Positions 1 to 64,000 of a stretch of 64,000 bases of DNA are shown one piece after another (the stretch's first letter is position 1; every line of letters begins with the position of its first letter). Position numbers and translations under genes: made by a program. This DNA is from a virus, in IMG/VR virus record IMGVR_UViG_3300031963_000016, positions 1 through 64,000 of that record; one strand, 5' to 3'. The notes beneath the pieces are model-generated. The model was not told the origin of the DNA. It ran no database searches and worked only from the letters and a program-made list of their open reading frames with translations.

Positions 1-2
1 TA

Positions 3-1508
3 GTTGATAATCTTAGTGAAACTAATTGGCTTAGTATGCTTGGTGGCGGTGTTGGCATTGGTTTTGGTATTCGTTCGGCAGATGATAAATCAACTGGAGT
101 TATGCCTCACCTCAAGATTTACGATGCGTCAAGTTTGGCTTATCGTCAAGGTCGCACTCGTCGTGGGAGCTATGCTGCTTATCTCGATATTTCCCATCCT
201 GATATTATTCCCTTCCTTGAGATGAGAAAACCAACAGGCGACCAAAACATGCGTTGCCTAAATTTACATCATGGAATTAATATTCCTGATGCATTTATGG
301 AACTAATTGAAAAGTGCATGATTGATCATGATGCAGATGATTCATGGGAGTTAAAAGATCCACATAGTGGTGAAATTCGTGAAGTAGTATCTGCACGTGA
401 ACTGTGGCAACGTATTCTTGAAATGCGTATGACAACTGGTGAACCATATCTACACTTTATTGATGAATCAAATCGCAAACTACCAGAATGGCTAAAAGAA
501 AAGGGTTTAAAGATTCATCAATCAAATCTTTGCTCAGAAATTATTTTACCAACAAACGAAGAAAGAACTGCTGTCTGCTGTTTATCTTCATTAAACTTGG
601 AGTATTATGATGACTGGAAAAATGACTCATTATTTTTACGTGACATTGCCGAGATGCTTGATAATGTCCTTCAGTATTTCATTGATAATGCTCCTGATGC
701 TATTGCTCGTGCAAAATATAGTGCAACCAGAGAGCGTTCTATTGGTATCGGTGCTCTTGGGTTCCATGCTTATCTACAAAGGAATAACATTCCTTGGGAA
801 TCTTCTATGGCAGTCGGAAGAAACAAGTCAATGTTTAAATACATTAGAGAGAGATTAGATGTTGCAAATAAAGAGTTGGGATCTGAGCGAGGTGAAGCAC
901 CTGATGCAGTGGGTACTGGGAATAGGTTTAGTCATCTTATGGCTATTGCTCCCAATGCTTCTTCTTCCATTCTTATGGGCAACACTAGTCCTAGCATTGA
1001 ACCTTATCGTGCCAATGCTTATCGCCAAGACACTTTATCGGGTTCTTTCTTAAATAAAAATCGTTATCTTGATAAAGTAATTAAAGAAAAATGTGAAACA
1101 GATGTCACAGCAACACTTGATTATAATGAAGTTTGGCGTTCCATTATTGCGAATGATGGTAGCGTTCAGCACATTGATTGGTTGGATGAATGGACAAAAG
1201 ATGTTTTCAAGACATCTATGGAAATTGACCAGCGTTGGGTCGTACAACATGCGGCAGATAGACAAGAACATATCGATCAAGCGCAATCATTAAACGTATT
1301 TTTCAGACCAGATTCACACATTAAGTATATTCATGCGGTGCATTTTATGGCATGGAAACTTGGGTTAAAAACAATGTATTATTGCCGTAGTGATAAAATT
1401 GCTAAGGCAGATAAAGTTGCTAAGCGAATTGAAAGAGAAGTTATCAAAGAGATCGATTTAACTGCACTCGCTACTGAAGAGGGTGCATGTCTAGCATGCG
1501 AGGGATAA
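3..1508 (+). CDS. nrdA: Ribonucleotide reductase class Ia alpha subunit (5' end outside window)
   Basis: QSNLCSEI, VCCLSSLNL and AIAPNASSS motifs, C-terminal CLACEG; frame open back to base 3. Confidence 0.97.
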   Translation, partial: VDNLSETNWLSMLGGGVGIGFGIRSADDKSTGVMPHLKIYDASSLAYRQGRTRRGSYAAYLDISHPDIIPFLEMRKPTGDQNMRCLNLHHGINIPDAFMELIEKCMIDHDADDSWELKDPHSGEIREVVSARELWQRILEMRMTTGEPYLHFIDESNRKLPEWLKEKGLKIHQSNLCSEIILPTNEERTAVCCLSSLNLEYYDDWKNDSLFLRDIAEMLDNVLQYFIDNAPDAIARAKYSATRERSIGIGALGFHAYLQRNNIPWESSMAVGRNKSMFKYIRERLDVANKELGSERGEAPDAVGTGNRFSHLMAIAPNASSSILMGNTSPSIEPYRANAYRQDTLSGSFLNKNRYLDKVIKEKCETDVTATLDYNEVWRSIIANDGSVQHIDWLDEWTKDVFKTSMEIDQRWVVQHAADRQEHIDQAQSLNVFFRPDSHIKYIHAVHFMAWKLGLKTMYYCRSDKIAKADKVAKRIEREVIKEIDLTALATEEGACLACEG

Positions 1509-1511
1509 GAA

Positions 1512-2501
1512 ATGATTAAAAAACATAGCAAGATGACGGATGAAAGAACATATTTTAAACCATTCAATTATCCATGGGCATATGAAGCATGGTTAAAACA
1601 TGAACAAGCGCATTGGCTACACACAGAAGTGCCAATGGCAGAAGATGTAAAGGATTGGAAAAAGAAACTAAGTAAAGATGAAAAAGAATTTCTCACAAAC
1701 ATCTTTCGTTTCTTTACGCAAGGTGATATTGACGTAGCTGGAGGATATGTAAAGAATTATCTACCACACTTTCCACAACCAGAAATTCGTATGATGTTAT
1801 CTGGTTTTGCAGCAAGAGAAGCATTACATATCGCTGCATACTCTCATTTGATTGAAACTCTAGGATTACCTGAGACAACATACAATCAGTTCCTTGAATA
1901 CCAGGCAATGCGAGATAAACACGATTATGTTATCGAGCAAAGTTCGAAGAATGGCACAGTTGAAAGCACTGCTGCGCACATCGCAATCTTCTCTGCATTC
2001 ACTGAAGGTATGCAGTTGTTCTCTTCATTCATTATGCTTTTGAACTTCCCACGTCATGGCATTATGAAAGGTATGGGACAGATCGTTACTTGGTCAATCG
2101 TTGATGAAACAATGCATGCTGAGTCAATGATGAAACTCTTTAAAGAATATATCAAAGAGAACCCAGAGATCTGGAATGATGAACTCAAAGGAAAGATCTA
2201 CACTATCGCTGAGAAGATGGTTGAACTCGAAGATAAGTTTATTGATCTAGCATTCCAGAGTGGTGACATGCGTGATCTAAAGGCAGAAGATGTTAAAGAG
2301 TATATTCGTTACATCGCAGATCGTCGTTTGATTGGTCTTGGTATGAAAGGTATTTTCAAGCGTAAAAAGAATCCTCTACCATGGGTTGAAGAAATGATCA
2401 ATGCACCAGTGCATGGCAACTTCTTTGAAAACAGAGTGACAGATTACGCAAAGGGTGCATTAACTGGTTCATGGGATGATGTATGGGGTAAAGCAGCATA
2501 A
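1512..2501 (+). CDS. nrdB: Ribonucleotide reductase beta subunit
   Basis: EALHIAAY, FTEGMQLFSSF and DETMH diiron motifs; adjacent to nrdA; no intron. Confidence 0.97.
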   Translation: MIKKHSKMTDERTYFKPFNYPWAYEAWLKHEQAHWLHTEVPMAEDVKDWKKKLSKDEKEFLTNIFRFFTQGDIDVAGGYVKNYLPHFPQPEIRMMLSGFAAREALHIAAYSHLIETLGLPETTYNQFLEYQAMRDKHDYVIEQSSKNGTVESTAAHIAIFSAFTEGMQLFSSFIMLLNFPRHGIMKGMGQIVTWSIVDETMHAESMMKLFKEYIKENPEIWNDELKGKIYTIAEKMVELEDKFIDLAFQSGDMRDLKAEDVKEYIRYIADRRLIGLGMKGIFKRKKNPLPWVEEMINAPVHGNFFENRVTDYAKGALTGSWDDVWGKAA

Positions 2502-2516
2502 AAGGAAACATATATT

Positions 2517-3536
2517 ATGAGAATTGAAGAAGATATTAAATTAGATTTTAAAGATGTTTTAATTCGCCCGAAACGATCAACATTAAATTCCAGAAAAGAA
2601 GTAACTCTAGAGAGGTCTTATACATTCAAGCATTCGGATTTAGAGTGGACTGGAATTCCTATTATGGCTTCAAATATGGATGGTGTGGGTACTTTTGAGA
2701 TGGCTCGTTCTTTATCGATGTGTGAATTATTTACAGTATTTAAAAAGTCTTACACTATTGCGGAGCACTTAGAAGGACTCAAAAATCTTAATTTTAATTA
2801 TTACGCTATCTCATGTGGTACCAGTGATACTGAGTTGTCTAAAGTAGAAATTATTATTCAAAATAATCCAGAGATTCAATTTATTTGTATTGATATTGCC
2901 AATGGTTACAGTGAACACTTTGGAGACTTTATTGAAAAAGTTAGAGAACAGTTTCCAACAAAAACTATCATAGCAGGTAATGTAGTAACTGCTGATATGA
3001 CGCAAGAGTTAATATTGCGTGGTGCCGATATAGTAAAGGTTGGTATTGGTCCAGGGTCAGTGTGTACTACTCGTGTTCAAACTGGTGTAGGATATCCACA
3101 ACTATCAGCAATCATTGAATGCGCTGATGCTGCACATGGTCTCGGAGCACATATCATTGCTGATGGAGGGTGTACCTGTCCTGGTGATGTAGCAAAAGCA
3201 TTTGGTGCAGGTGCTGACTTCGTAATGCTTGGTGGTATGTTTGCAGGTCATGACGAGGGTGGAGGCAAAATTGAAAATGGAAAAGTTACATTTTATGGTA
3301 TGAGTTCAGATACAGCAATGGAAAAACATCATGGTGGAGTTGCTGACTATCGCTCATCCGAAGGTCGCACAGTTGAAGTAACATATCGTGGTGCTGTACA
3401 AAATACAATTAAAGATTTACTTGGAGGTTTAAGATCAACTTGCACTTATGTTGGTGCATCATGTCTTAAACAATTACCAAAATGCACTACTTTTATTCGT
3501 GTAAATAGACAAATTAATGATGTGTTTTTAAAGTAA
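2517..3536 (+). CDS. guaC: GMP reductase
   Basis: [21 protein letters not shown] start, [35 protein letters not shown]. Confidence 0.95.
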
Positions 3537-3546
3537 AGGAAACTAT

Positions 3547-4218
3547 ATGAACGTAAATTTAACAGCAGCAGAAAGTTTAAATACAGCCGTAGCTGGAGTG
3601 ATCAGCAGAATGGCAATTGGTATTTTTTCTACGTTATTTTTTGCAGCAATTATTCAAAGTCTTGGTTTAGTTCCAGTATTATTCAGTGGAGTTTTAGGAT
3701 ACGTGATAATCTTCGCACCACTCGTTATGAGTTTGTTCCTTGCTTGGAAAGGCGCAGATATGTCAGCAGAAACTATTAAATTATGGTTCTTCGCTTTTGC
3801 GGCAACCATGGGATTAAGTCTAAGTTTAATCTTTCAAATTTATACAGGTGCTAGCATTGCTATGTCTTTGGTTGGTACGACAGTAAGTTTTGGTGCTCTT
3901 GCTGGTTGGGGGTATTTTACTAAGAAAGACATTTCTGGCTGGGGATCGTTTTTGTTCGCTGGTGTGATTGGATTGATTGTCGCTGGAGTTGTTAACATTT
4001 TTGTGGCATCAACTGCATTACAAATGACTCTTAATGTTTTATGTATTTTAATTTTCTTAGGACTTACAGCATATGACATGAATCGTATTCGTGATTTGTT
4101 CTGGAGTGCAAATGAAAATGAAATTGAACGTATGCAGTGGTTTGGTGCTCTAAGTTTGTACATTAATTTTATTAACATCTTTATTAGCATGTTGCAATTA
4201 TTTGGTAATAAAGAATAA
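3547..4218 (+). CDS. Bax inhibitor-1/YccA family membrane protein
   Basis: About 7 TM helices; AYDMNRI and ALSLYINFINIFISMLQLFG C-terminal signature. Confidence 0.88.
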   Translation: MNVNLTAAESLNTAVAGVISRMAIGIFSTLFFAAIIQSLGLVPVLFSGVLGYVIIFAPLVMSLFLAWKGADMSAETIKLWFFAFAATMGLSLSLIFQIYTGASIAMSLVGTTVSFGALAGWGYFTKKDISGWGSFLFAGVIGLIVAGVVNIFVASTALQMTLNVLCILIFLGLTAYDMNRIRDLFWSANENEIERMQWFGALSLYINFINIFISMLQLFGNKE

Positions 4219-4221
4219 TTA

Positions 4222-4854
4222 ATGGCACATATAGTAGCAAATCTTCCACCTGTAAATTGTTTTGTTCGCAGAGAGTTTCTCTATAACTTTGAAAAAGGTC
4301 ATGAGGAACTTGAACCTTGCTGGTGGATAAGTATTAAGTCTTTACGAAGCCAAGCATTTCGTATTGAATGTTATCTTAATCATTATGGTGCACTATACGA
4401 TAAACTCCCTTTACATGCTTACTGTTGGAAACCGATTGAGGGAGATCCATATCCATTAGACTTTCTACAGCTATGGAACAGTATGTCTTATGACATAACT
4501 GTGATTAAAAAAGCCATGATAGCTAACATGAGATGTAGAATAAAAATGAAAGATGGTTCATGGGCAGAGGGAGAATATCTTTTTACTGTAGATTCTGCGC
4601 ATACAGATTTTAATACAATTGATTGTGGTCATAGCGAAGATGTTGAAGATCACAAATCTTTTAATTTTATCAAATTAGATAATGGACAATTCGCAGCACA
4701 ACCAAACAATCGTGTTCTAATTTTAGAACCAGCGAGTAATCCTAAAGAAATGAAAATACCTGATTTTCATGTAGCCACTACTAGATGGAATGTTGAGATG
4801 GATCCAAAATGGGACTACGGACTACCAGAAAACAAGTGGAGAATGAATGATTAG
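4222..4854 (+). CDS. Hypothetical protein
   Basis: 210-aa ORF in operon with typical codon usage. Confidence 0.75.
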   Translation: MAHIVANLPPVNCFVRREFLYNFEKGHEELEPCWWISIKSLRSQAFRIECYLNHYGALYDKLPLHAYCWKPIEGDPYPLDFLQLWNSMSYDITVIKKAMIANMRCRIKMKDGSWAEGEYLFTVDSAHTDFNTIDCGHSEDVEDHKSFNFIKLDNGQFAAQPNNRVLILEPASNPKEMKIPDFHVATTRWNVEMDPKWDYGLPENKWRMND

Positions 4855-5560
4855 TTTAATTTACTTATTGGTGATGACACACATCACCATTGTTTGTGTT
4901 ACTCTTTATTTACATAGAGGACAAACACATAGGGGTATAGTGTTTCACCCAGCATTAGAACACTTTATGAGATTTTGGTTGTGGTTAACAACTGGTATGA
5001 TTACTAAACAATGGGTTGCTATACATCGTAAACACCATCAGTTGTGTGAAAAAGAAGGTGATCCACACTCACCTCATGTGTATGGTATATGGAAAGTTTT
5101 ATTTGGAGGAGCGATTTTATATGCAAATGCATCAAATGATAAAAAGATGGTGGAACAATATGGAGTTGGTACTCCAGATGATTGGATCGAGAGAAATTTA
5201 TACTCAAGATACAGTAAAGTAGGATTTACACTTTTACTTATTTTAAATGTAATAATGTTTAATGGATGGGGGATTGTTCTTTGGTTAATACAAATGATAT
5301 GGATCCCGTTCTGGGCAGCTGGTGTAATAAATGGTCTGGGACATTGGTGGGGATACCGCAATACTGATACAAAAGATCGTTCAAAGAATATTTCTATTTT
5401 TGGAATTATAATAGGTGGTGAAGAGTTTCATAATAATCACCACGCAGAACCAGCAAACCCAAAGTTGAGTAGAAAGTGGTGGGAATTCGACATAGGTTGG
5501 ATGTGGTTCAAAATATTAAATCGATTTGGACTAGCATGGGAAAGAAAAGATGACAACTAA
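4847..5560 (+). CDS. Membrane fatty acid (acyl-CoA delta-9 type) desaturase
   Basis: Three His boxes HRGQTH, HRKHH, HNNHH; GEEFHNNHH and WWEFDIGW motifs. Confidence 0.92.
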   Translation: MISLIYLLVMTHITIVCVTLYLHRGQTHRGIVFHPALEHFMRFWLWLTTGMITKQWVAIHRKHHQLCEKEGDPHSPHVYGIWKVLFGGAILYANASNDKKMVEQYGVGTPDDWIERNLYSRYSKVGFTLLLILNVIMFNGWGIVLWLIQMIWIPFWAAGVINGLGHWWGYRNTDTKDRSKNISIFGIIIGGEEFHNNHHAEPANPKLSRKWWEFDIGWMWFKILNRFGLAWERKDDN

Positions 5561-5702
5561 ATACTTTGAGTGTAATGAATGTGGAGCGAGAGGCAAGATT
5601 ATCCTCAAAGGCGAAGAACATGCTGCAGAAGACTGTGTATATTGTCCAGTGTGTTCAGCAGATATCTATGAAGAAGAGGATGATTTTGATGATGACGAAT
5701 GA
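5550..5702 (+). CDS. Small zinc-ribbon protein with acidic tail (not in ORF track)
   Basis: MTTKYFECNECGARG...YCPVCSADIYEEEDDFDDDE; overlaps both neighbours. Confidence 0.75.
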   Translation: MTTKYFECNECGARGKIILKGEEHAAEDCVYCPVCSADIYEEEDDFDDDE

Positions 5703-6127
5703 GTTGGTATTATCAAAACAAACCATTAACAGAACTTCCTGAAGATTGCGTGGGATTCGTTTATCTTATTACGAACCTAACAAACAATCGTAAATATGTA
5801 GGAAAGAAACTGTCTAAGTTTTCAAAAACTACTTATAAAACAATCAAGAAAAAAGACGGAACTAAAAAGAAAAAACGTATACGTTCTAAAATTGACTCTG
5901 ATTGGTTAAATTATTTTGGTTCGTCTATAGAACTAAATAAAGATGTAGAATTACTCGGTGAGGGAAACTTCACTCGAGAAATTTTGTACTTCTGCAAATC
6001 AAAAGCAGAGTGCTCTTATATTGAAGCAAGAGAACAATTTGCTAGAAAGGTACTAGAAAGCACTGAATACTATAATAATAACATTATGTGTCGTATTCAT
6101 GGCTCGCATATTCTAAACAAACTATGA
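5699..6127 (+). CDS. GIY-YIG endonuclease (T4 endonuclease II-like)
   Basis: GFVYLITNLTNNRKYVGKK, W..YFGSS, FTREIL motifs. Confidence 0.8.
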   Translation: MSWYYQNKPLTELPEDCVGFVYLITNLTNNRKYVGKKLSKFSKTTYKTIKKKDGTKKKKRIRSKIDSDWLNYFGSSIELNKDVELLGEGNFTREILYFCKSKAECSYIEAREQFARKVLESTEYYNNNIMCRIHGSHILNKL

Positions 6128-7266
6128 CTTATCTACTTTTTGCTGTAGCACTGTCATTATCCGCTGTAGCTGCTTGGTATGCAGTTGCGGGGCTTATTGC
6201 TATCTTTGCTGCTGCAGCAATACCAATTGCCATTATGGGTTCTTTGCTAGAAGCATCGAAACTTGTAGTAGCATCATGGCTTTATAGATCTTGGAGAGAA
6301 ATACCAAGATTTATGAAGTCATATTTTACGATTGCCCTAATTGTTTTAATGTTACTCACCTCGATGGGCATCTTCGGTTTCTTATCAAAAGCACACCTAG
6401 ACCAAGCAATTCCTACAGGAGATGTTCAGGCTAAGTTGTCTTTAATTGATGAGAGAATTAAAACAGAAAAGGAGAATATAAATGCAGCCCGTAAAGCAAT
6501 TGCTCAATTGGATCAGCAAGTTGATCAAACCATCGCAAGAACAGAAGACGCCAGAGGTGCAGAGCGTTCCATCGCCATCCGTAGAGGACAGCAAACCGAA
6601 CGAACCAAACTCCTCAACGAAATCGGTGCAGCGCAAACCAAGATCGCCAAGTACCAAGAAGAACGTGCACCCATCGCAGCCGAAGTCCGTAAAGTCGAAG
6701 CAGAAGTAGGACCAATTAAATATATTGCAGCACTAATTTATGGTGATAACCCAGAGACAGATGTCTTAGAAAAAGCAGTTCGCTGGGTTATTATCATGAT
6801 TGTGCTAGTATTTGATCCTCTGGCAGTTCTTATGTTAGTTGCTGCTAACTGGCAGTTAAGAAAAGACAACAATACTCTTCCACCATTTGTACAAAAAGAT
6901 TGGACATCTTTTTTCAAAAAAGAAAAAACAGAAGATTTTCCTGAAGAGAAAAATATTGTTGTTGAAGATAAGATAAACTTAGATGACACTATACAAACTA
7001 AACAAAATATAGAAACTTCTGATATTGAAATCCCAGAAATTAAAGTAGATGAACCTACAAAAGACTGGGAACCCCAGCTGTATGATAGAGTTAAGAAAAT
7101 TGAATACGACTCTGCTGGTAGAAGAATCACCCCACCATTAGATGACGAAATAAATCCATCTAAAACACAATCTTTTCTCAAAAAAGTTCAGGAATCTCTA
7201 CTTGGTGTTAAAACCATAGAAAAAGAGATAGAAGAACTTCAGGATAAACCTAAAAATCCTAAATAA
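6124..7266 (+). CDS. Membrane-anchored coiled-coil protein
   Basis: 3 N-terminal TM helices, long coiled coil, further TM (VFDPLAVLMLVAAN); start likely 6124. Confidence 0.75.
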   Translation: MTYLLFAVALSLSAVAAWYAVAGLIAIFAAAAIPIAIMGSLLEASKLVVASWLYRSWREIPRFMKSYFTIALIVLMLLTSMGIFGFLSKAHLDQAIPTGDVQAKLSLIDERIKTEKENINAARKAIAQLDQQVDQTIARTEDARGAERSIAIRRGQQTERTKLLNEIGAAQTKIAKYQEERAPIAAEVRKVEAEVGPIKYIAALIYGDNPETDVLEKAVRWVIIMIVLVFDPLAVLMLVAANWQLRKDNNTLPPFVQKDWTSFFKKEKTEDFPEEKNIVVEDKINLDDTIQTKQNIETSDIEIPEIKVDEPTKDWEPQLYDRVKKIEYDSAGRRITPPLDDEINPSKTQSFLKKVQESLLGVKTIEKEIEELQDKPKNPK

Positions 7267-7320
7267 CATTAGACTAATGAAGAATTAGTCACATTTCAAA
7301 AAACTAAAAAAGGTAGTAAA

Positions 7321-7830
7321 ATGACTAAAAAGTTACTCGTTGGAGTGCTTTTTGTCATGGTTTTGTCCCCTGCGATGGCACAACCCATCGTCACTGATTC
7401 GACTTCTAGAAGCACTTCTGAAACAACAGTAAAGAGCCCACCTCCAACTGCAGTGGCTCCAGCAATCACATCTATCAATAATGATGTCTGCGCAGTAGCA
7501 GCATCAGGAGCAGTACAAACGCAGATTCTTGGTATCTCTATGGGTGGTACAATGAGAGATATGAATTGCGAAAGAATCAAACTCTCAAAAAATTTATATG
7601 ACATGGGTATGAAAGTAGCTGCAGTTGCTACTCTATGCCAAGACGAACGTGTATTTGCTGCTATGTTAGCAGCAGGAACTCCATGCCCAATTGAGGGTAA
7701 AATTGGCGAAGCAGCGAAAGAAGAGTGGAAAAAGAGAGGTGTATTAGATAATGTCGATAAAAAAGCAGTTGGAAATTATGCAACTAAACCTCCAGTAATT
7801 GATTTAAGTAGACCTGAACAAAAAGATTAA
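7321..7830 (+). CDS. Secreted hypothetical protein
   Basis: Signal peptide ending AMA; four Cys. Confidence 0.75.
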   Translation: MTKKLLVGVLFVMVLSPAMAQPIVTDSTSRSTSETTVKSPPPTAVAPAITSINNDVCAVAASGAVQTQILGISMGGTMRDMNCERIKLSKNLYDMGMKVAAVATLCQDERVFAAMLAAGTPCPIEGKIGEAAKEEWKKRGVLDNVDKKAVGNYATKPPVIDLSRPEQKD

Positions 7831-7835
7831 TGTAA

Positions 7836-8273
7836 ATGGAAATACCTAAAGACATATCTGATAGTTTAGGTGCTTTAAAACAAGCCAAAAAACTTGGAGA
7901 TGACACTAGTAAATTTGTTGGAGAAATACAAAGTGATATGGAAAAATCTGTTCAAAACGAACAGAAGAAAAGAGTTCAAGAAAGACGTAATCAAGAACAA
8001 CTTTTAATCAATGCAGAATTGGCAGCTATACGTAAATTTGAAGAAGAATTGCAAAGAGAACAATTAGTAAAAAAATTAAAAACAGATTTAACATCAAAAC
8101 ATGGTAAAGATGCTTGGACTAAGGTTGAAAAATACAAGGTCGAGATACAAGAACAAAATAATCAAGATATGAAATTTATTAATAGAGATCGTCAGAAAGT
8201 CCAAGATTTATTATGGTATTGTATTGGTGTAGCTGCACTAATCACATATTTCTTTAAATTGTATAAGGTTTGA
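7836..8273 (+). CDS. Coiled-coil protein with C-terminal TM helix
   Basis: 145-aa ORF in operon. Confidence 0.7.
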   Translation: MEIPKDISDSLGALKQAKKLGDDTSKFVGEIQSDMEKSVQNEQKKRVQERRNQEQLLINAELAAIRKFEEELQREQLVKKLKTDLTSKHGKDAWTKVEKYKVEIQEQNNQDMKFINRDRQKVQDLLWYCIGVAALITYFFKLYKV

Positions 8274-8382
8274 TCGTGGCTAAACTTTTTGCTGCAGTTT
8301 GTGTAATAATTGGTTTAGTTGGTATTTGGCTAGAGCATCAAAGTACATCTATAAAACAGAATACAATATCAAAAGGTAAATA

Positions 8383-8724
8383 ATGAAAAACTTTTTATTC
8401 ATGTTAATGTTTTTTCCATTAGTATCTTTTGCACAAAAAGAGAACAATGCAACTTACCAGACTGTTTGCGTAAACTTGGCTGTATTGGAATCAACATTAC
8501 AAGAATTTGAAGAAATACCTTTTGTTAGAGGATTAAGTGATAGAGATCCTATAGGGATTGTTTCTCTTGTAATATTTGTAAATCCAAAAACAGGTTCTTG
8601 GACTATTGTTGAAAAAATAAAGACTGATCAATATTGTATTTTGGCAGTCGGTAATAATTTTGAAGCAGTTCCTAATAATTTAAAACAAGAACTACAACAA
8701 GAAAGAAAGCGTGACATACTGTGA
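8383..8724 (+). CDS. Secreted hypothetical protein
   Basis: Signal peptide ending SFA; two Cys. Confidence 0.7.
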   Translation: MKNFLFMLMFFPLVSFAQKENNATYQTVCVNLAVLESTLQEFEEIPFVRGLSDRDPIGIVSLVIFVNPKTGSWTIVEKIKTDQYCILAVGNNFEAVPNNLKQELQQERKRDIL

Positions 8725-10814
8725 AAAAACTTTTGTTGTTGTTTTTACTCGCATCAAATAATCTGTTTGCGCAGGTAGTGGGAACACAACCATCACCAAA
8801 TGCAACATATACATCAACATCAAATTTATTAAATCCAACAGTAAATGCTTGGACTGGAACTGTGCAAGGACAAAATGGTGGATTAAGTGGTGGTACTACA
8901 CCAGCATTTAATCCTGGAACTAACACTATAATTTTTGGTTATACGACGGCTACTGCTATGCAAACAATTGCTATTAATCAGGCATTGTCTGGAACAGGAA
9001 TACAAGTTGGTGGCTATAATTATTCATGGAATATCAATAATGATCCAGCAACTGGGCAGTATGGTACATTAACAGGTAGTGTTGTATTAAAAGATTCTGG
9101 AGGAAATGCCCTTCAGACATACAACTACAACTATCCACAACAGGCTGGTGGTTTTATAACTTACTCTGGCACACAATGGTTTAATCAAAACTATTCTTTG
9201 TTAGGTTTATCTAGTTTAGAGTTATCATTCACTGGTAAAGATGCTAAGTTTTGGGCAGGATATTATGGACCACAAGTTCGTAATCCATCATTAAGTTTAC
9301 AATATACAGTAGATCCGTGTGTTGCTAATCCAGGATACTCACCTTCCTGTCCAGGATATAATGCAACAATAAGTGGAAATTTACTTCCAGGAACAACAGG
9401 AGCACAAGCGTATGCAATAGCGTCTGCTTTATCTTTTGCGGGTGCTGGTGCTACTATTCACGGATTTGACTATGGCTATACGTATAATGTTCCAGGAAGA
9501 CAGTGCGCAATGTTTGATTTATTTGGATTGTGCTTAACAGGATGGAACTACTCTGATGCTGGTGTAGCTACTGTTATTACAGATAGCAACAATGCTACCA
9601 TATACTCTGACACTACAACACATAATGGTGGTAACAATGGAGTTAGTGGTAACTACACAAACAATTATAGATTAAGTTCTTCTTTACCAATATCATCTCT
9701 TGGCGCATTCGCTATGTCGCCATGGACACTTGGAACAGCAGCGATTAGCAATATGTGGAGTCAGGCTGTATATACCGCAGATCCTTGTGTATCAAACCCA
9801 TTGTCTTCACAATCATGCCCTGGATATGCAGCTGCTTATTTAAATCAACAATGTACATTAAATGCTTTGTATGACCCAGCATGCCCTGGATACCAAACAG
9901 CACAGTGTAATATTAATCCATTGTTTTCGCAATCATGTCCTGGTTATCAGGCAGCATATTATGCTCAACAATGCACATTGAATGCATTGTATGATACTGG
10001 ATGTCCTGGATATGCAACTGCTTATTACAACTATCAGTGTTCAGTGAATCCATTATATCATACTGGGTGTCCTGGGTATCAGCAAGCATATTTTACACAA
10101 CAGTGTTCTTTAAATGGATTGTATAGCAGAGAGTGCCCAAATTATTCTCAAGCATATGCAGTGCAACAAGCGTTAAATAACGTATCAACAAATACAACTA
10201 CGAACAATAGTACTTTATCTCAGACAACTGAACCAAACAAGATTGCTATTACAACAGATCCAACTGTTAATAATGTTATAACTACAACTGCTACATCTGT
10301 TAATCCATCACAATCTGCAACAACGACAGTCCCATTAGTTTCTACTCCTTCAGCGACAACTATAGTAGCAAATCAAGAGACAAAAAAAGAGGAGAAGAAA
10401 AATGTTATTGAGACAAGCACTTCTACAGGTTCATCATCAACATCTATTGCAAGTTCTCAAGAGAGTTCTACAGATAAAAATGCACCCAGAACAGTTAGAC
10501 AAGAATTACAAGAAAGAAGAATTGCTGCAGCGAGAGCCAATGCTATTGAGCAAGGAAAACAATTGGCTGAAAATGTAGGCAAGGCAGCATCATTAGAACA
10601 ACAGATAGCAGTACAGAATGTTGTTATTGCAGCAATGGGATACACACCTGGATTTGATGTATATAACAAAGCGATAATTCCAGATGGTGTTGGGTATAAA
10701 CCATTTTCAGTTTATAACAATCAGCGAAATGTTGATAATCCAATAGGGCGTAGATTTATGAGTGGCTCTGATAGATTACACAATGAGATGGTTGAATCAC
10801 AATATAAAAAATGA
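8721..10814 (+). CDS. Large secreted protein with Cys-containing repeats and Thr/Ser-rich linker
   Basis: Signal peptide; seven C-x9-CP(G/N)Y repeats; GTG start overlapping upstream stop. Confidence 0.8.
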   Translation: MKKLLLLFLLASNNLFAQVVGTQPSPNATYTSTSNLLNPTVNAWTGTVQGQNGGLSGGTTPAFNPGTNTIIFGYTTATAMQTIAINQALSGTGIQVGGYNYSWNINNDPATGQYGTLTGSVVLKDSGGNALQTYNYNYPQQAGGFITYSGTQWFNQNYSLLGLSSLELSFTGKDAKFWAGYYGPQVRNPSLSLQYTVDPCVANPGYSPSCPGYNATISGNLLPGTTGAQAYAIASALSFAGAGATIHGFDYGYTYNVPGRQCAMFDLFGLCLTGWNYSDAGVATVITDSNNATIYSDTTTHNGGNNGVSGNYTNNYRLSSSLPISSLGAFAMSPWTLGTAAISNMWSQAVYTADPCVSNPLSSQSCPGYAAAYLNQQCTLNALYDPACPGYQTAQCNINPLFSQSCPGYQAAYYAQQCTLNALYDTGCPGYATAYYNYQCSVNPLYHTGCPGYQQAYFTQQCSLNGLYSRECPNYSQAYAVQQALNNVSTNTTTNNSTLSQTTEPNKIAITTDPTVNNVITTTATSVNPSQSATTTVPLVSTPSATTIVANQETKKEEKKNVIETSTSTGSSSTSIASSQESSTDKNAPRTVRQELQERRIAAARANAIEQGKQLAENVGKAASLEQQIAVQNVVIAAMGYTPGFDVYNKAIIPDGVGYKPFSVYNNQRNVDNPIGRRFMSGSDRLHNEMVESQYKK
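9780..10145 (+). repeat. Six tandem ~18-22 aa C-x9-CPGY coding repeats
   Basis: DPCVSNPLSSQSCPGY, QQCTLNALYDPACPGY, AQCNINPLFSQSCPGY, etc. Confidence 0.85.
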
Positions 10815-11005
10815 GTTTATTATTTGAATCGTTTATGGTATTTTATTTAATTGAGGTGTTTGTTTTGACAATAGTATGCATTTGGTATTATAAAGAACCT
10901 AAAACAGAAGAGGTAAAAATTGTTGAAGTCCAAACGAAAGGACCAGCAGCCTCTGATTTAATTAAAATGAGAAACTTAAAAAAACAGATAGAAAGAGGAA
11001 CATAA
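10811..11005 (+). CDS. Small membrane protein
   Basis: N-terminal TM helix; overlaps upstream stop. Confidence 0.6.
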   Translation: MSLLFESFMVFYLIEVFVLTIVCIWYYKEPKTEEVKIVEVQTKGPAASDLIKMRNLKKQIERGT

Positions 11006-11006
11006 A

Positions 11007-11537
11007 GTGGGAGAACAAATCAAAGATGTAAATAAAAAAATTGATGATGCTGAAGCTGCGGTAAAAAAATATGCGAGTAAAGATACCGTAATCAGTATTG
11101 GTGGTTATGAATTTACCCCTGCCAAATTGATGGTTGCTTTTACATTAGTCTCATCAATTCTTGGTGGTTTATATGGAGCGTTTGAGGTTTATAAAGATTA
11201 TCAAAGTATGAAGAAACGTATTGCTGAGTACGTTGCACCAGATATGTCAGAGTTTGATAAAAGATTAGCAGTAATTAAAGAAAACTCAGACAAGTCAGTT
11301 CAGTATACGCAAGATATTAAAAATGATTTAAAACAAGATATTCGTCGTTTAGAAAATGTAGTAGATTCTGTAGAACGTAGTGCGAAACAGTCTCAGCGAG
11401 AAGCAGATCAGGCAGTTAAAGATGTTCGTGACGAGTTGAGGAAAAATTCAAAAGAGCAGGATCAAGCAATAAAAAATCTAAATAATGAACTTGATAAGAA
11501 AATTCAAAGAGCGTTAGATAATCCACTAGCAAAATAA
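11007..11537 (+). CDS. Single-TM coiled-coil protein
   Basis: TM at residues ~40-58 followed by a heptad-rich region. Confidence 0.7.
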   Translation: MGEQIKDVNKKIDDAEAAVKKYASKDTVISIGGYEFTPAKLMVAFTLVSSILGGLYGAFEVYKDYQSMKKRIAEYVAPDMSEFDKRLAVIKENSDKSVQYTQDIKNDLKQDIRRLENVVDSVERSAKQSQREADQAVKDVRDELRKNSKEQDQAIKNLNNELDKKIQRALDNPLAK

Positions 11538-11555
11538 TTATAAGGATAAGTCGGC

Positions 11556-11825
11556 ATGAATGATAAAAGATTGTTTAAATGGGTAATACTTTTATTATTA
11601 CTACCAATTGGATTGGCATATTTTGGGGGAGATCGTTTTCGTTATCCTTGCCAAGATCCTAAAAATTGGGACAAAGAAATTTGTCAAAAACCATTATGCG
11701 ATGTGACACGAACATGTCCAGAACATGTATTTAAAGGTGGTAGAGATCCAAGACTTGGTCCCCCAGCAGATCAGCTACCACAAGGAACACCAACAACAAC
11801 AACAACAGGAGTGACTTGCAAATGA
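11556..11825 (+). CDS. Small Cys-rich exported protein
   Basis: N-terminal TM; RYPCQDPKNW..C..P.C...TC. Confidence 0.7.
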   Translation: MNDKRLFKWVILLLLLPIGLAYFGGDRFRYPCQDPKNWDKEICQKPLCDVTRTCPEHVFKGGRDPRLGPPADQLPQGTPTTTTTGVTCK

Positions 11826-12307
11826 GTGAACAATTTATGTATACAGAAGACCAGCTAATGGCTCGTCTTAAATTCTTTATCGGAATCTGTTTAGCATTAA
11901 CATTAACAGGAATCGTATTCGTAGTTCTTTATTCTATTATTTTTGTAACACAACCACTTAATGCAATTTCACCTATCGACCAAAAATTCTTTGAGTTGAT
12001 TATTCCTATTGCAACTTTTTTAACTGGTACATTATCAGGTATCATGTTGGCTGGTGGTGATAAAGAAGCGCAAAAAGAAGCATTGAAAGCAGCTAATGCT
12101 GGATGGTCTAGACCACCATCAGCACCAAGCACGCCACCAACTGGTGGAATGCCACCACGACCATCTATGCCATCACTCGGTGGTATGATGAGTGGAGTTG
12201 CAAATGCAGCAACTGGTTTTGGTATGGGTACACCACCACAAATGATGACTCGTATGCCAGATCTAGAGCCTGGAGATCCAACTCATAGAAATTTTAGAAA
12301 TGATTAA
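11816..12307 (+). CDS. Two-TM membrane protein with Pro/Met/Gly-rich tail
   Basis: Two hydrophobic helices, low-complexity C-terminus. Confidence 0.7.
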   Translation: MQMSEQFMYTEDQLMARLKFFIGICLALTLTGIVFVVLYSIIFVTQPLNAISPIDQKFFELIIPIATFLTGTLSGIMLAGGDKEAQKEALKAANAGWSRPPSAPSTPPTGGMPPRPSMPSLGGMMSGVANAATGFGMGTPPQMMTRMPDLEPGDPTHRNFRND

Positions 12308-12408
12308 TCCATTTGATCTTTGGGTTTGGTTATTTTTGCAAGTATATTACCTACCATATACAATCCTAGGAGCAAGTAGTAAGTAAGCACTAACTTACTT
12401 CACCCTGC

Positions 12409-12478
12409 AACCCCTGTCAGATACAGGGGTTTTTTCATGCAAAAAGTTGTTGTCTTTAATTGCAATCTGGAGTAGAAT
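12409..12478 (+). promoter_or_regulatory. Stem-loop (terminator-like) plus sigma70 early promoter cassette
   Basis: AACCCCTGT/ACAGGGGTT hairpin with T-run; TTGTCT(12450)-17 bp-TAGAAT(12473). Confidence 0.8.
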
Positions 12479-12508
12479 AGAGGTATGAAAAGTGAAAAAG
12501 GAGTTGCA

Positions 12509-12667
12509 ATGAAGGGTTCGATTCGCATGGTTATCGGTTTTCTTCTCGTGTTCGGTGCAGTTGGTGGCATGGATACAGTAGCAGATGCGTTGTTAATCCA
12601 GATCGCTGTTGCTGTTGTGGGTCTTGGTTTTATGTATTCTGGTTCTAAAGCAATGGAGCGTATGTGA
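12509..12667 (+). CDS. Small early membrane protein
   Basis: AAGGAG RBS before ATG 12509; two hydrophobic segments. Confidence 0.6.
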   Translation: MKGSIRMVIGFLLVFGAVGGMDTVADALLIQIAVAVVGLGFMYSGSKAMERM

Positions 12668-12876
12668 TGAATAAACTTATGAGTGTCGATGAAATCAATG
12701 CACTATGTGCAGAGATCGCTGAAGAAGATCAGCGAAACTATCTAGAGAACATGATTGATGCTTTCTTGAGAGAACAAGAAGAACTCAGTAATCTCGAACT
12801 TCAAAAACAATATGAATTTATGCAATTTGCAGAGGATGCAGCAAATGCCGATGCACAATTTTATGGAGAAGTGTAA
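12664..12876 (+). CDS. Acidic hypothetical protein
   Basis: ORF in early operon. Confidence 0.6.
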   Translation: MMNKLMSVDEINALCAEIAEEDQRNYLENMIDAFLREQEELSNLELQKQYEFMQFAEDAANADAQFYGEV

Positions 12877-13112
12877 TGAAAAACACAATTGAATATCGTG
12901 GTCAGACTTTTTTGCGCACTCATGGTAGTCCCTTTGATCGTGGTAGTGCTGATTCTTACTATGGTCGTCCACAAGATCCACACTGGTGGCCAGAGGGAAC
13001 TGGTCATGGTAAACGAGTTGAGCCTAAAGATATGAGTATGGCGGAACTTCGTGCTTATTTTATGGGTTATGAGTATAATGAACAGTATGGCGATAAGAAA
13101 GATTGGGGTTGA
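12876..13112 (+). CDS. Hypothetical protein
   Basis: HGSPFDRGSADSYYGR motif; overlapping stop/start. Confidence 0.7.
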   Translation: MKNTIEYRGQTFLRTHGSPFDRGSADSYYGRPQDPHWWPEGTGHGKRVEPKDMSMAELRAYFMGYEYNEQYGDKKDWG

Positions 13113-13326
13113 TTTGATTACGATATTGAAGTGGGTCGCCACTGTCATAACTCTTGCTGGTGCTGTTTGTACAGCATTTATGATTGATCCACTTAATATC
13201 TGGTTATTGAACTTAGGTGCATTCTTGTTTATGATTTGGGGTTATCTTATTAGAGATAAGGCTATGATTACTGTGAATGCAGGATTGTTGTTAGTGTATG
13301 TTGGTGGAATTTTTTATAGGATATGA
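13051..13326 (+). CDS. Small multi-TM membrane protein (true start probably near 13108)
   Basis: Three hydrophobic segments. Confidence 0.55.
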   Translation: MLILWVMSIMNSMAIRKIGVDLITILKWVATVITLAGAVCTAFMIDPLNIWLLNLGAFLFMIWGYLIRDKAMITVNAGLLLVYVGGIFYRI

Positions 13327-13327
13327 T

Positions 13328-13609
13328 ATGAATGATCTTCAAAAAGAAGTGATGTTAATTACTCAGGAAGAGTGTGCTGAAGTTACGCAAGCGATAAGTA
13401 AATGTTTTCGTTTCGGATTTGATTCTGAATATAATGGAAAAACTAATTTAGAGAGACTCACAGAGGAAGTTGGTGATTTGCTTTGTATGATTAATCTAAT
13501 GATGGAAAAGAATATTATCCAAGAATCGAAAACATATAGTGCCTCACTTGCAAAACGCCATAAACTGGGAAAATGGTCTAACATATTCAAAGAAAAGGAA
13601 GTTGCATGA
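13328..13609 (+). CDS. MazG-like NTP pyrophosphohydrolase
   Basis: EECAEVTQAISK and EEVGDL motifs. Confidence 0.75.
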   Translation: MNDLQKEVMLITQEECAEVTQAISKCFRFGFDSEYNGKTNLERLTEEVGDLLCMINLMMEKNIIQESKTYSASLAKRHKLGKWSNIFKEKEVA

Positions 13610-13839
13610 TTCAGATTAATAATCTAACTGCATACCAAGTGGAGATGCTTGATCATATGTGGTCACTTGATACTGAAGAAGAGTATTTTCAGTGGTATGA
13701 TTTGCTTGAGGAAGAAGATCAGAAACTCGCAGATAGTTTACAACAACTGGTTGTTCTTGCAAGTATGGATGAAATCATAGAACAAACAGAATATAAAGAA
13801 GCCAAAGAGGCATTAAAGAAATTTGCTTTGCAAAAATAA
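13606..13839 (+). CDS. Hypothetical protein
   Basis: AAGGAAG RBS; overlapping stop/start. Confidence 0.65.
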   Translation: MIQINNLTAYQVEMLDHMWSLDTEEEYFQWYDLLEEEDQKLADSLQQLVVLASMDEIIEQTEYKEAKEALKKFALQK

Positions 13840-13851
13840 GTTATGTATAAT
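13823..13851 (+). promoter_or_regulatory. Sigma70-type promoter
   Basis: TTGCTT-17 bp-TATAAT. Confidence 0.6.
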
Positions 13852-13986
13852 AAGACTTCTAAACCTAGAAATCCTGTTGCAAAGGATCTTCGCACTCCAA
13901 AGTATCGTATGAGAAAGGTGGAGAGCAAGGTTAAGTACACACGCAATCCTAAACATAAAAAGGAGTCTTATGGACAATACCTATGA
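13843..13986 (+). CDS. Small basic protein, ArfA-like (not in ORF track)
   Basis: MYNKTSKPRNPVAKDLRTPKYRMRKVESKVKYTRNPKHKKESYGQYL; spacing resembles ArfA N..L..P.FR.R...K...Y.R..KH. Confidence 0.55.
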   Translation: MYNKTSKPRNPVAKDLRTPKYRMRKVESKVKYTRNPKHKKESYGQYL

Positions 13987-14218
13987 AATCTTTCGTGGTG
14001 GACTTATGACCACAATTAAGATTAAAGACCACGATTACGACGTTATAGAGTTTACAATCTCACAGTACATGCAAGATGAAAATGGAAAGGAAATTGTAAA
14101 CAGCAAACACACATCATTTTATACAGCAAAGCAGTTGAAAGAATTTTTTACACCTATCGTGAATGATTTGAAAGTGAGATTTAACGATGAAAACGATTCA
14201 AGCAAACCAAACTCCTGA
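13970..14218 (+). CDS. Hypothetical protein
   Basis: AAGGAG RBS. Confidence 0.6.
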   Translation: MDNTYEIFRGGLMTTIKIKDHDYDVIEFTISQYMQDENGKEIVNSKHTSFYTAKQLKEFFTPIVNDLKVRFNDENDSSKPNS

Positions 14219-14477
14219 GTTTCAAGATTGGCTAAGAGGATTACTCCATGATGAACACACCAAAGATCTGTGCGTTACTTTTACCAAAAAAGATGGAACA
14301 GAGCGAACAATGCGTTGCACACTCGTCGAATCAAGAATTCCATCAGAGAAAACTCCACACTCAAAAGAAACCAGTACCACGACTTCTGGATCCGCACTTC
14401 GAGTTTTTGACGAAGAAAAACAAGAATGGAGATCGTTCCGTTGGGACTCAATTAAAGAAGTAAAATTTAGTCTATGA
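14187..14477 (+). CDS. WYL_2/SH3-like beta-barrel protein
   Basis: VTFTKKDGTERTMRCTL...VFDEEKQEWRSFRWDSI. Confidence 0.75.
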   Translation: MKTIQANQTPEFQDWLRGLLHDEHTKDLCVTFTKKDGTERTMRCTLVESRIPSEKTPHSKETSTTTSGSALRVFDEEKQEWRSFRWDSIKEVKFSL

Positions 14478-14683
14478 TTAATTTGAAACCTACACCTATG
14501 AACATAACTGTTTTTGCATTGCTTGCTATCGCTATCATTATTGGTGCACCACTTGCACTTATTTGGTCACTAAACACTTTGTTTCCAATTCTAGCGATTC
14601 CATATACATTAGAAACTTGGTTAGCTGCATTTATTATTCCTGCTGCATTTAAAGCAACAGTAGCTACAAACAAAAAGGATTGA
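14474..14683 (+). CDS. Small membrane protein
   Basis: Hydrophobic; IPYTLETWLAA motif. Confidence 0.6.
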   Translation: MINLKPTPMNITVFALLAIAIIIGAPLALIWSLNTLFPILAIPYTLETWLAAFIIPAAFKATVATNKKD

Positions 14684-14934
14684 TTATGAATTTAACTCCA
14701 GAACAAAAGAAAGATTTACAAAAAGCAGTACAAGAAATTTCTGACTCAATGACACGTATGGAAGCAGAGCGTGATCTGATTAAAGAAATTGTAAAAGATC
14801 AATCTGATCAATTACAGATTCCGAAGAAAGTTATTTCTAAAATTGCAAAAACATTCCATAAGCAAAATCTTGCACAAGAAGTTGCAGATCATGAAGAGTT
14901 TGTAGAACTATACGAAAAAGTTACATCGAAATAA
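14680..14934 (+). CDS. dsbA: Double-stranded DNA-binding protein (T4 DsbA-like)
   Basis: EISDSMTRMEAERDLIKEI...KKVISKIAKTFHKQN pattern; lies near rnh as in T4-like phages. Confidence 0.75.
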   Translation: MIMNLTPEQKKDLQKAVQEISDSMTRMEAERDLIKEIVKDQSDQLQIPKKVISKIAKTFHKQNLAQEVADHEEFVELYEKVTSK

Positions 14935-14997
14935 CCCCAAACCCAATGGGGTTATTATAAAATAGTTGTTGCCTTTTATTCCAATTTGAGGTATAAT
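14931..14997 (+). promoter_or_regulatory. Stem-loop plus sigma70 early promoter cassette
   Basis: ATAACCCCA/TGGGGTTAT hairpin; TTGCCT(14969)-17-TATAAT(14992). Confidence 0.8.
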
Positions 14998-15025
14998 AGA
15001 TATTATTAATGGAGGTTACAAACCT

Positions 15026-16135
15026 ATGGCAACAGCAAAAAGACGTATGAAAGGTCATGCTATCCTAGCATCCCGCAAGGAAGCATTGGCTAACGAACCT
15101 ATTGTCACTCTTGACAATTACACCAACAGTCTCAATACCGCACTGTCTTGGTATTCAGAGTATGCAAACGAAAAACAACTTCGTAAGTTTGCTCTAGAAT
15201 ATTTTGCTAAACTTGGCAAAAAAGCAGAAGTGTTGGCTATTAATAAAGCAACCGATTCAGAAATTCGACAATTGGCAATCATTTGTCGTCTGAAATCTCG
15301 TGAGCAATTTCTTACAGACAAACATATCGAGTTTATCAGCAAAACTGTAGCTGATCTCGTAATCAAGTACAAAATTGTTAAAGAAAAGAAGACAGAGGTC
15401 GCAAAGACCAATGTTATTTCTATTCAAGATCGTATTGAAGAAAAAGCCAGAGAGATCGCTGGTGAAATCGAAGGTGCTATCGATGAATTCGTGTTGAGTA
15501 AAGGTAAGACTACTTTCTCAGCCAAGAATTATCTATTGGCTAACTCAGTCTCAGCACCTATCGCTAAAAAGATTGGTGATATGTTTGTTGGAACATATAA
15601 TGAACTTACTGAGGCGATTGATGGTGAAGATGACCAGCTTGTCGAAGGTTATTCTAATTTCACAAAGCGTGAACTCAAAGCATTTCATAAGTTTGTTGGA
15701 GAAATTATCACTGACTGCCAGCAGACTGTTCAGATCGCTAAAGCATCTCGTGCGCCACGTAAACGCAAGGCTACTCCTCCAAGCAAAGTAGTGAGTAAGA
15801 TGAAGTATATGCGAGAGTTTGCTGATCTTAAATTAAAGTCTATTAAACCAGAAGACATTCTTACTGCTAGTGAGTTGTGGGTATACAATACGAAATATCG
15901 TAAGGTTCAGGTTTATAAGGCAGAGATGGGTACACTTGGTGTTAAGGGTACTACCATCCTCGGATTCAGCGTAACAGATTCACTATCATTTACGTTGCGT
16001 AAACCAGAAGAATTCTTTAACAATACAGCCATCGGTAAACGTGGATTAAATGGTGCAATTAAAAAACTTACAACAAAACCGAGTACACCTAATGGACGTA
16101 TTAATGAAGAGTGTATCTTGTTGGGAGCATTTTAA
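15026..16135 (+). CDS. Conserved T4-like phage hypothetical protein
   Basis: 369-aa ORF with GGAGG RBS; LWVYNTKYRK, GVKGTTI, TLRKPEE, NGRINEE motifs. Confidence 0.8.
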   Translation: MATAKRRMKGHAILASRKEALANEPIVTLDNYTNSLNTALSWYSEYANEKQLRKFALEYFAKLGKKAEVLAINKATDSEIRQLAIICRLKSREQFLTDKHIEFISKTVADLVIKYKIVKEKKTEVAKTNVISIQDRIEEKAREIAGEIEGAIDEFVLSKGKTTFSAKNYLLANSVSAPIAKKIGDMFVGTYNELTEAIDGEDDQLVEGYSNFTKRELKAFHKFVGEIITDCQQTVQIAKASRAPRKRKATPPSKVVSKMKYMREFADLKLKSIKPEDILTASELWVYNTKYRKVQVYKAEMGTLGVKGTTILGFSVTDSLSFTLRKPEEFFNNTAIGKRGLNGAIKKLTTKPSTPNGRINEECILLGAF

Positions 16136-16347
16136 TGAACACTGTATATGCACTAATGATTATTACGATGTCTGGTGTGGTTGAAGCACCTAATACATTC
16201 TCAACTCTCGCTGAGTGCGAGAGGGTTGTCCAGCGAGTACAGAGAGAGACATATTGTGTTGAAAAGAAACCTGTGAACATCGAGAGTGAAGCGAAAAACT
16301 TCTTAAACATATTTAAGAGTTTAGTGAAAGAAATGGACAAATCATGA
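16135..16347 (+). CDS. Small hypothetical protein
   Basis: TAATG coupling to upstream gene. Confidence 0.55.
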   Translation: MNTVYALMIITMSGVVEAPNTFSTLAECERVVQRVQRETYCVEKKPVNIESEAKNFLNIFKSLVKEMDKS

Positions 16348-17249
16348 TTTTAGTTGATTATTCACAGGTTGCTCTTGCTGCCATTTTGACATTTCAGCGT
16401 GAGTTGAAAGGTACTGAATCAGAAGTTAAGAATTTGATTCGTCATGTAACTCTTTCCACACTCAAGTCATACAAGAAAAAGTATGGTAAAGAATATGGTG
16501 AGTTGGTAATTTGTTGCGATGGTCGTAAGTATTGGAGACGAGAAGTCTTTGAACACTACAAGGCAGGTCGCAAAAAGATGCGTGATAACTCAGACTTAGA
16601 TTGGCATCTGATTTTTGATACACTGAATGAAATGCGACAAGAGATTGCTGAGCATTTTCCATGGAGAGTTATCCATGTAGATCGTGCAGAAGCAGACGAT
16701 ATCATTGCAGTAATGACTGGGTATCTTCAACAGGCTGAATTGGTTGTTGAAGGATTGGTTGAAGAACCACAAAAAGTTCTTATCTTGTCTTCTGACAAAG
16801 ACTTCAAACAACTACAACTCGCACCATTTTCTTCTGGTAATGTGCGTCAGTGGTCACCGATGCAAAAGAAGTTTATTCAAGCATCAAAGCAAGAAATTAT
16901 CGACTTTACTGTTGAGCATATTGTGAAAGGTGATACTGGCGACGGTATTCCAAATATCCTGTCAAAAGATGATGTATTTGTTTCTGGAGATAGGCAAAAA
17001 CCAGTTAGTGCTAAACGACTAGCCGAATTCATCGAAAAAGGTGAACAGGCATGTCGCACGGATGAGGAACGAAGAAACTGGAAACGCAATTCTATTCTAG
17101 TTGCTTTTGATAATATCCCACCTGATGTTCAAGAGAGCATCATTACTACATACATAAGTAATAAACCAAAGGGAGATAAGATGACTGTGATGAATTATCT
17201 CATGGAACATCGTTGTCGTTTATTGTTAGATGAAATTGAGGACTTTTAA
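16344..17249 (+). CDS. rnh: T4-type RNase H / 5'-3' exonuclease
   Basis: MILVDYSQV, ICCDG..YWR..F..YKAGR, EADDII, SSDKDFKQL, KGDTGDGIPN. Confidence 0.93.
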   Translation: MILVDYSQVALAAILTFQRELKGTESEVKNLIRHVTLSTLKSYKKKYGKEYGELVICCDGRKYWRREVFEHYKAGRKKMRDNSDLDWHLIFDTLNEMRQEIAEHFPWRVIHVDRAEADDIIAVMTGYLQQAELVVEGLVEEPQKVLILSSDKDFKQLQLAPFSSGNVRQWSPMQKKFIQASKQEIIDFTVEHIVKGDTGDGIPNILSKDDVFVSGDRQKPVSAKRLAEFIEKGEQACRTDEERRNWKRNSILVAFDNIPPDVQESIITTYISNKPKGDKMTVMNYLMEHRCRLLLDEIEDF

Positions 17250-17677
17250 TGAAAAAATATCTTACAGAAATGCTTAAAGAAATTAATGAAGATCCAAAAA
17301 CTATTACAACCTATAAAGATGATTTTCTGTTGAAAGTTCTTTTTGCACACGCATTCCTTGATACACATAAGTGGTTGTTGCCTGAAGGAGAACCTCCATT
17401 TAAACCTGCTTCAGAACCTATGGGAATGACAGAAACTAATCTTTTTACAGAAGCAAAAAGATTGTATGTGTTTATGAGATCAGATTTAAAACCTCTCAAG
17501 AGAGAATCTTTGTTCATTGGTCTTTTGGAAGGCATTCATCCAGAAGAAGCAAAAGTTGTTATTGCAGTTAAAGATCAGAAGTTGCATAAACTTTATCCAA
17601 AGATTACTCATAAATTGGTTTCGGATGTTGGCTTTATTCCTCCGCCTGTAAAGAAAGTTGCCTTGCAAGAAAAATAG
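17249..17677 (+). CDS. Conserved phage hypothetical protein
   Basis: LPEGEPPFKP, RESLFIGLLEGIHPEEA motifs; follows rnh. Confidence 0.75.
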   Translation: MKKYLTEMLKEINEDPKTITTYKDDFLLKVLFAHAFLDTHKWLLPEGEPPFKPASEPMGMTETNLFTEAKRLYVFMRSDLKPLKRESLFIGLLEGIHPEEAKVVIAVKDQKLHKLYPKITHKLVSDVGFIPPPVKKVALQEK

Positions 17678-17686
17678 TAGTATAAT
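17658..17686 (+). promoter_or_regulatory. Sigma70-type promoter
   Basis: TTGCCT-17-TATAAT. Confidence 0.65.
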
Positions 17687-17692
17687 TATATT

Positions 17693-18370
17693 ATGGAAAA
17701 ACCTAGTGGTGAATTCTTTGAAACTCTCGGACAGTATGTTTACAAATATGTAGATGAAGAGGGTGATGTTCTTTATATCGGTAAAGGGAATGGGGATCGT
17801 TGCCTTTCTCATTTGAAGAGTAAGAAGTATAAGATTGAGAATTGTTCTATTGTTGCTCGCAACTTAGAGCGTTTTGAAAACAAGAAAGATTGGCAGTCGT
17901 TCTTGCTTGAATCATTTTTGATTGCCACTGAATCACCAGAACACAACTCAGTGTCTGGTCATTATAAGGAGTGTTTTGTTATGGCTAGTTTATCATCTTT
18001 GTTTTCTGATTTTGAGTCAGAACAGTATGACAACTTTGAAGTTTTACCGCAATGGTATATCGAGAATTACGATACATTTAAGAATCGTATTCGAGAAATC
18101 AAAATCAATTCCACCACTACATATTTCCTCAGCAATGCCCGCAATGCAATTTACATGATGTGGTATTGGTCACCCAACGAAGAACAAGTTAAGGTTACAT
18201 TTGAAATTAACCAAGACAAAGAACGTATGATAGAGACAAAACGAAAATTGATTGGGTTACTTGAAAAAAAAGGATACGAAACTTTCTCTGATGGTAAAGA
18301 GGCAAAAGTAGCAATTAACGTGGACAGTATCCATACTGTAATCGAACTTTTTGCAGATTTTTGGAAATAA
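17693..18370 (+). CDS. GIY-YIG superfamily nuclease
   Basis: YVYKY...LYIGKGNGDRCLSH...ESFLI. Confidence 0.7.
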   Translation: MEKPSGEFFETLGQYVYKYVDEEGDVLYIGKGNGDRCLSHLKSKKYKIENCSIVARNLERFENKKDWQSFLLESFLIATESPEHNSVSGHYKECFVMASLSSLFSDFESEQYDNFEVLPQWYIENYDTFKNRIREIKINSTTTYFLSNARNAIYMMWYWSPNEEQVKVTFEINQDKERMIETKRKLIGLLEKKGYETFSDGKEAKVAINVDSIHTVIELFADFWK

Positions 18371-18382
18371 GGAAAATATATT

Positions 18383-19072
18383 ATGCCTAACTGGTGCGAC
18401 AACTCTGTGACATTATATCATGAAGATAAATCAAAGATTGATGCTCTTGCAGAAGAAATGGAAAAGAAAAATGCCACAAATCAATCGATGGCTTGTCCAT
18501 TTCAACATCTTCATCCTCGTCCAGAAGACCAAGAAGAAAATTGGTATGATTGGAATGTGAATAATTGGGGTACAAAGTGGGAAGCAAGTATTATTGATTG
18601 GAGTCGAGACGATGACAATACGATTACAATCTATTTTGAATCAGCTTGGAGTCCACCAATCGCACTCTATGATTACCTGACAGATAATGATTGGGATGTA
18701 AATGCTCTCTATCATGAACCTGGAATGGGATATGCTGGTATGTATAATAATGGTAGTGATGAATATTATGAATATAATCCAGCAGATAAAGATAGCATTG
18801 ATAGTTTACCATCAGATGTGATTGATTTTGCTGGATTAGAAAATGCTCATAATGAATATGTGACTAATCTTCTTGAAGAAGAGTGGGGCGATGCAGAAAG
18901 AACAGAATGGATTGAAGCAAAAACTAGTCCTATCTTAGAAGGATGGTATGAAGTCTCAACCACCAGCTGGGAATTCCCACACTTTATGCAGTTCGTGAAT
19001 GGTGAATGGGATTGTTATGATCCTACTTGTGTTAAACAATGGCGTGGGCTAGCTAATAATCCAAATGTTTAA
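18383..19072 (+). CDS. DUF1281/YubB ferredoxin-like domain protein
   Basis: MPNWCDN, WYDWNVNNWGTKW, FESAWSPP, EPGMGYAG. Confidence 0.8.
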   Translation: MPNWCDNSVTLYHEDKSKIDALAEEMEKKNATNQSMACPFQHLHPRPEDQEENWYDWNVNNWGTKWEASIIDWSRDDDNTITIYFESAWSPPIALYDYLTDNDWDVNALYHEPGMGYAGMYNNGSDEYYEYNPADKDSIDSLPSDVIDFAGLENAHNEYVTNLLEEEWGDAERTEWIEAKTSPILEGWYEVSTTSWEFPHFMQFVNGEWDCYDPTCVKQWRGLANNPNV

Positions 19073-19838
19073 AAAATCTTTAGATGTTTACTGGTCTCCT
19101 TATGGTGGAAATGGAGAACATACAGAAAGAATAGAATACATGAGATGTATGTCCAACATCTTGTGGATCGAACCACAGCCTTTGTTAAAACATGTAGTTG
19201 AAGAAAGAAATAAAGATGTTTTGTATTTAAAATGTCCTGCATTTACCAGTGTGTATAAAAATACTTTTGTTATAAAATCTCCAGTTGACATTGAATTTAT
19301 CATAGCTCCAGATGCAACTGGTTCTAAAAAAGTTTATACTACCAATGATACTTCTGATATGCACTTAGATTTTTTCACAAACAGAAATGAAGACGAAAAC
19401 AATGTATTTAAGATGATGAGTTTTACTATTAGTTATTTGTTTTACGCCAAAGAAACTGTAGAGATGGAGATATATCCACCAGTGCTTTCTCAACATACAT
19501 CTGAAACTCTAAGGAATATTTCTGTTATCTGTGGAAAATTCGACATATCAAAATGGATCAGACCAGTAGATTTTGCATTCGAAATAATTGATGATTTTAA
19601 ACCTTTGGTATTCAAACGAGGAGATCCACTGTTTTATATCAGATTTAATACTGAAAAATCTGTTAACTTAAAAAGAATAGAATTGAATGACGATATAATT
19701 AAACTTGCAAGCACTAGTATTCGACTTAAAAAATATTTTCCATTCAACTCTCTAAAACAAAATTATGAATTTGCAAAACCATTAATTAACCTATACAATA
19801 AATCTTTATTTAAGAAAAAGTGTCCGTTTAAATTTTAA
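19065..19838 (+). CDS. Hypothetical protein (beta-rich accessory family)
   Basis: KCPAF...NTFVIKSP, WIRPV, GDPLFYIRF, C-terminal KCPF; resembles 30570..31313. Confidence 0.7.
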   Translation: MFKKSLDVYWSPYGGNGEHTERIEYMRCMSNILWIEPQPLLKHVVEERNKDVLYLKCPAFTSVYKNTFVIKSPVDIEFIIAPDATGSKKVYTTNDTSDMHLDFFTNRNEDENNVFKMMSFTISYLFYAKETVEMEIYPPVLSQHTSETLRNISVICGKFDISKWIRPVDFAFEIIDDFKPLVFKRGDPLFYIRFNTEKSVNLKRIELNDDIIKLASTSIRLKKYFPFNSLKQNYEFAKPLINLYNKSLFKKKCPFKF

Positions 19839-19839
19839 T

Positions 19840-20559
19840 ATGAAATCTTTAATAAGTGCGGGTATATTATCTACATTTGTTTTTTCTACCAATGTATATG
19901 CGTTAGATATATCATTCGGTACTGGTGAAGATAAAGATTGTAATATCGCTAGAGCATTTGCAATTAATAATGCGATTGATCATCATGCTGAAAAAGAATT
20001 CGAAGTTATTAAGAGACAAACATGTAGGGAAACAAACTCGACTGGGGTTTCTTGTGAATTTATTAAGAGAACAGAGGTAGAATCTAATGGTGTGTTGAAA
20101 AAAGTTTTAAATGAACGAGTAAGGAAAAATAAACATACTTGTTTAGTTGATGTAAAAATAGAAATTGAACCATCTAGAATATTGCGTGGAGATATTATTA
20201 ATGCAAAAGAGATTGCGATAGATGGTGAGCGTTACAATTTTGATATTATAACAAAAGAACCTTTATATGTTTATTTGTTCAATGCATATCAAAATACAAT
20301 TAAACTAATGTATCCATATGACAATTCTAGTAATTTGTTGCATGGAAGTTTAAGCCTACCAGATGGTAATTGGTGGCAAGCAGATTTACCAAAGGGAGTC
20401 AATCAAAGTGAGGAAACACTTATGGCTGTATTCTCTAAAGAAAAAATTTCTTTTGGTAAACATATGGACAAAGATGAAATTTATCGCCAAATTGCATCAA
20501 TGCCCATGTATTCAAGAAGAGTAGTATATCACAATTTTGTAATAAAACGGAGAAAGTGA
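19840..20559 (+). CDS. Secreted protein with DUF4384-like C-terminal domain
   Basis: Signal peptide; YVYLFNAYQNTIKLMYPYD...LPDGNW. Confidence 0.6.
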   Translation: MKSLISAGILSTFVFSTNVYALDISFGTGEDKDCNIARAFAINNAIDHHAEKEFEVIKRQTCRETNSTGVSCEFIKRTEVESNGVLKKVLNERVRKNKHTCLVDVKIEIEPSRILRGDIINAKEIAIDGERYNFDIITKEPLYVYLFNAYQNTIKLMYPYDNSSNLLHGSLSLPDGNWWQADLPKGVNQSEETLMAVFSKEKISFGKHMDKDEIYRQIASMPMYSRRVVYHNFVIKRRK

Positions 20560-20560
20560 A

Positions 20561-21217
20561 ATGAGAACCAAAATGATTATGACATATATCCTCGCTTGTA
20601 GTCTTGGGTTAATAACGGCAGGTTGCACAACATTTAGTAAAGATCCTAATAAGACTGTAGAAATTCCAGCAAACAAACTGGATAATATTCCGCAGTGGTA
20701 TCTAGCAAAAGATCCAGAAGACAAGAAACACATTGTTGTTGTAGCTACAGACATATCTCGTGATATGCAGTTTGCAATTGACAAAGCAACACTTAACGCA
20801 AAGATTCAATTAGCATCTAGGTTAAAAACAGATGTTGATTCTCTAATGCGTGAATCTACAACCGAATCAGGAAACACTGGCTCTGGTAATGTTGAACGAG
20901 AAATTGATCGTGTATCAAAAGTTCGTGTTAAACAAGCACTTGGATTCTTTAAACGAGAGAATGTTGCAGTGTTTAGAGAAGGAGATAACTATCGTGCATA
21001 TGTACAATACAAAATTTCTATTGAAGATGTACATCAGTTTACACGAAAGGGAGACAACAAATCTCGTGAAGATCGTTTAAAAGAATTGGATGGAGAGAAA
21101 GTATCTTCTGCGCCCAATGTTGACTTGTTAGATGTTAATAATGAAGAATATAAACGTCTCCGTGCTGAAGCATTACAAAAACCAAATGCTGTCGTACAAA
21201 GATATACAATTCAATAA
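20561..21217 (+). CDS. LPP20-like lipoprotein
   Basis: Lipobox ITAGC; IPQWY; AIDKATLNAKIQLA. Confidence 0.7.
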   Translation: MRTKMIMTYILACSLGLITAGCTTFSKDPNKTVEIPANKLDNIPQWYLAKDPEDKKHIVVVATDISRDMQFAIDKATLNAKIQLASRLKTDVDSLMRESTTESGNTGSGNVEREIDRVSKVRVKQALGFFKRENVAVFREGDNYRAYVQYKISIEDVHQFTRKGDNKSREDRLKELDGEKVSSAPNVDLLDVNNEEYKRLRAEALQKPNAVVQRYTIQ

Positions 21218-21218
21218 T

Positions 21219-21647
21219 ATGAAACAGAAGTGGATTGACGCATTTATGGATACAGCTGAGAGATTCGCTCAGCTGTCCAGTGCTAAAAGACTGCAGGTCG
21301 GTGCGGTTGTCGTAAAAGACAATCGTATCATCTCAATTGGATATAATGGTATGCCATCTGGTTGGGACAATAATTGCGAACAAATAGTACAACATTCAGA
21401 TGATACAGTCGAGTTAAAGACAAAAGATGAAGTAATCCATGCTGAAGCCAATGCAATTAGTAAACTAGCAAAAAGTGGAGACAGCGGCAATGGCGCATAT
21501 CTATTTTGCACTCATGCACCTTGTATTCATTGTGCAAAGATCGTATATGGTGCAGGGATAAGTAAAGTGTTCTATCGTGATTCTTATCGAGACGATAGTG
21601 GTATTGATTTTTTAACTAAATGTAACATTGAAGTTACTAAAACATAA
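21219..21647 (+). CDS. cd: dCMP deaminase
   Basis: QVGAVVVK, GYNG, HAEANAI, APCIHC; start at ATG 21219. Confidence 0.93.
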   Translation: MKQKWIDAFMDTAERFAQLSSAKRLQVGAVVVKDNRIISIGYNGMPSGWDNNCEQIVQHSDDTVELKTKDEVIHAEANAISKLAKSGDSGNGAYLFCTHAPCIHCAKIVYGAGISKVFYRDSYRDDSGIDFLTKCNIEVTKT

Positions 21648-21658
21648 AGGAAATTTAA

Positions 21659-22204
21659 ATGAAGACAGTAGGAGATAAACTCGATTCATTCGTTGTTACT
21701 GGAGTTCGTCCTGGACAACCACAAGACGCATTTTTTGATATTACGGAGAAATCATTTGAGGGAAAGTGGAAAGTAATCGTTTACTATCCAAAAGATTTTA
21801 CATTCGTATGTCCTACAGAAATTGTAGCATATGATAAATTGTTTCAAGATTTTACAGATCGTGACGCAGTTCTCTTGACAGGTAGCACTGATAATGAGTT
21901 TTGTAAAGTTGAATGGCAAAGATCACATGCTGAATTAAAACAAATTAAACATATTCAATTTGCTGATACTCAGCGTGAGTGGGATAAATCCTTGATCGAT
22001 CAACTTGGTGTGTTCTATAATCCAGCAGGTGCTGCTTTGCGTGCTACATTTATTGTAGATCCAGAGAATGTAATTCAGCATGTGACTGTGAACAATCTAA
22101 ATGTAGGTCGTTCACCTGAAGAGACATTGCGTATCCTTGATGCACTTCAAACTGGCGAGCTATGCGCATGTAATCGTACTGTTGGTGGAGAAACACTTAA
22201 ATGA
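21659..22204 (+). CDS. ahpC: Peroxiredoxin (alkyl hydroperoxide reductase C)
   Basis: YPKDFTFVCPTE, RATFIVDP, LDALQTGELC. Confidence 0.95.
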   Translation: MKTVGDKLDSFVVTGVRPGQPQDAFFDITEKSFEGKWKVIVYYPKDFTFVCPTEIVAYDKLFQDFTDRDAVLLTGSTDNEFCKVEWQRSHAELKQIKHIQFADTQREWDKSLIDQLGVFYNPAGAALRATFIVDPENVIQHVTVNNLNVGRSPEETLRILDALQTGELCACNRTVGGETLK

Positions 22205-22614
22205 TTGATTGTATGATCATTGGAGATAGTATCGCAGTTGGTGTGGCGATGGCTAGACCTGATTGTGTAAGTTATTCTCGTGGTGGATGGAACAGCTGGC
22301 AATGGAATAAAGATTATTTGTCAGTGGCTTCTACTCGTCAGCCAAAAACTTTAATTATTAGTCTGGGTGCTAATGATCATAAGGGTGTTAAAACAGAACA
22401 AGAGTTGCGAAAAATGCGTGCTGCTATAAAAGCAGATCGTGTCTTCTGGATTAGTCCAGGAGCAGAAAGAAAACCTGTTCCTCAAGAAGCAATAGAAAAA
22501 ATTGCTAAAGAATATAATGATGTAGTTCTTCCAAGACCTACTCAACATATGAGTTCTGATGGAATACATCCCACAGGTCGTGGATATAAATTATTAGGAG
22601 ATCAAACAAAATGA
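22201..22614 (+). CDS. SGNH/GDSL-like hydrolase
   Basis: GDSIA, GAND, DGIHP catalytic blocks. Confidence 0.8.
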   Translation: MIDCMIIGDSIAVGVAMARPDCVSYSRGGWNSWQWNKDYLSVASTRQPKTLIISLGANDHKGVKTEQELRKMRAAIKADRVFWISPGAERKPVPQEAIEKIAKEYNDVVLPRPTQHMSSDGIHPTGRGYKLLGDQTK

Positions 22615-23117
22615 GTTTTATTGACTCTGTTAAAGAAGCATTACCAGAATACGCAAAGGATACTAAATTAAATATTGATTCAGTTCTTTTACGTAGTACT
22701 CTAGATGCAGATGAGGCGATGGGTTGTGCAGTTGCTGCATTAGCAGCAACTGGTAATGGTAAGTTATTAAATTTACTACTTGCTGATGCACCATCTGATG
22801 CTACTGCTGCAATGACTGCTGCAAGTTTGATGGCGCAGAACAATGTTTGGTATCCATATGTTGAGATGACGAATGATCCTAATCTAAAAGGATTGCCAGC
22901 ACAATTAAGAATGAATGCCATTACTACTAGTGGTGGTACAACAAAAGGTAGATTTGAAGCGTATTCTCTTGCTGCAAGTATTGTTGGCAAATGTCATTTT
23001 TGTGTGAAGGCACATTATGATGGACTAAAAAGACTAGGTTACACTGTTGAACAATTGCGAGACATTGGACGAATTGCTGCAGTTATGAATGCATGTGCAA
23101 AAGTATTAAATAATTAA
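22611..23117 (+). CDS. ahpD: Alkylhydroperoxidase AhpD (CMD family)
   Basis: LPEYAKDTKLN start, MAQNNVWY, SIVGKCHFCVKAH. Confidence 0.92.
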   Translation: MSFIDSVKEALPEYAKDTKLNIDSVLLRSTLDADEAMGCAVAALAATGNGKLLNLLLADAPSDATAAMTAASLMAQNNVWYPYVEMTNDPNLKGLPAQLRMNAITTSGGTTKGRFEAYSLAASIVGKCHFCVKAHYDGLKRLGYTVEQLRDIGRIAAVMNACAKVLNN

Positions 23118-23175
23118 AATTTTGACAAAAATAACATTTTCAGATAAATTTTTGTCTAAATAGATATAGAAGTAT

Positions 23176-23242
23176 GGATAACCCTGCAAGCAATAGGGTT
23201 ATCCAGAAACTGCTTGACAAATAACCAAATTTAGGGAATAAT
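23176..23242 (+). promoter_or_regulatory. Stem-loop plus sigma70 promoter driving the leader and tRNA array
   Basis: GGATAACCCT/AGGGTTATCC hairpin; TTGACA(23214)-17-AATAAT(23237). Confidence 0.8.
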
Positions 23243-23252
23243 CTCTTCTATT

Positions 23253-23375
23253 ATGAAACTCAGATCGATATCCACTGTAGCAAAGCATTTACCACCAACA
23301 AGTGGTTGGACATGCTCACGCCCACAGTTTGGATATGCCATTGAGAATGATACTGGGGGTTTGGCAAGTAGATAG
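23253..23375 (+). CDS. Putative attenuator leader peptide (40 aa, all 20 amino acids)
   Basis: MKLRSISTVAKHLPPTSGWTCSRPQFGYAIENDTGGLASR*; starts ~10 nt after the -10 box; last codons form the 5' arm of the antiterminator. Confidence 0.65.
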   Translation: MKLRSISTVAKHLPPTSGWTCSRPQFGYAIENDTGGLASR

Positions 23376-23436
23376 AGATACATCTGTATACTTACCAAAC
23401 CCTCTGAGATGAAAATCCAGAGGGTTTTTTGTTTTA
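23355..23436 (+). terminator. Overlapping antiterminator and intrinsic terminator (attenuator)
   Basis: Antiterminator 23355-23370 pairs 23389-23404; terminator CCCTCTGAGAT-GAAA-ATCCAGAGGG 23401-23425 followed by TTTTTTGTTTT. Confidence 0.8.
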
Positions 23437-23463
23437 TTGCTCTTTAAAAATTCGGGATTCTGT

Positions 23464-23539
23464 AGGGGATTCGCCAAGTTGGTAAGGCATCGGATTTTGA
23501 TTCCGACATGCGGTGGTTCGAGTCCATCATCCCCTGCCA
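23464..23539 (+). tRNA. trnQ: tRNA-Gln(UUG)
   Basis: Cloverleaf; loop TT TTG AT; CCA. Confidence 0.95.
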
Positions 23540-23578
23540 AACAAATGTGCATTTGCACGAGGAAGTGTGCATCTGTTT

Positions 23579-23652
23579 GGGGGTATAACTTAGTGGTAAA
23601 GTAGTAGGCTTTTAACCTATTAACCAGAGTTCGATTCTCTGTGCCCCTACCA
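23579..23652 (+). tRNA. trnK: tRNA-Lys(UUU)
   Basis: GTAGG CT TTT AA CCTAT; CCA. Confidence 0.95.
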
Positions 23653-23660
23653 AATTCAGT

Positions 23661-23736
23661 GGTGTCTATAGTGTAGTGGTCTGCACTTCTTGCTGTGAAC
23701 GAGAGAGTATGAGTTCGATCCTCATTAGACACCCCA
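23661..23736 (+). tRNA. trnH: tRNA-His(GUG)
   Basis: CT GTG AA; G-1:C73; CCA. Confidence 0.95.
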
Positions 23737-23737
23737 T

Positions 23738-23813
23738 GCAACTCTAGCTGATGTGGTCATAGCGGTGGTCTGAAGAGCCATTGAAACAGGTTCGATTCCT
23801 GTGGGTTGCACCA
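23738..23813 (+). tRNA. trnF: tRNA-Phe(GAA)
   Basis: CT GAA GA (G37); CCA. Confidence 0.93.
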
Positions 23814-23822
23814 AAAGATTTT

Positions 23823-23897
23823 ACCGATGTAGCTCAGTGGTAGAGCAGTGTCTTGATAAGGCATTGGTCGGTGGTTCAATCCCACTCATCGGTACCA
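23823..23897 (+). tRNA. trnI: tRNA-Ile(GAU)
   Basis: TT GAT AA; CCA. Confidence 0.95.
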
Positions 23898-23903
23898 AGA
23901 TAC

Positions 23904-23978
23904 GCTTCGTTAACTCAGCGGTAGAGTGTCTCCCTTACAAGGAGAAGGTCGGCAGTTCGATCCTGTCACGAAGCACCA
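23904..23978 (+). tRNA. trnV: tRNA-Val(UAC)
   Basis: TCTCC CT TAC AA GGAGA; CCA. Confidence 0.95.
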
Positions 23979-23983
23979 ATACT

Positions 23984-24057
23984 GGGGGATTAGTTAAATG
24001 GGATAACATTGGCTTTGCAAGTCAAGATTGAGAGTTCGATTCTCTCATCCTCCACCA
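23984..24057 (+). tRNA. trnA: tRNA-Ala(UGC)
   Basis: TT TGC AA; CCA. Confidence 0.93.
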
Positions 24058-24058
24058 T

Positions 24059-24133
24059 ACCCGATTGGTGAAATGAATATCACATCTTGCTACGAACGAG
24101 AAGTTGGGAGTTTGATTCTCTCATTGGGTGCCA
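24059..24133 (+). tRNA. trnR: tRNA-Arg(ACG)
   Basis: CT ACG AA; atypical T-loop TTTGATT; CCA. Confidence 0.9.
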
Positions 24134-24140
24134 AAATTAT

Positions 24141-24232
24141 GGAGAGTAATGCAGGTGCGTTGGTGCGCCGACCAGCCTTGAAAACTGGGTTCTCAGAAAT
24201 GGGATGGGGTTCGACTCCTCTGCTCTCCGCCA
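24141..24232 (+). tRNA. trnS: tRNA-Ser(UGA)
   Basis: CT TGA AA; long variable arm; atypical D region; G73-CCA. Confidence 0.88.
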
Positions 24233-24268
24233 TTATACATACATAAGTAGATAACAAAGGAGATACTT

Positions 24269-24841
24269 ATGAATTTAGATGTTGATCAAAAAATTGTTGG
24301 TGACATGCCACTAGAGTTAATTAATAATCTTCTTAGTTCAATTGATGAAGAAGATTGGTATGCTGGTGATTATCGTCAACGTGTTGGTAATATGAGTGAT
24401 TGTAATTCAATACCAATTTATCACACTCCTTTGTGCGCTTCTGGTAGATGTGATATGGAACCAATCAGAAGTATACGCAAAGAAAAAATGTACAATAAGT
24501 TTTTTCCACTTGTTGAGCCGATATTAGAAGAGTTAAGAAAGTATTATGAGTTTAGACAGTACTCTTGTTTTATGGCAAGATTACATCCAGGTGGAATAAT
24601 TGGTGAACATATTGATCGTGGTAGTTTCTTAGAACTCTGTCATCGTGTGCATGTACCACTAAAATCTAATTCAAAAATAAGATACGTAATTGATGGAAAA
24701 TCTTATTATTGGGAACCAGGAAAGATTTATGAGTTTAACAATACTAAAATGCATGGCGTATATAATGAATCAGATGAACATCGAATTCATTTAGTTGTAA
24801 ATTTGTATAATCTTACTGACGAACAACTAGAAAAAGATTAA
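24269..24841 (+). CDS. Aspartyl/asparaginyl beta-hydroxylase-like 2OG-Fe(II) oxygenase inside the tRNA array
   Basis: ARLHPGG.I.EHID, RVHVPL, NNTKMHGVYN, RIHLVVN. Confidence 0.85.
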   Translation: MNLDVDQKIVGDMPLELINNLLSSIDEEDWYAGDYRQRVGNMSDCNSIPIYHTPLCASGRCDMEPIRSIRKEKMYNKFFPLVEPILEELRKYYEFRQYSCFMARLHPGGIIGEHIDRGSFLELCHRVHVPLKSNSKIRYVIDGKSYYWEPGKIYEFNNTKMHGVYNESDEHRIHLVVNLYNLTDEQLEKD

Positions 24842-24842
24842 T

Positions 24843-24930
24843 GGAGAGTTGGCAGAGTGGTTAATGCAGCAGTTTGCTAAACTGTCGTTTCGAAAGAGGC
24901 GCATAGGTTCGAATCCTATACTCTCCGCCA
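24843..24930 (+). tRNA. trnS: tRNA-Ser(GCU)
   Basis: TT GCT AA; long variable arm; CCA. Confidence 0.95.
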
Positions 24931-24934
24931 AATT

Positions 24935-25026
24935 AGTGGGTTAGTTTAACGGTAAAACAGCGGATTTATATCCCGTGTGCAACAGATAATTGGCCAATAT
25001 GGGTTCGACTCCCATACCCACTACCA
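24935..25026 (+). tRNA. Atypical tRNA with UAU anticodon (Ile-AUA) and 22-nt extra region
   Basis: AGTGGGT/ACCCACT acceptor, D arm, loop TT TAT AT (24965-24971), TTCGACT T-loop, A73-CCA. Confidence 0.78.
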
Positions 25027-25031
25027 GATAT

Positions 25032-25113
25032 GCCCCTGTGGACAAATTGGTAAAGTCACCTCTCTCAAACAGAGGAGTATGATATCTCCGTTCGAATCGG
25101 AGCAGGGGCACCA
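25032..25113 (+). tRNA. trnL: tRNA-Leu(CAA)
   Basis: CCTCT CT CAA AC AGAGG; CCA. Confidence 0.93.
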
Positions 25114-25114
25114 G

Positions 25115-25143
25115 TTGACATGCAAGATTGTTTGTGGTATAAT
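25115..25143 (+). promoter_or_regulatory. Internal sigma70 promoter in the tRNA array
   Basis: TTGACA-17-TATAAT (perfect consensus). Confidence 0.8.
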
Positions 25144-25152
25144 AGTGTTATT

Positions 25153-25235
25153 GCGAGTGTGGTGAAATTGGTAAACACAGGAGACTTAAAATCTCCCGCT
25201 TCGGCTTGTCGGTTCGAGTCCGACCATTCGCACCA
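25153..25235 (+). tRNA. trnL: tRNA-Leu(UAA)
   Basis: GGAGA CT TAA AA TCTCC; CCA. Confidence 0.95.
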
Positions 25236-25236
25236 T

Positions 25237-25311
25237 ATCCCCATAGTATAATGGATAATACAGTAGTCTTCTAAACTACGAATAGAGGTTCGATTCCTCT
25301 TGGGGGTGCCA
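25237..25311 (+). tRNA. trnR: tRNA-Arg(UCU)
   Basis: GTAGT CT TCT AA ACTAC; CCA. Confidence 0.95.
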
Positions 25312-25318
25312 AAAATTT

Positions 25319-25395
<77 letters not shown>

Positions 25396-25400
25396 AATAT

Positions 25401-25475
25401 GCACAGGTGACTGAATGGTAAGGTAGCAGTCTGCAAAACTGATGTTCGTGGGTTCGATTCCCACCCTGTGCTCCA
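25401..25475 (+). tRNA. trnC: tRNA-Cys(GCA)
   Basis: CT GCA AA; U73; CCA. Confidence 0.93.
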
Positions 25476-25491
25476 AGTTGCAAAACAGTTG

Positions 25492-25520
25492 TTGTCTTGC
25501 AAGATTAGTTGTAGTATAAT
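25492..25520 (+). promoter_or_regulatory. Internal sigma70 promoter in the tRNA array
   Basis: TTGTCT-17-TATAAT. Confidence 0.75.
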
Positions 25521-25547
25521 AGTTTATTCAAAAGTCCTCTCTAAGTC

Positions 25548-25651
25548 GTGTGTGAATTCATACGCCTGAGGCAAGCGTGGCATAGGATGTTGCAATTCGC
25601 CTACACACCTCCCATGCAAGCAAGTTTGGTAGTTCTTGATAAAAACTGCCA
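25548..25651 (+). ncRNA. Candidate structured RNA ahead of tRNA-Glu
   Basis: GTGTGT/ACACAC and GAATT/AATTC helices with inner hairpin; separate TGGTAGTT/AACTGCCA hairpin. Confidence 0.45.
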
Positions 25652-25655
25652 CTAT

Positions 25656-25730
25656 GCACGATTCGTCTATCGGTTAGGACACTGCCCTTTCACGGCAGGA
25701 AGAGGAGTTCGATTCTCCTATCGTGTACCA
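25656..25730 (+). tRNA. trnE: tRNA-Glu(UUC)
   Basis: CTGCC CT TTC AC GGCAG; CCA. Confidence 0.95.
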
Positions 25731-25731
25731 T

Positions 25732-25817
25732 GGGTTGTGAGAAGCATTGGTGACTTCAGCAGACTGTAAATCTGTCGCCTTATGGCATACGGGGTTCGAT
25801 TCCCTGACAACCCACCA
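25732..25817 (+). tRNA. trnY: tRNA-Tyr(GUA)
   Basis: CT GTA AA; long variable arm; CCA. Confidence 0.95.
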
Positions 25818-25825
25818 GAATTTAA

Positions 25826-25902
25826 GGTGCGTTAGTTCAGTTGGTTAGAATACTTGCCTGTCACGCAAGTGGTCAGGGGTTCGAGTCCCCTACGCATCGC
25901 CA
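25826..25902 (+). tRNA. trnD: tRNA-Asp(GUC)
   Basis: CTTGC CT GTC AC GCAAG; CCA. Confidence 0.95.
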
Positions 25903-25905
25903 GTT

Positions 25906-25979
25906 TGCGGAGTAGAGAAATGGTATCTCGAGAGTTTCATATGCTCTAGTTGATGGTTCGATTCCGTCCTCCGCTACCA
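25906..25979 (+). tRNA. trnM: tRNA-Met(CAU), initiator-like (1:72 mismatch)
   Basis: TT CAT AT; unpaired U1/U72; lacks the 3 G:C anticodon-stem pairs of canonical fMet. Confidence 0.8.
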
Positions 25980-25980
25980 A

Positions 25981-26224
25981 ACGTGCCAGCGTTACTGGCT
26001 AGTGTGATCCGCACGACGAGAAGCAGATTGACAACTGCAGGATGGTTCTCCCTTTGAATGGGGCATGAGTAAAATCATGGGTCGACCTAACCAGCGTTGG
26101 CAACACGAGAGTCCTTGTGATGGCGAGTGGGTGGAAGGCATGTGTGATGGAGAAACTGGTGCGATGTACACAATCCAGAAGTAAACTGATGTGCTATAAT
26201 TACCACGATCACAAGGAAGCATTT
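25981..26224 (+). ncRNA. Candidate ~240-nt multi-hairpin ncRNA between tRNAs
   Basis: GC-richer, no credible ORF; 10-bp helix 26112-26121/26208-26217 plus several small hairpins. Confidence 0.55.
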
Positions 26225-26307
26225 GCCCTGATGGTGGAATTGGTAGACACGCTGGTCTTAGAAGCCAGTGCTTAGGCGTGAGAGTTCGAGTCTCTCTTGG
26301 GGCACCA
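26225..26307 (+). tRNA. trnL: tRNA-Leu(UAG)
   Basis: CTGGT CT TAG AA GCCAG; CCA. Confidence 0.95.
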
Positions 26308-26415
26308 TAATGAAATAGATTAACGAGAGCATCATACTCCTGCCAGAGAAGTATGCTCAAGTCGGTTGGCAGACTGAGCGGATACTATATTATCCCGTTT
26401 AGTCTATTTCATTAT
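26308..26415 (+). ncRNA. Candidate 108-nt four-way-junction RNA with loop-loop pairing
   Basis: 12-bp terminal stem, three internal hairpins, TGCCAG/TTGGCA loop complementarity. Confidence 0.65.
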
Positions 26416-26490
26416 GGTGATGTAGTTCAGTGGTAGAACATCTGCTTCATACGCAGTCGGTCGGTGGCTCGATTCCACCCATCACCACCA
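26416..26490 (+). tRNA. trnM: tRNA-Met(CAU), elongator-like
   Basis: TT CAT AC; atypical T-loop CTCGATT; CCA. Confidence 0.88.
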
Positions 26491-26509
26491 GATAAGTAGT
26501 AAAGAGTAT

Positions 26510-26584
26510 TCCGAGATAGCACAGCGGTAGTGCAGTTGACTGTTAATCAATTGGTCGTAGGTTCGATCCCTACTCTCGGAGCCA
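26510..26584 (+). tRNA. trnN: tRNA-Asn(GUU)
   Basis: CT GTT AA; CCA. Confidence 0.95.
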
Positions 26585-26589
26585 AATTT

Positions 26590-26663
26590 GCCCCATTAGC
26601 ATGAAGGTCGTGCAGTCGCCTTGTAAGCGACAGGTGATAGTTCAATTCTGTCATGGGGCACCA
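26590..26663 (+). tRNA. trnT: tRNA-Thr(UGU)
   Basis: GTCGC CT TGT AA GCGAC; CCA. Confidence 0.95.
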
Positions 26664-26670
26664 GTTTTAT

Positions 26671-26748
26671 CCGAGTGTAGCGCAGTCTGGTTAGCGCATC
26701 TGCTTTGGGAGCAGAGGGTCGTAGGTTCGAATCCTACTACTCGGACCA
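26671..26748 (+). tRNA. trnP: tRNA-Pro(UGG)
   Basis: TCTGC TT TGG GA GCAGA; CCA. Confidence 0.95.
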
Positions 26749-26753
26749 AAATT

Positions 26754-26829
26754 GCTCCAGTAACTCAGCTGGTAGAGTAACTGATTAGTAATCAGTAAGT
26801 CGGGAGTTCGAATCTCTCCTGGAGCACCA
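26754..26829 (+). tRNA. trnT: tRNA-Thr(AGU)
   Basis: ACTGA TT AGT AA TCAGT perfect arm; CCA. Confidence 0.92.
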
Positions 26830-27044
26830 TGATAAGGAAAACTAAAATGTCAGACAATACACCTTTAACATTTAAAGAACAGTGGGAACAAAAGAAACTA
26901 CTTAAACGTGTTAAGAAGAAAGCGAAGAAAAATCTTCAAGCACAAGGATTTGGCAGAAGGGAAGCAACGAAACAAGTAAATGCTGCTTTAAATAGAATCT
27001 CTTCTAACAAACCTATTAAACGTGCAGCAGGTAGAGGTGGATAA
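26829..27044 (+). CDS. Small Lys/Arg-rich protein (start may be 26848)
   Basis: Highly basic ORF ending KRAAGRGG; AAGGA RBS before 26848. Confidence 0.6.
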   Translation: MIRKTKMSDNTPLTFKEQWEQKKLLKRVKKKAKKNLQAQGFGRREATKQVNAALNRISSNKPIKRAAGRGG

Positions 27045-27268
27045 TGAGTGATGGTGGTAAAGGTAGCAAGCCAAGACCATTTTCAGTTGATCAAAAAACT
27101 TTTGATAATAACTGGGATGCTATTTTTGGTAAGAAAATAGATAATACAGGTGTGTTAAAAAATGAGTATCAAGATATTTTGTCAACAGAAGATTGTTTTG
27201 AAATCGAAGACAGAATCACTAGATATAATGAAGAAACTCAAGAAGTAAAGAAAGTAGTATCTCGATAG
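27044..27268 (+). CDS. Small hypothetical protein
   Basis: MSDGGKGSKPRP...NNWDAIFGK; 3' end overlaps tRNA-Trp. Confidence 0.65.
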   Translation: MSDGGKGSKPRPFSVDQKTFDNNWDAIFGKKIDNTGVLKNEYQDILSTEDCFEIEDRITRYNEETQEVKKVVSR

Positions 27269-27332
27269 TGTAATGGCAGCATATCTGTCTCCAAAACAGC
27301 AGGTGGGGGTTCAAGTCCCTCTCGGGATGCCA
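27259..27332 (+). tRNA. trnW: tRNA-Trp(CCA)
   Basis: CT CCA AA; G73-CCA. Confidence 0.92.
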
Positions 27333-27341
27333 GAAAATAAA

Positions 27342-27584
27342 ATGGAAACACTTGAACAATATATTCTATTAGAGAATAGATACCCACATGTCGCAAAGAA
27401 TATCAAATTATTCTGGGGATCTAGTTATCTTCCAGATTACATAACGAATCTTATGCTTGATACAAGAAATGGAAAAAGAAAAGGATTTCCACCAGATGAT
27501 GCGAAAGCATTGACAGACTTACTAAAAATACATGATGATGTGTATCCAAGATACATAAAATATGAAATATGGGATAACGAATAA
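27342..27584 (+). CDS. Small helical hypothetical protein of a Burkholderiales-type family
   Basis: RYPHVAKNIKLFWGS...LMLDTRNGKRKGFPPD; start at ATG 27342. Confidence 0.65.
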   Translation: METLEQYILLENRYPHVAKNIKLFWGSSYLPDYITNLMLDTRNGKRKGFPPDDAKALTDLLKIHDDVYPRYIKYEIWDNE

Positions 27585-27585
27585 T

Positions 27586-27661
27586 GCGGGTGTAATTCAG
27601 TTGGTAGAATGTTTGCTTGCCAAGCAAAATGTCACGAGTTCGAGTCTCGTTACCCGCTCCA
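27586..27661 (+). tRNA. trnG: tRNA-Gly(GCC)
   Basis: TTTGC TT GCC AA GCAAA; U73-CCA. Confidence 0.95.
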
Positions 27662-27693
27662 AATAATTAACAAAAAGAAAGTGAGCATTTATC

Positions 27694-28176
27694 ATGAAAC
27701 CTATCGATATCGATGAAGTTAAAACATTCATCGAGGCGCAGAGTCCCGAGACAAAGATCTACATTGGTGGAGACTCAGAACGATTCTTGATAGGTAAAGA
27801 TTGGTATGCTGACTACACACTTGCCATCGTTGTTCATATCGATGGTAAACATGGATGTAAAATCTTTGGAGAAGTTCATCGTGAACGTGACTATGATCAA
27901 AAGAGAGATCGTCCTCGTATGCGTTTGATGAATGAGGTTTACAAAATCGCAGAGTTATATCTTAAGATGCAAGATGTGCTAGAAAGTCGCAATGTTGAAG
28001 TTCATTTGGATATTAATCCAGATGAGAAGTATGGAAGTTCTTGTGTAGTACAAGAGGCAGTTGGTTATATTCGTGGTATGTGTAATGTTGTGCCAATGGT
28101 TAAACCAAGAGCATTCGCTGCGTCATATTGTGCAGATAGATTAAAACATATTATGGCAGAAAGAAAAGTTGCATAA
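27694..28176 (+). CDS. Ribonuclease H-like YkuK family protein
   Basis: IYIGGDS, RLMNEV, EVHLDIN, VKPRAFAASYCAD. Confidence 0.85.
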   Translation: MKPIDIDEVKTFIEAQSPETKIYIGGDSERFLIGKDWYADYTLAIVVHIDGKHGCKIFGEVHRERDYDQKRDRPRMRLMNEVYKIAELYLKMQDVLESRNVEVHLDINPDEKYGSSCVVQEAVGYIRGMCNVVPMVKPRAFAASYCADRLKHIMAERKVA

Positions 28177-29033
28177 TGATTCCAAAAATAATTCATCAGA
28201 TAATGCCACGAGACAAATCAAAGTGGCATCCAATCTGGAAAAGATGTCATCCATCTTGGAAAGTTCAGTTTCTTGACGATGAATTTGAGTACAAGATTTG
28301 GTATGATGATGAATTACATAAAATTATAGAGGAGTCTTATCCACAATATCTGGAAATGTTCAATGCATTTCCAAGACACATTCTTAAAATTGATTTTGCT
28401 CGATTTTGTATTCTGCATAAGTACGGAGGTATCTATGCAGATTTAGACATTTATTGCTATAAGAATTTTTATAAACATCTAAAAGATTTTGATGTTTATC
28501 TAATTGGTTCTGCTGTTCCACAAGACAGATCTGTAGAAAATGCATTGATGATATCGAAACCGAATTGTAGTTTCTTTGTAGAGTGTATGGAAGAAACTAA
28601 AAAACAATTTCTAAATTTTAAAAATGATATAGATTTTTCAAAACATTTAAACATAACAGAATTTGATCATAAAGCATATACTAGTTTTATCGGTAACACA
28701 ACTGGTATTTACATGGTATCCAATATCTATGAGAAATTAAAAAATAATCCTAGTTTGAAGATTGGAATTTTAAATTCCATGCTGTTTCAACCACCACCAT
28801 CATACTATGACACAAACTTAATGACTAAACATATGTGTAGTAATTGGTGGGGAAATGAAGAGATAGAATTAGCAGAGCATTTGTTTGAGACTAAATACGA
28901 TGATGTGGAAGCAAAAACCAGAGATGATTTCGTCGGAGTTTTCTATTCTAGAGGTAAATTAGAAGGATTAGTGTCAATAGAAGATTTTGATTTTTACACC
29001 AATTATTATATTGAAGAGGTAACAGATGACTGA
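28176..29033 (+). CDS. GT32/OCH1-like glycosyltransferase
   Basis: MIPKIIHQI, DFARFCILHKYGGIYADLD (DxD). Confidence 0.85.
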   Translation: MIPKIIHQIMPRDKSKWHPIWKRCHPSWKVQFLDDEFEYKIWYDDELHKIIEESYPQYLEMFNAFPRHILKIDFARFCILHKYGGIYADLDIYCYKNFYKHLKDFDVYLIGSAVPQDRSVENALMISKPNCSFFVECMEETKKQFLNFKNDIDFSKHLNITEFDHKAYTSFIGNTTGIYMVSNIYEKLKNNPSLKIGILNSMLFQPPPSYYDTNLMTKHMCSNWWGNEEIELAEHLFETKYDDVEAKTRDDFVGVFYSRGKLEGLVSIEDFDFYTNYYIEEVTDD

Positions 29034-29478
29034 ACCCAATCGCCCAGAAGTAAAGATTTTAGCAGTTAGTAACGTATATACTCGATTGATGCATTTTAAG
29101 AAAAAAGGTGATTTTGAGTTGGGGCATTATCATACTTACGACCACGGAACATTGTTGTCTTCTGGTAAACTACTGGTAGAAATGTTCGATAAGGAAAACA
29201 ATTTAGTTGGAGCTAAAGAATTTACTGCACCAAGTTTTATTATGGTGAAGAAAAACAATACTCATAAATTAACAGCACTAGAGGATAATACTATCGCTGG
29301 ATGTATCCATGCTCTTAGAACTATTGATGACGAGATCGTAGATCCAGAATTTATTATTGAAGAAACTGAATTGGCTGACGATATTAGAGTGACACCACAT
29401 TTACCTAGAATAGCTGATGTGTATAAAGATAAAGGTATTGAGTTTGTTCCCTTAACTAAAATGAAATCTGATGAATAA
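29026..29478 (+). CDS. Cupin-like protein
   Basis: GHYHTYDH...HKLTALED...CIHAL. Confidence 0.65.
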   Translation: MTEPNRPEVKILAVSNVYTRLMHFKKKGDFELGHYHTYDHGTLLSSGKLLVEMFDKENNLVGAKEFTAPSFIMVKKNNTHKLTALEDNTIAGCIHALRTIDDEIVDPEFIIEETELADDIRVTPHLPRIADVYKDKGIEFVPLTKMKSDE

Positions 29479-30148
29479 TATATTAGCATTCAAAAGTTTT
29501 TCTCCATTTTTACCTGAGATAGAAATACCTGTTTACATTTCTACATTAGAAGAAAAATATTTAGAAAAACTTTTACAATTTTGTTTGAATAAAATTCCTA
29601 GTATATTTAAAGAAACTGATGAGAATTTAATACCACCTGGAAAAACATCTCCTCCACCTGCTCATTGGTTAACTAATAGAGGTTGGCAATACAATATTCT
29701 TGATAATCAAGACGAATCAATTGTTTATTTAAAACAACACATATTAAAATCTTATCATGAGTATTGTGAAGATAATGATGTTACACCAGAAAAAATTTAT
29801 GCGCATGGATGGTTAAATGAATGTCCTACTGGAACAAAAATTCACCCTCATAATCATGAACATGTTTTAGACGGAAATAATCCTCTGGAACTTTCTTATC
29901 TTTCTGGAAATGTTTGCATTCGTACTAAAAATACTGTGACTAATTTTAAAAGTCCATTTGTAAATATGTGGGCTCCGATTAACAATGAGAGTGGAAAGGT
30001 ATATATTTTCCCATCTTATGTGACACATTCGACTTCAGAGAATAACGAAGAAGAAACAAGGATCACTTTAGCGTTCGACTTAATAACAGAATACATATAT
30101 AACCTAAATTCGGATCATTATAATGGCACTTTTTGCGAGTTAAAATAA
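29471..30148 (+). CDS. Putative 2OG-Fe(II) oxygenase
   Basis: WLN...HPHNH, LSGNVCI, IFPSYVTHST, RITLAFD. Confidence 0.8.
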   Translation: MNNILAFKSFSPFLPEIEIPVYISTLEEKYLEKLLQFCLNKIPSIFKETDENLIPPGKTSPPPAHWLTNRGWQYNILDNQDESIVYLKQHILKSYHEYCEDNDVTPEKIYAHGWLNECPTGTKIHPHNHEHVLDGNNPLELSYLSGNVCIRTKNTVTNFKSPFVNMWAPINNESGKVYIFPSYVTHSTSENNEEETRITLAFDLITEYIYNLNSDHYNGTFCELK

Positions 30149-30161
30149 TAGATAAATATAT

Positions 30162-30237
30162 GCGGATATGGTGTTAACGGTAGCATGACTGCCTTCCAAG
30201 CAGACGGAGAGGAGTTCGAATCTCCCTATCCGCTCCA
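30162..30237 (+). tRNA. trnG: tRNA-Gly(UCC)
   Basis: CT TCC AA; U73-CCA; preceded by GATAAATA late-promoter-like motif. Confidence 0.93.
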
Positions 30238-30259
30238 ATCATAAATCAAGGAGAAAGTA

Positions 30260-30553
30260 ATGGCATTTACACATAAAACAGTAACAGAATGGAATGTTAG
30301 TGCTCAAGAGCAAAGAGCTATTCCAGAGTTAATGGAAGAAAGAACAGAGTGGCTTAAACAAGCAGTTGAAGATGGAAAAACAGATACTGTAATAGGAACT
30401 GCGTTAAGTGATGATGAGGATGGTTCTGCTCAAAATGCGATAGGAGAAAGAGTTTGGAATAATCAAACTTCTGCTCAGAGTTGGAAAACTTTTGTTGAAG
30501 AACTTGCAACAAAGCACAATAAACAGGTTACTGTAACTATTTCTGAACTTTAA
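30260..30553 (+). CDS. Hypothetical protein
   Basis: AAGGAG RBS. Confidence 0.7.
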   Translation: MAFTHKTVTEWNVSAQEQRAIPELMEERTEWLKQAVEDGKTDTVIGTALSDDEDGSAQNAIGERVWNNQTSAQSWKTFVEELATKHNKQVTVTISEL

Positions 30554-30569
30554 TTATCATGATTTTGTT

Positions 30570-31313
30570 ATGTTTATTTTTAAAAGAAATAAAGTAGTTT
30601 TGGATACGTTCACAGATAATGTGAACGTATTTCATTATGCAAAACCTGAAAAGGCAATTCGTTATTTCCCTGAGTGGTGGAAAACTATTCCAGTAAAAAC
30701 TCAGTCTTTAACACCATATGGTTTACAATATGATATTGATACAATGGCTAGTTGTCCTGGTTTTATTGATCATTTTAAGAATAGTATTGTGTTACCTTTA
30801 TGGTCTGATCTTATTATTGAGACTAGTGATAACGGAGATTACAAATATAAGTACGCAGATGATTCTAGTCCACCAATTGTTTCTCATTCAGATAAACAAT
30901 ATGGATTTTTTTTTCAGGATAAAATACATCTAAAAATTTGTTATCCTTGGTTATTTCAAGAAAAAACTGGGATTAATTTTGTTTGTGTAGAACCAACTTG
31001 GAATCTTTTAAATAAAGAGTTCCCAGGTAAAATCTTACCAGGAACAGTACAGTACCAAATGAATGTTAGTGGTAACATTAACATGTTTTTCCCAAAGATA
31101 AATAATAGAATAAAACTAGAATTTGGTACTCCGCTTTATCAATTGTTTCCTCAAAGTGAAAAAGATATTGAAATAAAAACTCATTTAGTTAGTAGCGAGG
31201 AATATAAAAATTTGAATAAGATATCCAGTTACAGATTTAAGTTTAATAAAAATTATTCTTTTAAAAAGAAAACTTTTGGCACTTGCCCTTTTAACTCTAT
31301 TTTGAAAAAATGA
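30570..31313 (+). CDS. Hypothetical protein (beta-rich accessory family)
   Basis: PEWWK, CPGF, PLWSD, KICYPW, GTPLYQL, C-terminal CPF. Confidence 0.7.
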   Translation: MFIFKRNKVVLDTFTDNVNVFHYAKPEKAIRYFPEWWKTIPVKTQSLTPYGLQYDIDTMASCPGFIDHFKNSIVLPLWSDLIIETSDNGDYKYKYADDSSPPIVSHSDKQYGFFFQDKIHLKICYPWLFQEKTGINFVCVEPTWNLLNKEFPGKILPGTVQYQMNVSGNINMFFPKINNRIKLEFGTPLYQLFPQSEKDIEIKTHLVSSEEYKNLNKISSYRFKFNKNYSFKKKTFGTCPFNSILKK

Positions 31314-31660
31314 AAGATATAAGGTTTAATACAACTAGCGGATTTATTGAATCAATTGGTAGAAGTTCTACATCATTAGAATTTATTGAATGGTGGGGGA
31401 AGGAAGGAATGCAATTTGATTTTTATAATCCTATGGATGACGAGGTTAAGACTATCTCTTTAACAAAAGATGAGATTCATGCTCTCGTCACAGCAACTAT
31501 AGCCTCTAACTTTGTTGATGTTGATTCTGCTAAAAAAGATGCGGAAGAAATGAAAGTCGAATCTGATAAAAGAAGAGAAGAGTATGAAAAGAATAAAAAC
31601 CTAGCTCTTTTACCAGACCAAATAACTGGTCTAGGAAACTTAGATAGATTAAACTTTTAA
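31310..31660 (+). CDS. Hypothetical protein
   Basis: Overlapping start/stop. Confidence 0.65.
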   Translation: MKDIRFNTTSGFIESIGRSSTSLEFIEWWGKEGMQFDFYNPMDDEVKTISLTKDEIHALVTATIASNFVDVDSAKKDAEEMKVESDKRREEYEKNKNLALLPDQITGLGNLDRLNF

Positions 31661-31672
31661 CTAGAGGAATAA

Positions 31673-32893
31673 ATGATAGAAGATAATAATTTTTACAGAT
31701 CAGTGTTAATGAGTAGAATCATTGCTCTGGTTGGAGGTGCTGGATTAGAAGCAGCAGAACGATGGCTTCAGACTCCACACAAAGATTTTAATTTTAGAAC
31801 CCCAGAGTCTTTTTTAAATGCTGCAGAGTGGATGACAGTAAGAGATTGGTTAGTAGATAATGTCTCTGGACAGTTTTATAATGACGTTGATTACTATGCA
31901 GTAGCACAAAACTCAGAACAATATACAACAAGTCTCGTAACTGGAGAAGGTATGGACGCATTCGAAGACCTAAGAAATAGACATATTATTGCCACAGGTG
32001 GAACTAGATCAGTTTTAAATTTTCATCAGAGCAAACCCAAAACAAATGCATCATATATTATCCATACATTTACTTCTAGTGGAACTTTTAGGGTTGAACG
32101 TGGTGGTAGAATAGAATTCATCATCGTCGGTGGAGGTGGTGGTGGAGGTGCTGGATCTGCCTCACATGCTGGAGGTGGTGGTGGAGGCGGACAAGTAATT
32201 ATTGGCTCTACTGTAATTACTGCTAATCCATATAATATCGTTGTTGGAGCAGGTGGTGCTGCTGGAAATGATATTGGAGATGCAAGAGTAAACACAAATG
32301 GTGGAAACAGTATCGCATTTGGATTTACTGCTTTTGGTGGTGGTGCTGGCGGAACTGCTATCACAGTAATGAACACTGGTGTAGCACTTACTAATGCGAC
32401 TGGTGGTGGAGGTAGTTCTCAAACTGGTTCTACTGCAGGAGCAGTAGGTATAAATGGTCGTGGATTTGCAGGTGGCAATGGAATGACTGCATTTCCTGCT
32501 GGCGGTGGTGGTGGTGGCGCAGGTGGGGCTGGTGTTGTAGCAACTGGAACTAACGCAGGAAATGGTGGAATTGGTAAATCAAATAGGATTGTAGGAATTT
32601 TACCTATACCATATAGTGGTGGTGGGGAAAATGATTTCTTTACAGGAACAGAAATTTTTTATGGTGGTGGAGGTGGTGGTGGTGCTTGTGGACCTGGACC
32701 ATCCTCTGCACCAATTTTAGGTGGAGTTGGTGGGAGAGGTGGTGGCGGATCCGCACCAAATTCTAATAATCAAGGTGCAGGAGCAGCTGGGCAAGCCAAC
32801 ACTGGTGGTGGTGGCGCAGGTGGTTCTGGTAATTTTGTTGGTGGTGCAGGTGGTTCTGGAATCGTTATAATTCGATATTTGGTAGGTATTTAA
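31673..32893 (+). CDS. Xre/MbcA/ParS-like antitoxin C-terminal domain fused to a glycine-rich domain
   Basis: AAERWLQTPH..FNFRTPESFL..EW.TVR N-terminus; HTFTSSGTF...GGGGG...GGSGIVIIRY glycine-rich domain. Confidence 0.65.
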   Translation: MIEDNNFYRSVLMSRIIALVGGAGLEAAERWLQTPHKDFNFRTPESFLNAAEWMTVRDWLVDNVSGQFYNDVDYYAVAQNSEQYTTSLVTGEGMDAFEDLRNRHIIATGGTRSVLNFHQSKPKTNASYIIHTFTSSGTFRVERGGRIEFIIVGGGGGGGAGSASHAGGGGGGGQVIIGSTVITANPYNIVVGAGGAAGNDIGDARVNTNGGNSIAFGFTAFGGGAGGTAITVMNTGVALTNATGGGGSSQTGSTAGAVGINGRGFAGGNGMTAFPAGGGGGGAGGAGVVATGTNAGNGGIGKSNRIVGILPIPYSGGGENDFFTGTEIFYGGGGGGGACGPGPSSAPILGGVGGRGGGGSAPNSNNQGAGAAGQANTGGGGAGGSGNFVGGAGGSGIVIIRYLVGI

Positions 32894-32894
32894 T

Positions 32895-33245
32895 ATGATA
32901 ATCGATCCATTAAGCGAAAACTTTAAAAAAAGTGGACTGTGGCAAAGACTACTCGAGCACGTAGGTGGTGATGAGCAGAGTGCAATTAGATGGTGGGACA
33001 CACCATTAGGTTGTGATCCTTTTTTTGGTAGAACACCAAGAGATCTTATGACTGCTAACGAATGGGATACTGTTCGTGTATTCCTTGAGTCTAGAAATCC
33101 AGTTAGTGGTGCCATATACAATTATGGTATATCTGATCAATATATTGGCATGAATCCGACTCAAGACATGAATTCATTAAATCAATACTACTATACTAAA
33201 ACCGCTGAAGTAGTTTATCCAAAGACAAAGCGACCAAGAAAATAA
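32895..33245 (+). CDS. Xre/MbcA/ParS-like (DUF2384-type) domain protein, paralog of upstream N-terminus
   Basis: AIRWWDTPL..FFGRTPRDLM..EWDTVRVFL. Confidence 0.6.
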   Translation: MIIDPLSENFKKSGLWQRLLEHVGGDEQSAIRWWDTPLGCDPFFGRTPRDLMTANEWDTVRVFLESRNPVSGAIYNYGISDQYIGMNPTQDMNSLNQYYYTKTAEVVYPKTKRPRK

Positions 33246-33261
33246 AACAGGTGAAGATATT

Positions 33262-33540
33262 ATGCATCCTTTGATTAAACAGTTATACAATCAGTCATAT
33301 AAACATGAAGATGGTGCCAAAGTATGGCACGACCAAATTTTTGATATCGAAGCATTTGCACAGCGTATCGTATTTCGCTGTGCAATGACTGCCAAAACAG
33401 CACTTGCAGAAGGTAGAGATCCGTACGAAGAAATACTTACAAAGTATGGAACAGAAACGCAAGTCGCATCAGAATCACGCACATTGCAGATAAAAAATGG
33501 TGAGTGCCCAGAGGTGGGTGAACCAAACGAACTAATTTGA
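33262..33540 (+). CDS. Hypothetical protein
   Basis: ORF in operon. Confidence 0.55.
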   Translation: MHPLIKQLYNQSYKHEDGAKVWHDQIFDIEAFAQRIVFRCAMTAKTALAEGRDPYEEILTKYGTETQVASESRTLQIKNGECPEVGEPNELI

Positions 33541-33547
33541 GATTGCA

Positions 33548-33901
33548 ATGGAAGCATACGATCCAATTACTGGTTCGATAGTACCTCTCAATACAGAAGC
33601 AAAACAATATACACCATATACAGTTGGCGAAGATACAAGATTGGTAGAATTAGTTGTCTTTCAACGTGGAAAAAGAGTAGAATGTTATGAGTGGGATGAA
33701 GATCTTTGGATTGAGTCTGCAACGGATATGTTTGCTCTTACTTCGCCGAAAATGCAAGATAAACGTGTAAGGATTATCGATAGCAAAAAGTGGATGAGGG
33801 GTAAAAAGATAGAGTTAGCACCCATTCTAAAATGTTTCGTCTGCGGTAAACCTACATGTCGTGGTGAATGCGACGAGGATAGATTCTTAGGATTAATATG
33901 A
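33548..33901 (+). CDS. Hypothetical protein with C-terminal CxxC-x4-C
   Basis: CFVCGKPTCRGEC. Confidence 0.6.
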   Translation: MEAYDPITGSIVPLNTEAKQYTPYTVGEDTRLVELVVFQRGKRVECYEWDEDLWIESATDMFALTSPKMQDKRVRIIDSKKWMRGKKIELAPILKCFVCGKPTCRGECDEDRFLGLI

Positions 33902-33977
33902 ATTGCTGCAATCATAACTGTCGTCAGGGTAGAGACTGTCCGTATCGTATAAATTATTGGGAGGAGAGAATCAGACC

Positions 33978-34187
33978 ATGGATATTAAAGATTATCAAAA
34001 GATGCCAGAGAAGGCACTAACATTTGAAGAGTGGAAGGGAAGCGTAGCACCACCTGTAGATGATGAATTTATGAAATCTGTGCAAAGAATGCATGGAGTT
34101 GACTACAAGAAAGAATTTGACGAGATGTTACGTAAAGAATACGAAGAGTATCTAGACAATCTAAATGGAAGTTGGTTATTAAAATGA
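33978..34187 (+). CDS. Small hypothetical protein
   Basis: GGAG RBS region; start 33978. Confidence 0.6.
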   Translation: MDIKDYQKMPEKALTFEEWKGSVAPPVDDEFMKSVQRMHGVDYKKEFDEMLRKEYEEYLDNLNGSWLLK

Positions 34188-34372
34188 TCACTAAAGAAAA
34201 ACTTGAGCATCATATCTCGCATCTTCAAGAACAGCATCGTGCGTTGGATAAAGAAATCACAGAGTTGGATTGTCACTGGGATGAGTCGGTCGAGTGTCAT
34301 AAATTAAAAAAGAAACGACTTAAATTAAAAGACGAAATCGAAAAGTGTCGAAAACAATTAACTTTATTGTAG
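34184..34372 (+). CDS. DUF465/YdcH-like coiled-coil protein
   Basis: LQEQHRALDKEI...LKKKRLKLKDEIEK. Confidence 0.75.
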   Translation: MITKEKLEHHISHLQEQHRALDKEITELDCHWDESVECHKLKKKRLKLKDEIEKCRKQLTLL

Positions 34373-34682
34373 GAGTTGCGATTACATTTGGACTGCTAAT
34401 GTTAGTAATTCCAGGGATCGGTATTCTTTTTGGATTGTTGAGGAAACTACTATGAGTAATTTTGCACGCTGGATCATCGGACTATTAACAGTAGTATTTT
34501 TTCCTTTTACAATTGCAATACTAGCTGCCTATGCCATACTCTATAAAATTCCAGTATTCGTCGGATATATCGTAGAGGATATCATAAATGGAGTAAGAGA
34601 GAAGTGGTCGGAGAAATAATAATTGCAATTATTGTTGCAGCATTTATAGGATTTTTAATCTACTGTGGAGATCATTTAAACG

Positions 34683-34889
34683 ATGAGTGATGCAAAGATT
34701 ATCATTATCAAAGATTTGCTCGATACCAAAGCGAGAAAAGAACGAGAGTTAGCCTATTATCAAGAAGAATTACGTAAGTTAGAAGAAAAAATGCACTGGC
34801 TACGTATGGAAATTAAACTAACCAGTGATATCATAAACATGATCGAAAAAGAGAAAATGGTCGATATAATGGAAATGATAAAGAAATGA
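34683..34889 (+). CDS. Small coiled-coil protein
   Basis: DLLDTKARKERELAYY pattern. Confidence 0.6.
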   Translation: MSDAKIIIIKDLLDTKARKERELAYYQEELRKLEEKMHWLRMEIKLTSDIINMIEKEKMVDIMEMIKK

Positions 34890-35040
34890 AACTTATACAG
34901 TATAGAGACGCTGGTCTGCATACCTATACCTACTTCTGGGTAAACGAGGATAATAAAGTAATAAGTCCTTACTTTGATACTGCGGCAGAGGCAGAAAAAT
35001 GGATGCAATCTTGGGAAGAGTGGAAACCGAGTAGAGATCT

Positions 35041-35379
35041 ATGAAATTCTGGAGTGAATTATCGCATAACGATAAAATTTCTGTCTTACTTGGATTGCTC
35101 GGTGTCTCAGTATTTACAATTATTATACTCTATGCATTCCTAGTATCTCGTGGAAACGATGTTGACTACTTTAAGTCTCGTATTGATATGGTCGATCAAC
35201 GAACTCTCTATATGGACTCAAAGATCGATAAAATGAGTGAGAAACTTGCAGATTATCGATCGCAGTTAAATGAGTTACGTAGAAAAGAGGACGAACTCGA
35301 GAAACGTCTAGATGCATATGGTCACTGGATCGAGTACTGGAAAACTTTACCACAACTACCAAAACCACCAAAAAGATGA
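35041..35379 (+). CDS. Single-TM coiled-coil protein
   Basis: N-terminal TM, heptads, Pro-rich end. Confidence 0.6.
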   Translation: MKFWSELSHNDKISVLLGLLGVSVFTIIILYAFLVSRGNDVDYFKSRIDMVDQRTLYMDSKIDKMSEKLADYRSQLNELRRKEDELEKRLDAYGHWIEYWKTLPQLPKPPKR

Positions 35380-35568
35380 GCGTCTGGATTCTTGTAGTCA
35401 TTCTAAATGGACAGTCTGCAGACTTTCCTACACATCACAAGACTAATGCATCCTGCGAAGAACATCGTAAACTTGTCGAACGTGCTCTAAAGCAAGCAGA
35501 ATCCACTGCCACAGTACGTTGCGAGTGGCGTACTCTATAGTCTATTCTTATTTCCTCGGGTCGAAAAA

Positions 35569-35796
35569 ATGAACAACACAATAAAATCAAGAGATAATGA
35601 TTTCGAAGTCTTACCAATGGACGAATACAGTGGTCTACCATCTCCAGAAGCATATGAAGATAAGACAGTCGATCACGATGATCCAGAGAGAATCGAATTC
35701 GAGAGAAAAAGAAATGCATCATTGGAAGAGTATCGTAAACAAGCGATGGAACTCTGGAATGATTCCTGCACGAGTGTAAGAAAAGAAAATGTATGA
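35569..35796 (+). CDS. Small acidic hypothetical protein
   Basis: ORF in operon. Confidence 0.5.
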   Translation: MNNTIKSRDNDFEVLPMDEYSGLPSPEAYEDKTVDHDDPERIEFERKRNASLEEYRKQAMELWNDSCTSVRKENV

Positions 35797-35946
35797 AGTA
35801 CTATTGCAATTGTTGGTTATGCACGAGAGCAAAGACTAAGAAAGCACTTGCCAGAGAGAAAGAAAAGCGTTTATTTAGGTGTCGCTCTCGCATGGTGGAC
35901 AGACTCGAGGAAAAATCGGAAATGCAACGAATACAAGCGAACAGGC

Positions 35947-36240
35947 ATGGCGTATAAAGAAAAAATCTGCCCAAAGTGCCAAGCCAAGCATAATAAGCGT
36001 GGTGAGTTCTGCTCTCGTAGCTGTGGTAATACACGAAAGCACACGAAGGAAACGAAACAGAAAATCGCTGATGCACAACGAGCATACCTGACTAGTGGCA
36101 CTGAACCTGCTGAAGTCGCCAAGCATAACTTTATCTCTAAGCGTAATAATGGTGATCCTGATCCGATTCCACCGATGAAACCGATTGATCTCGGTAGTGG
36201 GCGATTTGTTCAAGATGGTGATATTTGGGAAGAAGCCTAA
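35947..36240 (+). CDS. Zn-finger plus NUMOD3-like DNA-binding protein
   Basis: CPKC...FCSRSCGN then RKHTKETKQKIA. Confidence 0.65.
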   Translation: MAYKEKICPKCQAKHNKRGEFCSRSCGNTRKHTKETKQKIADAQRAYLTSGTEPAEVAKHNFISKRNNGDPDPIPPMKPIDLGSGRFVQDGDIWEEA

Positions 36241-36319
36241 TTGCAATATTGCAAAAAAGATTTGACATTTATTTGACTTTGAGCGAGAATTCGGTGTTAC
36301 CCTTTGATATGGAATAAAC

Positions 36320-36466
36320 ATGTTTGAACTTAAAATCACTACCGAGCTAAACGAAGTAGTTACTTACTTTGGAGACGCTGAGACTGTCTCTGAGACCGTA
36401 AGAGAGTGGTTACTTACTTCCGATGAGACCCCTATCTATGGGCTAGAAATAACCCCCAAAGACTGA
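36320..36466 (+). CDS. Small hypothetical protein (not in ORF track)
   Basis: MFELKITTELNEVVTYFGDAETVSETVREWLLTSDETPIYGLEITPKD; GGAATA RBS. Confidence 0.45.
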   Translation: MFELKITTELNEVVTYFGDAETVSETVREWLLTSDETPIYGLEITPKD

Positions 36467-36514
36467 GGGTTTTTCCAGAAATCTGTTGTCGGAAATTCGC
36501 AATTAGAGAATAAT
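36449..36514 (+). promoter_or_regulatory. Stem-loop plus sigma70 early promoter cassette
   Basis: AACCC/GGGTT hairpin with T-run; TTGTCG(36486)-17-AATAAT(36509). Confidence 0.7.
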
Positions 36515-36546
36515 CTCTCTTATTGAATGATTATGAAGGAATGTGA

Positions 36547-37443
36547 ATGAAAGTCTCTGCTGTTGAATTTGATGCTAAATCGGGTAACTATTTCGCTATG
36601 GTCGGTTCCAAGAAAATCAAGTCTTACTCGAAAGCATACGTCGAGCGTCGTGTAAAAGCGATGGTTGGCGACATTGAGACTGCAGTCGCTGTTGCCACTG
36701 AAAAGCAGAATCGCTACGGCATTAATGAGCGATTCGGGTTTGTTGAGAAACTGGTCACGATGGTTGCGACTGGTGTTCAACCCTCTGCTGTCATTACTGG
36801 TGAAGGTGGTCTGGGTAAGACCTACACTGTGACCAAGACTTTGGAAGCCCATGGCTACAAAGACATCTCTGATCTGGCTGACTTTCAAGTTGGTTCGATT
36901 ATCAATACTCGGAAATGCTTTACGATGGTAAAGGGTTTCTCGACTGCCAAGGGTCTGTATCGGACTCTCTTCGAAAACAACAAGTCCATTATCGTGTTCG
37001 ATGACTGTGACGCTGTTCTGAAAGATCCCGTCGCACTGAATCTTCTGAAGGGTGCACTCGACTCTTACGGTAAACGCATCATCTCCTGGAATGCCGATAT
37101 GCGTGACGAAGACCTCCCTCGCTCCTTTAACTTCGAAGGTCGTGTGATCTTTATCTCGAACATGGATCAAGATCGTATCGATCAAGCCATTCGTAGTCGT
37201 TCGATGATGATTGATCTGTCGATGACTCTCGACCAGAAGATCGATCGCATGGAGTTTATTGCAAAGAGTGATGAATTCCTGCCTGAGTATGATGACATCT
37301 CTAAGAGTGATGCCCTCTCTCTGATTCGTGAACTGAAGACCGAATGCAAAGAGATATCTCTCCGTACTCTGATCTCTGTTACGAAGATTCGTGCCAGTAA
37401 CAAAGACTGGAAAGACCTTGCTACCTACATGTTGACTGCCTAA
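36547..37443 (+). CDS. AAA+/P-loop ATPase (early gene)
   Basis: Walker A GEGGLGKT, Walker B IIVFDDCD, VIFISN, AIRSR Arg finger. Confidence 0.88.
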   Translation: MKVSAVEFDAKSGNYFAMVGSKKIKSYSKAYVERRVKAMVGDIETAVAVATEKQNRYGINERFGFVEKLVTMVATGVQPSAVITGEGGLGKTYTVTKTLEAHGYKDISDLADFQVGSIINTRKCFTMVKGFSTAKGLYRTLFENNKSIIVFDDCDAVLKDPVALNLLKGALDSYGKRIISWNADMRDEDLPRSFNFEGRVIFISNMDQDRIDQAIRSRSMMIDLSMTLDQKIDRMEFIAKSDEFLPEYDDISKSDALSLIRELKTECKEISLRTLISVTKIRASNKDWKDLATYMLTA

Positions 37444-37448
37444 GGAGA

Positions 37449-37664
37449 TTGATTATGATGCGAGTAATTGTGAATGGTGTGTCCTTCTATACTACAGAGA
37501 GTAGAGTAAAGAGTGGTGTGGGCTCTGATACTACAGTCAATTCAGCGATTCGTGCTGTGTATGGTCTACTGAAGAAGAAGGAACAAGGGATTGCAAGTCG
37601 AGTGGCAGTATATAATCACAAGATGCAACAGCAATATTTCGATGTGCAAATTGATAGACTGTAA
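37449..37664 (+). CDS. Hypothetical protein
   Basis: AAGGAG RBS. Confidence 0.6.
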   Translation: MIMMRVIVNGVSFYTTESRVKSGVGSDTTVNSAIRAVYGLLKKKEQGIASRVAVYNHKMQQQYFDVQIDRL

Positions 37665-37675
37665 GGAGTGTTATA

Positions 37676-37915
37676 ATGGGTTATTTTAGTAATTTGTCTG
37701 TGGATATTATAGAGGCATATGAGGATGGTATGGACATTACATTAATTGCTACAAAAATGGGTGTATCACCAGAAGAAGTACGTGATATAATAGAAGCATA
37801 CGAGGACGGTAATTACGATGCTGATCCTGGTGAGATGGATGGGGATTTTGATTCTGCCATGGCATCTGCTGGTTTCGGTACAGACGAAGATTATGGTTAT
37901 TATGGTGATGAGTAA
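37676..37915 (+). CDS. Acidic hypothetical protein
   Basis: AAGGAG RBS; DSAMASAGFGTDEDYG C-terminal motif. Confidence 0.7.
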   Translation: MGYFSNLSVDIIEAYEDGMDITLIATKMGVSPEEVRDIIEAYEDGNYDADPGEMDGDFDSAMASAGFGTDEDYGYYGDE

Positions 37916-38160
37916 TCTGTAGAGGGATAGGGGCATTATCTGTATTTCAAGGGACTCCTACCTCATCTCCTAAGCCGACTTTAACCCCACCACACATTTA
38001 TATCAAAGTCATGATTCAATTTCTAATCTCTGCGGGACTCCTGTTCTTAGGATTTTTCTTTCTTTTTACAGGATCCTATTGGTGGGCACTTCTTGCATTT
38101 GCTTGTTCGATATCCATTACAATTACAATTCTTTGTATTCTTGCAGTAATAATGTTTTCG

Positions 38161-38189
38161 TTGTCTTTAATTGTATTTTGATGTATAAT
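38161..38189 (+). promoter_or_regulatory. Sigma70-type promoter
   Basis: TTGTCT-17-TATAAT. Confidence 0.75.
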
Positions 38190-38278
38190 CTCTATAGGGT
38201 TGCATGATATGAAATCCATTTTTTGCAAAAAATTCCCGAGAAAAATTTTTGATGTCTAACCTTTGTTATGGAGTTTTT

Positions 38279-38689
38279 ATGAAAAAAGCGATGTTGCATG
38301 GTAGAGTTCTTAAAGACTATTATGTGGATAATGATGGCTATATTTGGAAACTAAAGGATAATTATTATCGTAGTGTTTCTACATGTATCGGTGGCGGAAA
38401 CAGATACCCTAGAGTAAGTCTATATGAAGCATATAGTGATGGTGCGATAAAAACATCTACATATGCACATAAGATTGTGTGTGAGACTTTTCATTCATTT
38501 CCGATTCCCGAAGGAGTCACAAAGAAAGAATGGGATAATACGCCAGAGTCGGTTAAGATTAGACTTAATGAATTATATCAAGTCAATCATATAGATCATG
38601 ATCCAGAGAATTATCATCCATCTAATTTAGAATGGGTAACCGTAAAACAGAATCAAAGAAAATATCAGGAACATAGTCGGAGAAAATAA
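38279..38689 (+). CDS. HNH homing-endonuclease-like protein
   Basis: YYVDNDGYIW, AHKIVCETF, QVNHIDHDPENYHPSNLEWVT..N. Confidence 0.85.
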   Translation: MKKAMLHGRVLKDYYVDNDGYIWKLKDNYYRSVSTCIGGGNRYPRVSLYEAYSDGAIKTSTYAHKIVCETFHSFPIPEGVTKKEWDNTPESVKIRLNELYQVNHIDHDPENYHPSNLEWVTVKQNQRKYQEHSRRK

Positions 38690-38786
38690 ATGAAGCACAT
38701 CGAAACTTTTTTGGTATTTTGTGTAATTCAACCAGCGTTATTGCTATTTGCTATCTTTGTTTTTATTAGTGGATTTTGGAGTTAAT

Positions 38787-38993
38787 ATGAAAGAACAATA
38801 TTTTAATTTTTTGGATGCCCTAAGAGACAGTGGACAGACTAATATGTTTGGTGCTGGTCCATGGCTACAGCGAGCATTTGGACTGGAACGACACGAAGCA
38901 AAAGACATTGTATTAGAATGGATGAATACCTATGGCGAACGTAAAGCAAGGAAACTCGACAAGACCACCACAGTGGTGGAAACATCTACGTGA
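38787..38993 (+). CDS. Hypothetical protein
   Basis: FLDALRDSGQTNMFGAGPWLQRAFG motif; GGAG RBS. Confidence 0.7.
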   Translation: MKEQYFNFLDALRDSGQTNMFGAGPWLQRAFGLERHEAKDIVLEWMNTYGERKARKLDKTTTVVETST

Positions 38994-39062
38994 ATGGAAG
39001 CGAGTCTTCTGGAAGAAAGAACGTAAGGCACAGAAGAAAGATATCAAACAACGGAGTGAAGA

Positions 39063-39251
39063 ATGAGGATTGTGCTACTTTGTTTATTGTTGACAGGGTG
39101 TTCACACTACAAACATAGTGTGCAAATGAAAGATTTGTATATCGATAACTCTGTAAATAATTTTTCAGGAAATCCTTGTACTCTCTGGCTTAACGATCGT
39201 TGTATAATTGTAAAGCCAACTCCAAGAGATCCAGAAAGGACATCGAAATGA
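39063..39251 (+). CDS. Small lipoprotein
   Basis: Lipobox LLTGC. Confidence 0.55.
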   Translation: MRIVLLCLLLTGCSHYKHSVQMKDLYIDNSVNNFSGNPCTLWLNDRCIIVKPTPRDPERTSK

Positions 39252-39442
39252 AAGGTCTTGAACTTGATTGGGAAACGGCAGATCGTATTACTTTACTCTG
39301 CCTAAAAGATCAACTAAATTATCTAACAGAAGAATTACGTACACATCGTGAAGATGGGCATTGGATGCATCCAGAAGATGTAATGAAGTCAGAAGAATAT
39401 ATTCCTGCATTAAAACTCTTAATTGCTTACTACGGAGGATAA
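39248..39442 (+). CDS. Hypothetical protein
   Basis: Overlapping start; WMHPEDV motif. Confidence 0.6.
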   Translation: MKGLELDWETADRITLLCLKDQLNYLTEELRTHREDGHWMHPEDVMKSEEYIPALKLLIAYYGG

Positions 39443-39798
39443 ATGAGACCGATAGTAGTTCGTTGTCGTAACAAGATTGTAATTCATATTGATCGTTATT
39501 ATAGACCACTTGCGATCTATCGTGATTCGACTTGTTTCTCTGATCCAGATCCACGTTTTGAGTATATTAGTGAGGAACAATGGAAAACATTACAACGAAC
39601 TCTTTGGAGTGAAGAATAGGAGATAATTATGTGGCGTTATGTATTTAATAATCTACAAGTAAAAGTGGCAATGACAGTAGATGCCGAAGATGATGAGATA
39701 GCATGGGCAGAGTTAAAGAAACTTTGGAATAAAGCAGCAGAACTAAAGATTGATTTACCACCAATTGACACGTTTGCAATCGTGCACAAAACAATATT

Positions 39799-40002
39799 AT
39801 GAAGCCTAAGATTTTAGAGATATTCGAGAAGCATAACATATCTGTTGAATATGAACAGGCAGAATCTATTATAAACGATATTATTGAAGAATGCATATTT
39901 ACATTCTTAATGAACTATCAAGGCAAACTAAATCCGATTGAGTTAAAACAACTATTGGATGAACAATTTGGTATTAATCTATTTTATTATAAAGATGAGT
40001 GA
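39799..40002 (+). CDS. Hypothetical protein
   Basis: ORF in operon. Confidence 0.5.
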   Translation: MKPKILEIFEKHNISVEYEQAESIINDIIEECIFTFLMNYQGKLNPIELKQLLDEQFGINLFYYKDE

Positions 40003-40216
40003 TATGAATAATATGCAACTTGAGGAATTATCTTACGAGATCGATGATCTTTTACTTGGATTGTCAAATAAGTATCATTGCTCTGGATTATCTCTCTGTT
40101 CAATCCTAATCGCTCGTATGATGAGACTCTCTATGGAGACTGGTTCTCTTGATGATCTTAAATCAATTATGGCACTTGCCACGCAACACAAAGAAGAAAA
40201 GAAAGTTTTACAATGA
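39995..40216 (+). CDS. Hypothetical protein
   Basis: ORF in operon. Confidence 0.5.
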   Translation: MSDMNNMQLEELSYEIDDLLLGLSNKYHCSGLSLCSILIARMMRLSMETGSLDDLKSIMALATQHKEEKKVLQ

Positions 40217-41124
40217 AAATAGCAGTATGTTCAGATATTCATCTTGAGTTTGGTCCAATCACTCTCGAAAATAATGAGGGTGTGGAAGTGCTCATTCTCT
40301 CAGGCGATATTTGTGTTGCTAGGGATCTACTTGATCACGATGATCCGATGCCATCTGAAAAGTCTAAAAAGGTGCACGAGTTCTTTTATAACTGTGCAAA
40401 TAAGTTTCCTTTTGTAATCTATGTGGCAGGTAATCATGAGCACTATCATGGTGACTTTGCGCACACGCTAAAGGATCTCAAACGTAAACTCAAGTATCTG
40501 CCCAATCTACAGGTTCTTGATAAAGAGTCGTGGATGCTACATGAAGAAGTAGTATTCGTCGGTGGTACACTATGGACTGATATGAATAAAGAAGATGCTT
40601 TAACTCTTTATCAAATTAAAGGTTACATGAATGACTTTCGCTGTATTAAAAACAGCAATCGTATGGTCACTTACAAATCACCAAAATATAAAACCGATGA
40701 GGAAGGTAAGTTGGTTTATGAGAACGATAAACTTATTGAGATTGGTATGAATGTCTCCGAACGTGTCTCTACATTCTGTCCTGAAGACACAGTAGAAGAT
40801 CATAAGAAGATGCTTGATGTAATTGACAAAGTCTACAATGAAACTCCTCCATGGATAAAGATTGTTGTGGTTGGTCATCACGCACCAAGCAAACTTTCTA
40901 CACATCCTCGCTACGCAGATGAGGTAATTACCAATGGTGCGTACTCTTCTGATCTATCTAACTTTATGCTTGATCGTCCAGGAATTAAACTTTGGACACA
41001 TGGGCATACTCATGAAGAGTTTGACTACATGATTGGTGATTGTCGTGTTGTTTGTAATCCTCGTGGTTATGACGGATATGAAGCACGTGCTGATAATTTT
41101 AAACTAAAGGTAGTAGAAGTATGA
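40213..41124 (+). CDS. Calcineurin-like metallophosphoesterase
   Basis: SDIHLE, LSGDI, AGNHEHY, GHHAP, HGHTH, NPRGY. Confidence 0.92.
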   Translation: MKIAVCSDIHLEFGPITLENNEGVEVLILSGDICVARDLLDHDDPMPSEKSKKVHEFFYNCANKFPFVIYVAGNHEHYHGDFAHTLKDLKRKLKYLPNLQVLDKESWMLHEEVVFVGGTLWTDMNKEDALTLYQIKGYMNDFRCIKNSNRMVTYKSPKYKTDEEGKLVYENDKLIEIGMNVSERVSTFCPEDTVEDHKKMLDVIDKVYNETPPWIKIVVVGHHAPSKLSTHPRYADEVITNGAYSSDLSNFMLDRPGIKLWTHGHTHEEFDYMIGDCRVVCNPRGYDGYEARADNFKLKVVEV

Positions 41125-41456
41125 GTGATTATTATCCAGATAAGTGGGTTGTTATCAAGATTAGTATGCCAAACTCTACATCAATTCATAAAATTTTTGC
41201 TTGTTGGTATGGTGGTTGGGCTGGTGCAGATTCTTGGAAACTAAACAGTGGGATTACCAAAGCAACTCTCAGGGGGTGTGTTTATTCTTTTGAGGGTAGT
41301 TCTGGTTCTGTTTATGATTGTCATAAAGATTATTATGGGACAAACATGTATGGGCATGGTGTACTAAACAATCTGATTGATAAAATTACAAAAGCAGGTG
41401 GTAAGTGTGATATTCTTCCATCTGATACAAACTGGTTGGAGATAAATTATGAATAA
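41121..41456 (+). CDS. Hypothetical protein
   Basis: YPDKWVVIK, WYGGWAGADSWKLNSGI, FEGSSGSVY. Confidence 0.7.
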   Translation: MSDYYPDKWVVIKISMPNSTSIHKIFACWYGGWAGADSWKLNSGITKATLRGCVYSFEGSSGSVYDCHKDYYGTNMYGHGVLNNLIDKITKAGGKCDILPSDTNWLEINYE

Positions 41457-41637
41457 TTGGACAATTAAATTGGAAGAAGATCCAAAAACTGGAGATTTAA
41501 TCATGCCACTACCACCTGATCTTCTAAATCAGGTGGGATGGGATTTTGGTGATACATTAATTTGGGAGGATATGCAAAATGGAAGTTGGTCACTTAGAAA
41601 GAAAGACGATGGAACACCTACAGATTCCTCTGAGTGA
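41449..41637 (+). CDS. AbrB/MazE/SpoVT-fold small protein
   Basis: GDLIMPLPPDLLNQVGWDFGDTLIW pattern. Confidence 0.7.
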   Translation: MNNWTIKLEEDPKTGDLIMPLPPDLLNQVGWDFGDTLIWEDMQNGSWSLRKKDDGTPTDSSE

Positions 41638-41754
41638 TACTGAAGAAGCTGTTTTACATTTGTTAAAGCGAGTAAAACAATTAGAATCAGAAAATCAATC
41701 ACTAAAAGAAGAAAATAAACAATTAAGATGGTCTTTGACGGAGCATGATTAAAT

Positions 41755-42006
41755 ATGACACTACCAAATGAAAGAAGAGTTGCTGTTTTACGCACAGAGG
41801 ACTTTTTAAAAGATCTATTAAATCCTCAAAAAACGCCAAGAGTGCCAAAAGAAATTCGTCAACGTGCGTCTGCATGTTTGAGACATTATCCATCTTCTTA
41901 TCATATGGATAAGGCTAAAGAAATCGCTCCAACGATTTTTGGTGAGTGGGATTCTGAATATACTCAGCATTCAGATTATTATTTTGATACGGAGAGAAAT
42001 AAATGA
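41755..42006 (+). CDS. BPSL0761-like protein
   Basis: MTLPNER..AVLRTEDFL...TPRVPKEIRQRA..CLRHYP. Confidence 0.7.
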   Translation: MTLPNERRVAVLRTEDFLKDLLNPQKTPRVPKEIRQRASACLRHYPSSYHMDKAKEIAPTIFGEWDSEYTQHSDYYFDTERNK

Positions 42007-42374
42007 GCAAAGTATTTACAGATGTACAAATGTTTATGCGAGCATGTGATCACATCACACCAAATGTTCCTTCTGAACCATCTGCATTGTCTGATTTGTA
42101 TAAATCACTAATTGAGGAAGAGTATGCTGAGTTTCAAGCTGCTTGCGACGCTAATAATGATGTAGAACAACTTGATGCATGTTTTGATATGATCTGGGTC
42201 ATTGTTGCATATGCTAAAACACGTGGTTGGGACATTGATAAAGCATGGGATGAGGGTGCAAAGAGCAATCTTTACAAGATTGATCAACTTTCTGGACGTG
42301 TACTTCGTCGTGAAGACGGAAAAATCTTGAAACCAAGGGGTTGGGAACCACCAAATTTCTCAAAATTTGTTTAA
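42003..42374 (+). CDS. MazG-like/PRA-PH nucleotide pyrophosphohydrolase
   Basis: LIEEEYAEF, EQLDACFDMIWV, SNLYK, RREDGKILKP. Confidence 0.85.
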   Translation: MSKVFTDVQMFMRACDHITPNVPSEPSALSDLYKSLIEEEYAEFQAACDANNDVEQLDACFDMIWVIVAYAKTRGWDIDKAWDEGAKSNLYKIDQLSGRVLRREDGKILKPRGWEPPNFSKFV

Positions 42375-42388
42375 AATGCAAAAAAATG

Positions 42389-42417
42389 TTGCTTTGTAAC
42401 ATTTTTTGTGGTATAAT
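42389..42417 (+). promoter_or_regulatory. Sigma70-type promoter
   Basis: TTGCTT-17-TATAAT. Confidence 0.65.
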
Positions 42418-42423
42418 GACATT

Positions 42424-42921
42424 ATGAAAAAACTTTATATTGATATGGATGGTGTTTTGAGTGATTTTGACACGAAATTTGCAGAAATTTCGCCAGATTT
42501 ACCTGATCACGATCGTTTTAAGTCGGCTGTTTTGGATCACCAGATCTTTATTCATCTAAAACCACTTCCAGATGCTCAAGAATTGATGAAATATTGTCAA
42601 TGTTTGAGAAATATTCACATTGAAATTCTTACTTCTGTTGGTACATTCAATGAAGAGCGTGGTTTAGCCGCAAAATTACAAAAAAGAGCATGGTTAGACA
42701 AGTACAATATGTTTTATCCAGTCAATTTTGTTCGTTGCAAACCAGAAAAGGCAAATTTTGCTAATAAAGAGTCAATTTTAATTGACGATTCTCCAGGATG
42801 TATCAATCCATTCAATGAAAAAGGTGGTTGGGGAATTTTGCACAAGTCTGCCAAGAACTCTATTGAAGAATTAGAGAATGTTTTTAAGAAAATGAGAGAG
42901 TATACAGCATACACAACATGA
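42424..42921 (+). CDS. HAD-family 5'(3')-deoxyribonucleotidase-like protein
   Basis: LYIDMDGVLSDF, ILTS, ILIDD. Confidence 0.85.
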   Translation: MKKLYIDMDGVLSDFDTKFAEISPDLPDHDRFKSAVLDHQIFIHLKPLPDAQELMKYCQCLRNIHIEILTSVGTFNEERGLAAKLQKRAWLDKYNMFYPVNFVRCKPEKANFANKESILIDDSPGCINPFNEKGGWGILHKSAKNSIEELENVFKKMREYTAYTT

Positions 42922-43205
42922 TGATAGATTTATTAAAGCCAACATTTGAATGGATCCGTGATGACTTTCATTCTCACCCTTTTCGTTTTATGGTCGAGTT
43001 TATTGCTTGGTGCATTAGTATTGGATGTAGCATCACAATGGCTCTTACAGTTCCAACTCCACCACTGCTTATTCTATATCCTATATGGATTCTTGGGTGT
43101 GCTATGTATGCTTGGGCTGCTTATACTCGCAAGTCCTTTGGTATGCTCGCTAATTATTTGCTCTTAACTACAATTGATATGTTTGGTTTGATAAGGATGC
43201 TATAA
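42918..43205 (+). CDS. Small multi-TM membrane protein
   Basis: Three hydrophobic helices. Confidence 0.65.
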   Translation: MMIDLLKPTFEWIRDDFHSHPFRFMVEFIAWCISIGCSITMALTVPTPPLLILYPIWILGCAMYAWAAYTRKSFGMLANYLLLTTIDMFGLIRML

Positions 43206-43870
43206 TGTTTATCAATTTATTGGAATTTTTAAACAATGAAAATACAAATATTGCATCCACGCATTTACCGAATATTGGAATTACATCTGTAAAGTTTACA
43301 GACGAAGAACTTTCACCATTGGTGAATGAAATTAATAAGATAAAATCTAATTTTGATACTGCAGATCCTTATCACTATGGATTAGCTGGACATATAAATC
43401 ATGAGTATCTTTTATCAGATAGTTTAAAACATGTCGAAGAAATTATGTTTCCTTCTATCTCAGAATTTATTATGACATATGAGATACATAAGAAAAATGG
43501 TATGCAAGTAAACAGCACAGTATATGCTTCTTTGAATCAACTGTGGGTGAACTTTCAAAATAAGAATGAATTCAATCCTTTACATAGACATTCTGGTGAT
43601 ATAAGTTTTGTTATCTGGTTAGAAATACCTTTTGAATTTAAAGAAGAACAAAAATATTACACTAAACATAATGAACCACGAGTTGGGTCTTTTAATTTTC
43701 ATTATACTAATACCATAGGTGAACTTATTAATGTATCAATCCCTGCTGATAAATCATATAAAAATTTAGCAGTAATTTTTCCTGCAGAAATGTCACATTC
43801 TGTTCATCCATTCTATTCTGATGGATATAGGATATCTGTTTCTGGTAATTGGAGTGTAAAGACACAATGA
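43205..43870 (+). CDS. Putative 2OG-Fe(II) oxygenase
   Basis: LWVNFQNKNEFNPLHRHSG.ISFV, IFPA..HSVHPF, RISVSGN. Confidence 0.85.
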   Translation: MFINLLEFLNNENTNIASTHLPNIGITSVKFTDEELSPLVNEINKIKSNFDTADPYHYGLAGHINHEYLLSDSLKHVEEIMFPSISEFIMTYEIHKKNGMQVNSTVYASLNQLWVNFQNKNEFNPLHRHSGDISFVIWLEIPFEFKEEQKYYTKHNEPRVGSFNFHYTNTIGELINVSIPADKSYKNLAVIFPAEMSHSVHPFYSDGYRISVSGNWSVKTQ

Positions 43871-44034
43871 AAAATTCTAAATTTAGACTTTGGGTTCAGC
43901 GTATTTGGTTTGAAAACACCCAAGAGCATTTAGACTATCATGAACTTCCATATACAATGGAACAATATTGGAATATGTACAAATATTGGCTTAAACGTGA
44001 ATATAAACATAGAATGAAAACAGGTAAATTGTGA
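43867..44034 (+). CDS. Small hypothetical protein
   Basis: FRLWVQRIW...YKYWLKREY. Confidence 0.55.
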   Translation: MKNSKFRLWVQRIWFENTQEHLDYHELPYTMEQYWNMYKYWLKREYKHRMKTGKL

Positions 44035-44651
44035 ACATCTTTTATCTACATAATGATACTAAAGAATGTGCCAAACAACATCTTGATAAACACGTTGTCA
44101 AGATGATTCTAGAATATGCACAACTTCTTTCTACTGCTCATCGTCTTCTTGATGGAACAGAATATGAAGGTCGTACTGTAAAAGGTACTCGTAAAGCAAC
44201 TCGTTGGTTGTTATCAGACGATCGTGAGTCAAATATCTACATGGCATCACATATGAAACATCCATCAGGTATCTGGTGTCGTCAATCACAAGATAATTAC
44301 TGGTGGTTGTATAATCTTTGGCGTGATCTAATGAAAGAATACACATTTCGTTATGGAAAACATCATGTTGCTGAAAAATTGATTCCGTATCTCTCGTTCG
44401 CACCATCAAACATTCCTGTAGCTATTGCAGATCCTATGCCACAGTGCATGCCAGATCATTACAAAGTTCCTGGAGATTCTATTCAGGCATATCATAACTA
44501 TTATATCGGTGCTAAGCAATCATTTGCAGTATGGACTAATCGACCTATTCCAGAATGGTATGTCGAAGCATGGAAAACACAGAATCATAAACCCACAGCC
44601 CAAATAGATAAAAAGAACAATAAAGTTCGATTTAGAATGGTTTCATTATAA
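44031..44651 (+). CDS. Pyrimidine-dimer DNA glycosylase/endonuclease V family protein
   Basis: MNIFYL...AKQHLDKHVVKMILEYAQLLSTAH; HPSGIW; AYHNYY. Confidence 0.85.
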   Translation: MNIFYLHNDTKECAKQHLDKHVVKMILEYAQLLSTAHRLLDGTEYEGRTVKGTRKATRWLLSDDRESNIYMASHMKHPSGIWCRQSQDNYWWLYNLWRDLMKEYTFRYGKHHVAEKLIPYLSFAPSNIPVAIADPMPQCMPDHYKVPGDSIQAYHNYYIGAKQSFAVWTNRPIPEWYVEAWKTQNHKPTAQIDKKNNKVRFRMVSL

Positions 44652-44654
44652 ATA
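44647..44654 (+). promoter_or_regulatory. T4-type late promoter
   Basis: TATAAATA immediately upstream of 44660. Confidence 0.75.
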
Positions 44655-44659
44655 CATTT

Positions 44660-44908
44660 ATGCCTACATATTCATTTCGAGATAAACAAACAGGTGTTGT
44701 ATTTGAGAGATTTCTATCTTTTTCAGGTAGAGAAGAATATTTACAACAAAATCCACACTTAGAGCAGATTCACACTGCTGCGCCAGCGTTTACTGGCGAT
44801 CACATAGATGGTGTCAAGAAATACGACACAGGATTTAAGGAGGTGCTACAGAGAATACACGAAAAAACTCCAGGAAGCCAACTAAACAAATCATCATCAC
44901 AACTATAA
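44660..44908 (+). CDS. FmdB-like small protein
   Basis: MPTYSF...YLQQNPHLEQ...GFKEVLQRIH..TPGS. Confidence 0.7.
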   Translation: MPTYSFRDKQTGVVFERFLSFSGREEYLQQNPHLEQIHTAAPAFTGDHIDGVKKYDTGFKEVLQRIHEKTPGSQLNKSSSQL

Positions 44909-44921
44909 TTAAGGAGTCCTC

Positions 44922-45698
44922 ATGGCTCGTAAAACAAACGCTGCACTAGCAGTTGTTGAAAATAATGAATCTCGTGAGCCTAGAAAAGTTAACAATCAAC
45001 TGAAGTTAAGATTAGATGATTTAAAAACTTTTGAACCACTAACTGATAATCAGAAAAAGTTTTTTGATGCTTATAAAAGAGGAGATTATTTCGTAGCATT
45101 ACATGGAGTAGCAGGAACAGGTAAAACATTTATTGCTTTGTATAAAGCAATAGAAGAAGTCATGGATAAAAGCAATCCATTTAATAAAATAATTGTTGTT
45201 CGTTCTGCAGTACAGTCGAGAGAGATCGGTCATCTTCCAGGAGATGTTGGGGAGAAGATGGAAATTTATCAGCAACCATATCGTCAGATTTGCGAAACAC
45301 TGTTTGGTCGTAAAGATGCATGGGATCGTTTAGAGGAGCAACATCATATTGAATTTATTTCAACGTCGTTTATTAGGGGTATGTCTTTTGACGACGCTAT
45401 TATTATTGTAGATGAAATGCAAAATATGAATTTTGAAGAGATTGACACTGTTATGACACGTGTTGGTTATCGTTCAAAAATCATTTGGTGTGGCGATTAT
45501 CGTCAGACCGATTTAAGGAAAAATAATGACAAGTCTGGTTTGTTGAAATTTTTTGATATTGCTCAGCATATGGGCGCATTTACGAGAATTGAGTTTACCC
45601 CAGACGATATCGTGAGAAGCAGTTTAGTTAAAGATTACATCTTGGCTAAATTAAAATACGAAGATATCATAGAAGGAAAACCAAATGCTAACAGCTGA
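44922..45698 (+). CDS. phoH: PhoH-like ATPase
   Basis: GVAGTGKT, IGHLPG, FIRGMSF, IVDEMQN, CGDYRQTD. Confidence 0.95.
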   Translation: MARKTNAALAVVENNESREPRKVNNQLKLRLDDLKTFEPLTDNQKKFFDAYKRGDYFVALHGVAGTGKTFIALYKAIEEVMDKSNPFNKIIVVRSAVQSREIGHLPGDVGEKMEIYQQPYRQICETLFGRKDAWDRLEEQHHIEFISTSFIRGMSFDDAIIIVDEMQNMNFEEIDTVMTRVGYRSKIIWCGDYRQTDLRKNNDKSGLLKFFDIAQHMGAFTRIEFTPDDIVRSSLVKDYILAKLKYEDIIEGKPNANS

Positions 45699-46308
45699 AC
45701 AATTTGCTCATCTATTTCCAAGAGCACAAGATCCACAAGGGTGGGTCAATTCAATGAATAATGTATTCCCAACATACGAAATTAATACACCCAATCGTAT
45801 TGCTGCATTCCTGGCACAATGCGGACATGAATCTGGTGGTTGGACAGTATTTGAAGAAAATTTAAACTATTCAGCAAAGGGATTGATGGGTATTTTTAGA
45901 AAGTATTTCCCAACAGAAGATCTAGCGAATGCTTATGCACGACAGCCTATGAAAATTGCCAATCGTGTTTATGCAAATCGTATGGGCAATGGTCCAGAGG
46001 AATCTGGCGACGGATGGTTATATCGTGGTCGTGGACCAATCCAGTTGACTGGAAAAGATAACTATCGTGCATTTGCAAAAGAAATGTTTGAAGATTGGGA
46101 AAATCTTTTTAATAATCCTGATTGGGTAAATGCAGATCGTGAGTTTGCTCTTATGTCTGCTATCTGGTTCTGGAATAAAAATAAATTAAATCGTGAAGCA
46201 GATGCTGGCGATATAAAAACGATGACTCGTAAAATCAATGGTGGTTTTATTGGTCTTGAAGATAGAATTAAACACTACAATGAGGCAATACATTTGCTAC
46301 ACGGATAA
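45685..46308 (+). CDS. GH19 chitinase-like endolysin
   Basis: AAFLAQCGHES, EENLNYS, YRGRGPIQLTG, TRKINGG..GLEDR. Confidence 0.92.
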   Translation: MLTAEQFAHLFPRAQDPQGWVNSMNNVFPTYEINTPNRIAAFLAQCGHESGGWTVFEENLNYSAKGLMGIFRKYFPTEDLANAYARQPMKIANRVYANRMGNGPEESGDGWLYRGRGPIQLTGKDNYRAFAKEMFEDWENLFNNPDWVNADREFALMSAIWFWNKNKLNREADAGDIKTMTRKINGGFIGLEDRIKHYNEAIHLLHG

Positions 46309-46961
46309 TGAAAACATTTATACATCATGATTTACCCAAACTTGAACGTGATACAAAACCCGATGGAACTCGTTTATACAAAACGCCATCGGGTTTGTCC
46401 TATCCAAGCGTCACAACGATTACAGGATTGCTTAACAAGAAAGCAATTTTTGAGTGGCGAAAAAGAGTCGGAGAAGAAGAAGCAAACCGAGTATCATCAA
46501 GAGCATCAAGCAGAGGAACGAAAGTTCACCAACTCTGTGAAGACTATCTCCGTGGAAAACTTAATGAACCAGATATCTTTCATAAAGAAATGTTCGATTC
46601 AATTCGACCACTACTCGACCAAATCGACAACATTCACTGCTTGGAAGATCCACTCTATTCTGACCATCTACAAGTCGCTGGAACAGTTGACTGTATTGCA
46701 GAGTTCCAAGGTAAACTTAGTGTTATAGATTTTAAGACTTCTTCTCGTCCTAAAAGTAGAGATGACATTCACAATTATTTTATGCAAACATCAGCATATG
46801 CAGTCGCCTTTGAGGAACGAACAGGAATTCCTGTAGGACGTATGGTAATTATCATGGCTGTTGAAAATGATGATCCACGTTGGTTTATCGAGAAACGAGA
46901 TAACTGGGTTGCAGGATTTAAAAAACTTAGACTTGACTACAAGCATAAGTATAATGTATAA
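46308..46961 (+). CDS. PD-(D/E)xK exonuclease (Cas4-like fold)
   Basis: YPSVTT, RGTKVH, AGTVDCIA, IDFKTS, QTSAYA. Confidence 0.88.
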   Translation: MKTFIHHDLPKLERDTKPDGTRLYKTPSGLSYPSVTTITGLLNKKAIFEWRKRVGEEEANRVSSRASSRGTKVHQLCEDYLRGKLNEPDIFHKEMFDSIRPLLDQIDNIHCLEDPLYSDHLQVAGTVDCIAEFQGKLSVIDFKTSSRPKSRDDIHNYFMQTSAYAVAFEERTGIPVGRMVIIMAVENDDPRWFIEKRDNWVAGFKKLRLDYKHKYNV

Positions 46962-46962
46962 T
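46933..46962 (+). promoter_or_regulatory. Sigma70-type promoter for tmRNA
   Basis: TTGACT-18-TATAAT. Confidence 0.6.
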
Positions 46963-46963
46963 A

Positions 46964-47280
46964 GAGGAATTGCTGTATGAAGCGATGAGAAAGGTGTTCT
47001 GGACGAGGGTTCGATTCCCTCCACCTCCACCAGAAGCATACTAGGACTGGCGTAAGCCATCGTGGGTATAGTTCCTTCCGAGCCACGGATTTAAGTATGC
47101 TTCTGATGGGGGTGACTAGGTTTCGACAGGGCAAGTAGTAACAAAGTGGACAGCACGACAGGCGATCGTCGTAAATGAAGCAAATAAAGTAAACGCAAAT
47201 GATGAGGTTTACGCACTAGCTGCCTAATTAAAAGGTAAGCAGGAGTTTCGGTGGGTTTCTTGGCAACAGAATAACCCACC
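46964..47280 (+). ncRNA. ssrA: Circularly permuted two-piece tmRNA; tag ANDEVYALAA
   Basis: Acceptor piece ending TTCGATTCCCTCCACCTCCACCA (47032), 75-nt spacer, coding piece starting GGGGGTG (47108) with G3:U70, tag 47195-47227. Confidence 0.93.
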
Positions 47281-47295
47281 ACTTATGGAGACACA

Positions 47296-48165
47296 ATGGA
47301 AAAATTTTATGTAGATGATTGTCCAAAAGAATTACCAGTAGCAGATTGGATTAAAAGTAAAATAAAATGGAGAGAAGCAACTAATGATGTCATTGCTTCA
47401 TCACCATCTGCAAAATATATGGACATGGTATTTGAATTCACAGGTGATCTGGATGGATTAAAAAAATCTGTGAGTGATGCATTAAGTACTTATGGTTTTT
47501 TTGGATGGAGAACATCAGTAGGTGATGAAAAGAATTATGGTGGATATTCTATAACTTATAATCCAAATCTACAATATGATGACCAGGATATTCATCAACA
47601 CACACTTGGTACTAAATTAAACGCACCAAGTGATTTCTATGCAGGATCGTCAGTAAATCACACGTATTTAAAAAATAGTTATCTTGATGGCATGTCATTC
47701 ACAGAGTTTACTCCAGCAGCAAAGATTGGCTACATGGGAAAATTATTAGAAGATATAAACAGTAGAATTACAATCACAAGAAGCAGATTAGGAATAGTTA
47801 AAGGATCTGAAGTCTCAGATGAAAATAGATATCATATAGATTCAGAAGTGTTTGAATTATGTAGATTGAATATTCCTATTATTGCAAATGAATGTTTTGC
47901 TTTTCAATTTCAAGGTAGATTACCATATGTTTTAGAAGAAGGAAGAGCATATACTTGGCAAACAGAATTACCCCATAGAGTTTATTGTCATAAGAAAACT
48001 AGTCTTGACAGAGCAAATATGGTGATAGGATTATCTCCTTGGTTAAGTTACGATAAACAAGAGAGATATTGGTACGCTAATGAGTTTTATGGAAAGAAAC
48101 ACCCATTTGATATGATTATAGATGGAGATGTTACTGATAAAATAAAATTTTTAGGTGCCAGATAA
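47296..48165 (+). CDS. Hypothetical protein, possible 2OG-Fe(II)/cupin oxygenase
   Basis: YHID...RLNIPI...PHRV pattern resembles AspH-like proteins. Confidence 0.6.
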   Translation: MEKFYVDDCPKELPVADWIKSKIKWREATNDVIASSPSAKYMDMVFEFTGDLDGLKKSVSDALSTYGFFGWRTSVGDEKNYGGYSITYNPNLQYDDQDIHQHTLGTKLNAPSDFYAGSSVNHTYLKNSYLDGMSFTEFTPAAKIGYMGKLLEDINSRITITRSRLGIVKGSEVSDENRYHIDSEVFELCRLNIPIIANECFAFQFQGRLPYVLEEGRAYTWQTELPHRVYCHKKTSLDRANMVIGLSPWLSYDKQERYWYANEFYGKKHPFDMIIDGDVTDKIKFLGAR

Positions 48166-48280
48166 TGTTAGTGAGTCTTTGCTACACGACAGCAACCGAT
48201 ACCCAATGGTATCTTGTACTGTAATGATAGTGACGAGCTGATAATAGATGTTTAACAATTTCATTAAAAGGAAAAAATAA

Positions 48281-48448
48281 ATGAAAGCATTAATTACAGC
48301 AGTTATGATGACATTTGCATCAATTTCTTTTGCAGCCGATGCTAAAAAAGAAGCACCTAAAAAAGATGCTCCTAAAGCAGAAGTTAAGAAAGATGCTCCA
48401 AAGGCAGAAGTTAAGAAAGATGACAAGAAGCCAGCAGAGAAAAAGTAA
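48281..48448 (+). CDS. Small secreted Lys/Ala/Pro repeat peptide (not in ORF track)
   Basis: MKALITAVMMTFASISFA-ADAKKEAPKKDAPKAEVKKDAPKAEVKKDDKKPAEKK; AAGGA RBS. Confidence 0.75.
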   Translation: MKALITAVMMTFASISFAADAKKEAPKKDAPKAEVKKDAPKAEVKKDDKKPAEKK

Positions 48449-48453
48449 TTGAT

Positions 48454-48479
48454 TATTAGTGGGGTTCGCCCCACTAATA
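48454..48479. terminator. UUCG-capped hairpin (terminator-like)
   Basis: TATTAGTGGGG-TTCG-CCCCACTAATA perfect 11-bp stem. Confidence 0.7.
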
Positions 48480-48488
48480 TTTTCATCT

Positions 48489-49036
48489 TTATGGATTTAA
48501 TAAAGCAATATAAAGAAATGCATAAAGATGAAAATCTTTATGAAGGATCATCTTTAAATATACACAAAGATAATATTCGTCAGTATTTAATTGGTTGTGA
48601 AAGTATTTTAGATTATGGATGTGGTAAAGCGATACAATATTATAAAGAAAAAACTCACGAAACACATTTCTTTGGTATAATGCCATCTCTTTATGACCCA
48701 GCAGTTGAACAATATTCAGTATTACCCGAAGGAACTTTTGATGCTGTTATATGCACAGATGTTCTAGAACATATTGAAGAACAACATGTTGGTAGTATTA
48801 TAAAAGAAATATATTCTAAGGCAAACAAATTCGTTTATCTTGGTATATGTAATATACCAGCAAATTCGTTTCTGCCAGATGGTAGAAATGCACATGTAAC
48901 ACTAAAAGATTTAAAATGGTGGGTAGAGCAAACATTGCCTTATGCAAATATTAAAACCTTAATGTATGTATATGGTAAAGGCAATGGAAAAGCCATTTTA
49001 GATAACTATGAAATTAATATGTTCAAAGACAGATGA
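48489..49036 (+). CDS. Class I SAM-dependent methyltransferase-like protein
   Basis: ILDYGCGK, YDPAV, DAVICTDVLEHI. Confidence 0.85.
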
Positions 49037-49527
49037 GAACAGCATTACTTGGAAATGGAAATAGTAGGATTCTTTATGAACCTAATCCTAACAAATATGA
49101 CTATGTTATCGGGTGTAATATTCCCTGGACTACAGTTGATGCTACTGTTATAATGGATGTGAATGTATTAGAAAAGTTTGATACTTTATGGAAATGCTAT
49201 ATCAGTAGAAAAGCGTGGATTGAATGTCCAAATAAAATAAAAGATAAAATAGTTGGATGTGTAATAGGATTATTTGAAACTGTACCTGACTATGATTCTG
49301 CAGGTCACGCTGCTTGTAGAAAATTATTAGAGCTAGGTTCGACTGAAATAGATATATATGGATGTGATTCTTGGTTTACAAACAATACTGATAGTTACAC
49401 TCATCAGTGGATTGATAGTAGATCAATAGATATGAGTAAGAATGTAAGTGTTTGGCGTGCTAGATGGTATGATCTTATTGCTAAACACTCTAATGTTAAG
49501 TTTAATTTTATAGGAGAAACTAAATGA
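49033..49527 (+). CDS. Hypothetical protein (GT29/MptE-like fold possible)
   Basis: LLGNGNSR, IGCN, SAGH.A, IDIYGCD. Confidence 0.55.
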   Translation: MRTALLGNGNSRILYEPNPNKYDYVIGCNIPWTTVDATVIMDVNVLEKFDTLWKCYISRKAWIECPNKIKDKIVGCVIGLFETVPDYDSAGHAACRKLLELGSTEIDIYGCDSWFTNNTDSYTHQWIDSRSIDMSKNVSVWRARWYDLIAKHSNVKFNFIGETK

Positions 49528-49724
49528 AGTTACTACTCGGTTCATTAATTATGGCAGTTGCAATTACTGGATTTGCAGCAGAGCCAGCAAAGAAATCAGA
49601 TGCAAAACCAGTGGAAAACACTAATTGCGTAAAGAAAGATAAAGATGGTAAGTGTCCTCCACTACCAAAAGGTGATAAACCAACACCAAAAGCACCAGCC
49701 AAAAAGGAAGAAGCAAAGAAGTAA
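49524..49724 (+). CDS. Small secreted Lys/Pro-rich peptide with one Cys pair
   Basis: Signal peptide ending GFA; CVKKDKDGKC. Confidence 0.7.
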   Translation: MKLLLGSLIMAVAITGFAAEPAKKSDAKPVENTNCVKKDKDGKCPPLPKGDKPTPKAPAKKEEAKK

Positions 49725-49818
49725 TTCCTAAATAATATATCCAGAGATGGATCGTGGTTGGAGGCAACCACGTTAAAAACCTTCATTACACACAACTCAT
49801 AACACACAAGGAGTAAAC

Positions 49819-50097
49819 ATGAGTAACTTGACCCCGTTCGAGATTCGCCTAGAACTATTAAAAATGGCGAAAGATATGCTTAACGATGACTATTATGGTA
49901 AGCGTGAAGTAATCAGCAACGAGTGGCAGATGAAAATTGAATCTGCTAGACTCAATGGGGGTGCGATGCCTGAACATCCAGGATTCCCACCATATCCATC
50001 AGAAACAGAAATCATTGCTAAAGCACAAGTGCTAAATGGTTTTGTTTCAAATATTCCCACTAATACATTAGAAAAGACTAGCAAAAAGTCCACCTGA
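49819..50097 (+). CDS. Conserved small phage protein
   Basis: TPFEIRLELLKMAKDML...YPSETEIIAKAQVLNGFVS; AAGGAG RBS. Confidence 0.75.
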   Translation: MSNLTPFEIRLELLKMAKDMLNDDYYGKREVISNEWQMKIESARLNGGAMPEHPGFPPYPSETEIIAKAQVLNGFVSNIPTNTLEKTSKKST

Positions 50098-50157
50098 TAG
50101 GGATCGGGCAGAGGGATATTGCATTCCTCTGCCTCTAACTGAAATAAGGAGATCAAT

Positions 50158-50682
50158 ATGCGAATAAGAATCTATTCAATATTAATATTATTTTCAATAA
50201 GTTTTTCAATTATATTATATTCATATTTGTTTTTTAACGAGACAACAAAAGTTCTTAATATAGAACTGTCACAATTAACCAAAGACGCTAAGCAACAAGT
50301 TATTTGCTTGGCTGATAATATCTATCATGAAGCAGGATATGAACCTGAGAAGGGTAAGATTGCAGTTGCTCTTGTAACATTGAATAGAGTGCAAGATCCA
50401 CGATACCCAAAAGATATTTGCTCTGTAGTGAAACAAAAGGTAAACTATACATGTCAATTCACATGGTGGTGCGAAAATAAAATCACTAACAGAGAAAAAA
50501 TTGCATATGAAAAATCTAAAGAAGTTGCATTATATGTTTATGCAAATTATGAAAAAATAAAAGACTTCACAAATGGAGCATTGTTTTATCATGCTGATTA
50601 TGTTCGTCCGAATTGGAGAGGTTTAGAAAAAACCGCTGTAATAGGTAGACATATTTTTTATAAAGAGAAAGAAAAGTTATAA
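50158..50682 (+). CDS. SleB/Hydrolase_2 cell wall hydrolase
   Basis: CLADNIYHEA, AVALVTLNRV, CQFTW, ALFYHADYV, IGRHIFY; N-terminal TM anchor. Confidence 0.92.
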   Translation: MRIRIYSILILFSISFSIILYSYLFFNETTKVLNIELSQLTKDAKQQVICLADNIYHEAGYEPEKGKIAVALVTLNRVQDPRYPKDICSVVKQKVNYTCQFTWWCENKITNREKIAYEKSKEVALYVYANYEKIKDFTNGALFYHADYVRPNWRGLEKTAVIGRHIFYKEKEKL

Positions 50683-51242
50683 TGTTAAACAAATTGAACA
50701 TTCAACTTAAAGAATCGCCAGATGCACAGCATTCCTTCTTTTTGTTGATGGAAGAAATATCATTAACTTCTGCTAAGCAAGTTGTTGAATGGATTTTTGA
50801 AACGAACTTTCAAGAAGAAAGACCAGACTTGCTTAATCTTATAATCACATCTCCAGGTGGTGATCTTAACGCAGCATTTGCTATGATTGATGCGATGAGA
50901 GGTTCTGCTGTTCCAATTAGAACAATTGGATTGGGACAGATTGCTTCTGCAGGTCTTATGGTTTTTATTGCTGGAGAAAAGGGAAGTCGTATTCTAACAC
51001 CAAACACATCAATTCTAAGTCACCAGTATTCTTGGGGTGCTTTTGGTAAAGAACACGAATTATTCGCAACTGTCAAAGAGTTCGATTTAACCACAAAGAA
51101 AATGATTACACACTATAAAAAGTGTACTGGTCTTAATGAGAAAAGAATTAGAGATGTTCTTCTCCCACCTCAAGACATATGGTTAAGTCCTCAAGAGGCA
51201 AAAGATATGGGGCTATGCGATGCAATTAAAGAATTATCTTAA
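50682..51242 (+). CDS. clpP: ClpP-like protease subunit
   Basis: ITSPGG, GQIASAG (Ser), ILSHQ (His), DIWLSPQEAKDMGLCD. Confidence 0.88.
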   Translation: MLNKLNIQLKESPDAQHSFFLLMEEISLTSAKQVVEWIFETNFQEERPDLLNLIITSPGGDLNAAFAMIDAMRGSAVPIRTIGLGQIASAGLMVFIAGEKGSRILTPNTSILSHQYSWGAFGKEHELFATVKEFDLTTKKMITHYKKCTGLNEKRIRDVLLPPQDIWLSPQEAKDMGLCDAIKELS

Positions 51243-51402
51243 ATATTCTGGATTATGGATGGGATTTATTTTAAATCCTTATCATTGGGAATTTAAAGCA
51301 GTTAATATTAAACCTGATGATATGAATCCAAGAAATTATGGTTTTATGATTTCATTTGGACCAGTATGGGTTCGTGGAGTTGTAGATGATGGTGCTTGGT
51401 AA
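51220..51402 (+). CDS. Small hypothetical protein
   Basis: ORF in operon. Confidence 0.5.
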   Translation: MQLKNYLKYSGLWMGFILNPYHWEFKAVNIKPDDMNPRNYGFMISFGPVWVRGVVDDGAW

Positions 51403-51418
51403 ATTAAAGGAGTTTATA

Positions 51419-51649
51419 ATGAATGATAAAGTTTTTACTATTTCAGTTTTAATCGCAGTAGTGACATTTATTATTTCAGTCACTTTTTATCAATATAGTG
51501 AATTGAAGTCTGTTGAAAAAAATGTAGAGTCAGCAATTGTTAAAGGAATCGATCCTGTAGCTGTTCGTTGTGCTTATGCAAATGAACGAGATGTTGTATG
51601 TATAGCGTATGGCGCATCTCACCCAGCGACTCCAGTAAAAAGTAAGTGA
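51419..51649 (+). CDS. Small membrane-anchored protein
   Basis: AAGGAG RBS; TM; GIDPVAVRCAY. Confidence 0.65.
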   Translation: MNDKVFTISVLIAVVTFIISVTFYQYSELKSVEKNVESAIVKGIDPVAVRCAYANERDVVCIAYGASHPATPVKSK

Positions 51650-51661
51650 ATACTAACTTAA

Positions 51662-51721
51662 ATCCCCTCTAGGATACAGGGATTCTAGGGGGTTGTCTTT
51701 TATTCAGGATTGATGTATAAT
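51662..51721 (+). promoter_or_regulatory. Stem-loop plus sigma70 early promoter cassette
   Basis: CCCCTCTAG/CTAGGGGG hairpin abutting TTGTCT(51693)-17-TATAAT(51716). Confidence 0.8.
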
Positions 51722-51754
51722 AACTCTGTTATCGTTGAAATGGAGTCTTAAATT

Positions 51755-52450
51755 ATGAGTCTGCTTACAGTTGGAAACCCAAAGTTGTTGAAGGGTCAGA
51801 AGAAAGGTTATCTGTCTTCAGTACTGCACCTCGCACCTGCAAACTTGTCAGGTAAAGAAGTGTGCCCTAAGAGAACAGTTGGTTGCACTGCTGCTTGTTT
51901 GAACACTGCTGGTCGTGGTGGCATCTTCAAGAAAGGTGAGACAACGAATGTGATTCAGCAAGCACGTATTCGCAAGACTAAAGCATTCTTCGAAAATCGT
52001 CAAGCATTTCTTCTTGAGTTGTTTGTTGAAATTCGTAAGACTATCAAGAAAGCAGAGAAACAAGGATTGATTCCTGTCTTTCGTCTTAATGGCACTTCTG
52101 ATCTCTCATGGGAGAAGTATGAAGTGCAAGACAATAAGAACATCTTTCAGATGTTTCCTAATGTGCAGTTCTATGACTATACCAAAGTGAACAATCGTAA
52201 AGTGAAACATATCCCTAACTACCACCTGACTTTCTCTAAAGCAGATGGCAACGACATGGATGTTCGCATTGCATTGTCAAATGGTATGAATGTTGCAGCT
52301 GTATTTCACAAAGTACCCGAAACATATCTTGGTCGTCCAGTCATCAATGGTGACGAAACTGATCTTCGTTTCTTGGATTCAAAGGGTGTGATTGTTGGTT
52401 TGAAAGCCAAAGGTAAGGCTAAGAAAGACACCACTGGCTTTGTTATTTAA
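51755..52450 (+). CDS. GP88-family protein (radical-SAM-like Cys cluster)
   Basis: VCP..TVGCTAACLNTAGRGG, FRLNGTSD, FYDYTK, YHLTFS, DETDLRFLD. Confidence 0.75.
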   Translation: MSLLTVGNPKLLKGQKKGYLSSVLHLAPANLSGKEVCPKRTVGCTAACLNTAGRGGIFKKGETTNVIQQARIRKTKAFFENRQAFLLELFVEIRKTIKKAEKQGLIPVFRLNGTSDLSWEKYEVQDNKNIFQMFPNVQFYDYTKVNNRKVKHIPNYHLTFSKADGNDMDVRIALSNGMNVAAVFHKVPETYLGRPVINGDETDLRFLDSKGVIVGLKAKGKAKKDTTGFVI

Positions 52451-52451
52451 C

Positions 52452-52480
52452 TTGTCTTGCAATTTTTACTGGAGTATAAT
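52452..52480 (+). promoter_or_regulatory. Sigma70-type promoter
   Basis: TTGTCT-17-TATAAT. Confidence 0.7.
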
Positions 52481-52486
52481 TATATC

Positions 52487-52825
52487 ATGATTGTATACGC
52501 AAGTCTTGGAAAATCTAAGAAAAGAAAACCTAATGCAAAGCAGCGAGAGTTGCAAGCAGACTGGGAAAACCTTCTTCAAAAATATGCTCCGAAGAAACCG
52601 ATCAAACATCAATCGGGTGACTGGGCATATTCTCTTGGGAAACCTGCTCGTCGGGAGACGCCTAACATCCCAAGTTTACCATTTACAGCAGGTGTTTGTG
52701 CAAAGAAAGAATCTCATGTCTATACTGGAACTGCTATGAAAGGTATTGGTACTTTGCATAAGTCTAACGCTATACCTATCTTCACAGATGAGGAAGCAGT
52801 TGATATTGCAAAGATGAGAAGGTGA
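52487..52825 (+). CDS. Conserved phage hypothetical protein
   Basis: VYTGTAMKGIGTLHKSNAIPIF...AVDIAKMRR. Confidence 0.75.
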   Translation: MIVYASLGKSKKRKPNAKQRELQADWENLLQKYAPKKPIKHQSGDWAYSLGKPARRETPNIPSLPFTAGVCAKKESHVYTGTAMKGIGTLHKSNAIPIFTDEEAVDIAKMRR

Positions 52826-52887
52826 TAAATAAACAATGCAATATAATGGACTGTTGAATCTAAAACAAAACACAAGGACTTAACGTA

Positions 52888-53130
52888 ATGGGCAAAAGAT
52901 CTTCTATTAACAGATATAACGAACTTATCGCAATCAAAATGCGACTAGATAAGTTTTTCACAATGTTTCTGGATACTTATGGAGACAAGATGGATCCAGA
53001 TAATGCAGAGACTCCTATTTGGAAATTATATAAAGCCAAACTAAATGAATATGAAGAAGTGAGTAAGGAAATCAAGGCACTTGAGTATTGGATGAAAAAG
53101 AAGGATGTCAAACTTGATGAGGAAGACTAA
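52888..53130 (+). CDS. Hypothetical protein
   Basis: AAGGA RBS; preceded by GATAAATA. Confidence 0.65.
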   Translation: MGKRSSINRYNELIAIKMRLDKFFTMFLDTYGDKMDPDNAETPIWKLYKAKLNEYEEVSKEIKALEYWMKKKDVKLDEED

Positions 53131-53345
53131 TGTTTAAAACTGCCAATGAGTTTTCTCTTCATATTGAACAATTAGTTGCCTCAAAAAAGTTTTCATATAT
53201 GGATGCAGTATTAGAGTATTGTCGAGAAAATTATCTCGAACCTGAAGATATTGCATCATTGATTAATAAGTCTTTAAAAGATAAAATTGAAATGAATTTT
53301 CGTGAGTTGAATTATCTCCCAAAACAAGCACAACTTGATATCTAA
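53130..53345 (+). CDS. 33: Late-promoter transcription coactivator gp33
   Basis: FSLHIE, SYMDAVLEYC, LINKSLKDKIE, LNYLPK; precedes gene 59. Confidence 0.85.
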   Translation: MFKTANEFSLHIEQLVASKKFSYMDAVLEYCRENYLEPEDIASLINKSLKDKIEMNFRELNYLPKQAQLDI

Positions 53346-53377
53346 GTTAGATATAATTTTAGTTATGAGATTTTACC

Positions 53378-53989
53378 GTGGACGGCTTTAAAGCATACAG
53401 ATATTATCTGGCTATTAAACTTCACTTCACCACTGATAAATTTAATGTCTTTGAGAACAGAGGTAATGTTCGTGGTACACGTGAAGCATTTAACGCTAGG
53501 AATGATAGATATATCTTTGAGAAATTGGCTCAAAAGTACCAAGATGATAAAGATATAATTCAATTTTTCGTTTCAAATTTTGCATACAATAGTGATAATG
53601 CAATATATGATGGACAGCTAGCAGAAGACAACTATCTCGAGTGGAATAGAAGAAAACAAAGTATTACAAAAGTTTTTATAGATGACTTGGCTAAGATTAT
53701 CACTCATGTTGAGATAAACAGATTAAAAAACACTGCAATATTTGATTTCACTGATAATGAGTATCCTATTGCATTAAATATGTTTATAGGTGGTAAACTT
53801 GCTATTGAGACTATGAGAATTATTGATGATTTTACAGATATTTTAGAAAAGTGGAAACAAAACATATCTGTGAAGTACATTTGGGAAAACGAGATGCGAC
53901 GAATTACAAAGTTGACTGGTTTTGTTAAATACGATAGAATTAAACTTGAAAAAATCTTTAACCACTTCTCAGAAGAAGTTGTGAATTAA
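53378..53989 (+). CDS. 59: Helicase loader gp59
   Basis: YRYYLAIKLHFT, FNARNDRYIFEKL, FFVSNF. Confidence 0.88.
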   Translation: MDGFKAYRYYLAIKLHFTTDKFNVFENRGNVRGTREAFNARNDRYIFEKLAQKYQDDKDIIQFFVSNFAYNSDNAIYDGQLAEDNYLEWNRRKQSITKVFIDDLAKIITHVEINRLKNTAIFDFTDNEYPIALNMFIGGKLAIETMRIIDDFTDILEKWKQNISVKYIWENEMRRITKLTGFVKYDRIKLEKIFNHFSEEVVN

Positions 53990-53990
53990 A

Positions 53991-54221
53991 ATGGGCAAGA
54001 CTTATAAGAAAAATGCTCGTCTGTTTGACGATGAGCAATCCAGTGGGCGATCTGGTAAACATGCCAAACACTCTAATAACAAAAAGAGTGGAGGTATGAA
54101 AACGCTAAATAGTTATGTTGAAGAAGATTATGATTTTGATAACGATCCATTTGATGATGAGATTGAAATTCAAGATGATGTAACAATTGAACATACTAAA
54201 AATACTAACGATACTCCGTAA
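53991..54221 (+). CDS. Small basic/acidic hypothetical protein
   Basis: MGKTYKK...; lies between 59 and 32. Confidence 0.55.
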   Translation: MGKTYKKNARLFDDEQSSGRSGKHAKHSNNKKSGGMKTLNSYVEEDYDFDNDPFDDEIEIQDDVTIEHTKNTNDTP

Positions 54222-54238
54222 ATACGAAAGGAAATACA

Positions 54239-55147
54239 ATGGATATTCAAACTCTACGCAAAATGCGTTCCTCTGACTTCGGTCAAATCTCTCAAGCATT
54301 CGATAAGATTGCTAATCCCCAAACCGAAACTAAGTCTTATGCCGATGATCGCTTTTGGCGATTGGAAGGCGACAAGGCAGGTAATGGTACAGCCACAATT
54401 CGATTCCTGCCACGAGTTGAAGGTGATGAACTCCCATGGGTACGTATCTTTTCTCATGGATTCCAAGGTCCAACTGGGAAATGGTATATTGAAAACTCTT
54501 TGACCACTCTTGGTGAAAACGATCCAGTTGGTGAACTAAACACTCAGCTGTGGAATAGTGGTTCTGAAGCAAACAAAGAGATTGCACGTAAGCAAAAGCG
54601 TAAACTCTCTTTTATTGCTAATATTCTTGTTGTCAGCGATCCTAAACATCCTGAGAATGAGGGTAAGGTTTTCTTATTTAAATTTGGTAAGAAAATCTTT
54701 GATAAGATTATGGACAAGGCTCGTCCGACTTTTGAAGACGAAAAGCCAGTCAATGTCTTTGATCTTTGGGAAGGTGCTAACTTTAAACTTCGCATGCGCA
54801 AGAAAGATGGCTATGCGAATTATGACGAATCTGTATTTACAGATCCTGTTGCAGTATCTGATGATGAACAAGAGTTATTGAAGATTGTTTCTGCTCAACA
54901 TAAACTTGCTGAATTTACAGATCGTAAAAACTTCAAGTCTTATGATGAACTAAAACGCAAGTTGAATGAGGTTCTTTCTGGCGACACTTATGTAAGTAAA
55001 TCTGCTGCAGAAATTGCAGATGAAGATGAACGTCCATCTGCGCCAGCACCAAAAATTGCATCTAAACCTGCTCCGTCTCCAAAATCTGTAGATGAAGACG
55101 ATGATGATGTGATGTCTTATTTTGAGAAAATTGCGAAAGAAGATTAA
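54239..55147 (+). CDS. 32: Single-stranded DNA-binding protein gp32
   Basis: DDRFW, GNGTATIRFLP, GPTGKWYIENSLTTLG, FGKKIFDKI, GANFKL, acidic tail. Confidence 0.96.
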   Translation: MDIQTLRKMRSSDFGQISQAFDKIANPQTETKSYADDRFWRLEGDKAGNGTATIRFLPRVEGDELPWVRIFSHGFQGPTGKWYIENSLTTLGENDPVGELNTQLWNSGSEANKEIARKQKRKLSFIANILVVSDPKHPENEGKVFLFKFGKKIFDKIMDKARPTFEDEKPVNVFDLWEGANFKLRMRKKDGYANYDESVFTDPVAVSDDEQELLKIVSAQHKLAEFTDRKNFKSYDELKRKLNEVLSGDTYVSKSAAEIADEDERPSAPAPKIASKPAPSPKSVDEDDDDVMSYFEKIAKED

Positions 55148-55167
55148 TCTACACTTCGCTACATAAG

Positions 55168-55199
55168 AAAGGGGATCGAAAGATCCCCTTTTGTTTTTT
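55168..55199. terminator. Bidirectional intrinsic terminator
   Basis: AAAGGGGATC-GAAA-GATCCCCTTTT between convergent genes. Confidence 0.9.
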
Positions 55200-56913
55200 A
55201 GAAAGCGAATCTATTTCGATCTCTTTCGTATCTTTCTAATGATGATTCTTGATTTCTTATATTTGCTTTAATATAATTGTTTTGATTGTTATTTACAGGA
55301 GCATTAACTACAGCATTGTTAGAAGATCTAACTTGTGGTGTCATTGCTCTAATCTTTGCTTCTTCTGAAGCAGCTGATGCAGAAGAAACTTGTGTGGCTG
55401 TTCTTGGTGGTTCAACTGGTTTTGCTACTGCTGGAACAGCTACTACTGGCGATGTAGTTGGAGCAGCTGTCGCTGGCGCAGGAGCAGCTTCTACAGCTGG
55501 AGCAGGTTTTTCTTTGAAACCAAAGAAACCTTTTAATTTACTCATTGTAGAACCAGTTTTTGGTGGTTCCTGTACGACAGCAGCAGAAGGCGATTCTTCT
55601 GGAGAAACTACACCACTGTAATCAACAACTCGTGGTTCTTGGCGTTGGGCAGGTTTAACTGGAGCTGTTTCTTCTTTCTTATCATCGCCAAATCCAAAGA
55701 AAGATTTAACTTTATCAAGTTTATCTTTAAACCATTTAGAAATAGCAGAAGAAATTTCTGTGACTTGATTTGAAATACTAGTAATAACATCACTAATAGA
55801 CCAACCATTCCACCATTCAATAATACCATCTTTTAATTTACCAAAACCAGTTACTACACTTCCAATAGATTCTGTAATAAATGTTGTTATCTTTCCCCAC
55901 AGTTCATCCCAATTGAAAGATTCCCATAGTTCTATCGCTTTGTCACGTATCCAAATAAATGGTTTTGCTAGATTATCAATCATGTTACTAAACATTGTCT
56001 CAAAGGAGAATGATTTTAATGCTTCTTCTGCCTTATCAAACCCAAATACTCCAAGCACCCAAGCAATAGCATTTTTTAACATGTCTAATGGTGCAAAAAT
56101 TAATGAATTAAAGAAACCTTTAACTGCACCCATAACACCACCAATAATTCCACCATCTTCAAATCCAGCTATAAATCCTTTTACCGTATCCCATAAAGTC
56201 ATGATAACTGTAAATGGAATTGCTAATTTTGAAAATATTTTAACAGCACCTCCGAATATTTTCATAAACTCATCACCCCATGCAGCAACTGTGGAGAAAA
56301 ATGATTTAACCTTTCCTACCATATCCATAACAAAATCGATACCTCTTCCTACTGCAGCAGAACCATCTTTTATTAGATCTGCTCCCTTTGCAATTGGTGC
56401 GAAGAATTTTGATATACCATCTTTTAAAGAGGTTATCATTTTACCGATTGTAGAACCCTCATCAAAAACAAAAAGACTTTTAATCTTGGCAAATCCTTTA
56501 GCAATAAGATCTCCTATTTTACCAAAGAAATCGACAATAGCATCAAAGCCAGTTTTAATTGCGGCGATCCACTTTTCTGGCAATAATACTTTAGCAAGTT
56601 TACCCAGAAGAGTTACATATCCTTTAATATAACCAACAATTGCACCTAAAGCCACTGCTAACATAGTGCCAAGTGCGCCAATGCCAAAATCACCACCAGC
56701 AGGTTTTGCACTTTTTGCAGCACCACCTATAGCTCCAGCTGTATTCTTTTCAATTTTTACAAGAAGTTCGATCATCTTGTCTTGACGTCTTTGATTCTCT
56801 AAATCATTTTCTTTAGATGAAGTTGGGGGTGTTACATTTGCTGGGGTGAGTCTAGCATCATTCGCTGCTATCATCGACCTTTGTGCTTGTAAAAGTGCTG
56901 CCATTTGCGCCAT
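55198..56913 (-). CDS. Tail tape-measure/baseplate-hub-like protein (gp29 position)
   Basis: Long amphipathic G/A/F/I-rich repeats, Pro/Ala-rich tail; downstream of 26/51. Confidence 0.7.
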   Translation of the reverse strand: MAQMAALLQAQRSMIAANDARLTPANVTPPTSSKENDLENQRRQDKMIELLVKIEKNTAGAIGGAAKSAKPAGGDFGIGALGTMLAVALGAIVGYIKGYVTLLGKLAKVLLPEKWIAAIKTGFDAIVDFFGKIGDLIAKGFAKIKSLFVFDEGSTIGKMITSLKDGISKFFAPIAKGADLIKDGSAAVGRGIDFVMDMVGKVKSFFSTVAAWGDEFMKIFGGAVKIFSKLAIPFTVIMTLWDTVKGFIAGFEDGGIIGGVMGAVKGFFNSLIFAPLDMLKNAIAWVLGVFGFDKAEEALKSFSFETMFSNMIDNLAKPFIWIRDKAIELWESFNWDELWGKITTFITESIGSVVTGFGKLKDGIIEWWNGWSISDVITSISNQVTEISSAISKWFKDKLDKVKSFFGFGDDKKEETAPVKPAQRQEPRVVDYSGVVSPEESPSAAVVQEPPKTGSTMSKLKGFFGFKEKPAPAVEAAPAPATAAPTTSPVVAVPAVAKPVEPPRTATQVSSASAASEEAKIRAMTPQVRSSNNAVVNAPVNNNQNNYIKANIRNQESSLERYERDRNRFAF

Positions 56914-56914
56914 A

Positions 56915-57091
56915 TTAGCGTTCCATTCTTTTCTTTTCTTCTTCTAAATGTCTAATTAGTAGGTAGATATAGATCTCTCTCTCAAATGGTATCATATTTT
57001 CAATATCTTCTAGTGTATATTTATGGTATTGCATCAATGAAAAGTTTAATTCATAATAATTAGATAAAGTATCATGAGAGAGAGCTATCAA
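56915..57091 (-). CDS. 51: Baseplate hub assembly protein gp51 frame (not in ORF track)
   Basis: LIALSHDTLSNYYELNFSLMQYHKYTLEDIENMIPFEREIY; -1 frame relative to gp26; ATG at 57034. Confidence 0.8.
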   Translation of the reverse strand: MIALSHDTLSNYYELNFSLMQYHKYTLEDIENMIPFEREIYIYLLIRHLEEEKKRMER

Positions 57092-57816
57092 AAAAAACTA
57101 TCTAGACCCTCCAGTTTAACCTCGTTATATTTACTACAGACTGGACAATTAAAATGTAGTTTGTGAGATAATTTGGGCATAGTTTCAAAAAACTTCTGCA
57201 GTTTTTCAAATTGTTCTGCGGTTAGATTATCAATAAACTCTTTAACTTCCGCTTTGGTCTGATCTTTAATAGGATATATTTCGTCATTATCATAGATGTA
57301 ATCCATAGATTCTGCAATTATATCAAAGACTAAACTAGCGTCATTATTTTTAACATTTTGAAACTTTGTTAGAGTTTCTAGTGATGGATATTTCATAACA
57401 ACCCCAACATCATTAAATAAAGGAATTTTATTTGTATGTTCTTTGGATTGTTCTACTTTAATGTCATCAATATTAATTTTTACATTTACTGTTGCTTTTT
57501 TATTTGCCTCTTCGGAACCATGTTCTTCTGGACATTTCAAAACTAACTCAATTTCCTCCCCAACAGATTTTGCTCTAAGCTGAAGAAAAATATATTCCAT
57601 ATCAAATAAAGATAAAGATTCGATATCAATTGTAGAAGTTACAGAAGATTTAATAATACTCTTTAGAGTATCCATCATTACCATAACATTCTCACTCTGT
57701 TGAGCGATTAAAAGTGCTTTTTGCTCTTTTACTAGAAATGGTCTAAATTTGATAGTTTCTTTAGTAGAAGGAACAACTAGATTGTACGTTGGTGTACTAT
57801 TTACTGGTAAAGCCAT
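57088..57816 (-). CDS. 26: Baseplate hub subunit gp26
   Basis: MALP...PTY.L..PST...FRPFLVKEQKALLIA, FLQLRAKSVGE, CPVC, EGLDSFF. Confidence 0.9.
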   Translation of the reverse strand: MALPVNSTPTYNLVVPSTKETIKFRPFLVKEQKALLIAQQSENVMVMMDTLKSIIKSSVTSTIDIESLSLFDMEYIFLQLRAKSVGEEIELVLKCPEEHGSEEANKKATVNVKINIDDIKVEQSKEHTNKIPLFNDVGVVMKYPSLETLTKFQNVKNNDASLVFDIIAESMDYIYDNDEIYPIKDQTKAEVKEFIDNLTAEQFEKLQKFFETMPKLSHKLHFNCPVCSKYNEVKLEGLDSFF

Positions 57817-58232
57817 TATGCATCTCCTTTGGTCATATTCTTAATTAACTTATTCAACTCAGTTGTGCTACCTACAAAGATAGCATTATTTGTAACCTGT
57901 TTAGTCTTATCAGACTTAGATGGTTCGTCTAATTTTTGTTTTTGTGAATGTAAATCTAATAGTTGCTGATTAATGTCAGCTAATTGTTTTATTAAATTTC
58001 CAACAACTTCAAATGCACGAGGATGTTCTGATTGTCTAGCTACCTCAAGAGCACTAGTTAATGCTTCTTGTCCTTGTTGAAGCAATACACGCATATTATT
58101 GCGAGAGACTTCATAGTCGTCATCAATTTTATTATCAGATGGTTTTATAAGATCACCATTTTTAGATATCACTTCAGTTTTGCTGATTGGTTGTATACCA
58201 AATTCAGCGGATAATGTTTCATCAACTTTCAT
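57816..58232 (-). CDS. 16: Terminase small subunit gp16
   Basis: DDYEVSR, SEHPRAFEVV, TNNAIFVGSTTEL. Confidence 0.85.
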   Translation of the reverse strand: MKVDETLSAEFGIQPISKTEVISKNGDLIKPSDNKIDDDYEVSRNNMRVLLQQGQEALTSALEVARQSEHPRAFEVVGNLIKQLADINQQLLDLHSQKQKLDEPSKSDKTKQVTNNAIFVGSTTELNKLIKNMTKGDA

Positions 58233-58233
58233 A

Positions 58234-58560
58234 CTATTCCTTTTTACTATTTACATATTTGTCAAATATAGCATTTGCTACCCATGCTCCCATATACCCA
58301 ATAAAATACCACTCTGGAAATGTTGTAGGGTTACTAATGATCAGATATATAAACCCCCATGTACTAATCACCCATGCCCCAAATCTAGTAAATTTTTTCT
58401 CATCTAGTTTTCCGTCACTACTTACTAAATCTTTAATGTCAAACGAATCTTTTGGGTTGCGATGCATCGCAACCATAGTCATAATGACCATTAATATTAA
58501 TAACGCTAATAATAGTGATAGCGTAGTTTTAACTGTAAAGAATGCTATAATTTCTGACAT
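58234..58560 (-). CDS. Three-TM membrane protein
   Basis: Three hydrophobic helices, charged C-terminus. Confidence 0.7.
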   Translation of the reverse strand: MSEIIAFFTVKTTLSLLLALLILMVIMTMVAMHRNPKDSFDIKDLVSSDGKLDEKKFTRFGAWVISTWGFIYLIISNPTTFPEWYFIGYMGAWVANAIFDKYVNSKKE

Positions 58561-59309
58561 TAGAATTTTAATAGTCCAGGGATTTTGGTAACACCATATG
58601 TTAAAGCAGATCCAGTTATAAAATTACCTGCTGTAGTTCCTAGAGTATTGTTTAGTGTCTCTTGAAAACCAGAAAAATTTTTCATCATTTTTTCATATAA
58701 AGTTAAAGGAACTTTTTGACCATTACTCAATGGAGATTTTGGTTCAGCTGTCCAATATTTGTACTGCATAGTTATAGGTAGTTTCATAACTTCTTTTGAT
58801 GAATGATCAAGATTTATTGCACCTATTGATTTTGGATAACACTCCCATAAAGTCATTTCATAACGAGTATTATCATTAATATCTTGAACTTCAATAACCA
58901 TATTTGTTATATAATTATTGTAATAATTCCAGTTTCTTGTTACTGGATTTTGTACTGTGTCAACCCATCTATCGAATAACTCTTTTACTTTTAGATCCAA
59001 ATCTACATAAAAGGTCATATTTACCGCATCATAGAGTTTTTCATATGGAACTTCACGAAATTCGCCATATGTTCTATTTTGAATAGTTGAGAAATTAGTT
59101 CCAGGAAGTTGGATAGTATCGCAAAATAATAAAACTTTTCGCAGTGCTTGTGGATTTACACCAGCAGGAGGAGTGAATAATACAGCAAAACGATTTTGTC
59201 TTGATAATGCTCCACTTTTTACTTGAGCAACGAAATCTCCTATGCTTCCAGGTTTAGCACTTCCACCTCTAGAAGAGTTTTGTGTTAAGAATGGTAAATT
59301 TAATGCCAT
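58560..59309 (-). CDS. 54: Baseplate tail-tube initiator gp54-like (gp19 family)
   Basis: NRFAVLF, FCDTIQLPG, MTFYVD, YPKSIG..L, ITMQYKYW. Confidence 0.75.
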   Translation of the reverse strand: MALNLPFLTQNSSRGGSAKPGSIGDFVAQVKSGALSRQNRFAVLFTPPAGVNPQALRKVLLFCDTIQLPGTNFSTIQNRTYGEFREVPYEKLYDAVNMTFYVDLDLKVKELFDRWVDTVQNPVTRNWNYYNNYITNMVIEVQDINDNTRYEMTLWECYPKSIGAINLDHSSKEVMKLPITMQYKYWTAEPKSPLSNGQKVPLTLYEKMMKNFSGFQETLNNTLGTTAGNFITGSALTYGVTKIPGLLKF

Positions 59310-59310
59310 T

Positions 59311-59913
59311 TTAGTTCTTTCTTATAATTTTTTTAGAATCTGCCCAAACCTCTTGTTTTGACGCACCTACAAATCGTTCAACAGGTAATAACATTGCAGT
59401 TGCCCAGTCATTTGAATGTACTTGTCTAAATTGCGTTCTAACATGACTGGTAAGATATTGTTTTACACATGGTTTTGCTGCTTGATATTTTGATATGCCA
59501 TTAATTAGTTGCCATGAATATTTAATTCTAGTAGTTTCATCATATCTTGTGTTGCTAGCAAATGTTAATAAACTATCTAATAACCCAATTCTTAATGGGT
59601 ATGGTAAATAGTGCATATTTAATCCATAAAATCCATCTGAAGATTTACGAAAAGGAAATACTAGAGGAAACCTGTCATAGTATGGAAGATCTTCTTTAGT
59701 TTTAGGATCATAACCAAACATATACAAATGTCCAGGCATAATTCTAGTAACTAACTGTTCTGGATTACCATTTAACACTCTTTGTGGAGTGAGTTGCTGC
59801 CTAGTCATCAAAAGGACTTGTTGTTCAAACCAAGCACGACTTTTTCTAACCGAGGTTAAAAGGTCATACTTGTTTCTCTCGAATACGTCGATCATAGTTG
59901 GTTTTTTAGCCAT
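59311..59913 (-). CDS. 2: DNA end-protector protein gp2
   Basis: GHLYMFGYDPK, LPYYDRFPL, GLNMHYLP, CVKQYL..HV. Confidence 0.9.
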   Translation of the reverse strand: MAKKPTMIDVFERNKYDLLTSVRKSRAWFEQQVLLMTRQQLTPQRVLNGNPEQLVTRIMPGHLYMFGYDPKTKEDLPYYDRFPLVFPFRKSSDGFYGLNMHYLPYPLRIGLLDSLLTFASNTRYDETTRIKYSWQLINGISKYQAAKPCVKQYLTSHVRTQFRQVHSNDWATAMLLPVERFVGASKQEVWADSKKIIRKN

Positions 59914-59918
59914 AAATA

Positions 59919-60350
59919 TTATTTAGGTGTTAACCCTAACTCCTGTTCAGTAATAATTTTAAATTCCCAACCTCGATCTTTACAATACATTTTAGCTGCT
60001 TCCCATTTAGCCTGATTTTTAATAAAGATTAAAGATTCAGTTAAGTATCTTTTTGTTCTTTTTCCAGGATATTCTGGAGGAATTGTTTGGGATTTGGGTT
60101 TTACTTCTACAAGATAAGTTTTACCGTTATTAATTATAATTTTAAAATCAACAAAATAGCGATGTATTAAATTATCTGTGGGACAGCGATAAGGAATAAT
60201 CGTTTCTTCAGAACTCCATTTTATAATAGATGGGTTTTTATCACACCAATTGGCGAACATGGTTTCCCATGAACTTCTCATAATAATATTTGTGTGATCT
60301 CCTGTGTATTTTTCAGGAAATAATGGAGTAAACTTTCTTTTATGGAACAT
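59919..60350 (-). CDS. 4: Head completion nuclease gp4
   Basis: PEKYTGD, RSSWE, WSSEE, HRYFVDF, EVKP, NQAKWEAA. Confidence 0.92.
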   Translation of the reverse strand: MFHKRKFTPLFPEKYTGDHTNIIMRSSWETMFANWCDKNPSIIKWSSEETIIPYRCPTDNLIHRYFVDFKIIINNGKTYLVEVKPKSQTIPPEYPGKRTKRYLTESLIFIKNQAKWEAAKMYCKDRGWEFKIITEQELGLTPK

Positions 60351-60355
60351 AAATA
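60348..60355 (+). promoter_or_regulatory. T4-type late promoter for gene 48 (a divergent AATAAATA lies at 60380-60387 on the minus strand)
   Basis: CATAAATA. Confidence 0.6.
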
Positions 60356-60401
60356 ACTAATTAGAGGTAATATTCACCTTTATTTATTCTAAAGGCATCA
60401 A

Positions 60402-61508
60402 ATGGCAGAACAAGCAGACCTTCGTAAATTTGAACAAAGACAGGAACAAAAAGCCAATCTCTATACCCCAAGAGGTGGTCCAAGCACATTTAGAAGTGGG
60501 GGATCTGATGGCTATAATGTTGAATCATTTTCTTATCCAGATGATTTATTTTCTGCGAAAGGAACGTATGGTGGAAACTATGTAGTATTTTACATTAACG
60601 TCGGAACCGATTCTAAACTAGCAAAATCCTTACCTGAAAACGAGTTTGTCAATGATTTAACTCCTAGAGATCGTGGAGATCTAATTGCACAGAACCTTTC
60701 TAAAGATAGACTAGTTGCGGCTCAGGGAACTGTTAACACAATAACTGGCATAGTCGGAGGAAGTATTGCTTTTGGTAATGTAGCTGGTGCACTCAAGGGA
60801 ACCGCTATAGCAAATATACCAACAGTAGGTCTTGCGGTGACTGCTACTCTCGCCCCAGATGCGACAAGATCTCAAAAACGCTTAAAAACTGCAATCGCTA
60901 TGCATGTCCCAAATCAATTACAAATTCGTTACGGAATGCAATGGTCAGAAGAAGATACTACATCATTATCGATAGCTGCTGAAGGTATAGATGAAGTTAT
61001 GAAAGCACTTGACAGTAAAGGTAAAGACAGTGATGTTAAGGGTGTTGGTGCAGCTATTATTGCTAATTTAACTTTAGGCAAAACACCTGGTGCTTCTGCT
61101 GCTCTGGGATTGGCAGCAAATCCTAAAAAGGAACAAGTTTTTAAAGGTGTAGATTTTAGAACATTTCAATTCGACTATCAATTTTTTCCAAGAAGTTCTC
61201 AAGAAGCAAAAAATGTATTAAACATTATACAGCAATTTAAATATCATATGCATCCAGAATTTAAGGATGAGTATAATTTTGTATATATGTATCCTTCTGA
61301 ATTCGATATTCTTTATTATAATAATGGTGTGGAAAATTTAAAACTACATAGACACACCTCATGTGTTTTAACAGAGCTAAATGTAAACTATACACCAAAC
61401 GGAACATTTACTACATTTGAAGATGGAATGCCAACTCAAATTAATGTAACAATGAATTTCCGTGAACTTGCTCTTCTAACAAAAGATAAAGTGAAGGATG
61501 GTCTATAA
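60402..61508 (+). CDS. 48: Baseplate tail-tube cap gp48
   Basis: NPKKEQVFKGVDFRTFQFDY.FFPRS..EA, YPSEFDI, CVLTEL.VNYTP. Confidence 0.9.
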   Translation: MAEQADLRKFEQRQEQKANLYTPRGGPSTFRSGGSDGYNVESFSYPDDLFSAKGTYGGNYVVFYINVGTDSKLAKSLPENEFVNDLTPRDRGDLIAQNLSKDRLVAAQGTVNTITGIVGGSIAFGNVAGALKGTAIANIPTVGLAVTATLAPDATRSQKRLKTAIAMHVPNQLQIRYGMQWSEEDTTSLSIAAEGIDEVMKALDSKGKDSDVKGVGAAIIANLTLGKTPGASAALGLAANPKKEQVFKGVDFRTFQFDYQFFPRSSQEAKNVLNIIQQFKYHMHPEFKDEYNFVYMYPSEFDILYYNNGVENLKLHRHTSCVLTELNVNYTPNGTFTTFEDGMPTQINVTMNFRELALLTKDKVKDGL

Positions 61509-61999
61509 TGTATTTTAAAGAATTTCCTGATTTTCTTTACGACTTTAGATATGGAACTAAGTTAAAAACTTCTATTGTTAAAGATATTACAAGAAATGTT
61601 CGTTTTCGTAAAGAAATTTTATCAAATATAACATTGTATGATGAATATGATATAATTGATGGGGAAACACCAGAAATTATAGCAGAAAAGATCTATGGAA
61701 ATGCAGAATATCATTGGATAATTATGCTTTGCAACGACAAATATGATTATCTTACAGATTTTCCATTAGAGGAATATGCTCTTGTTAAACATATTGAAAC
61801 AAAATATGGAACTACTGCAAATAACATTAAACATTATGTAGATGAAAGAGGATTTATAGTTAATTCAAATTATCCAGGTGCAGTGCCTATAACTAATGCA
61901 TCTTATGAACGAGATTTAAATGAAAAGAAAAGAAGAATAAAGATAGTATCTCCACAGATAATTAATGCTATTATTAAGAATTTTGAAGAATTGTTATAA
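61508..61999 (+). CDS. 53: Baseplate wedge subunit gp53
   Basis: MYFKEFP, DGETPEIIAEKIYG..YHWIIMLCND, EKKRRIKI. Confidence 0.92.
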   Translation: MYFKEFPDFLYDFRYGTKLKTSIVKDITRNVRFRKEILSNITLYDEYDIIDGETPEIIAEKIYGNAEYHWIIMLCNDKYDYLTDFPLEEYALVKHIETKYGTTANNIKHYVDERGFIVNSNYPGAVPITNASYERDLNEKKRRIKIVSPQIINAIIKNFEELL

Positions 62000-63279
62000 T
62001 GAAGGCTGTTTCTAAATTAAGATTTGCTGGTGATGTCAGCATTGATAAGGTTAAAATAGTAACCTTAAAGGGATTCACACAAGATATCGCTGCTCAGGTT
62101 ATTAATATTCAAATATATGAAGATTTATTCTCACCATTTATGAGTGGAAGTTTAATCATTAAAGATGCTTTAGATTTAGTTAATTTATTTCCATTTATTG
62201 GTGAAGAATTTGTAGAATTAGATATATCTACGCCAACTCTAAAAAAGACTAAAAATATAAAAGGGACATTTTATATTTACAAATTATCTAATCGTGAAAT
62301 AGTTGGAGATCGTTCCGTAGTTTATCAACTACATTTTGTGTCAAAAGAAGCCATTGTAGATTTAAATAAAAAAATTAGTAGAGTTTTTGGTAATAAAGTT
62401 TCTGAATTAGTAGAACCATTTCTAAAAGATAAAACAATAGGATTAGAAAGCGATAAACAGGTTTTTATAGAACCAACAATTAATAATACAAAATATATTT
62501 CAAATTTTTGGTCTCCTGTTAAAAATATTATGCATTTAGTTGCTTCTGCTTCCAATTTAAATAAAACTCCAAATTATGTATTTTTTGAAAATAGAGATGG
62601 ATTTTATTTTATAAGTTTAGACAGTTTATATGGAGCAAATCCTTACCAAGAATTTACATATGACAAATATACTAGAGATAAATTACCACAAGGTGGCGAT
62701 GCTAGAAACATACCAGAAGATTATAAAAGAATTAAAGAAATAAGCATTCCTGTAGGATTTGACTATATGGATAGAATTTCTTCAGGTATGTTATCTTCTA
62801 AAATTATCTCATACGATGTTACAACTAAAAAATATACAACTAGAAACTATAATATGTTTCAAAGATTTAATGAACAAAAACATTTAAATAAATTTCCTGT
62901 AAATTCAGATAGAGCTGTTTTTCGTTCTAATTCTTTTCATATAAGATATCCAAAATATTATGGTAATTTTAATGCATTTGGTGATGTAACAAATCAAAAA
63001 ACTATTCAAGAAAGACTCTCACTAATTAAATTAGCAGAGGCAAATAAATTACAAATAACTGTTCCTGGAAGAACTGATTATACAGTAGGACAAAAGGTAG
63101 CTATAGTTTTAAATAAAATGGAACCAATAACTCCAAGAGATAAAAATACTACAGATAAAATGTTTTCTGGATTTTATTTAATTTCTGCTGTTAATCATTA
63201 CATTGATAGAGAAAAACATGAATGTATTATGGAAGTTATAAAAGAATCTTCGCAGATGGATATGAACAAAGGAAAATAA
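61999..63279 (+). CDS. Baseplate hub/tail protein (gp27-like position)
   Basis: IYEDLFSPFMSG.L.I.D, FFENRDGFYF, ITVPG, GFYLISAVNH; between 53 and 5. Confidence 0.7.
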   Translation: MKAVSKLRFAGDVSIDKVKIVTLKGFTQDIAAQVINIQIYEDLFSPFMSGSLIIKDALDLVNLFPFIGEEFVELDISTPTLKKTKNIKGTFYIYKLSNREIVGDRSVVYQLHFVSKEAIVDLNKKISRVFGNKVSELVEPFLKDKTIGLESDKQVFIEPTINNTKYISNFWSPVKNIMHLVASASNLNKTPNYVFFENRDGFYFISLDSLYGANPYQEFTYDKYTRDKLPQGGDARNIPEDYKRIKEISIPVGFDYMDRISSGMLSSKIISYDVTTKKYTTRNYNMFQRFNEQKHLNKFPVNSDRAVFRSNSFHIRYPKYYGNFNAFGDVTNQKTIQERLSLIKLAEANKLQITVPGRTDYTVGQKVAIVLNKMEPITPRDKNTTDKMFSGFYLISAVNHYIDREKHECIMEVIKESSQMDMNKGK

Positions 63280-64000
63280 TGAATTTTTATTATGGTATCG
63301 TAGAAAATAGACAAGATCCTTTAAAACTTGGTAGATGTCAAGTAAGGATAGTTGGTCTGCACACGCATGATAAATCTCAACTTCCAACAGAAGAATTACC
63401 ATGGTCTGTTCCTATACAACCAGTAGTTTCTGCAGCAATGAACGGGATTGGATTTTCTCCAGTTGGACCAGTTGAAGGAACTTCTGTTATCATTATATTT
63501 GCAGATGAAGATCAACAACAACCAATTATTCTTGGAACTGTTGGTGGTATTTCTACTACACCTGGATCTATAGATGTTGATGATGATGCAGGAATATTAC
63601 CTTCTGTAAAAACTAGTGATATTAAATTAAGAACTATTCCTGGACCAGTTAATGGAACTGTTATCACGTTTTATGATCCAGATGGCGAGGTAACAAATTT
63701 TACTGGTAATTTAAGACCTAATATGTACGTTTATGGATTTGGTATTCCAGATGGTGCCACTATTGTTTCCATAAATGGAAGAGATAAAATTACAATTAGT
63801 AAGCCAGTAAATGCCTTTGGCGAAAATATACTCACATTTGGAGATCCACCATCTAATTTAAATGCTGTAACACAAAGCAAGTTACAGGGAGTATTGGTTG
63901 ATGGTTCTGGTAATCCTGTGTTATCTGGTAGTGGTCAGCCAGTAACTACGGGAAGCGCATCGCCAACTCCAGTTCAATCTACAGTTGTAAATGATTCTAT
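63279..64000 (+). CDS. 5: Baseplate central spike gp5 (partial)
   Basis: FYYGIVENRQDPLKLGRCQVRIVGLH...LPW...GPVEGTSV OB-fold. Confidence 0.93.
   Translation, partial: MNFYYGIVENRQDPLKLGRCQVRIVGLHTHDKSQLPTEELPWSVPIQPVVSAAMNGIGFSPVGPVEGTSVIIIFADEDQQQPIILGTVGGISTTPGSIDVDDDAGILPSVKTSDIKLRTIPGPVNGTVITFYDPDGEVTNFTGNLRPNMYVYGFGIPDGATIVSINGRDKITISKPVNAFGENILTFGDPPSNLNAVTQSKLQGVLVDGSGNPVLSGSGQPVTTGSASPTPVQSTVVNDS

Follow-up and report, generated by a model that had tools for sequence, protein, structure and literature searches.

What decides when a phage transcribes its own tRNA genes? To our knowledge, the regulation of phage tRNA arrays is essentially unknown, and the locus analysed here, in which a promoter, a 40-codon reading frame and two overlapping RNA hairpins stand directly ahead of such an array, poses the question in a concrete form. 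Why phages carry tRNA genes in the first place is a matter of debate, chiefly between compensation for differences in codon use and replacement of tRNAs destroyed by host defences (PMC10264068, PMC11555353). Our analysis concerns a window of 64,000 nucleotides, positions 1 to 64,000 of IMG/VR record IMGVR_UViG_3300031963_000016, which is a complete 161.7-kb virus record from an uncultured lake phage called T4-like by its gp23 match. Comparison of the region ahead of the array with its relatives gave four direct results: the anatomy of the leader, its conservation, covariation of its stems, and selection for a complete set of amino acids in its reading frame. We consider it likely, on the strength of these sequence comparisons, that the leader is a ribosome-mediated attenuator that heads the tRNA array and senses the decoding of all amino acids.

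The region begins behind a gene of the AhpD/CMD family that ends at 23117, and the features that follow lie on the plus strand. A sigma-70-like promoter, P1 (TTGACA-17-TAAATT, 23122..23150, scan score 10/12), is followed by a stem-loop without a U-tract (23176..23205; 10 or 11 perfect pairs, -16.7 kcal/mol), which lies directly 5′ of the -35 box of a second promoter. This promoter, P2 (23214..23242, score 11/12), is placed to drive the leader; it consists of TTGACA at 23214-23219, a 17-nt spacer and AATAAT at 23237-23242, and ranks second in a promoter scan of 11 kb. The leader ORF (23253..23375) has 40 codons followed by TAG (23373-23375) and contains all 20 amino acids, the twentieth type being reached at codon 33, with 32 distinct codons in use. 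Its ATG (23253) lies 10 nt past the -10 box of P2, which predicts a 5′ leader of about 3-4 nt, and no Shine-Dalgarno sequence precedes it. Inside the ORF is a small hairpin (23291..23306; -5.4 kcal/mol in the window), followed by an invariant stretch, TGG...CACGC. The last codons of the ORF make up the 5′ arm (23355-23370) of a predicted antiterminator hairpin (23355..23404; 3′ arm 23389-23404; -25.7 kcal/mol in isolation), whose distal stem contains the stop codon. Eight nucleotides of the antiterminator 3′ arm (23397-23404) also belong to the 5′ arm of an intrinsic terminator (23397..23435; stem 23397-23427 with its core at 23400-23424, then TTTTTTGTTTT at 23425-23435; -16.9 kcal/mol), which a simple terminator scan overlooks because its stem is bulged. 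Beyond the T-run by 28 nt, tRNA-Gln (23464), the first of 28 tRNAs found by ARAGORN, opens the first tRNA block (23464..25113; ARAGORN and Rfam). The preliminary description had pointed out the promoter TTGACA-17-AATAAT, the 40-codon ORF with all 20 amino acids, the overlapping hairpins and the tRNA-Gln 28 nt further on, and all of these were confirmed in place.

Folding of the 192-nt transcript is more stable than that of shuffled sequences (z = -5.2), and its minimum-energy fold contains the antiterminator and not the terminator. An intrinsic terminator between the ORF and the tRNAs and an antiterminator that excludes it, both marks of an attenuator, are present together; the run of regulatory codons that marks a classical attenuator is absent, and the leaders have about one codon per amino acid, with 19-20 types. 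A cmscan of 22600-24300 against Rfam, with E values up to 10, returned the tRNAs and chance-level hits, with no T-box and no other family among them, and no Pfam family was matched by the leader peptide. The upstream elements are also retained by relatives. In the alignment, most have a promoter at the position of P1 (TTGACT-17-TAAGAT or TAAAAT), and the hairpin at 23176-23205 is kept with other stem sequences (CCTTAC/GTAAGG, CCCTTG/CAAGGG, GATAAG/CTTATC). The module of a hairpin and a TTGAC promoter, as at 23176-23242, recurs within the long spacers of relatives as well, and we take it to be akin to the promoter-early stem-loop cassettes of T4-type phages. The idea that TAAATAGA is a recurrent promoter motif was rejected, with 3 copies against 5.7 expected.

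The phage collection that we searched contained no relative of the region, of the large neighbouring protein or of the peptide. Homologues of the leader, gathered with a switch-derived 17-mer, a profile of the peptide and a terminator-derived 16-mer, were found at more than 100 loci on uncultured phage contigs from many freshwater metagenomes; from ORF to terminator these comprise 58 distinct sequences, which encode 52 distinct peptides with lengths of 34-45 aa. At every locus with enough flanking sequence, the next gene on the leader strand is the first tRNA of an array, either Gln(UUG) or, in one clade, Trp. The neighbouring AhpD-like gene is unlinked to the leader, since of 80 loci fetched by means of this gene only one (L001) has the element. 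The L001 element is 77% identical to that of the window, and its ORF again has 40 codons and all 20 amino acids; Cys, Asp and Gln are at other codons, and the same nucleotides at the 3′ end are read in another frame. In Aeromonas phiAS5, one cultured T4-like phage with a tRNA array, no comparable ORF and terminator precede the first tRNA, and the device is therefore lineage-specific. Nor does a second leader precede tRNA-Trp in the window, where the gap at 26830-27258 contains ordinary small ORFs.

Conservation in these relatives had been proposed as a check on the switch, and both of its stems covary. Across 49 distinct sequences, 89.5% of antiterminator cells are paired and 6 pairs are changed on both sides, values that exceed all shuffled and all slid controls; in one example, an extra T in the 5′ arm has its pairing partner in an extra A in the 3′ arm. 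For the terminator, 98.1% of cells are paired across 49 sequences, and 32 cells are compensatory (G-C to A-U or C-G). The 8-nt overlap between the two structures is invariant among relatives. In 58/58 variants the stop codon starts inside the antiterminator 5′ arm, at a distance of 10-20 nt (mostly 14 or 17) from where the arm begins, and 48-57 nt separate the stop from the T-run. If the RNA is masked as far as 12 nt beyond the stop codon's first base, every variant (58/58) gives the terminator. This geometry fits the earlier proposal that a ribosome at the stop codon would cause termination and a ribosome stalled upstream would allow read-through. The antiterminator hairpin has a mean energy of -22.3 kcal/mol, the terminator hairpin one of -17.0. 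When the switch was tested by minimum-energy folds at equilibrium, the result was mixed: with no ribosome present they hold the terminator in 24/58 variants, and 26/58 variants fit the model exactly. The model consequently depends on co-transcriptional order, with the antiterminator transcribed and folded first, and on the energies of the isolated hairpins. The number of amino-acid types encoded at least 12 nt upstream of the arm is 16-20 per variant, mostly 17-19. In the window leader Glu, Asn and Asp lie 4-12 nt from the arm, and under the model stalls at these three might be too near it to free the antiterminator.

Several features bear on whether the leader ORF is read by ribosomes. Its frame is open in 55/55 distinct nucleotide variants and the other frames average 2.6-3.3 stops, and indels in the body of the ORF are multiples of 3. 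Among 49 distinct upstream regions, 36 have 6-7 nt between the end of the -10 box and the ATG, a gap that would place the transcription start on the A of the AUG and so predicts a leaderless mRNA; the gap is 10-11 nt in seven regions, those of the window and 6 others. Most variants that lack an ATG-adjacent promoter have an AAGGA-type, Shine-Dalgarno-like motif upstream instead. From these signatures we infer that the leader ORF is translated, and initiation at the window ATG, 10 nt past the -10 box and without a Shine-Dalgarno sequence, may be weak. The peptide sequence itself appears from the comparison to be only weakly constrained. Variable sites are spread over the three codon positions as 29/26/33, and the 3′ end of the ORF is read in at least three frames (...GGLASR, ...GGFGK, ...EGLDKK) above the conserved RNA arm. 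When 35 diverse leaders were analysed by RNAalifold, the only helix predicted was the ORF-internal hairpin (23291..23306), with compensatory changes at 5/5 pairs. The most conserved, central part of the peptide coincides with this hairpin and the invariant nucleotide stretch, which suggests a constraint at the level of RNA. One possibility is that polymerase would pause at the hairpin and so be kept in step with the ribosome.

The proposal that the amino-acid coverage of the ORF be compared with chance has an answer in two parts. Taken by itself, the 20-amino-acid content of the window ORF is not beyond chance: all 20 types occur in 0.4% of the 40-residue windows of the phage's own proteins and at a rate of 0.7-1% under random models (P ~0.4-1%). 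Of 89 short ORFs in the window, 3 reach the full set; besides the leader ORF these are two that lie over tRNA genes, where a balanced composition promotes codon diversity. The case therefore depends on relatives, where coverage stood. Leader length is conserved (34-45 codons), and the set of amino acids remains complete or nearly so despite divergence of the peptide, as had been suggested for related phages: 52/52 peptides have 19 or 20 types and 27 have 20, with a pairwise identity that has a median of 51% and falls to 12%. The missing type is Val in 22 leaders, Asp in 2 and Cys in 1. Even among the shortest leaders, one of 37 codons has all 20 types, and those of 34-35 codons have 19. His, Trp and Tyr are each present in exactly one copy in 52/52 leaders, and Cys averages 1.0. 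The position of Trp is invariant, unlike those of the mobile single-copy Cys, Tyr and His; across the leaders Cys uses 8 alignment columns, Tyr 5, Asp 4 and His 3. Leaders that lose the cysteine of the W-T-C motif gain a Cys in their N-terminal part, with a single exception.

To measure selection we shuffled the 171 derived residues among substitution events, a procedure that keeps the phylogenetic pattern and the variability of each site. The observed total of missing types was 25, against 64 ± 9 in shuffles (minimum 29); 0/5000 shuffles matched it, and in 0/5000 did every peptide lack at most one type. The same type of test on a smaller first set gave P ~0.003, and independent draws from the composition of the family put the probability of at least 19 types at 1-10% per peptide. 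These comparisons argue that the complete or nearly complete amino-acid set is a selected property of the leaders. The choice of codons is another matter. Splitting of isoacceptors had been read into the window ORF, a claim that we could not support: the 32 distinct codons compare with a simulated mean of 30.0 (P = 0.20) when the peptide and the codon usage of the phage serve as the model, so that codon diversity is what these two predict. The leaders are three times richer than the phage at large in codons that the phage seldom uses (18% vs 5.9%), an excess partly accounted for by the G-rich RNA arm. The idea that leader codons mirror the anticodons of the array was uninformative, as 35/40 are readable compared with 86% of all phage codons. 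Val is absent from 22/52 leaders though arrays contain tRNA-Val, an observation that speaks against sensing of all 20 amino acids; the idea that a leader without Val marks an array without tRNA-Val was rejected, tRNA-Val(UAC) being present either way.

How much of the array could the leader control? The first block contains, in order, Gln, Lys, His, Phe, Ile, Val, Ala, Arg, a hydroxylase-like ORF of 190 aa, Ser, Ile(UAU) and Leu. No promoter-like site was found by the scan between the terminator and tRNA-Gln (23436-23463), and the next consensus promoter after the leader is at 25115-25143 (12/12), with further internal promoters in the array; only the first block, from Gln to Leu(CAA), is thus necessarily gated. 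Relatives whose downstream sequence extends for 5 kb or more have arrays of 24-29 tRNAs, in which 0-3 of the 20 amino acids are without a tRNA. Among 61 distinct spacers, 36 (those of the window and 35 others) are short (28-48 nt) and promoterless, and 25 have a sigma-70-like promoter between the terminator and the first tRNA (scoring at least 10/12 in 18), in the form of one or two 'hairpin + TTGAC...TATAAT' cassettes. Where a promoter follows the terminator, expression has a constitutive floor, and the switch can do no more than add to it. A transcript that starts at P1 would have the ORF behind a leader of about 100 nt, lacking a Shine-Dalgarno sequence and expected to be untranslatable; neither it nor transcripts from upstream genes would be leaderless, and both would probably read through without regulation.

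The polarity of the switch and the nature of what is sensed are matters on which we infer from sequence, and we propose the following mechanism. The mRNA from P2 would start at the AUG of the 40-codon ORF or 3-4 nt before it. Smooth translation to the stop codon would leave the ribosome covering the antiterminator 5′ arm, upon which the shared 8 nt would pair into the terminator and transcription would end 28 nt before tRNA-Gln. If the ribosome were delayed in roughly the first 30 codons, the antiterminator would form first and polymerase would read into the tRNA genes; the same read-through is predicted if no ribosome is loaded. As the ORF contains roughly a single codon per amino acid, a slow decoding step at any of them would give more read-through, whether caused by tRNA shortage, tRNA cleavage or uncharged tRNA. 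Once new phage tRNAs had been made, decoding would regain its speed and the switch would close, making it a gauge with negative feedback. Thus the phage probably makes more of its own tRNAs when ribosomes decode any type of codon too slowly. The earlier interpretation of the leader as a stalling attenuator is supported as far as sequence comparison reaches. More tentatively, the leader may be a minimal 'test message', evolved to contain one codon per amino acid, that monitors in real time the entire decoding capacity of the host and induces the complete phage tRNA set upon depletion of any tRNA, as a self-limiting counter-defence built on a trp-style attenuator, a reading that we find conceivable without favouring it. 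Depletion would in that case come about through host shut-off, starvation or tRNA-cleaving defences such as anticodon nucleases, PARIS and retron effectors.

Other explanations share parts of this evidence. The same anatomy could serve an attenuator that gauges the general status of translation, such as ribosome availability, ribosome-targeting toxins or antibiotics, or transcription-translation coupling, with amino-acid composition secondary. The leaders have about one codon per amino acid and lack the tandem runs to which classical attenuators owe their sensitivity, they can do without Val, and the whiB7 attenuator responds to ribosome-targeting drugs in addition to starvation, according to passages of PMC10274678, all of which agree with a gauge of this sort. 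Such a gauge needs no particular composition, however, and single-copy Cys, His, Tyr and Asp relocate among the leaders while completeness is kept (0/5000 shuffles), with 19-20 types still present in leaders of 34-37 codons; we therefore consider it unlikely. A nascent-peptide arrest leader of the TnaC, SecM or Erm type, in which a motif stalls the ribosome upon a small molecule, would suit the positional invariance of Trp and Arg and the Pro that is usually nearby (W.[CS].R[PT]). This region is constrained at the RNA level too, however, and the clade with tRNA-Trp lacks most of the motif yet has 19 types in 34-35 codons. An arrest motif would also leave completeness unexplained, and we judge it very improbable.

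The remaining alternatives would uncouple the leader from the array. P2, the ORF and the terminator could constitute an autonomous micro-gene for a functional 40-aa peptide, with the array transcribed from other promoters and the hairpin stabilising the 3′ end. A sigma-70-like promoter past the terminator in 25/61 variants and a fairly conserved central motif, HLPLLSGW.C.R...GY, are what such a gene would lead one to expect. Against this, the three codon positions are equally variable (29/26/33), several reading frames are in use at the C-terminus above RNA arms that stay conserved, and the conserved centre of the peptide falls on a covarying RNA hairpin and a stretch of invariant nucleotides. 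Single-copy residues that relocate are atypical of a folded or binding peptide, the 8-nt helix overlap and the location of the stop codon within the arm are invariant, 36/61 spacers are promoterless, and there is no match in Pfam; taken together, these points make a micro-gene decidedly doubtful. We give even less credence to a non-coding small RNA of about 185 nt, extending from P2 to the terminator, in which the ORF would be fortuitous, and regard it as exceedingly improbable. It would draw on the strong structure (z = -5.2), on the lack of a Shine-Dalgarno sequence in the window and on the chance occurrence of all 20 types in window ORFs that lie over compositionally balanced RNA genes. Set against it are a frame open in 55/55 variants with the other frames closed, indels of the ORF body that are multiples of 3, a start codon that, in most variants, either lies on the predicted start of transcription or follows a Shine-Dalgarno-like motif, and the lack of an Rfam match.

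The attenuator that we propose resembles several known systems in part. In trpL, hisL, pheL and leuL, and in the multivalent thrL and ilv leaders, a short ORF is translated and the position of the ribosome selects between terminator and antiterminator; the product of the regulated genes relieves the stall. These classical leaders contain codon runs specific to one, two or three amino acids and control biosynthetic enzymes, whereas the phage leader has about one codon for each amino acid and would gate tRNAs. They also differ in their default, as 1:2 pairing terminates transcription of classical leaders without translation, whereas read-through is predicted for the untranslated phage leader. 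Attenuation of amino-acid operons by leader peptides is well established and has been modelled (PMC1183508). T-box riboswitches are similar to the phage leader in that a leader RNA with terminator and antiterminator reports tRNA charging and gates translation-related genes; a T-box, however, binds one specific uncharged tRNA and is ribosome-free, and the phage leader region has no T-box match in Rfam.

The preliminary description knew of no equivalent, which is too strong a statement, since the uORF attenuator of whiB7 is a published general sensor of stalling (PMC10274678). In whiB7 (wblC) of mycobacteria and other Actinobacteria, as in the phage leader, a uORF is followed by an alternative antiterminator and terminator, and stalling leads to read-through. 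The whiB7 attenuator is activated by many amino-acid, tRNA and synthetase deficiencies, and the composition of the uORF sets which amino acids are sensed, a single Trp codon being sufficient to sense Trp starvation; loss of the start codon raises basal read-through, and the uORF of M. smegmatis contains 19/20 amino acids, all but Cys (PMC10274678). By analogy, single-codon sensing in whiB7 suggests that the logic proposed for the phage leader would be workable with single codons. The whiB7 system is cellular and gates a gene for a transcription factor, whereas the phage leader would gate tRNA genes. Moreover, the whiB7 uORF is universally enriched in Ala and in M. tuberculosis several amino acids are absent, so that completeness is not conserved there. 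The phage leader is shorter (34-45 codons), mostly leaderless, phage-borne and selected for completeness, a distinction drawn from the described features of the two systems. With tRNA genes downstream, a T4-like phage as carrier and a mean of 1.65 Ala per leader, the phage element would work like whiB7 and is not a member of that type.

Control of a tRNA set by the state of translation also has a cellular counterpart. Passages of PMC8421152 describe a cryptic long tRNA operon in Anabaena, with about 26 tRNA genes, that is off by default and induced when translation is impaired; the words attenuat-, leader and terminator are absent from that paper. TrcR is a transcriptional repressor, and the Anabaena operon is repressed under standard conditions, according to passages of PMC10272220. 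As these sources present it, the operon is like the phage array an accessory tRNA set that is kept off and switched on, and its control lies with a repressor protein, TrcR. Our literature search found no paper on attenuation of phage tRNA arrays or of tRNA genes. The novelty lies in three things: the target would be tRNA genes, the carrier is a phage, and selection for a complete set of amino acids can be measured in about 40 codons.

If the proposed mechanism is true, leader-peptide attenuation extends from biosynthetic operons to tRNA genes, and the leaders offer a clear example from nature of a peptide, some 40 residues long, that is selected to contain the full set of amino acids. At about 185 nt, the element is self-contained and could act as a compact sensor of decoding stress. 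For the phages themselves, it would mean that at least some express their tRNAs on demand, and the leader would offer a direct read-out of what those tRNAs answer to.

The spacer separating the terminator of the tRNA leader from the first tRNA carries a conserved block, TGTTCTTTAAAAATTCGGGATTCTGT or ...TTTTACAATTC..., that lies directly 5′ of tRNA-Gln in the window (23436-23463) and in the homologous stretch of all relatives, which are metagenomic phage contigs with the same leader. The block is retained even where a promoter has been inserted upstream of it, and its likely role is as a leader of the pre-tRNA or a signal for its processing, not as a promoter. In the relatives with long spacers (L160, L155, L236, L253 and L209), a cassette composed of a CCCTAC...GTAGGG hairpin and a TTGACT-17-TATAAT promoter is present in one copy or in two tandem copies. 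In appearance these hairpin and promoter cassettes resemble the mobile stem-loop modules that carry promoters in T4-type phages. In several long-spacer relatives, including L160, L236 and L248, the tRNA is in addition immediately preceded by a UUCG-capped hairpin of very high stability.

On the other side of the leader, the motif TAAATAGA (23157-23164) is nearly invariant among relatives and sits just 5′ of the hairpin that precedes P2, the leader promoter. Some relatives have TATAAATAGA in its place, which contains TATAAATA, a sequence that resembles the T4 late-promoter box. Over-representation of the motif was not found in the window, with 3 copies present versus 5.7 expected. Just upstream of the leader region, three ORFs on the plus strand (21659-23117) encode peroxiredoxin-like, SGNH-like and AhpD/CMD-family products, the peroxiredoxin-like label being derived from the ORF sequence only. 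The AhpD-like gene is widespread in freshwater phage contigs, with at least 594 confirmed stretches and ∼80-89% identity over the 80 loci kept among them, and its occurrence is independent of the tRNA leader.

The first tRNA block also contains an ORF of 190 aa (24269-24841, plus strand) from the Asp/Asn beta-hydroxylase family (PF05118, E = 2e-15), which would share a transcript with the gated tRNAs. Directly 3′ of tRNA-Arg, positions 24141-24228 (plus strand) give a weak tRNA-Sec-like Rfam match that scores 35 bits, short of the gathering score of 47 bits, and ARAGORN made no call for this stretch, which may represent an atypical, long-arm 29th tRNA or else a tRNA-like RNA. ARAGORN also identified a tmRNA at 46940-47318 (plus strand) with the tag peptide ANDEVYALAA. 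Possession of a phage tmRNA together with a complete tRNA set points to a heavy investment in sustained translation.
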